A DNA stretch of 28,609 nt from a virus (lineage: Duplodnaviria > Caudoviricetes), in IMG/VR virus record IMGVR_UViG_3300027975_000012, positions 1 through 28,609 of that record, one strand, 5' to 3'. Below the pieces are notes generated by a model. The model saw only the letters and a list, made by a program, of their open reading frames with translations, was not told the DNA's origin and did not search any database. Position 1 is the first letter of the stretch. Every line of letters begins with the position of its first letter. Shown here piece by piece: positions 1 to 28,609 of this stretch. The position numbers and the translations under genes are program-made.

Positions 1-1598
1 TTTGTTACATCGGCACTAGAGCCTTGAATTAAATAGTTTAACCCTTTGTATGTAAAGTCCCAAGTCCTGGGTAATCCAGATACTTTATCTTCAATAGTTT
101 TAGAAGGCTCTTTGAAATACTTACGACCACCCCAAGTTTGTATTGGTTCTCCAGCATCCCAAGTTGCTTTAATAGAATCTTGGATATTCTTAATTCCCGG
201 AAGATGCTTAAGGTATGATGATTTAATTAATCTAGCCTCATATTCAGATAAGCCCAAACCTTCTGCTAATTTAGGAATCCCAGAACCATACAAAATACTA
301 AACGCAGTAGTCTTTGCACTTAACCGAGTTAACTCTTTGCCTGTTGCTTGCGTTAGAATGCTAGACATCATTGCGTGCATGTCAAGTCTTGGTTCCGCCC
401 GAAATGCTCGCATCAAAGCATCATCATCATAATGGGCTAGTAAGCGGATTTCTTGGGAAGCATAATCATTTTCGCACCAATCATGCCCTTCTTCAGGTAG
501 AAAGTATTTTTTCATTATAGGTAGCGGTGGAAGACTGAAGCCTTCTGGTACTATGACTTTTCTTGATGGTACATTTAGCATTGATGGATTAGAAGATAAC
601 CTTCCTGTCCTAGTACCCGCAAAGCCACCATTTTGTTCATTGTTACGCACTTGATTCCAAGTGAAGTGGAGACGACCATTGACATTTTTCTCAACCCAAG
701 AAGATAAAAAGGTACCAACAAATGTTGATAAAGTAGCTCTATAGTTAAGTAGCGCTAACAATTCAGGGTCATTAATGGCTTGGGCTAAGCTAGCTTTGTT
801 TGTCGCGTTTTTTCCAGTTTTAGTTTTAAGCCAATTAATATCTTCATAGTTATTTTCTACCGCCTTCGCTAATTCTGCACCACTATCAATATTAAAAGTC
901 ATTCCTAATTTAGTATATATTCTAGCCTCAATATCGTTTTTAATTTTTGAGTATTTAATAAGGTCCGTGTATAGAGTTACTTCGTCTAATCGTATGCCGT
1001 CTAAAGTACTCTGACATAAGATAGGCATTAGTTGCATCTCACGATCGTAGGCTTTACCTCTATGCTCTTCGTATATCTTACAGAATAATGCATGGGTCAT
1101 ATCTGTATCGGCACAGGCATAAGGTGCAACCATGTCACCAGGGACTTTTGATATATAAGCACCAAGGTTCGACTTAGCACCAGAGACATTGGTTTTTATC
1201 CAATCGTATAATTCTGTTTGCTCTAAGGCAGATCGCCCAAGAATTTTTTCAGCAGAAGGCTTTAGGGATAAGGTGAGAGCATGCGGATTTGCTAAGAATA
1301 AAAGAATTAAAGTATCATGTAGCTTAGCCGGGAAGTCTATACCAAAATGATACTTTGCAACTGAGATATCAAATGTAGCATTGTGGCATAGAATCGGATG
1401 GTTTTTGAATAAATCCACTAAGATATTTGATGCTCTGGTATGCGAGCAGTTATTACCACCCGGATGGCCCCATGCTAAATAATAGCTTGGTTGCCCAGGC
1501 ATTTTAATTGATACCCCAACAGGCAATGGTGGTAGGCTGCCTTCTATTGCTTCTGTTTCAAAGTCAATGGTTACTAGGTTGTCTAAGAGGCTCATCAT
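1..1598 (-). CDS. polA: Family A DNA polymerase with N-terminal 3'-5' exonuclease, truncated at the window edge (not in ORF track)
   Basis: Manual translation of both ends: MMSLLDNLVTIDFETEAI (ExoI DxE), motif A NDYASQEIRLLAHY, motif B RLSAKTTAFSILYG, then NYLIQGSSADVTK at the edge. Start overlaps the upstream stop (ATGA). Confidence 0.95.
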   Translation of the reverse strand, partial: MMSLLDNLVTIDFETEAIEGSLPPLPVGVSIKMPGQPSYYLAWGHPGGNNCSHTRASNILVDLFKNHPILCHNATFDISVAKYHFGIDFPAKLHDTLILLFLANPHALTLSLKPSAEKILGRSALEQTELYDWIKTNVSGAKSNLGAYISKVPGDMVAPYACADTDMTHALFCKIYEEHRGKAYDREMQLMPILCQSTLDGIRLDEVTLYTDLIKYSKIKNDIEARIYTKLGMTFNIDSGAELAKAVENNYEDINWLKTKTGKNATNKASLAQAINDPELLALLNYRATLSTFVGTFLSSWVEKNVNGRLHFTWNQVRNNEQNGGFAGTRTGRLSSNPSMLNVPSRKVIVPEGFSLPPLPIMKKYFLPEEGHDWCENDYASQEIRLLAHYDDDALMRAFRAEPRLDMHAMMSSILTQATGKELTRLSAKTTAFSILYGSGIPKLAEGLGLSEYEARLIKSSYLKHLPGIKNIQDSIKATWDAGEPIQTWGGRKYFKEPSKTIEDKVSGLPRTWDFTYKGLNYLIQGSSADVT

Positions 1599-1864
1599 TG
1601 CACCATATTGTCAATAAAGCTTTCTGCTTCCATGTCTAATAAAATATCGCTTTCTAAGCTCTCTATGGCTGATTCAGATAGAGCGTCTAGTAAATTAATT
1701 GAGCTTCCAGGTAAAGATACAGATAAAAATTCAAGCTCTGCTGGTTCATCCGGATAACAATTCTCTGGTGGGCCTGAGAATCTACCAGGTACTAAAGGCT
1801 TATAAATGAATTCTACTGCAAATATAATATTTTCGTATTCAATTGTTGTAAATAAGGTTTTCAT
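1595..1864 (-). CDS. Hypothetical acidic phage protein (SGPPENCYPDEP motif)
   Basis: ORF track 1595..1888; better start is ATG 1864 after SD TTGGAG. Confidence 0.8.
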   Translation of the reverse strand: MKTLFTTIEYENIIFAVEFIYKPLVPGRFSGPPENCYPDEPAELEFLSVSLPGSSINLLDALSESAIESLESDILLDMEAESFIDNMVQ

Positions 1865-1882
1865 CGTATTTCTCCAAAGAGT

Positions 1883-1896
1883 GGCCATCCTTGGCC
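1883..1896 (-). promoter_or_regulatory. GGA-loop RNA hairpin (CsrA/RsmA-type site) upstream of RBS
   Basis: GGCC-AAGGAU-GGCC; its GGA is 12 nt before the GGA of the SD. Confidence 0.55.
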
Positions 1897-1905
1897 GTTA
1901 AATTA

Positions 1906-2676
1906 TTATTTTTTAAGGGGCTTTGCTGGTGCAGCTGTATGCTCGTCGTCTGTTAAAGCATAGTCATAGGTAATAGCTTTTTCAGCTTCGTCAATCCTTC
2001 TAAGTACCGCATTCATTAGATGCCCAGGAATTGATTGTATTGGGTTTAATCCAACACGATACTGAGTTTTAGCATCAGGTACAACAGACAATGTGGACAC
2101 TACACCAAACATCGGCCGGCCTAGTACCATTTCACATTTAGATGCAAAGGTATCAAAGTCTTTACAAGATGTAACAGGTAAAGTAGCATAGCGTAATTCG
2201 CCACCCAGGATGTCTTGCTCTGATTCAATAGAGCCAGGAATTACTGCAATACGGTAACGAGTCTTACAGGCTTTACCACGACCACCTTGCGGATCAGAAC
2301 CCCATTGGTAATGCGGGCACTCTTTACAATTGTCTGCTTGTTTTTCTTTAACATCATCAGATGGCCACATATCTTCGAGGCTTTGATATACCGCATAGCA
2401 CAATGGAGTCTGAGTCGCAGTGGGGTCGAATTTGCCTCTGTAGTAAGAATTCTCAGCGATAAACGTCAGGACAACTACGTCCAGCTTATTGTCAGGAATT
2501 GGTACTTTATCAACGTTCAAAATACCACCGCGGAAGCTCAGGAATTTGGGTCCTGTGCTAAGTGCCGCACGTTGCGCGGATTGTTGAGCTGCTTTTGCCT
2601 TACAAACCTCCTCCCATGATTGCAATTCAGTTGATTCGGTTGATTCGGTTGATTCGGTTGATTTTTCAATAGTCAT
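1906..2676 (-). CDS. Replication-module protein, putative ssDNA-binding/annealing, Cys-containing
   Basis: Beta-rich core, CKECP and GKACK cysteine motifs, acidic/Pro tail, located near the DNA polymerase. Function is inferred. Confidence 0.6.
   Translation of the reverse strand: MTIEKSTESTESTESTELQSWEEVCKAKAAQQSAQRAALSTGPKFLSFRGGILNVDKVPIPDNKLDVVVLTFIAENSYYRGKFDPTATQTPLCYAVYQSLEDMWPSDDVKEKQADNCKECPHYQWGSDPQGGRGKACKTRYRIAVIPGSIESEQDILGGELRYATLPVTSCKDFDTFASKCEMVLGRPMFGVVSTLSVVPDAKTQYRVGLNPIQSIPGHLMNAVLRRIDEAEKAITYDYALTDDEHTAAPAKPLKK
2625..2663. repeat. 9-bp tandem repeat, about 4.3 copies, encoding (STE)4
   Basis: ATTCAGTTG ATTCGGTTG ATTCGGTTG ATTCGGTTG ATT. Confidence 0.9.
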
Positions 2677-2677
2677 T

Positions 2678-2815
2678 TTATTTACCTGCTTTTGCTAGTT
2701 GATGTGGAGTTTTTTCATCGCGTTTAGCTATGCTTGGTATACCGTAGTATTGCAAACAAGGGCTATCGCATTTACCTGCGTTTCTTCTTTTAATTCGTTC
2801 TTGACGACTAAACAT
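2678..2815 (-). CDS. Small basic hypothetical protein, 45 aa (not in track)
   Basis: MFSRQERIKRRNAGKCDSPCLQYYG...AKAGK; fills the gap between its neighbours; AGGT SD. Confidence 0.6.
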   Translation of the reverse strand: MFSRQERIKRRNAGKCDSPCLQYYGIPSIAKRDEKTPHQLAKAGK

Positions 2816-2816
2816 T

Positions 2817-3203
2817 TTAGTTACCTGCCTTTGTTAAAGATACTTTAGTTAACTCGAATACCTCAGTTCCGGGAACGATTAGATTGCTTTCTTCTTTAAA
2901 TGATTTCCATACAGGAACAGATATTCTTTTCTGCAGTAAACCAAATTCATTTGTAGTAGCCACAAACTTATAGAGTATGGGCCAATTTGTAACATTGGGT
3001 GTAATTTCAGTTTTAAAACTAAAATTAGCCCTATTACCACGCCCAGCTTTTAAGTCTACTTCACTTAAGCCAGAAACAATATCTTTACTTAATTGAGCCT
3101 CCACTTTCTTTAACACATCAGCGGCTCGCTCTAGTTTCAAACGTTCTTCTCTAGTTTCATATAGTGCGTCAATCATTGCACCTATTGCACCTGTGTTATT
3201 CAT
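2817..3203 (-). CDS. Hypothetical coiled-coil protein (Gam/Gp157-like architecture)
   Basis: N-terminal coiled coil then PNVTNW...LLQKRIS; start ATG 3203 with SD GAGGTG. Confidence 0.7.
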   Translation of the reverse strand: MNNTGAIGAMIDALYETREERLKLERAADVLKKVEAQLSKDIVSGLSEVDLKAGRGNRANFSFKTEITPNVTNWPILYKFVATTNEFGLLQKRISVPVWKSFKEESNLIVPGTEVFELTKVSLTKAGN

Positions 3204-3588
3204 AAGACACCTCAAGAATTTCAGCAATTTTAATTTCAGGTGATACCCAATCAGCCGGCTTTACTAAATCATGTATGTATCCCCTTTTACCTAGATTTTC
3301 TGGGTCTACTTTTATTTTTAACATGTTAGCTTCATGCACAGCATTCCAAAGAGCATCAAATGGAAGGCCCATTTCAATAACACCACCAAATGCTACGTAG
3401 ACTATATCTACAATAGCATCAGCAGCTGCTACTAAGTCTCTGTCATTATGGGCTGTTACAAGCTCACTTACTTCTTCCATTAAAAACTTAACTCTAAATT
3501 GCAAAGTTTCACGATCTAGCAAAGTTGGTTCTAGAGCTATTGGCAGCTTAAACTTCTTTCTTAATTCTTCTACATCATCAATATACAT
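3196..3588 (-). CDS. All-alpha NTP pyrophosphohydrolase (MazG/PRA-PH, DR2231-like)
   Basis: EEVSE...ADAIVDIVYV metal motif, VHEANMLK, KPADW. Confidence 0.88.
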   Translation of the reverse strand: MYIDDVEELRKKFKLPIALEPTLLDRETLQFRVKFLMEEVSELVTAHNDRDLVAAADAIVDIVYVAFGGVIEMGLPFDALWNAVHEANMLKIKVDPENLGKRGYIHDLVKPADWVSPEIKIAEILEVSYE

Positions 3589-3598
3589 TATTATCTCC

Positions 3599-3922
3599 TC
3601 AAATAGTACAAATTATAAATTTGATTCCAATTTCTCTCAGTGCTTTATTGCATTTAGCGCAGGGTACTTTGGTAACAATAGCCGCATAAGGTATTTTACC
3701 CAAGGGAATATTGCCAATAGCCGCAAGTTCAGCATGTAATGTTCCACAGCTAACTTCACCATTTATCGCGGGGCAATGGTCACCTACACAATAACCACTA
3801 TTGTAGCCACTAGCAATTGGGTCCCAGTCACAATCAACAATAATACAACCCACTTGGGCTCTTTTACAACTTGCTAAGCGGCTTATGTTTTGCGCAAAGT
3901 TTGCCAAACGCTCAATGCTCAT
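3599..3922 (-). CDS. Deoxycytidylate (dCMP) deaminase, compact
   Basis: SCKRAQVGCII, SGYN, HAE and PCAKC zinc motifs. Confidence 0.9.
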   Translation of the reverse strand: MSIERLANFAQNISRLASCKRAQVGCIIVDCDWDPIASGYNSGYCVGDHCPAINGEVSCGTLHAELAAIGNIPLGKIPYAAIVTKVPCAKCNKALREIGIKFIICTI

Positions 3923-3930
3923 TTTGTCAC

Positions 3931-4743
3931 CTATACAAACAATTCAAACTTCATAACCGGACCATGGTTATAACCTAATAAAGTTACATCTAAATCAGGG
4001 TCAAAATTCCATATAGTGACATTAGGGCCTATTACTAAATCAGGAGACTTAAAGACTTCGAGTTTTTCAAAGCGAATTGCATCCATTACATGTGGTAGGT
4101 AAATATGGGCATTATGCAAATCAAACCGCATAGTGCCTACTTTAAGCCCAGTCTGTTGTGCTAGCAAATGCTGAAGTAAAGCATACACTACCATATCATA
4201 TGGCAATCCCAGCATAACATCACAAGACCTCATAGTTACAATGGAATCAAGCTTGCCTTTATGCACATTATACTGTGCACTTATATGACATGGAGGTAAA
4301 ACCATTTCATTAATTTCACCAGGATTCCATGTTTGTAAAATAAGTCGCCGCGAGGCTGGGTCATTTTTAATCATTGCGACCAAAACATCTAATTGATTAA
4401 GCCAGGTTTTTTTGTCTTTGCCAAATGGTGGACATTCCCAATCAACCCATTGCTTGCCATAAATTGGGCCAAGATCATCAATATCAGGCCGACCAAATTT
4501 ATCCCAATAATTACAGCCATTAGCCCGAAACTCTGACTTTTTAGTTTGACCTTTAAGGAACGTAGCCAACTCACCAACAGCCTGACTAAAATCAATCTTA
4601 CGGGCTGTGACAATTGGAAAGCCATCAGCTAGATCAACGGTTAATGTCTCACCAAAAATGGCCAGTGTACCTTTGCCAGTGCGGTCACTGTATTCTTCAC
4701 CTTTTGATAGGATTCTTCCTACTAAGTCTTTATACTCTCTCAT
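3931..4743 (-). CDS. thyA: Thymidylate synthase homolog; Asp at Asn177-equivalent suggests dCMP methyltransferase
   Basis: DRTGKGT, LGPIYGKQW, SRR, LPPCH (Cys152), RSCDVMLGLPYD (Asp183), HIY. Confidence 0.92.
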   Translation of the reverse strand: MREYKDLVGRILSKGEEYSDRTGKGTLAIFGETLTVDLADGFPIVTARKIDFSQAVGELATFLKGQTKKSEFRANGCNYWDKFGRPDIDDLGPIYGKQWVDWECPPFGKDKKTWLNQLDVLVAMIKNDPASRRLILQTWNPGEINEMVLPPCHISAQYNVHKGKLDSIVTMRSCDVMLGLPYDMVVYALLQHLLAQQTGLKVGTMRFDLHNAHIYLPHVMDAIRFEKLEVFKSPDLVIGPNVTIWNFDPDLDVTLLGYNHGPVMKFELFV

Positions 4744-4754
4744 ATTAATTCTCC

Positions 4755-5111
4755 TCAGGAGTTTGCTATTAAGTAGTCCATCATCTTTTCTTTTCTATTG
4801 GCCATCATCCAACCAGGCCTATTTTCTACCATCCACTTACAATCATAAGAAATCATAACATCAGGATAGTTATCTGCAAGCCATTCTGGGTAATGTTTTA
4901 CAACCCAAAGCGGCCTATTCGTTACAACCCAATTTGGCATATTCTCAAATATGAATTGATCAGCTTTTGAGAACATTGTATACGGATTATCTAAGAACCA
5001 ATCACGATAGTGAGCATACACCCATTCAGGGCTTATCATGCACATCTCATATCTTTCTGCATGGGCAAACCCATCACGCTTTTCGAGCCTAGGCTTATAA
5101 TCCGCGTTCAT
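4755..5111 (-). CDS. Hypothetical protein with 8-residue Pro/Trp repeats
   Basis: PNWVVTNR-PLWVVKHY-PEWLADNY-PDVMISYD-CKWMVENR-PGWMMANR; ATGA-coupled to the upstream gene. Confidence 0.8.
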   Translation of the reverse strand: MNADYKPRLEKRDGFAHAERYEMCMISPEWVYAHYRDWFLDNPYTMFSKADQFIFENMPNWVVTNRPLWVVKHYPEWLADNYPDVMISYDCKWMVENRPGWMMANRKEKMMDYLIANS

Positions 5112-5404
5112 TTGGACTTTGCTGTATTAGACTTTTCTTCAACAAGATAGTTAACTACTAACTGAGAATAGCCACAAATGTCAACCCAATTATCCGGATA
5201 TAATGGGTCACCGTTTAAAATACGAGCCATTTTATGACATATCATCGTTAAAGCTTCTTTTTGGATATTCCGGAGCTCAGCCCAGTTTGGATTATCTCGT
5301 AAAGTCTCTTGCAATTCTTGTGATATATTACTATGCCTCACAAAAGAACCATACCGCTCTCCACGTTGTTTTAGTATCTCTGGTATTTCTACTGCATTAG
5401 ACAT
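5108..5404 (-). CDS. DUF6378-like alpha-helical protein, possibly nucleotide metabolism
   Basis: ILKQRGERYGSF...KMARILNGDP...DNWVDICGY; start ATG 5404 after TTGGAG. Confidence 0.8.
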   Translation of the reverse strand: MSNAVEIPEILKQRGERYGSFVRHSNISQELQETLRDNPNWAELRNIQKEALTMICHKMARILNGDPLYPDNWVDICGYSQLVVNYLVEEKSNTAKSK

Positions 5405-5421
5405 TGTTTTCTCCAAGTATA

Positions 5422-5454
5422 ACTGCACCTACATATAAGATGTATAGGTGCAGT
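5422..5454. terminator. Intergenic stem-loop (weak terminator or processing site)
   Basis: ACTGCACCTA...TAGGTGCAGT 10-bp perfect stem; only a poor U-tail on the minus strand. Confidence 0.5.
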
Positions 5455-5477
5455 CTTTATGATTAAATGGTTAAGCT

Positions 5478-6104
5478 TTACGCAGCTTCAGCTTCTTCAG
5501 TGGCTTCTTCATCAGTCTGGTCCCCTTCGAGGCCTTGGTCTTCAGTTGCTTCAGCAGGCTTTGCTTTAACAGGACGTTTGCCATCAGGCCAATTTTTCAA
5601 TGCGTTGCGGTACCAGTTGATGCAGTTAATGTTGGTACGATTTTCAGGCCATTCTTCAGCTACACGTGCCATTATTTCATCGTTGGTAAGCCCTTCAGTA
5701 ATTAAGCCCTTAATGAATGCACCGACGCCAGTAGGACCGCGGGCAACAACAGCTTTGCCACTTAAGCCTTTGATTTCAGCTTTGATTTCATCAGCTCTTG
5801 TAGTAATAGTAGCCAGCTCTTCACGCAACTCATTCAAGCGAAGTTCATTGGCTGCTTTTTCTTCAGCCGCTGCTTCAATTTGTTCTGCAGTCAAAATAAC
5901 TAGTTCAGCTTTTGGACCACGTGGGGCTCTTGTTTTCTTTTCGGCAGTTACTTTTACTTTAGCTGCAGCAATGATCGCTTCTGCTTCTGCTTTAGCGGCC
6001 GCCAGAATTTCTTGTGGCGTCATGCCTTCGTAGGGATTAACTTCTTCATTAGAAGTTTCGCCCTCAGGCAATTCGGTTTCTTTATTTGCTTTTACTTTAG
6101 CCAT
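5478..6104 (-). CDS. Acidic coiled-coil protein with C-terminal helical (HTH-like) domain; paralog of 11599..11928
   Basis: TGVGAFIKGLITEGLTNDEI...CINWYRNALK; has its own promoter and SD TTGGAG. Confidence 0.85.
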   Translation of the reverse strand: MAKVKANKETELPEGETSNEEVNPYEGMTPQEILAAAKAEAEAIIAAAKVKVTAEKKTRAPRGPKAELVILTAEQIEAAAEEKAANELRLNELREELATITTRADEIKAEIKGLSGKAVVARGPTGVGAFIKGLITEGLTNDEIMARVAEEWPENRTNINCINWYRNALKNWPDGKRPVKAKPAEATEDQGLEGDQTDEEATEEAEAA

Positions 6105-6163
6105 AGTAGTATCTCCAATATTTAGTTTAAATTATGCTAAGAGGAAATCTCAAAACATAAATA

Positions 6164-6192
6164 ATTATACATTAAAAATTTAAAAAAGTACA
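6164..6192 (-). promoter_or_regulatory. Sigma70-type promoter
   Basis: TGTACT-17-TATAAT preceded by AAAATAA. Confidence 0.75.
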
Positions 6193-6215
6193 TAATTATT
6201 TTTGTAAAACGACGT

Positions 6216-8300
6216 TTAATTTATCTTAACCCCTGGGAAGTACCTCTCTGCTATGAATTTAAGTACGTCGAACTTCTGCTCATGGGAAACTTTATTGTGG
6301 CTTGGTAGGCATAAAACACAAGGTCTCTGCAGTTGCTTTAAAGTTGACATGTTTGTTAGGTTCATCTGGCTATTTTTCTTATCCCACAAGCCATTTTCAT
6401 AGCCAGCTGCTCTAAGGCGGTTTATAAAGGAGCCTTTACTTAGTTTACTATTATGATTTTCACTCATATACCGATCATACTCAAGCCTAGGAACTACATA
6501 AGGTACATCAGCAAGCTCCTCTCTAACATAGAAGTCAGAATCGTGCATAGTTGCTTCAGCAAAGGCATCTTTACTGTCATTCATAGGCGCTGGTTGTGTA
6601 CCGTCATAGCCTTTTAGATCATAGTTCAAATAATAGTCTAACAAAGCACTGCGGGCTTCTTCAGTATTGACCCATTTCTTTAAAGCATTGTTTTCATCAG
6701 CCCAGAATGCCTTTAATTTTGGGCCTAATCCACCACTGGCTGAAACACTATAGATAACTTCACGCCGGGACTCTGGCTCTACGATATGAGTATAGGCTTC
6801 ATTTGTGGTTATGCAGATTTGAAGATAGTTTTTAATGGACCTGGCTTTGACATACTTTTCATTGACAGTCAAAGACCGGCCAGTGGTCATGTTTTTGATT
6901 AAATTGGTATGCTTCTCTCCTTTCTCACCAATTTCGTTGAGCACTAAAAATTTTCTATCAGCTATTAGTGAGTTAAAGTTATCCCAAAGGTCTCCACCGC
7001 TAGAAACTAGGGCATGGCTGAACTTACCATTAGGCACACCGCGGGGAGCATTGTTTATTATGGCTGCTATGGTCTCAAAATAGAACGACTTACCAATACC
7101 TTGGACTTTAGATTGTAAAATACAGATTCGTTCCTGCTTAACCTCTGGTCTCTGCAGGGTTAGTGCCATACACTCTTCAAAGTAAGGCTTAATCTCAGGG
7201 TCTTCACTAAAGAATAGGTTTGTGAAGTCAGTCCAAGGCTTCGCTTTATTAAAGATGTCAGCCTGGTCATCTAAGTAGCCAGTCCTGCCATAATGCGGCT
7301 GGGTTTTTATGCCTCGCCAATTATTAAGAGCGTAGTTCTTCGTGATTAAGGAGCTACACCCTATGTCAAACTCAATATTTGAAATATGCAGACGGTCAGA
7401 TGCACCCAAGAACTTCTTAGTTGGATGGTCCTCTTTATCATCTGGCTCTGATTCATAGGGATTCTGACAGTTTGCTTCTTCATTCTTAAACTTCTGTACA
7501 GAATAGACTTCAGCGTTGGTAACATCCACGACATCACCCTGCATCACTCCATACTTTGACAATAAAAAGTCCACGCCATCGGATTTAGTGGGCCTGAATC
7601 TCTTTGCGTGATTGAATAGCTCTTGCATTGAGCCACCAAACTCTAAAAAGTCATCTAGGCCTATTTTTTGCGTAGCACCGTTGGTGCCTAACCGGGTGAA
7701 GAATACGTTGCAGCCTCTAATTTTTAGCATCGACGCTAGTCTGAGCTCCGCTTTTCTCACTTCAGGTTTCGGGTCACCATTATACGGCGGCACGGGGTCA
7801 TAATCAAACGTAATATAGACGGTCTTACCAATTGGTAACGAATTGAGTGGCTCCAGCAATACTTTATTGTCATTCCAATATGTTGTAGTACTAGATACGC
7901 CACCCAGGGCTACTGTGGGGACATCTTTACAGGCTATGCTTTTAAATTCTCCTTCTGTTATTTGCAGGGCTATATTGATATTGCTCAAAGTCTCTTTGAC
8001 AACATCGGGGCAATAGACATAATTGTTGGTCCCCGCTTTTTGAAAGTACTTAGCACCACTGAAAAGTCCTAAAAACCGATACCGGCAGAACTTCGCATTG
8101 GGGTACTCTATTTTGATTGCTCCGGAGCCTTTAGCAAACCCAATCTCTTTGGGCATATCTGCTAATGCTATTAGTGACAAGCCATAGTCTTTGGCTGTAT
8201 CGGGGTTTAATCCCAGTTGGAGTAATCGGCCAAAATACTCTTTTTCGGCCGACTCTGCATTTGCCTCTTGAGCTTTTGCTGTGAAGGAATTCGCAGTCAT
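6216..8300 (-). CDS. Primase-helicase (TOPRIM DUF3854-like plus SF3/DUF5906-like NTPase)
   Basis: ITEGEFKS, VYITFDYD, GLDDFL (TOPRIM); QGIGKS Walker A, FLVLNE Walker B, ICITTN motif C. Confidence 0.88.
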   Translation of the reverse strand: MTANSFTAKAQEANAESAEKEYFGRLLQLGLNPDTAKDYGLSLIALADMPKEIGFAKGSGAIKIEYPNAKFCRYRFLGLFSGAKYFQKAGTNNYVYCPDVVKETLSNINIALQITEGEFKSIACKDVPTVALGGVSSTTTYWNDNKVLLEPLNSLPIGKTVYITFDYDPVPPYNGDPKPEVRKAELRLASMLKIRGCNVFFTRLGTNGATQKIGLDDFLEFGGSMQELFNHAKRFRPTKSDGVDFLLSKYGVMQGDVVDVTNAEVYSVQKFKNEEANCQNPYESEPDDKEDHPTKKFLGASDRLHISNIEFDIGCSSLITKNYALNNWRGIKTQPHYGRTGYLDDQADIFNKAKPWTDFTNLFFSEDPEIKPYFEECMALTLQRPEVKQERICILQSKVQGIGKSFYFETIAAIINNAPRGVPNGKFSHALVSSGGDLWDNFNSLIADRKFLVLNEIGEKGEKHTNLIKNMTTGRSLTVNEKYVKARSIKNYLQICITTNEAYTHIVEPESRREVIYSVSASGGLGPKLKAFWADENNALKKWVNTEEARSALLDYYLNYDLKGYDGTQPAPMNDSKDAFAEATMHDSDFYVREELADVPYVVPRLEYDRYMSENHNSKLSKGSFINRLRAAGYENGLWDKKNSQMNLTNMSTLKQLQRPCVLCLPSHNKVSHEQKFDVLKFIAERYFPGVKIN

Positions 8301-8398
8301 ATCGCTCTACTCCTTATTATATAAGCGACTAAAAATAAGTGTGTACAACCACCGATTTTTAGTATATAATAAGCACTACTTCGGTTAAGTACTCTCAT
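8297..8398 (-). CDS. Leader peptide 2 (33 aa), coupled to primase-helicase
   Basis: MRVLNRSSAYYILKIGGCTHLFLVAYIIRSRAI*; SD AAGGAG; its stop overlaps the primase ATG (ATGA). Confidence 0.6.
   Translation of the reverse strand: MRVLNRSSAYYILKIGGCTHLFLVAYIIRSRAI
8342..8370 (+). promoter_or_regulatory. Antisense-facing sigma70-type promoter
   Basis: TGTACA-17-TATAAT with upstream AAAATAA, same design as the other phage promoters. Confidence 0.75.
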
Positions 8399-8436
8399 CA
8401 CTTGCTCCTTAGTAGAATTTGAATCACATAGTTCAT
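8398..8436 (-). CDS. Leader peptide 1 (12 aa)
   Basis: MNYVIQILLRSK*; strong SD GAGGAG; TGATG overlap with leader 2. Confidence 0.55.
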   Translation of the reverse strand: MNYVIQILLRSK

Positions 8437-8454
8437 AGTATTACTCTCCTCTAT

Positions 8455-8488
8455 AAGGCTGGGACCCAATGCCCAGCCTTTCTTTTTT
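8455..8488 (+). terminator. Rho-independent terminator, plus strand
   Basis: AAGGCTGGG-acccaatg-CCCAGCCTT-TCTTTTTT. Confidence 0.85.
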
Positions 8489-8499
8489 GTCGGACTATA

Positions 8500-8528
8500 A
8501 TTATAACATAATTTCGACTACTTGTACA
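8500..8528 (-). promoter_or_regulatory. Sigma70-type promoter for leader/primase-helicase
   Basis: TGTACA-17-TATAAT with extended -10 TG and upstream AAAATAA. Confidence 0.8.
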
Positions 8529-8621
8529 CTATTATTTTCTCTAATATCTAAGCGTAGTTTCATCTTTTAACTCCTAGGTTCGGTGGTTTAGTCTCTTTAT
8601 ATTTATTACAAGTTTCATCTT

Positions 8622-8963
8622 CTAAAACGGAAGGTCATCATCCCAATCGGCTTCACCCTTATTATCATCGCTTCCAGGCTCTCTGGCTTGACCCTTAAGC
8701 GGGGTCATCTCTGGCTCCGGCGGGGATTCTTCAGATGGCACTAGGCCTTTGGTTTCAGCAATCCACTGGGACAAATAAATCTCATCCGCTTCACCAGCCT
8801 TCGTAGCCAGCCTATATGTTAGGACCTGGGACTTAGGCACCCAAACTGCCTCCTTGAAGTCATGGCTGTCAATCATAAAAGCCTTCTCTGTTTCTCTCTC
8901 TAGGAAGCAATTGAATTTAATTGGGTCCCTAATGGGCTTATGGTTCTTGTATATTGTCTTCAT
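8622..8963 (-). CDS. Small beta-domain protein ending in an SSB-like acidic tip
   Basis: ETEKA...WVPKSQ...WIAETKGL domain, Pro/Glu linker, C-terminus DWDDDLPF. Confidence 0.85.
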   Translation of the reverse strand: MKTIYKNHKPIRDPIKFNCFLERETEKAFMIDSHDFKEAVWVPKSQVLTYRLATKAGEADEIYLSQWIAETKGLVPSEESPPEPEMTPLKGQAREPGSDDNKGEADWDDDLPF

Positions 8964-9217
8964 CTTTCATCTCCAAAAGGTACACATAAATAATATGCTT
9001 TGCCATTAATGGTCCAGTAACCCTCTTCTACTCTTAAGCTACTATGGACTTTTGTATCATGTATACAAATAAGCTCTGAACCTTTAGGAGCATCACTCAA
9101 ACGGAACACAGCCCAGTCCAGGTCTTCAATTTCACCTGGTGTAAGAAATTCTTCATCGGCTTCAAGTAAAGCTTGTAAAAGGGTTTCGATCGTTGGGTTT
9201 TCTATTTTTAAGTTCAT
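8960..9217 (-). CDS. Hypothetical acidic protein
   Basis: ATGA overlaps on both sides. Confidence 0.75.
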   Translation of the reverse strand: MNLKIENPTIETLLQALLEADEEFLTPGEIEDLDWAVFRLSDAPKGSELICIHDTKVHSSLRVEEGYWTINGKAYYLCVPFGDER

Positions 9218-9501
9218 TTTACCACCTGCATATCAAATTGGCCAGCCTCAATAGCAGGGTCACTATCTACAACCGGACTCCACCGTGAGGGCATTAGGGC
9301 CATTGTTAATCGATCCATAAAATGTTCTGAATTATCGCCCTCTAGCATTATACCGTGGTTGCAACAACCAGGGCCATCAGGGCCATCAGTGACAACATAG
9401 CCTTGTATCACTACATTACTATCTGCTGCCCATTTTTTAATGCCTTCTATATATGCCTCGAAGTCTATTGGGCACTTTGGTGTTGCCATTACTGCTTTCA
9501 T
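9214..9501 (-). CDS. Hypothetical protein
   Basis: SD TGGAG; ATGA overlaps. Confidence 0.75.
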   Translation of the reverse strand: MKAVMATPKCPIDFEAYIEGIKKWAADSNVVIQGYVVTDGPDGPGCCNHGIMLEGDNSEHFMDRLTMALMPSRWSPVVDSDPAIEAGQFDMQVVK

Positions 9502-9605
9502 TGTAGGTACTCCATTATATTGTTAATTAACAGCACAACCAAAAGGGCTATGCTCCAGGCTATCGCCGTGTTACGGGCAAACTCTCTACTCAATCTCTCA
9601 TACAT
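9498..9605 (-). CDS. Small single-TM membrane protein, 35 aa (not in track)
   Basis: MYERLSREFARNTAIAWSIALLVVLLINNIMEYLQ*; SD AAGGA; first gene after promoter 9647-9675; ATGA-coupled downstream. Confidence 0.65.
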   Translation of the reverse strand: MYERLSREFARNTAIAWSIALLVVLLINNIMEYLQ

Positions 9606-9646
9606 TGTTCTAGTCCTTACTCTGGTGAATCATTGAAACACAACTT

Positions 9647-9675
9647 ATTATATCGCGTTTCGCTTAAATTGTAAA
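9647..9675 (-). promoter_or_regulatory. Sigma70-type promoter
   Basis: TTTACA-17-TATAAT with upstream AAAATAA. Confidence 0.8.
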
Positions 9676-9699
9676 ATTTATTTTATTGGATGGGATGGG

Positions 9700-9969
9700 T
9701 CAATAAGGGTTGCAGGAGGTCACTCTACCATAGGCGTAACACCGGAACGCGGGGCTATTGGCTCTACGGGCTTCTTCCACCCGCAGAGCTCGGGACATGC
9801 CTCTAACGAACATGTCCCAGCCAGACAACTCTGGTACACGCTGTTGTTCGTCTCTTTGGCGAGCATACAACTCCCAGGGTAAATCACTATCTGGCACCAA
9901 CCTGGAATTAAGTGGGGTCGAAGCGCATGCTGTTAGGGATAGCATTGCTATTAGGATTAAGGTTTTCAT
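9700..9969 (-). CDS. Early lipoprotein
   Basis: MKTLILIAMLSLTA-C signal peptide with LTAC lipobox; C-terminal Cys pair. Confidence 0.8.
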   Translation of the reverse strand: MKTLILIAMLSLTACASTPLNSRLVPDSDLPWELYARQRDEQQRVPELSGWDMFVRGMSRALRVEEARRANSPAFRCYAYGRVTSCNPY

Positions 9970-10136
9970 TTTAATGCCTCTAAGGTTTGGATATGCTCTT
10001 TTCTTTTTTGGTTACTAATTTTTGCGGTTATTACATTACATTGCTTACAGCGGGGCCGATAACCATCTAAAGTTCTTTTACTTTTACTGAAGGCCTCAAT
10101 TGGGAGTTCTTTATTACAATGAGTGCAGGTTTTCAT
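9966..10136 (-). CDS. Single Cys4 zinc-finger protein, 56 aa (not in track)
   Basis: MKTCTHCNKELPIEAFSKSKRTLDGYRPRCKQC...; ATGA-coupled to the lipoprotein gene. Confidence 0.75.
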   Translation of the reverse strand: MKTCTHCNKELPIEAFSKSKRTLDGYRPRCKQCNVITAKISNQKRKEHIQTLEALK

Positions 10137-10146
10137 AATGCTGGTC

Positions 10147-10530
10147 TCATATTAATTTGGATAGACATACTTTACATTGGGCTCTATGATTGTCTTTAGA
10201 TTGCTTGTTAGTATCAAAAGCCCAGAGCGGTTTCACTTGTTTGCATGCTATACATCTTTTATTTACGCCCCATTGGAGTTTAGGCTCATCAGGACCTTTG
10301 GGGTCATTCGGGTTCTTTTTCAATCTACAGGTGCAACTTATGCAATACTGCCGGAGGCCATCTGATGATGCTGGCATTGGACTGAATGCGGAGGCACTAA
10401 GAAGCTGATTACAATGCTTACACTTCTTGAATTTAGGGGGCCATTCTTTAGCTTTTGCTACTATGGCATCTGCTTTTCTAATGGTCATGGCCATGATTAT
10501 AGCTTCACGTTCTAGGGATGTTAGTTTCAT
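10147..10530 (-). CDS. Double Cys4 zinc-finger protein
   Basis: Two CxxC...AF...D(G/N)....CxxC units. Confidence 0.8.
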   Translation of the reverse strand: MKLTSLEREAIIMAMTIRKADAIVAKAKEWPPKFKKCKHCNQLLSASAFSPMPASSDGLRQYCISCTCRLKKNPNDPKGPDEPKLQWGVNKRCIACKQVKPLWAFDTNKQSKDNHRAQCKVCLSKLI

Positions 10531-10618
10531 TTTAGGGTCCTCTTTTTAATGATCTAGGGTGCTTTGCCAGCTATTTACTACGTTAACTAAAACGCTTTTT
10601 AGATAGTGTCATTTGCTA

Positions 10619-10795
10619 GGAGCGTAAGTCGTTGTTTTATAAGCGTTTAGCCTCTTGCTTCGTAATAGCACTGTTTTAAACGGTTTTAAAAACTTTTATA
10701 AAGTATATATTTTAGGGGCTTTACAGTGTTTATATATATATTTAATATTATTAAGATAGTAAGATAAGTATATATAAAACAATAACTTACGCTCC
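10619..10795. other. Candidate replication origin: 23-bp inverted repeats around an AT-rich core
   Basis: GGAGCGTAAGTCGTTGTTTTATA / TATAAAACAATAACTTACGCTCC (21/23 match) in a noncoding gap. Confidence 0.5.
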
Positions 10796-10830
10796 AAACT
10801 CAAAAGTCTTCGCTACGACCGAAGTCAGAC

Positions 10831-10844
10831 GGCCATCCTTGGCC
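10831..10844 (-). promoter_or_regulatory. GGA-loop hairpin (CsrA/RsmA-type)
   Basis: GGCC-AAGGAU-GGCC. Confidence 0.5.
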
Positions 10845-10855
10845 CCTTTGCTCCT

Positions 10856-11062
10856 TTAATTCAAGCTTGGTTGATAAAAACCGCCATCATCCAAGTAAGA
10901 TAAGAGCCTAGAGCCTTTGTTCAAAATAGCATCCAGCCACTCTTCAGCTTCTACAATACTCAGGCCCAGCCCACCGTAAGGTAAGCCAGCATCCAGCCTA
11001 GATTCCTGGCATATAGTAACATAACCAGCCCACATCAGTTCTAATATTTCATAAGCATTCAT
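10856..11062 (-). CDS. Early hypothetical protein
   Basis: Leader GAGAGAACTACA-ATG. Confidence 0.75.
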   Translation of the reverse strand: MNAYEILELMWAGYVTICQESRLDAGLPYGGLGLSIVEAEEWLDAILNKGSRLLSYLDDGGFYQPSLN

Positions 11063-11092
11063 TGTAGTTCTCTCGGTTAAAGTTAAAGTTGA

Positions 11093-11104
11093 GCCATCCT
11101 TGGC
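11093..11104 (-). promoter_or_regulatory. GGA-loop hairpin (CsrA/RsmA-type)
   Basis: GCC-AAGGAU-GGC upstream of the RBS. Confidence 0.55.
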
Positions 11105-11124
11105 CCCTTTGCTGCTAAAATGCT

Positions 11125-11313
11125 TTAGTTTTGAAAAGTTTCTAAGTACAATTTAAACTCTGCAATATCAGAGTCTGTGTACTCAAGTCTTAGAGCCAGA
11201 GCTTTGTAGTACTCAAAGTTAGCACAAGTTACTGGAACCACAGCTCTTGGATACTTGAGCCCGATGTAGTGGTTCATTTGGATGATTGTTGCATATAAGT
11301 CATTAGTAGTCAT
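11125..11313 (-). CDS. Early hypothetical protein, 62 aa
   Basis: Start moved to 11313 (TTGGAGTACTACA-ATG). Confidence 0.75.
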   Translation of the reverse strand: MTTNDLYATIIQMNHYIGLKYPRAVVPVTCANFEYYKALALRLEYTDSDIAEFKLYLETFQN

Positions 11314-11334
11314 TGTAGTACTCCAAAGTAGTTG

Positions 11335-11348
11335 AGCCATCCTTGGCT
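11335..11348 (-). promoter_or_regulatory. GGA-loop hairpin (CsrA/RsmA-type)
   Basis: AGCC-AAGGAU-GGCU. Confidence 0.55.
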
Positions 11349-11376
11349 GTAAGGTCCTTAGTTCTTAGTTCTTAGT

Positions 11377-11550
11377 TCAAACTTCTTTAACTTCTAAAAT
11401 CAAAACTCCATCTACCACAGTACCAATTACATAATAGTCACTGTCTGGAGAGACTATAGCTTGGCCATAGTCTTCTGAATAGTCTGGGTCCAATAGCATA
11501 GCTGTTAAATTTACAGTTGCTTCATCACTTATCTTTAATTTTACTTTCAT
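11377..11550 (-). CDS. Early acidic hypothetical protein, 57 aa (not in track)
   Basis: MKVKLKISDEATVNLTAMLLDPDYSEDYGQ...LEVKEV*; leader TTGGAGCACTACA-ATG. Confidence 0.75.
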   Translation of the reverse strand: MKVKLKISDEATVNLTAMLLDPDYSEDYGQAIVSPDSDYYVIGTVVDGVLILEVKEV

Positions 11551-11569
11551 TGTAGTGCTCCAAAGTTAA

Positions 11570-11583
11570 AGACATCCATGTCT
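11570..11583 (-). promoter_or_regulatory. GGA-loop hairpin, exact (A/U)CANGGANG(U/A) match
   Basis: AGAC-AUGGAU-GUCU. Confidence 0.6.
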
Positions 11584-11598
11584 GTAAGTCCAAAGTTA

Positions 11599-11928
11599 TT
11601 AGATTAAACCTTTCTTCTTCATGTCATTCTTATACCAAGCAACACAAGCATATGTTGTATTGTTGTTAGTATACTTTTCTTCAACCAGTTTCAAAATGTC
11701 AACATTCTTCAATCCAGATGTTATGCACTCTCTAATGAAGTCTCCAACTCCAGTATTCATTGGTGGCTTGTAGTTAGGAGGTCTGCCATAAGTTTCAGTC
11801 ATTATAGTCTTCAACAATGCTAGCTCAGATTCAAGCTCCTTGACTCTGGCTTCTAAGGTTGGCTTTACTTCAGCTGAAGTTGGTACTGTATAAAGCTTAG
11901 CTTTCTTGTTTGCAGTTTTAGTAGTCAT
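11599..11928 (-). CDS. First early gene; coiled coil plus helical domain, paralog of 5478..6104
   Basis: TGVGDFIRECITSGLKNVDI...CVAWYKNDMK. Confidence 0.85.
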   Translation of the reverse strand: MTTKTANKKAKLYTVPTSAEVKPTLEARVKELESELALLKTIMTETYGRPPNYKPPMNTGVGDFIRECITSGLKNVDILKLVEEKYTNNNTTYACVAWYKNDMKKKGLI

Positions 11929-11958
11929 TGTAGTTCTCTCAGTTAGTTAATATAATGT

Positions 11959-12190
11959 ATGCTTTTTAATAATTCAAAAAACACATGCTTTTATAAACTG
12001 TTTTTTAATAAATGTAAACAACTATTTTAATTAAACAATGCTTTTTAATAATTCAAAAAACATATGCTTTTATAAGCTGTTTTTTAATAAATGTAAACAA
12101 TTATTTTAATTAAACAATGCTTTTTAATAATTCAAAAAACATATGCTTTTATAAACTGTTTTTTAATAAATGTAAACAATTATTTTAATT
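11959..12190 (-). repeat. Three tandem 79-bp AT-rich repeats, each with a leftward promoter
   Basis: Units start at 11959, 12038, 12117; each has AAAATA(A/G)TTG-TTTACA-17-TATAAA on the minus strand. Confidence 0.92.
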
Positions 12191-12240
12191 TAATTATAAA
12201 GGACTTAAGAACTGAGCTCGATTTATAGGGTCTTCCCCAA

Positions 12241-12295
12241 CTGGGCGGCGGGGGGAGCAGGCAGCGCGACAATGTCAATGGTACCACCCGCGCTC
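12241..12295. other. GC-rich island upstream of terS; candidate terminus or packaging site
   Basis: GGGCGGCGGGGGGAGC...AGCGCG...CGCGCT within very AT-rich DNA. Confidence 0.4.
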
Positions 12296-12531
12296 AAAAA
12301 TCAAAAAACCCTGAAAGAAAATTGGAAAAAATAGTATTTAAGGAATAAATGAATAGTTCAAAATATAGTATTCAAAGAATAGCGGAATTAAATTAAAAGA
12401 AGCCTTAACCCTCACGGGTTTGTCTCTCCATCTTATGTTCCCAAAATTTTGAAATAAAAACCCTAGTGCAAAGAATAGCAGAATAAGAACTTAAAGAATA
12501 GCTCAAAAATTAAAATTAATAAAAATAAAAG

Positions 12532-12560
12532 TGTACAAACCGAGCGTTTTGTGTTAATAT
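12532..12560 (+). promoter_or_regulatory. Promoter of packaging/structural operon
   Basis: AAAATAAAAG-TGTACA-17-TAATAT with extended -10 TG. Confidence 0.7.
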
Positions 12561-12593
12561 TAATTTAATTAAAGTTAGTAGAAAAGAAGTAAA

Positions 12594-12971
12594 ATGGAAC
12601 CGAATACTTTTGACCCATATTTGAATTTAGCGGCCGACTTGAAGGTATTCGACCCCGCTTCCTTGCGCGAAACAGAAGCGCTGGCTGCATGCATGTCCAT
12701 AGACGAAACACTGGATTACTTTGGTTTGTCAAAAGAGCAGTTGGCCCAGTCCAAGCCGGACGAAGAAATCTTTACCTCTGCTTGGAAGCGTGGTAGAGCG
12801 AAGGCAAAATATGAAGCTGCTACCCATTTGTTCGCCCATATGAAAGGTAGAGGCGGTGCCCAAGTTGCTTTGGCTTATCTGCGTCAAGTAGCGGCAGAAT
12901 GGCCCACTGCAGCCATAGAAGCTGGAGGCGGAAAGAACTTTAGTTTCAAAGTCATAATGGATGATGAGTAA
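12594..12971 (+). CDS. terS: Terminase small subunit (putative)
   Basis: N-terminal HTH-like segment, AWKRGRAKAK helix, C-terminal beta strand; first gene of the packaging operon. Confidence 0.7.
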   Translation: MEPNTFDPYLNLAADLKVFDPASLRETEALAACMSIDETLDYFGLSKEQLAQSKPDEEIFTSAWKRGRAKAKYEAATHLFAHMKGRGGAQVALAYLRQVAAEWPTAAIEAGGGKNFSFKVIMDDE

Positions 12972-14329
12972 TGGCAGGCCTAATTGAAGACCTATTAGCA
13001 GGACTCCCTCAGGCCTATAATACTTTAGAGGAGTTGTTGGCCCAGTCTAAGTTAGGGCGCCAGCACTATGGGCCTAGAGACAGCATGATTGCTAGTGCCA
13101 TAGCCCATCCAGGTGAAGGCATTCAGAAGGCAGGACAGTGGTTGCAAGACCAGATGATGACAGCCAGCCAAGCCCCGGTTCAACCGATGACAGACCCCAG
13201 AGGTGCGGAGGCTGGTAGCGAAGCGGGACTGAACCTGGCGGGTATGATGCAAACAGGTGGGTTGCCCTTTGGACCCAAGAGCCGGGGTGGGACGCTAGGC
13301 ACGATATTGGCCCCCGGCATGCCAGATTATCCAGAGAGTGCAGCACGGGTAGCTGCAGAGGAGTTGGCCCAAGGTGCTACAACCCAAGACATTTGGAAGA
13401 AGTATAAGTTGTACCCATGGAAAGATAATAGTGGTAATCAGGTGCTATTGGGTGAAATACCTGATTATAATGCGAAGCTTAATCAAGCGGTACTAAAAGA
13501 CAAAGCCCCTAGTACTTTAGGTGCTTTGTTGACACACCCTGAGTTTTTTAAGAATAACCCAGAATTGGCTAAAATTCAAGTTGTAAAAACTCAACGGCCT
13601 AATGACGATTCAATGGGTTGGTCTTTACCGTATTTTAATCAAATAGCTTTAAATTTAGAACACCCTCGTCATTTAGGGGTCACTGGCAAAAAAAGTTTAA
13701 TGGACACGTTGTTACATGAAATAACACATGCACAGCAAAAGAACCAGGGTTTACCATCTGGTACTTCGTCCGATACAATGCGAGCTGTTCTAAATATGCA
13801 AAAGCATAAGGAAGGTATGACGGGGAAACCTAAAGGATACAAGCCTAGATTTGGGGAGTTTAGTACTACAACTGATGAAGAGGCATTTGCAGCATATCAA
13901 AGGGCTGCAGGTGAAGCCCAAGCAAGGATGACTGAAGACAGGTTTAGAATAGCATCTAAACCAAGAGGTGGCCCCATTGGGTGGCAGTTAGAGCAGCAAA
14001 GTCCCTTAGATACAATGGCCAACGTAGATCGCCATCCAGTTGAGAGTTTATTGTGGGACTATGAAAGTGGAACTAGACAAGACTCCATTAGACCTTCAAA
14101 AGTTAAAGAGGTGCTGGCAGACCTAGAAGCGAGAGGGTTTAATAAAAAGCTGAATGGGCCACTTGCAGATATAATTGATGGGTTAGCAGCTGTTAAAGGC
14201 TCACATAAGAAGGTCTTTGACAAACTGCGTAGTGCAGGGATACTAGGGCATATAAATAAAGATTTTGATGAAGTAGCTATTTACGACCCCACTAAAGCAC
14301 AAATCAAAAATAGAAAGAAATTAGAATAA
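12971..14329 (+). CDS. LPD23-like/zincin (HExxH) polyvalent-type protein
   Basis: IWKKYKLYPW...GEIPD, LLTHPEFFKNNPEL, LLHEITHAQQ, YQRAAGEAQAR; TAATG overlaps on both sides. Confidence 0.7.
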   Translation: MAGLIEDLLAGLPQAYNTLEELLAQSKLGRQHYGPRDSMIASAIAHPGEGIQKAGQWLQDQMMTASQAPVQPMTDPRGAEAGSEAGLNLAGMMQTGGLPFGPKSRGGTLGTILAPGMPDYPESAARVAAEELAQGATTQDIWKKYKLYPWKDNSGNQVLLGEIPDYNAKLNQAVLKDKAPSTLGALLTHPEFFKNNPELAKIQVVKTQRPNDDSMGWSLPYFNQIALNLEHPRHLGVTGKKSLMDTLLHEITHAQQKNQGLPSGTSSDTMRAVLNMQKHKEGMTGKPKGYKPRFGEFSTTTDEEAFAAYQRAAGEAQARMTEDRFRIASKPRGGPIGWQLEQQSPLDTMANVDRHPVESLLWDYESGTRQDSIRPSKVKEVLADLEARGFNKKLNGPLADIIDGLAAVKGSHKKVFDKLRSAGILGHINKDFDEVAIYDPTKAQIKNRKKLE

Positions 14330-15753
14330 TGGATATAATATATAAAGCCTCCAAGACCCTTAGAAAGTTCCACAAAGATAATAACTTTGTAAGAACAGTT
14401 ATAGGGCCCATTGGTAGCGGAAAGTCCGTTGGTTGTATTGCAGATTTACTTATGAGAGCCCATGCGCAGAAGCCCAATGCTGAAGGTATTAGGCAGACGC
14501 GTTGGGTGATTATACGGAACACGTACCGTGAGTTGTTTGATACCACGCTAGTTACGTTCCACGAATGGATTCCCGCGGATAGCGGGGAGTTCTCAATGAA
14601 GAACATGAAGTTCACTCTCGAGTATAAGATGGAGGACGGTACTACGCTCCATGCGGAGTTTCTGTTCAGGGCTTTAGATCGACCCAATGATGTTAAGAAG
14701 TTATTATCATTGGAGGTAACAGGCGGGTTTATTAATGAGTGCCGCGAGATACCGAGAGCCGTAGTGGATATGCTCCAAGGTCGTTGTGGTAGGTACCCCA
14801 AAACTATATTGGACCCAGAGACAGACGAAGTCATATCAGAGCCCACTTGGTTTGGTATCATAATGGATACTAACCCGCCAGATTCTGATAGTTGGTACTA
14901 CAAGTTGTTTGAAGTTAACTTGCCTAAGAACCACAGCATATACCACCAGCCTAGTGGGTTGAGTGAAGAAGCAGAGAATATTAAGTACTTGCCGAAAAGC
15001 TATTATACTAATATGATGCAAGGCAAGGACAAAGAGTGGATTGACGTTTACGTCCATGGAATTTATGGGTTTACATCAGATGGTAAGCCAGTATTCCCTG
15101 AATATAAGGACCATGCTCATTCAACACAAGAGCGCTATGAGCCAGACCCTAAGAGGACCCTGTACATTGGGATTGACTTTGGACTGACCCCTGCTGCAAT
15201 ATTTGGGCAGATTACAGCAAGTGGTCAATTTGTTTTGTTTGATGAGTTATGCACCTTTGATATGGGTGCGGTATCTTTTGGTAAGTTGCTAAAAGAGAAG
15301 TTGAATTCAAAGTACATAAACTTTAAGGATATTGAGGTCTACGCAGACCCTGCTGGAGAGCAACGGGCTCAAACAGATGAAGTGACCCCGTTCCTAATCC
15401 TGCAGAACCAAGGGATTAATGCGGTTCCTGCATATACAAATGACTTCACAATACGAAGGGAAGTTATTGCAGAGTATATGATGCGGTTGGACTTTAATGG
15501 TATGCCAGCCCTACAAGTTACCCCTGGCGCACCGACATTGCGAAAAGGGTTTGCTGGTGGATATAAGTATAAGAAGATGCAGGTTTCTGGTCAAGAACGT
15601 TACCAAGAGAAACCAGATAAAGGCAAGTATTCACATGCCTGTGATGCTTGCCAGTATTTATTTTTAGGAGCAGTTGGTGGTGGTAGAGTTATCGGAGGTT
15701 TTGATAACACTAAGCCAATTGATTACTCTAAACAAAACGCAAGTTACAGATAG
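14329..15753 (+). CDS. terL: Terminase large subunit
   Basis: GPIGSGKS Walker A, GFINE Walker B, DTNPP, nuclease motifs IGIDFG and SHACDACQY. Confidence 0.95.
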   Translation: MDIIYKASKTLRKFHKDNNFVRTVIGPIGSGKSVGCIADLLMRAHAQKPNAEGIRQTRWVIIRNTYRELFDTTLVTFHEWIPADSGEFSMKNMKFTLEYKMEDGTTLHAEFLFRALDRPNDVKKLLSLEVTGGFINECREIPRAVVDMLQGRCGRYPKTILDPETDEVISEPTWFGIIMDTNPPDSDSWYYKLFEVNLPKNHSIYHQPSGLSEEAENIKYLPKSYYTNMMQGKDKEWIDVYVHGIYGFTSDGKPVFPEYKDHAHSTQERYEPDPKRTLYIGIDFGLTPAAIFGQITASGQFVLFDELCTFDMGAVSFGKLLKEKLNSKYINFKDIEVYADPAGEQRAQTDEVTPFLILQNQGINAVPAYTNDFTIRREVIAEYMMRLDFNGMPALQVTPGAPTLRKGFAGGYKYKKMQVSGQERYQEKPDKGKYSHACDACQYLFLGAVGGGRVIGGFDNTKPIDYSKQNASYR

Positions 15754-15839
15754 AATTGCTAAAGTAGTGAGACACAGAAGCATACGAACCCTAGGGTTGC
15801 CGGATAACGTAACCGAGCACTAATTTTTGAGGACAAAGG

Positions 15840-16547
15840 ATGAGCCAGGCGCTTTATGATGCATTAAACGGCATGAGCCCAGAAGAGTTGTGGGCCCGCT
15901 ATAAACAATACCCTTGGAAAAATAACCAAGGTAAATTAGTTATGCAAGGTGAGCCAGATCAGTATCGTGGCCCAGGGCTGCCTAATGGTGTCAAAGCAGC
16001 TAAGCTGCCCAGTCATGTTATGGGTGTAACACTAATCAAACCTCCGCGTACTAATAAATATACAGGTATACTGCTAAATAATACCTTAGATATAAGCTCA
16101 TTAGTAAAAGCTCTTAATCATGAAAAGCAGCATGAAAAACAAATTGATACTAATTTACCTCTAGGGCCAATAGTAGACCTTAAACAAAAAACAAATAGAC
16201 TGGGCTATACAGATAATTTTGGTGAAGAACAAGCCAGGATGGCTGGCAACAGAAGCGCGCTATCAGATGTATATAAGAGTGTAGTTCATCCATATTCACA
16301 AATGTATCCAGATGAGGGTGGTGACTTTAGGGCATACGATATTGAAAATAGATTAGGCTCTAAAGCGCAAGCATATACTAGTCTAATAGCCCAACTAGCA
16401 AAATATGGAAATGGCGTTAGGATGCAAGATTCACAAGAAGCAGTATCAAACCAAATGCAAGATCGTGGTTTAACAATAGAAGAAGTATTGGATCAACTAA
16501 GAAAAAGATACATTCCACCATTTTTATCACCAGGGCTACAAGAGTAA
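15840..16547 (+). CDS. Second, shorter LPD23-like HExxH protein
   Basis: LWARYKQYPWKNNQG...GEPD, LNHEKQHEKQ, GEEQARM. Confidence 0.7.
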   Translation: MSQALYDALNGMSPEELWARYKQYPWKNNQGKLVMQGEPDQYRGPGLPNGVKAAKLPSHVMGVTLIKPPRTNKYTGILLNNTLDISSLVKALNHEKQHEKQIDTNLPLGPIVDLKQKTNRLGYTDNFGEEQARMAGNRSALSDVYKSVVHPYSQMYPDEGGDFRAYDIENRLGSKAQAYTSLIAQLAKYGNGVRMQDSQEAVSNQMQDRGLTIEEVLDQLRKRYIPPFLSPGLQE

Positions 16548-18697
16548 TGGCAAAAACACCAAAATTAACTAACGATGATATTCTTGACATCGTAAACGCT
16601 GAGTTAGAGAATGCTCCAGTTAACAACAACTTGGAGACTCCACTGGCGTATTATCTTGGTGAGCCCAACGGTACTGAAGTTGAAGGCAAATCATCTTTAA
16701 TGTCTTTAGACGTTGCAGATGCTATTGAGTGGATTATGCCACAAATAATGAAGTCATTCACTCAAACGAACGAAATCGTTATCTTTGACCCATGCGGTCC
16801 AGAGGATGAAAGACAAGCTGAACTAGAATCAGAGTACGTTTACAATATTCTGATGAAGAAAAACCCAGGTTTCATATTGGTCCACCAGTTTGTTAAGGAT
16901 GCGCTATTACAGCGTAATGGAATTCTTAAGTGTTACTATGAGTCTCATGACCAGGTAACTAAAGAAGAGTATACCGGTTTAACAGAACAGCAATTACAAA
17001 TGCTGTTGTCTGATAAGACCGTTGAACTCTTGTCTATGGAACAAATAATAGACATAGACCCAATGCTTGGTCAGCAAATACTGTTTAATGTTAAGATTCA
17101 GATAACAGTAAAGAAACCAAAAATCCGCGTCCTACCTGTACCTCCAGAAGAGTTCAGGGTTAACTCAAGTCATAACTCAATTGACTTAACAGATGCTAGG
17201 TTTACTGCGCATGTAACAAACAAAACTCTTTCACAATTGCGTGAGGAGGGCGTTTCTGAAGGCATACTTGACGAGCTAAGTACAGGATTTAACAACCAGT
17301 CCAATTATCGTTTCCAATTGCAAGGTGAAAATTCGACTGTTAATGAAGGTTGGACTAAAGCCAATGATGCAATGCGTTTAATACAAGTAGTGGAATGCTA
17401 TTTGTACATTGACATTGATGGCGATGGTATCGCAGAGTATGTCAAAGTAACCTGCGCAGGTAATGAAACATTTGATACGTTCATCTCAATGGAGGAGATG
17501 ACAGAAAGTCCATGGATTAGCGCCACAGCTATTTTGATGTCACATAAATTTCAAGGTTTATCAATCTTTGATAGACTGAAAGAAATTCAAGATAACAAAA
17601 CCGCATTGATACGCAATATTCAAGATAATATATACTTGCAAAATAACCAACGTATGGGTGTTTTGACAGGTCAAGTTAACATGGATGACATATTGGTATC
17701 TCGACCAGGCGGCGTAGTTAGAATGTCCAGGCCTGATGCGCTATTCCCAATCATCACGCCTAAGATTGGTATGGAATCATTCGAATTCATGCGTTACCTT
17801 GATGAAGTGCGTGCAGGACGTTCTGGAGTATCTGCTGAAGGTAGCGCAACACCACAAAACATTGGCGATCGTGTAGGTTCTCAAGGTGTAGAGCGACTAA
17901 TGACTGCCAAAGAAGAATTGGTAGGCTTAATAGTTCGCGTATTTGCAGAAACGGGGATTAAACCCCTTTGCTTAAAGATTAGAGATTTAGCGAGGCGTCA
18001 TGTCGATACCATTGAGAATTTCAAATTTAGGGGTGAATGGGTACAAATCAATCCTGCTCAGTGGAATGAGCGTTCTGAATCAACTGTTCGTGTTGGTACT
18101 GGCTCTGGAGATACTACAGCCAAACTAGCAGCAATCAACCAAGTTATTCAAATGCAAACCCAAGCACTACAAATGCCAGGGCAAGCAATAGTTGACCCAA
18201 CCAAAGTATACTCAGCATTAAATGATTTTTGTAAGTTCTCTGGTCTTAATGGTGCTGATAAGTATTTTATTGACCCGACTAGCGATTCAGGTAAGCAGAA
18301 GCAACTGCAATCAGACCAACAAATGCAGGCTGAGAAGCAGAAAGCAGATCAGCAGCAACAAGCAATGATTCAAATGCAAGTACAACTGGCTCAAGCAGAA
18401 ATGCTTAAAGCTCAAGTTGCACAAGAAAACGTTAAGTTGAAGGGCCAAACTGAACTTGCTAAACATCAGCGTGAAATGGACAAACAAACATACGAAGCTC
18501 AATTGGCCCAGCTTGAGTCACAGATTAAGATCGTCCAACAAGTTGCTAACGGCCAAGAGAAAGACGACCGATTGGAGTTTGATTACCAAAAATTGGCATC
18601 TGATTTAGCGTTGAGAATAACTGAATTAGAAGCACAATATAAGCAGCAACAATTGGAAATGAGTTATCAGGAAAATAAAGGGGCAACTGAGGAATGA
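16547..18697 (+). CDS. Portal protein (P22/SU10-type with long C-terminal coiled coil)
   Basis: YYLGEP.G.EVEGKS...DVADAIEWIMP, KDALLQRNG, VPPEEF, RPGGVVR, Gln-rich tail; position after terL. Confidence 0.92.
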   Translation: MAKTPKLTNDDILDIVNAELENAPVNNNLETPLAYYLGEPNGTEVEGKSSLMSLDVADAIEWIMPQIMKSFTQTNEIVIFDPCGPEDERQAELESEYVYNILMKKNPGFILVHQFVKDALLQRNGILKCYYESHDQVTKEEYTGLTEQQLQMLLSDKTVELLSMEQIIDIDPMLGQQILFNVKIQITVKKPKIRVLPVPPEEFRVNSSHNSIDLTDARFTAHVTNKTLSQLREEGVSEGILDELSTGFNNQSNYRFQLQGENSTVNEGWTKANDAMRLIQVVECYLYIDIDGDGIAEYVKVTCAGNETFDTFISMEEMTESPWISATAILMSHKFQGLSIFDRLKEIQDNKTALIRNIQDNIYLQNNQRMGVLTGQVNMDDILVSRPGGVVRMSRPDALFPIITPKIGMESFEFMRYLDEVRAGRSGVSAEGSATPQNIGDRVGSQGVERLMTAKEELVGLIVRVFAETGIKPLCLKIRDLARRHVDTIENFKFRGEWVQINPAQWNERSESTVRVGTGSGDTTAKLAAINQVIQMQTQALQMPGQAIVDPTKVYSALNDFCKFSGLNGADKYFIDPTSDSGKQKQLQSDQQMQAEKQKADQQQQAMIQMQVQLAQAEMLKAQVAQENVKLKGQTELAKHQREMDKQTYEAQLAQLESQIKIVQQVANGQEKDDRLEFDYQKLASDLALRITELEAQYKQQQLEMSYQENKGATEE

Positions 18698-18855
18698 CTT
18701 TAACATTTAAAAATAGATTAAAATTGTGCTATGAGATTCTGACTAAAAGAAGTGGGCACAAGCAACCTGCTGATAGTAAAAGTCTGTCTATATTCATAGA
18801 AGGATACAAAGCTGGTATGAGAGATGCTAGCTATGCAAGGGGTAATACTAGATGA
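18694..18855 (+). CDS. Small hypothetical protein, 53 aa (not in track)
   Basis: MTLTFKNRLKLCYEILTKRSGH...; ATGA overlaps at both ends. Confidence 0.65.
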   Translation: MTLTFKNRLKLCYEILTKRSGHKQPADSKSLSIFIEGYKAGMRDASYARGNTR

Positions 18856-19109
18856 CAAATGAAGATCATAGAGACCAACTCATAAGAGAGTCTAAACTGG
18901 GTGAGCAAGCTAATATGGCTTGGATGCACTTCATGAAAAAGTACACGGAAGATAAGCAAAGAGAGCTATTCGATGAGTTCTTAAGCGTTGACATCAATAC
19001 ATGTCACTTCGTAAAGTTTAAACAACAAGCCTTGGACCAGATTGTTTCTGGTATCCTACTGGCTATTGAAACTGGCAAACTTGCTGATAAACAATTAGAG
19101 GAAAGATAA
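18852..19109 (+). CDS. Small helical head-module protein
   Basis: Lies between portal and scaffold; IETGKLA motif. Confidence 0.8.
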   Translation: MTNEDHRDQLIRESKLGEQANMAWMHFMKKYTEDKQRELFDEFLSVDINTCHFVKFKQQALDQIVSGILLAIETGKLADKQLEER

Positions 19110-19110
19110 A

Positions 19111-20238
19111 ATGGCTGATGAAACAACTAACTCTACCCAAGCGGCGAGCGTTGATAATTTAACACAAATGGCCCAGATTTTAATGGGCGAAGATGAAGCA
19201 CCTGCAAAACCCAAACCAAAAGCTGCAGCCAAGAAGCAAGATGACGAAGAGGGCTCCACCCAATCTAAGGCATCCAATGAAGAAGGCGAGGAAGAAGGCG
19301 AGGAAGAAGGCGAACTTGAGCTAAACCTTGATGGTGAAGATGATGGCGAAGAAGAAAATGAAGAAGACACCGATGCCGAAGAAGAAGAGCTGTCTTGGGG
19401 CAAGGTTCTTGGTATTGATGAATCTAAAATAGCATTATCTGATGATGGTGAAGTGCTTGGTATCAATGTTAAAATTGATGGTAAGATTGATACTGTACCA
19501 GTTAATGAGCTTATTGCCGGTTATCAAACCAACAAAAGTAATACGAACAAAGCCCAAGCCCTGGCAGCAGAGCGCAAGCAGTTCGAAGAAGCAAAACATT
19601 ATGTTGCAAAAGACTATCAAAAGAAGCTTGAAGACGCTCAAAAATTAACAGTGCACCTTGAAGGTAACTTGTTAAGAGAGTTCCAAGGCGTAGATTGGGA
19701 GCAATTGCGATATTCTAATCCTGCAGAATATGCAGCAATGGTACAAGATTTTCAGATGAGACAAGCTGAATTAGACCGTATCAAAAATGCTGTTTATGCT
19801 GAACAGTCTGAAGAGCAACAAAAGTTACAAGGGCAATCACAAGCCCAAATGAATGAGTACTTGCAAACACAGGTTGAAAAGGTTATAGAGAAAAATCCTA
19901 CTTGGGCAAAACCGGAAGTGTTTAAGAAAGCTCTAGGTGAATTTGAAGAATTCATTGAAGAAGCATATGGATTCTCAAAGGGTGACTTTGCGAACATCCA
20001 AGATGCTAGAATCTTTGAAGTACTGAAAGACGCTAAAGCTTATAGGGAAGGCAAAAAGATAGCTGATAAAAAGGTTAGTAAAGCTGTTCCTAAATTTCAA
20101 AAACCAACTGGTACGCCTGTTAGGAAAAAATCAAAACTTGAAATTTTAACACAACAGGCCAAAAATGCTAAAAACACCTCGGCCAAACGCGATTTGCAAA
20201 CTTCGGCAATCGCGGAACTTTTATTGAATGGTGGATAA
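19111..20238 (+). CDS. Capsid scaffolding protein
   Basis: Acidic N-terminus, VKIDG...ELIAGYQ, DWEQLRYSNPAEY, basic C-terminus; directly upstream of the capsid gene. Confidence 0.88.
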   Translation: MADETTNSTQAASVDNLTQMAQILMGEDEAPAKPKPKAAAKKQDDEEGSTQSKASNEEGEEEGEEEGELELNLDGEDDGEEENEEDTDAEEEELSWGKVLGIDESKIALSDDGEVLGINVKIDGKIDTVPVNELIAGYQTNKSNTNKAQALAAERKQFEEAKHYVAKDYQKKLEDAQKLTVHLEGNLLREFQGVDWEQLRYSNPAEYAAMVQDFQMRQAELDRIKNAVYAEQSEEQQKLQGQSQAQMNEYLQTQVEKVIEKNPTWAKPEVFKKALGEFEEFIEEAYGFSKGDFANIQDARIFEVLKDAKAYREGKKIADKKVSKAVPKFQKPTGTPVRKKSKLEILTQQAKNAKNTSAKRDLQTSAIAELLLNGG

Positions 20239-20240
20239 AA

Positions 20241-21260
20241 ATGAGTACCGCAAACCTGGATTCAGCTGACCTAAAAGCTGCACTTAAAGGCGGATTAATC
20301 CGCGAAGACGTGATGAACAAAATTTGGGACATTTCAAAAATCCCTTTACCTTTCACTGATATGATTGGGAGCGAAACGCATGATAATTCTTTCACTGAGT
20401 GGACGCTTGATGCGCTGGCGGCCGTTGATCTTACTAATGCTGTTGTTGACGGCTCTGATGCTTCCGGTAACAATACTGCGATCGGAACACGCGTGGGCAA
20501 TCGTTCACAGATTTCTGATAAAGTGGTACGTGTTTCTTTCCGAGCTGATCAGTCAAATGTTATTGGTCGTGCTAAAGAACTGGCGTATCAGTTATCAAGA
20601 CGCCAACAAGAGCTTCGTCGTGATGTTGAGGCTATTGCACTAAGCAACCAAGCTTCCGTAGCTGATGATGGTAATGCCACTGCTGGTAAAGTAGGTGGCC
20701 TTCCTTCCTGGTTGGAAACTACCCACATCAATGGTACTGCTGGTGGTTTCAATACATCAACTGGCTTGACAGTTGCTCGTACTTCAGTGGCTAAGTCTGC
20801 ATTGACTGAAACCAAACTGAAACTTGCTATTGAAACAATCTATAATGCTGGTGGCGACCCTACTATCTTGATGACCCGTCCAGCCGTTATCAGCCGTATC
20901 TCTGAGTATCTTTTCTCTTCATCTGCTCGTATTGCTACGATCACCAATGAGCTGGAAAGCAATGCCAAAGCTGCTACCGCTGTTGGTGCCGTCAATGTAT
21001 ATGTTTCCGACTTTGGTACGTTGAAATTCGTTCCGAATCGTCTACAACAATTGCACGACACTGACCGTAACGATGTCTTCATCCTTGACCCTGCCTATTT
21101 AGCCTTGTCTTACATGGGTGGTTACAGAACTGAAACGTTGGCCAAAACTGGTTTGGCTGAAAATCGTCAAATGTCTGTTGATTGGACGTTGAAGGTCTTC
21201 AATGAGAAAGCGCTCGGTATTATCGGTGATATCGATAGTGCTGCTGCGATGACGTACTAA
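20241..21260 (+). CDS. Major capsid protein (DUF5309/SU10 type)
   Basis: REDVMNKIWDIS...PF, EWTLDAL, NRSQISDK, ELRRDVE, YVSDFG, LAKTG. Confidence 0.93.
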   Translation: MSTANLDSADLKAALKGGLIREDVMNKIWDISKIPLPFTDMIGSETHDNSFTEWTLDALAAVDLTNAVVDGSDASGNNTAIGTRVGNRSQISDKVVRVSFRADQSNVIGRAKELAYQLSRRQQELRRDVEAIALSNQASVADDGNATAGKVGGLPSWLETTHINGTAGGFNTSTGLTVARTSVAKSALTETKLKLAIETIYNAGGDPTILMTRPAVISRISEYLFSSSARIATITNELESNAKAATAVGAVNVYVSDFGTLKFVPNRLQQLHDTDRNDVFILDPAYLALSYMGGYRTETLAKTGLAENRQMSVDWTLKVFNEKALGIIGDIDSAAAMTY

Positions 21261-21300
21261 ACCAAACGATTTTTCCTAGTCCTTAGAATCGTTGAGTTTC

Positions 21301-21333
21301 CTGCCCGGTTAGACCCCTTTCCGGGCAGTTTTT
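21301..21333 (+). terminator. Rho-independent terminator after capsid gene
   Basis: CTGCCCGG-12 nt-CCGGGCAG-TTTTT. Confidence 0.8.
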
Positions 21334-21349
21334 AACATTGGAGAATATC

Positions 21350-21607
21350 ATGGGTGCAACAAAGAAAGTTATAACAGATGTAGACGCAGATGCGAATAGA
21401 GCAGTATTAATGGAAAAAGCATTTGAAGCAGCGCAAGATGTAGAAGAAGAGGTAGCTATATCTGCAACTGATAAATTAACAGTGCTGAATACATCTGACC
21501 ATAATGTATGCCTCACAAGTGGCATTCTTGCCCCTGGTGATGAAGGCATTGCAACACGAGCAGAGCTAGGTACTCTTTGGCAATTTTTGGAACTTGCCGA
21601 GAAGTAA
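21350..21607 (+). CDS. Hypothetical protein
   Basis: ATG 21350 after SD TGGAG. Confidence 0.75.
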   Translation: MGATKKVITDVDADANRAVLMEKAFEAAQDVEEEVAISATDKLTVLNTSDHNVCLTSGILAPGDEGIATRAELGTLWQFLELAEK

Positions 21608-21609
21608 CG

Positions 21610-22095
21610 ATGCACAGTAAGAACTTGCTAGCTTTTCTAGACATGGTAGGTAAAAGTGAAGGCACTTCGAATAGTTCTCATACTCTTAATCATGGTTACG
21701 ATATCATTGTTACTGGTATTAGCGGTAAACCTGAGAGATTTACAGATTATTCAGACCATCCATTCGCTCGTGGTAGAAAAGCGAAGCAGATCAACAACCA
21801 CGGATTGTACTCAACCGCGTCAGGGAAATACCAGATTTTATTTAGGTTTTGGCCGTACTACAAAAGGACATTGAGGTTAAAAGACTTTAGCCCTGAATCT
21901 CAGGATAAAGTAGCAGTACAGCTAATAAAAGAATGCGGCGCTATCGGTGATGTAGAAGAAGGCCGATTAGAAAAGGCCATAGCTAAGTGTGCCAGGATAT
22001 GGGCCAGTTTACCAGGCAATACTTACGGTCAACGTACCCACAAATTTGAAACATTATTAGCATTTTATAAAGAATCAGGTGGAACATATGGTTGA
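21610..22095 (+). CDS. R: Endolysin, lambda R-type lytic transglycosylase
   Basis: AFLDM..SEGT, DYSDHP, STASGKYQ, DFSPESQD, IWASLPG..YGQ. Confidence 0.93.
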   Translation: MHSKNLLAFLDMVGKSEGTSNSSHTLNHGYDIIVTGISGKPERFTDYSDHPFARGRKAKQINNHGLYSTASGKYQILFRFWPYYKRTLRLKDFSPESQDKVAVQLIKECGAIGDVEEGRLEKAIAKCARIWASLPGNTYGQRTHKFETLLAFYKESGGTYG

Positions 22096-22411
22096 TGAAG
22101 TTTTCAGATCGGAATTTGACACCCATTGTACTGAGATAGCCCACAAACTTACTCAACCCACTGAAGACCTTATTCTAGCTCGTAATGCAAGATTAAGACA
22201 AAACCCTGGTGTCATCCGCGACCTAGGTCAAGGTGGTGAAGGCGGTACATGGGGTCGCCAGGTAGCATCAATCCCAATGATTGTTTATGATCGTGCCATC
22301 CGTGACGGCTATGATTTAAATAACTTGGATTCTGAAATTGCAGGTAGAGAAATGCATAGGTTCTTACAGAGCCCTATGGGTAAAGCCTGCTTAGTTCAAG
22401 ATAAACACTAA
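22088..22411 (+). CDS. Hypothetical protein of the head module
   Basis: VASIPMIVY motif; SD GGTGG; overlaps the endolysin stop. Confidence 0.75.
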   Translation: MVDEVFRSEFDTHCTEIAHKLTQPTEDLILARNARLRQNPGVIRDLGQGGEGGTWGRQVASIPMIVYDRAIRDGYDLNNLDSEIAGREMHRFLQSPMGKACLVQDKH

Positions 22412-22417
22412 TTTCAC

Positions 22418-22585
22418 ATGATTGATTTTAAACTTACACAAAATTCAAGTAAAAGAGCTGCTGTTTGGGGCTTAGTTGCTATAGTAGGGATTCCAGCTTA
22501 CTGGATGGGCAAGGACGTAACAGGACTAATTTTATTAGGCACAGCTATTACAGCTGGCCTTGGTATTCAAAAAACAGATAGTTGA
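22418..22585 (+). CDS. Putative class II holin, 55 aa with 2 TM (not in track)
   Basis: MIDFKLTQNSSKR-AAVWGLVAIVGIPAYWMG-KD-VTGLILLGTAITAGLGI-QKTDS. Confidence 0.6.
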   Translation: MIDFKLTQNSSKRAAVWGLVAIVGIPAYWMGKDVTGLILLGTAITAGLGIQKTDS

Positions 22586-22594
22586 GGTATCGTC

Positions 22595-22825
22595 ATGCCA
22601 GGTAAAGTTATAGCAGGAACAGCAGTTAATCCAACCTTCAGAAGCTCTAAAGCATATGCTGAAGGTCGTGAAGCTTCAAAGGCCAGCGCTGCTCAAAACA
22701 CAAATCCACATGCAAACCCTAGTCCAGCATACACTGCTTGGGATGCTGGTTGGCTTTCTTATGTTGCAGGTGGTACTACTACACTGGCAGTTGACAACTG
22801 TGCTACTCGTGGGTTAACAGCATAA
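22595..22825 (+). CDS. Small protein with Rmf/CrpP-like motif
   Basis: AYAEGREA...NPH...AWDAGW. Confidence 0.65.
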   Translation: MPGKVIAGTAVNPTFRSSKAYAEGREASKASAAQNTNPHANPSPAYTAWDAGWLSYVAGGTTTLAVDNCATRGLTA

Positions 22826-23502
22826 TGAAAAGCGTATTTACACATAGAAACCAAGCACCCGCTGGCGTCGTTGATACAACATTAGTTTTGCCAAAGACGC
22901 AAAACACTGGTATAAAAGTAGACACCTCTGTACCAACATACCCTTGGGTCGATTTACTTGGGACAGTTGCGCCTAGAGCATCCGCTCCTAATCAGGCCAC
23001 TCTTGAAATATTTAGGGGTGGTCAAGTTAGGAACTGGGCATTCGCAGCTGGTGATAGAAGTGATAATGTATTTCATATACCACATGATTACGTTATGGGT
23101 TCCGATCTATTCATTCATGCACACTGGGCCCACAATGGAACCGCAATAAGTGGCAATGCAGTAATGAACTTTTATTGTTCTTATGCAAAAGGACATAATC
23201 AAGCGGATTTTACTGCTGAAAAGAATACAACCATTACTTATAACACAACGAATATTGCAACGACACCTAGGTATAGGCATCGAATTGATGAAGTTGCTAT
23301 TACTAGTACTGGTGGTTCTGCGACGCTTATTGACAACGCTTTGATTGAAGTTGATGGTTTGTTACTAGTAAATTTTGATTTTACTACAATACCTACAATA
23401 ACAGGTGGCTCGCCAAATTCACCTTTTGTTTTTGCAATAGACATTCATTATCAATCAACAGGTATTGGCACTAAACAAAAAGCTCCACCATTCTGGACAT
23501 AG
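22825..23502 (+). CDS. Putative virion structural protein (beta-sandwich)
   Basis: Thr/Gly beta-rich, FHIPHDY..GSDLFIHAHW; late operon. Confidence 0.7.
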   Translation: MKSVFTHRNQAPAGVVDTTLVLPKTQNTGIKVDTSVPTYPWVDLLGTVAPRASAPNQATLEIFRGGQVRNWAFAAGDRSDNVFHIPHDYVMGSDLFIHAHWAHNGTAISGNAVMNFYCSYAKGHNQADFTAEKNTTITYNTTNIATTPRYRHRIDEVAITSTGGSATLIDNALIEVDGLLLVNFDFTTIPTITGGSPNSPFVFAIDIHYQSTGIGTKQKAPPFWT

Positions 23503-23513
23503 TAGGTATTAAA

Positions 23514-25907
23514 ATGAGAGATCGTAAAATTGTTGAAAACAATGGCGTACCAGAGTATGCTACTTATGCAGATATGCCAGACCCAGCTGATTATAAGGGG
23601 CTTGCATTAGTGCAAGATGGGTATACGCTATATAAAAGCGATGGGCTATATTGGACTCCTTTTATTACTGGTAAAGTGCCCCAAAATACTAGACTTGAAG
23701 GTGTAGACCAAGTACCTATTATATTTTACGCTGCAAGTAAAGATGGCCAATATGTTTTTGGGCGTAACGCAGATGGAAAATCTATCTCTCGTACAACCTT
23801 AGCATACGCAGAAACTATAGTACAAGATTGCACATTACTTTACAGTGAAGATGGAGTGACAACATTAGGCGCTAGTTCCTATCCATCTGGGATATTCACA
23901 ACTGACAATGGCTATGTTTTTGCACAGGTTATACGTTTTTCAGATACCAAAGCATTCTTATATAAAAGTGTGGATAATGGGGCAAATTGGGGGAACAATT
24001 ACCCTGCTTTTGATAATAAAGCGCCTATTAGTCGCATTGGTTATAATGGTTCAACGCATATCGCAAACGTTTCTATTTTGGGTGAGCGTGGCTTTGCAGA
24101 GATAAAAGAAGGTGGTAGAACCTACTATGCCTACGGTGAGTATAATGTTGCGGGTTCTGGTAATCAGGATGTAGCTGTTGTCGTATCACATGATCTTGGT
24201 ACTACATGGACACGTTCAATATTTTTAAGCTCCTCAAGGCATATCCATTTTGTAAAACAAGACCCTTATTATGGGTATATATGGGTAGGGTTTGGTGATA
24301 CTGCGGCACAAAATGGCTTAATGCGACTGGATAGTATTTTGCGCACTATTCCTGTTGGCATGACTCACGCCCAAATAGCAAATAAAGAAGGTTGTAAAAT
24401 TCTTTACGGATTAAAACGCTACGCCACAACAGACTTACATTTTGAGCCTAATCATATCTTAAACCCAGTCGATTTAGGCGGGGGTATTTCCGCTGCTCTG
24501 TCTGATGTTGAAGCTGGTATTTGGAAAATGGACTATGAACTTACATACTATGAACGTGTTTATAATCCATGGAGTCCTGACTGGGACGGGCATTCGCTAT
24601 ACTGGATACAAAAGCATACTTCAACAAATACTTTGATTGCTTGTGAAATTGTTGAAACAACAACAGACCAAAATGTTTATACTACAAGGTTCATAACAAG
24701 TGTAGATGGAGGATTAACATGGAAATGTGTAGCAACTGCAAGATGTAGAGTGCCAAGAACATCACAAGGCCCAGCGTCTTTTTTAGAGTGGGATGATAAA
24801 ATATGGATAGCAGGGAACACATTCGCTTCAAATATGGTCGGTGCAACAATGGCTATTCGACCAACAGTTGAAGTGTTTGATGAAACAAAGCATGGAGCCA
24901 GGACAGAAATTGGTGCAGATGGAACTCTATATGAGTATGGTATTGAGTCAATTATACCATTCACTTTTGTAGACAACACTCTTGGGACAAACGGGGCTGG
25001 CTACGGTTACTCGCCACGTACACCATTTAAAACCCTGACATATGCTCTTGGTTCTAATAGGTCTCCAAATGGGGCAGTTATACGCATTATTGGAACATTA
25101 GCAGAAACTACGGGTGTTTCTGCAAATTTTTTATCGCCTCTGTACCCATCTGAACCAAACCCAATATACCCCACAGTAATTAAAGGGTGTGGTAAAAACG
25201 GGCCAGAGGTCGTTGTCGGTATTACGTTTGCTTATCTTGAAATGCGAGATACACCAAGGACAGGTCGCGTTGATATTCGAGACATTAACTTCAGAAATAC
25301 TGCCGCCGGTGCATTTATAAACAATGCAACAGATGCCGCAGCATCAACGGTGCGGGTGATTGATAGTAAAATATCTGTAACAAACGCCAATGCTTTCCAA
25401 GCGTCAAAAGGGAAAATAGATATTGCTCGGTGCGAAGTGAGTAGTGGTACGTCTGCACCATTGTCCGTTTTATCAGGTATTGGAACAATATCAGCAAATG
25501 ATTCCTTGCTTGCAACTACTGGTAGTGTTGTCTGCTCTCAAAACAGTTCGGGAGGAAAGCTGACATTAACAAAATGCTCGCTAACTGGATTCACTACATA
25601 TGCAATTAATCTTTCATCAATTACACCAGCGTCAATAACCAGTTTAACAGATTGCCTATTATATAGCGCTGGTGGTACTGCTGCTATTTTAGGTAATTCT
25701 GGGGTTACATATACGTCATCAAATTTCAATAATGTGGTAAGCAATAAAGCGTTTACTAATGTAAATGGTACGCCTAATGTTATACAAGATGCTGCACTAA
25801 CTATTACTGATTATCGTACAAACAAAACTATTCTAGCACTTTCTGGTTCTAGTCTTGATGTTGAAAAGAAACCAAGTATATCGGCTGGTTGCTATTCAAT
25901 AACGTAG
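23514..25907 (+). CDS. Tailspike/receptor-binding protein: Asp-box beta-propeller plus beta-helix
   Basis: Three BNR boxes (SVDNGANW, SHDLGTTW, SVDGGLTW), then FVDNTLG...PFKTLTYAL cap and a Ser/Thr/Asn-rich beta-helix-like tail. Confidence 0.72.
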   Translation: MRDRKIVENNGVPEYATYADMPDPADYKGLALVQDGYTLYKSDGLYWTPFITGKVPQNTRLEGVDQVPIIFYAASKDGQYVFGRNADGKSISRTTLAYAETIVQDCTLLYSEDGVTTLGASSYPSGIFTTDNGYVFAQVIRFSDTKAFLYKSVDNGANWGNNYPAFDNKAPISRIGYNGSTHIANVSILGERGFAEIKEGGRTYYAYGEYNVAGSGNQDVAVVVSHDLGTTWTRSIFLSSSRHIHFVKQDPYYGYIWVGFGDTAAQNGLMRLDSILRTIPVGMTHAQIANKEGCKILYGLKRYATTDLHFEPNHILNPVDLGGGISAALSDVEAGIWKMDYELTYYERVYNPWSPDWDGHSLYWIQKHTSTNTLIACEIVETTTDQNVYTTRFITSVDGGLTWKCVATARCRVPRTSQGPASFLEWDDKIWIAGNTFASNMVGATMAIRPTVEVFDETKHGARTEIGADGTLYEYGIESIIPFTFVDNTLGTNGAGYGYSPRTPFKTLTYALGSNRSPNGAVIRIIGTLAETTGVSANFLSPLYPSEPNPIYPTVIKGCGKNGPEVVVGITFAYLEMRDTPRTGRVDIRDINFRNTAAGAFINNATDAAASTVRVIDSKISVTNANAFQASKGKIDIARCEVSSGTSAPLSVLSGIGTISANDSLLATTGSVVCSQNSSGGKLTLTKCSLTGFTTYAINLSSITPASITSLTDCLLYSAGGTAAILGNSGVTYTSSNFNNVVSNKAFTNVNGTPNVIQDAALTITDYRTNKTILALSGSSLDVEKKPSISAGCYSIT

Positions 25908-25915
25908 GTCAACTG

Positions 25916-26212
25916 ATGAACTTTAAATTACCCTCTTTATTTTGCAATTGCCCACGAAATATTGAGGATACACTTAATGGGCTAACAACTTTCTTAGGAA
26001 AAATACTCATGACACTCGAAGAACTTAAACAAATATTGGATGGTACCAAAGCACAACTGGTTAAAGCCGCTGGTGAAATCACTGCCAGAATTGACGCTCT
26101 TGAAGCTCAATTGGCTACCGTAGTTACTACACCTGAAGTTGATGCAGCTTTAGCCGAATTGAAAGCTGTTGCACAACAGTTGGATGATATCAATCCAGAC
26201 GTAGTAGAGTAA
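25916..26212 (+). CDS. Small acidic coiled-coil protein (alternative start 26009)
   Basis: MTLEELKQILD...LDDINPD heptads. Confidence 0.7.
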   Translation: MNFKLPSLFCNCPRNIEDTLNGLTTFLGKILMTLEELKQILDGTKAQLVKAAGEITARIDALEAQLATVVTTPEVDAALAELKAVAQQLDDINPDVVE

Positions 26213-26216
26213 CTAA

Positions 26217-26480
26217 ATGCTGCACCCAAATATGTTAAAATTGGTCGTGGTAGTAGGCAGCCTGTTGTTATTTGGGTGCACATCATTAGTTTACACAAAT
26301 TCGCAAGGCGCAACAATTGAAGCATGGTCGTTTTTGTCTAATAAACGCCTTTCAGGCACTCTTACGGCAGATGGTAATAAAAGAGTGCTTGTAATAAATG
26401 AGTTTGATGAAAACCAAACTGATGGCGCTGCTAAGATGGTAGGAGCCGCTGTGGAGGCAGCAATAAAATATCGCCCATGA
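26217..26480 (+). CDS. Lipoprotein, spanin candidate
   Basis: LVVVVGSLLLFG-C lipobox; C-terminal Ala/Gly helix. Confidence 0.65.
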   Translation: MLHPNMLKLVVVVGSLLLFGCTSLVYTNSQGATIEAWSFLSNKRLSGTLTADGNKRVLVINEFDENQTDGAAKMVGAAVEAAIKYRP

Positions 26481-26490
26481 GCTGGATTAA

Positions 26491-26781
26491 ATGAATCAAG
26501 ATATTATGAATATTGCCATTGGTGTCATGTGCTCTGTCTTTGGATGGTTGCTAAAAACTGTATGGGAATCAGTTAAAGATTTACAATGTGCTGACAGATC
26601 GTTGGCCGAAAAGGTAACCCAGATTGAACTGTTAGTCGCTGGGTCTTATATTAAACGAGATGAAATACAAGTATTGCACGATGCGTTATTTAGAAAGTTG
26701 GATAAAATTGAAGACCGTGTAAACAGGGTAATCATCCAACGCGAGGTAACAAATCACACAAATCGGGGCGAACATGATTAA
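26491..26781 (+). CDS. N-terminal TM plus coiled-coil protein (holin or i-spanin-like)
   Basis: IMNIAIGVMCSVFGWLL TM followed by coiled coil. Confidence 0.65.
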   Translation: MNQDIMNIAIGVMCSVFGWLLKTVWESVKDLQCADRSLAEKVTQIELLVAGSYIKRDEIQVLHDALFRKLDKIEDRVNRVIIQREVTNHTNRGEHD

Positions 26782-26884
26782 TCGCATTTTAACAGCACTT
26801 GAAAATGTAAAAATATACTATGAATTTGGTATGTCTTTACCAGAGGCTGTAATCGAATTCTTTAAAGAGGTATACTATGGCTAA
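26774..26884 (+). CDS. Small hypothetical protein, 36 aa (not in track)
   Basis: MINRILTALENVKIYYEFGMSLPEAVIEFFKEVYYG*; overlaps both neighbours by 8 nt. Confidence 0.5.
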   Translation: MINRILTALENVKIYYEFGMSLPEAVIEFFKEVYYG

Positions 26885-27266
26885 GTGGGTTCATCAAAAA
26901 TTTTTAGATGGCGGTCTTGATTATCTCAAGGCCAATTGTAACAAAATTGCATTAATTAGTACTTATTCCGCTAGTGATTCCTATGCTACTGTAACTGGCA
27001 ATCTGTTGGCAGAAGCAACGATGGCATCTGGCGATTTCACATTAGCCGGGGCTGCTGGGGCTGCTCGTACTTGCACAACAGCAGCGGGAAAACAGGACGC
27101 GGCTGCTAATGCTAGTGGTGGTGGTGCTAGTAGTCATATAGCATTTTTGAATACTACTTTATCAGAAGTGTTGTGGGTCACTGATGAAACATCTGACCAG
27201 TCAGTAACAATAGGGAACCCTATTACATTCCCTTCATTAGTTTATACTAGCAACCAGCCAACATAA
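26877..27266 (+). CDS. Putative virion structural protein
   Basis: Ala/Gly/Thr-rich; SD GAGGT. Confidence 0.75.
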   Translation: MAKWVHQKFLDGGLDYLKANCNKIALISTYSASDSYATVTGNLLAEATMASGDFTLAGAAGAARTCTTAAGKQDAAANASGGGASSHIAFLNTTLSEVLWVTDETSDQSVTIGNPITFPSLVYTSNQPT

Positions 27267-27275
27267 GGCACTGAA

Positions 27276-28310
27276 ATGGCTTTACCTGCTACAGATAATT
27301 TTAACAGAGCAGACTCTAACCCAGCAGGAGTACCATGGGTAAAAGTTGGTCTTGCATCTGATGTTAGAATTCTCACAAATAGGCTAACTGCTGCTGGTCC
27401 ATCAGTAGGATTCGTATACTGGAATGCTGATACTCCTGCCGAAGATCAGTATTCTCAGTGCATTGTACCAACATCTGGTAGTGAGGTAGGTGGGCCAGCC
27501 ATAAGGATATTAACATCATCAGCGAATAGGGATGGTTATAGATATAATATAAGTGGCAAAGTATTACAGAAACTCGTTAATAATGTTACCACAACATTGC
27601 AGACAATGACTGATACTGTGTCAAATACTGCTGTATATAGATTAGAAGCTATTGGTACAACAATACGAGTATATAAAGATGGAGTTCAATTAGGTACAGA
27701 TGTTACTGACACAAGTTTTTCATCAGGTAGCGTTGGTATTTACCATGGTGGTTCATCTGGATATTATGATAATTGGGAAGGCGGAGAAACTAATCCAGCG
27801 ACAGTATTAACAGCGAATAACTCTACCCAAGTAAATGCGTCTACCAGTAGTGCAATTGGACAAGAAAACATAATAACAGCCGGTAACTCATCTCAAGCAA
27901 ATACGTCAAGTTCTGGTGCAATAGTCCAGGTCATACTTGGTGAGATGTTAGCAGACAACTCTACACAGGTTAATCAGAGTATATCTGGTGGGGTAATACA
28001 GTCACATACAGTAACAGCTGGTAACAGTACGCAAGTCAATGGTAGCACTACTGGTGCAATTACCATGACTCATGTTTTATCTGCTGATAATAGCATACAA
28101 GCTAATTTGAGCATTACTGGGGCAATAGGTCAGTTGCAAATATTGACAGCAGCAAATTCTGTTCAAGCAAATCTTAGTGATTCTGGTAGAATGCTGTTAA
28201 CACCAGGGTTCTGGTATGATGAAAGCGATGAAGCTATAACATGGCTTATTGATCTAGATGGTAATACAATGTGGTCCCCTTCTCCACCTATAACAAGCAT
28301 TTGGAGCTAA
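27276..28310 (+). CDS. Putative fiber: lectin-like N-terminal domain plus six 22-24 aa repeats
   Basis: TDNFNRAD...YRLEAIGTTIRVYKDG...SGSVGI; repeats xTAxNSxQxNxSxxGxI. Confidence 0.7.
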   Translation: MALPATDNFNRADSNPAGVPWVKVGLASDVRILTNRLTAAGPSVGFVYWNADTPAEDQYSQCIVPTSGSEVGGPAIRILTSSANRDGYRYNISGKVLQKLVNNVTTTLQTMTDTVSNTAVYRLEAIGTTIRVYKDGVQLGTDVTDTSFSSGSVGIYHGGSSGYYDNWEGGETNPATVLTANNSTQVNASTSSAIGQENIITAGNSSQANTSSSGAIVQVILGEMLADNSTQVNQSISGGVIQSHTVTAGNSTQVNGSTTGAITMTHVLSADNSIQANLSITGAIGQLQILTAANSVQANLSDSGRMLLTPGFWYDESDEAITWLIDLDGNTMWSPSPPITSIWS

Positions 28311-28311
28311 A

Positions 28312-28609
28312 ATGAATTACACAGAAATCAAGGACATGGCCCTTGGCTATTCTGATAGACAAGACACTGAAGTAATAGGGAAAATGGATTTGTTTTTAAA
28401 GATGGTGGAGTCGAAAATTAATCGTGCTCTTGAAACTCAACCAATGATTACTACAGTACAAACTGTGTTGGTAGACAATGTTTTCGAGTACACTCTACCA
28501 ACTGATTTTCTATCTATTAAGGACATTAAGATAGTTAATACAGATAATGAAAATTATTCTTACCCCATGGAAATGGCATCGCCAGAGAGAATAACAACAT
28601 TTAGGCTGG
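28312..28609 (+). CDS. Head-tail adaptor-like protein, truncated (not in track)
   Basis: MNYTEIKDMALGYSDRQD...FLKMVESKINRAL...YTLPTDFLSIK; SD GGAG. Confidence 0.75.
   Translation, partial: MNYTEIKDMALGYSDRQDTEVIGKMDLFLKMVESKINRALETQPMITTVQTVLVDNVFEYTLPTDFLSIKDIKIVNTDNENYSYPMEMASPERITTFRL

Follow-up and report, generated by a model that had tools for sequence, protein, structure and literature searches.

A ThyA-like phage enzyme with aspartate at the pyrimidine-specificity position is a predicted dCMP methyltransferase encoded beside a small deaminase and a pyrophosphatase

The window, by which we mean the whole stretch of 28,609 nucleotides analyzed, was estimated by CheckV to be 70% complete. 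Its minus strand has a frame from 4743 to 3931 that is open throughout and encodes a thymidylate synthase (TS) homolog of 270 amino acids, surrounded by the genes listed in Table 1, while the remainder of the window carries a terminase and an SU10-like portal and capsid. The original prediction did not mention these neighbors; a deaminase, a PRA-PH pyrophosphatase, a DUF6378 gene, and a family-A DNA polymerase lie around the ThyA homolog, a context consistent with its reading as a dCMP methylase. The deaminase gene begins 8 bases past the TS stop, and its product lacks about 30 C-terminal residues of its counterparts of 138 to 176 amino acids. This short version seems to be conserved, since homologs with 97% and 81% identity have the same length of 107 amino acids. 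The polymerase has its full open reading frame of 602 amino acids in contig L002, and the orthologue at locus L005 matches PF00476. Neither the protein atlas look-up nor the literature search returned a function for DUF6378; at another viral locus (L047:4902-5189), the slot upstream of TS is filled by Nmad1 (DUF1599), suggesting that DUF6378 and Nmad1 may be interchangeable nucleotide-modification accessory genes. The 118-amino-acid open reading frame next to DUF6378 is rich in Trp, Met, and Pro, had no Pfam or PHROG match, and is missing from the corresponding place at the loci L005 and L007.

Table 1. Positions of the features at the TS locus of the window.
Feature	Position	Strand	Basis
Predicted dCMP C5-methyltransferase (5mdCMP synthase), ThyA fold, Cys152/Asp183	3931..4743	-	270 aa; PF00303 E=6.7e-75; AlphaFold; residues
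GAT codon, Asp183 (= E. coli Asn177), pyrimidine-specificity residue	4195..4197	-	
Zinc-dependent dCMP/dCTP-type deaminase, 107 aa, candidate 5mC-nucleotide deaminase	3599..3922	-	PF00383 E=5.1e-12; HAE, PCxxC motifs
MazG-like all-alpha NTP pyrophosphatase (PRA-PH), candidate dCTPase/dUTPase	3196..3588	-	PF01503 E=1.4e-15; PDB 3nl9, DR2231
DUF6378 protein, likely start 5401	5108..5428	-	PF19905 E=5.2e-07
118-aa ORF between DUF6378 and TS	4755..5111	-	no known family
Family-A DNA polymerase, cut by window end	1..1598	-	open frame; L002 ORF; L005 orthologue

Translation of the TS gene bore out the original prediction that the catalytic residue is Cys152, in a PPCH motif, and that the GAT codon encodes Asp183. 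E. coli residue numbers were counted on a HMMER alignment with E. coli ThyA, and because this alignment is gap-free from the catalytic Cys to the site, Asp183 corresponds to Asn177 and the proposed match of the Cys/Asp pair with E. coli Cys146/Asn177 held up. The AlphaFold model, made with an input alignment of 24 sequences, had a pLDDT of 94 and superposed on solved ThyA structures with a TM score of 0.95 and an rmsd of about 1.1 to 1.4 Å. With its TS fold, catalytic Cys, and phosphate-binding arginines, the protein belongs to the PF00303 superfamily, and it shares with canonical E. coli ThyA the residues Cys146, Arg126/127/166, Ser167, Asp169, His147, His207, and Tyr209. However, it has Asp in place of the Asn177 of canonical dUMP thymidylate synthases, Met in place of Gln165, and Tyr in place of Phe176. 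PMC13326640 gives 12 residues that lie close to C5 of dUMP, and nine of these were the same as in E. coli; A142, Q165, and N177 are replaced by Val, Met, and Asp, so that the earlier description of the rest of the protein as canonical ThyA stands for the nine shared positions but not for the Val and the Met.

Among the 120 homolog matches listed for the TS, the equivalent of position 177 was Asp in 24 and Asn in 95 (one was not parsed), and the Asp-type homologs took ranks 1 to 23 and 25, down to about 40% identity. Asp at this position was invariant in the alignment of 24 sequences, the rows of which had been chosen as Asp-type matches. The codon was also unchanged in contigs of runs X3 and X4, which belong to a study that carries no flag as source of the window DNA, a form of support that comes from assembled contigs and not raw reads; the contigs of run X7 do not span the codon, and no RNA data set was listed as containing the region. 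A variant contig in X4 had 10 listed changes in the TS gene, nine of them synonymous and the other V185I. The identical TS protein encoded by L002 was not counted as independent support because this contig matches the window at 99.99% identity and may come from the same source. Raised together with the original prediction, the reading that GAT arose from AAT through an error in sequencing or assembly is refuted by the Asp in 24 related proteins and by the contigs of other runs; we found no evidence in its favor and regard it as practically impossible.

The original mutagenesis work on the specificity residue is said to be that of Hardy and Nalivaika, of Liu and Santi, and of Graves et al., 1992. 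In PMC8670742 (MetaGPA), N177D is reported to switch the preference to dCMP, in agreement with the role that the original prediction gave to this exchange, and position 147 ranks second among the sites associated with modification. PMC5175136 gives the same specificity rule for T4 Asp179, and PMC13326640 has dCMP selected by Asp177, correlates an acidic residue at position 143 with hydroxymethylation (as a correlation only), and marks 5-hydroxy-dCMP synthases by Asn169. In the phage TS, Leu149 lies at position 143, Asp175 at 169, and Asp183 at 177, and His147 is kept (E. coli numbering), so it has the Asp177, non-acidic residue 143, and retained Asp169 of 5mdCMP synthases of the Xp12/MetaGPA kind. 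This combination of Leu, Asp, and Asp argues for a predicted methyl product over a hydroxymethyl or hydroxy product. Leu at position 143 is not required, since Xp12 and PaMx74 carry Asn there, together with Pro at position 147.

It is very unlikely that the enzyme is instead a dCMP hydroxymethylase or hydroxylase of the T4 gp42 or RB69 type, with 5hmC or 5-hydroxy-C as the product. Asp177 is common to such enzymes, T4 gp42 shares with the window enzyme the catalytic Cys and the Met at position 165, and the rule for position 143 is described as a correlation only, with Asn143 in Xp12 itself. However, T4-type hydroxymethylases have Asp or Glu at position 143 (Asp in the annotated record of T4 gp42, in line with the rule) where the phage enzyme has Leu149, and the 5-hydroxy-dCMP synthases of RB69 and DLP3 have Asn at position 169 where it has Asp175. 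T4 gp42 also differs in its Thr147 and its adjoining glucosyltransferase; neither these nor the Asp143 occur in the window. The predicted structure reproduces ThyA almost exactly (TM 0.95), whereas T4 gp42 lies on a very long branch, and sugar- or carbamoyl-transfer genes were not found in two near-complete relatives.

The viral loci that we compared were the best 80 of 591, taken from 23 of the 64 parts of the viral collection, and comprised 19 Asp-type and 61 Asn-type loci. In this set of the best 80 of 591, a PRA-PH gene lay within 3 kb of TS at 16/19 Asp-type versus 0/61 Asn-type loci and a deaminase gene at 13/19 versus 2/61, a contrast that is descriptive and overstates independence because the profiles used to find neighbors were built from Asp-type genes and the Asp-type loci are related to one another. 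Several of the Asp-type loci without a neighbor gene are contigs that end beside TS. In the same best 80 of 591, DUF6378 was found within 400 bp, just upstream of TS, at 6/19 Asp-type and 0/61 Asn-type loci, and Met at position 165 accompanied Asp177 in 18/19 Asp-type versus 2/61 Asn-type loci. In the window itself, both of these genes, the PF00383 deaminase and PRA-PH, lie no more than 3 kb from TS. Candidate dCMP methylation, as originally predicted, is thus supported at the level of sequence by the code at positions 177, 143, and 169 and by these neighbors, with methyl favored over hydroxymethyl.

A deaminase, a dUTPase-like MazG, and a TS also make up a normal route of dTTP supply. This arrangement would suit an ordinary or dual-specificity thymidylate synthase working on dUMP from an adjacent dCMP deaminase, and so would the 40 to 43% identity to cellular ThyA, which is above that to Xp12, the retained His147, and the finding of a sole TS in relatives. 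On the other side, N177D is reported in PMC8670742 to switch the preference to dCMP, all 80 of the 80 TS proteins in a metagenome scan covering 4 of 64 parts were of the Asn type, whereas Asp is fixed in a phage group of 43 tree rows, and the PRA-PH linkage was absent from the Asn-type phage TS loci (0/61 among the best 80 of 591). We therefore hold an ordinary or dual-specificity enzyme to be highly improbable, and a dCMP methylase remains the preferred reading.

Earlier publications already describe this class of enzyme, its residue rule, and its gene context, with partial tests on other members. The preprint bioRxiv 10.1101/2024.12.05.627091 describes the mining of IMG/VR with the same Asp177 filter and reports that 104/149 deaminases from C-modified contigs lay at most 3 kb from TS, versus 17/277 from unmodified contigs, with PRA-PH and polymerase A among the top co-located domains. 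Five of seven deaminase-linked Asp177 TS genes gave 5mdC in E. coli with T4 gp1 and two gave none, according to the same preprint. The deaminase mSCD-B5 is described there as turning 5mdCTP into dTTP without acting on 5mdCMP, and its authors propose that this reaction makes a second TS unnecessary. The window has in common with this MetaGPA/mSCD-B5 cassette an Asp177 TS accompanied by polymerase A, PRA-PH, and a PF00383 deaminase, but its deaminase has 107 amino acids versus 154 in mSCD-B5. The preprint also states that 5mC selectivity is polyphyletic among deaminases and was seen in 34/194 soluble candidates; because of this, the selectivity of the window deaminase is not decided by sequence alone.

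Two viral relatives, G001 and G004, are both 99% complete and have a single TS gene each, of the Asp type; G001 is syntenic with the window, and its TS is 50% identical. No dNMP kinase or DHFR was recognized in the window or in these two relatives. A Pfam search at E<=1e-4 of 110 open reading frames of G001 and G004 (at least 60 amino acids, overlaps pruned, with frames crossing locus borders possibly missed) gave no kinase, DHFR, glycosyltransferase, dioxygenase, carbamoyltransferase, or DNA methyltransferase.

The intact fold, the catalytic residues, the conserved Asp177, Leu143, and Asp169, the linked deaminase and pyrophosphatase, and the sole TS of the near-complete relatives were observed directly, and characterized relatives provide the model for how PRA-PH, the Asp183 pairing, kinase and polymerase, and the deaminase may act around them. 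PRA-PH would hydrolyze dCTP (and/or dUTP), which would provide dCMP and prevent unmodified C from entering the DNA, and the TS would use methylene-tetrahydrofolate to convert dCMP to 5-methyl-dCMP. In the active site, Asp183 would pair with the N3/N4 edge of cytosine while Cys152 attacks C6, and hydride transfer would then complete the methyl group, the product expected because the hydrophobic Leu149 gate is kept. A host kinase or an unrecognized phage kinase would raise the product to 5mdCTP, which the phage polymerase A could incorporate, and the neighboring deaminase may convert part of the 5-methyl-dC nucleotide pool to thymine nucleotide. The near-complete relatives would need no second, Asn-type TS because the deaminase would supply thymine nucleotide. 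Overall, our analysis indicates that the TS probably methylates dCMP and that much or all of the cytosine in the phage DNA is probably replaced by 5-methylcytosine, which would likely protect the phage against those restriction enzymes that C5 methylation blocks.

Methylation of dCMP could also serve mainly as a detour to thymine nucleotides, from dCMP through 5mdCMP and deamination, with little or no 5mC in DNA, and the absence of a recognized 5mdCMP kinase, the deaminase directly downstream, and the persisting palindrome avoidance of the window (described below) fit such a role. However, PRA-PH is tightly linked (16/19 Asp-type loci among the best 80 of 591) and fits dCTP removal, and no Pfam kinase was found in the 10 Xp12 genes tested, yet Xp12 is fully 5mC substituted. 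In bioRxiv 10.1101/2024.12.05.627091, TS-deaminase pairs are enriched in C-modified contigs, and the triphosphate must exist in the mSCD-B5 system because the substrate is 5mdCTP and not 5mdCMP. On these grounds, we consider a mere detour quite unlikely compared with incorporation of 5mC into DNA. The latter is weakened by the two of seven published Asp177 enzymes that gave no 5mdC and by the identity of only 29% to Xp12, as well as by the retained His147, the lack of a recognized kinase or DHFR, and the palindrome avoidance.

The observed/expected ratios in the window were 0.46 for GATC, 0.69 for GCGC, and 0.71 for CATG, and GATC was also scarce at the loci L005 (0.47) and L007 (0.29). This under-use of C-containing palindromes counts against full substitution because a fully protected genome need not avoid them. 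As a possible proxy for modification, site and dinucleotide usage was also compared between 13 Asp-type and 56 Asn-type loci, all 10 kb or longer and including kin: GCGC and TCGA were less avoided in the Asp type, but the C-free TTAA was shifted too. GpC was at 1.29 in the window and at 1.31 versus 0.97 in the locus comparison, and this enrichment was rejected as a marker of 5mC because it is absent in Xp12 (0.98).

The original prediction likened the enzyme to that of the fully 5mC-substituted phage Xp12. The likeness holds for the block of genes, as Xp12 and PaMx74 also combine PRA-PH, a TS with Asp177 and Tyr176, and a deaminase, but their block includes a DHFR that the window lineage lacks, and the TS is only 29% identical to that of Xp12, with Leu and His instead of Asn143 and Pro147, which places it outside the Xp12/Pamexvirus orthologous group. 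The Xp12-like matches listed were 71 to 99% identical within their own group, and the identity between the window and Xp12 deaminases was 24%. The Xp12 stretch also has 68% GC, versus 40% in the window phage with its SU10-like portal and capsid. A quick IQ-TREE analysis of 85 rows with SH-aLRT support took in the full set of Asp-type viral loci apart from the two copies of the window, 23 Asp-type and 7 Asn-type proteins, one in every three Asn-type viral loci, one in every eight metagenome loci, Xp12, PaMx74, and T4 gp42. In this quick tree, the TS fell within a group of 43 Asp-only rows (SH-aLRT 90) apart from Asn-type ThyA, but it did not group with Xp12; Xp12/PaMx74 and T4 gp42 sit on long branches, which calls for caution about long-branch effects. 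We claim that the window TS appears to represent a lineage distinct from Xp12 and do not claim a separate origin of the Asp switch.

None of the cultured phages in the phage collection came close in its TS or polymerase (best TS about 40%, polymerase 35 to 38%), so no virion chemistry is transferable. The cultured phage with the closest polymerase was Stenotrophomonas phage AXL3 (L171), which is annotated, at 2922-3770 and 15353-17884, with both a ThyX-like gene and a methyltransferase/NTP pyrophosphohydrolase/thymidylate synthase block. At one viral locus (L035:694-1539, plus strand), an Asp177 TS retains Gln165, branches within the Asn-type ThyA proteins of the quick tree, and has a PRA-PH gene at a distance of 100 bp; this is possibly a separate, recent Asp switch. 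Another contig, L063, carries two Asp-type TS cassettes (4992-6295 and 9885-11188) with 92% DNA identity, representing either a duplication or a chimeric assembly.

If the preferred reading is true, SU10-portal phages of an uncultured lineage, present in metagenomes of sediment, soil, and wetland, join those that exchange cytosine for 5-methylcytosine ahead of replication. The concept is already published, and the window phage leaves the field unchanged; the points of modest interest are the closeness to ThyA, the conserved length of the 107-amino-acid deaminase, and the slot shared by DUF6378 and Nmad1. Compared with the Xp12 enzyme, the window TS resembles E. coli ThyA far more closely, with 9/12 active-site residues in common and His147 retained, and it therefore offers a convenient natural case for asking how few changes lead from a TS to a dCMP methylase. 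The deaminase is a cheap candidate for screens of 5mC-selective deaminases and, if selective, would be useful for direct sequencing of methylomes. A further and rather unlikely extension is that phages of about 40 kb form a ThyA-proximal lineage apart from Xp12 with full 5mC substitution and a minimal cassette lacking a recognizable kinase or DHFR, in which the deaminase would be an unusually small 5mC-selective type and DUF6378 the missing nucleotide-pool enzyme, acting either in the passage of 5mdCMP to the triphosphate pool or in dCTP removal. Elsewhere in the window, the non-coding region at 11959-12111 has repeated segments of about 75 to 150 bp with self-matches at 97%, near the switch from minus-strand replication genes to plus-strand virion genes, and these may be origin or regulatory repeats.
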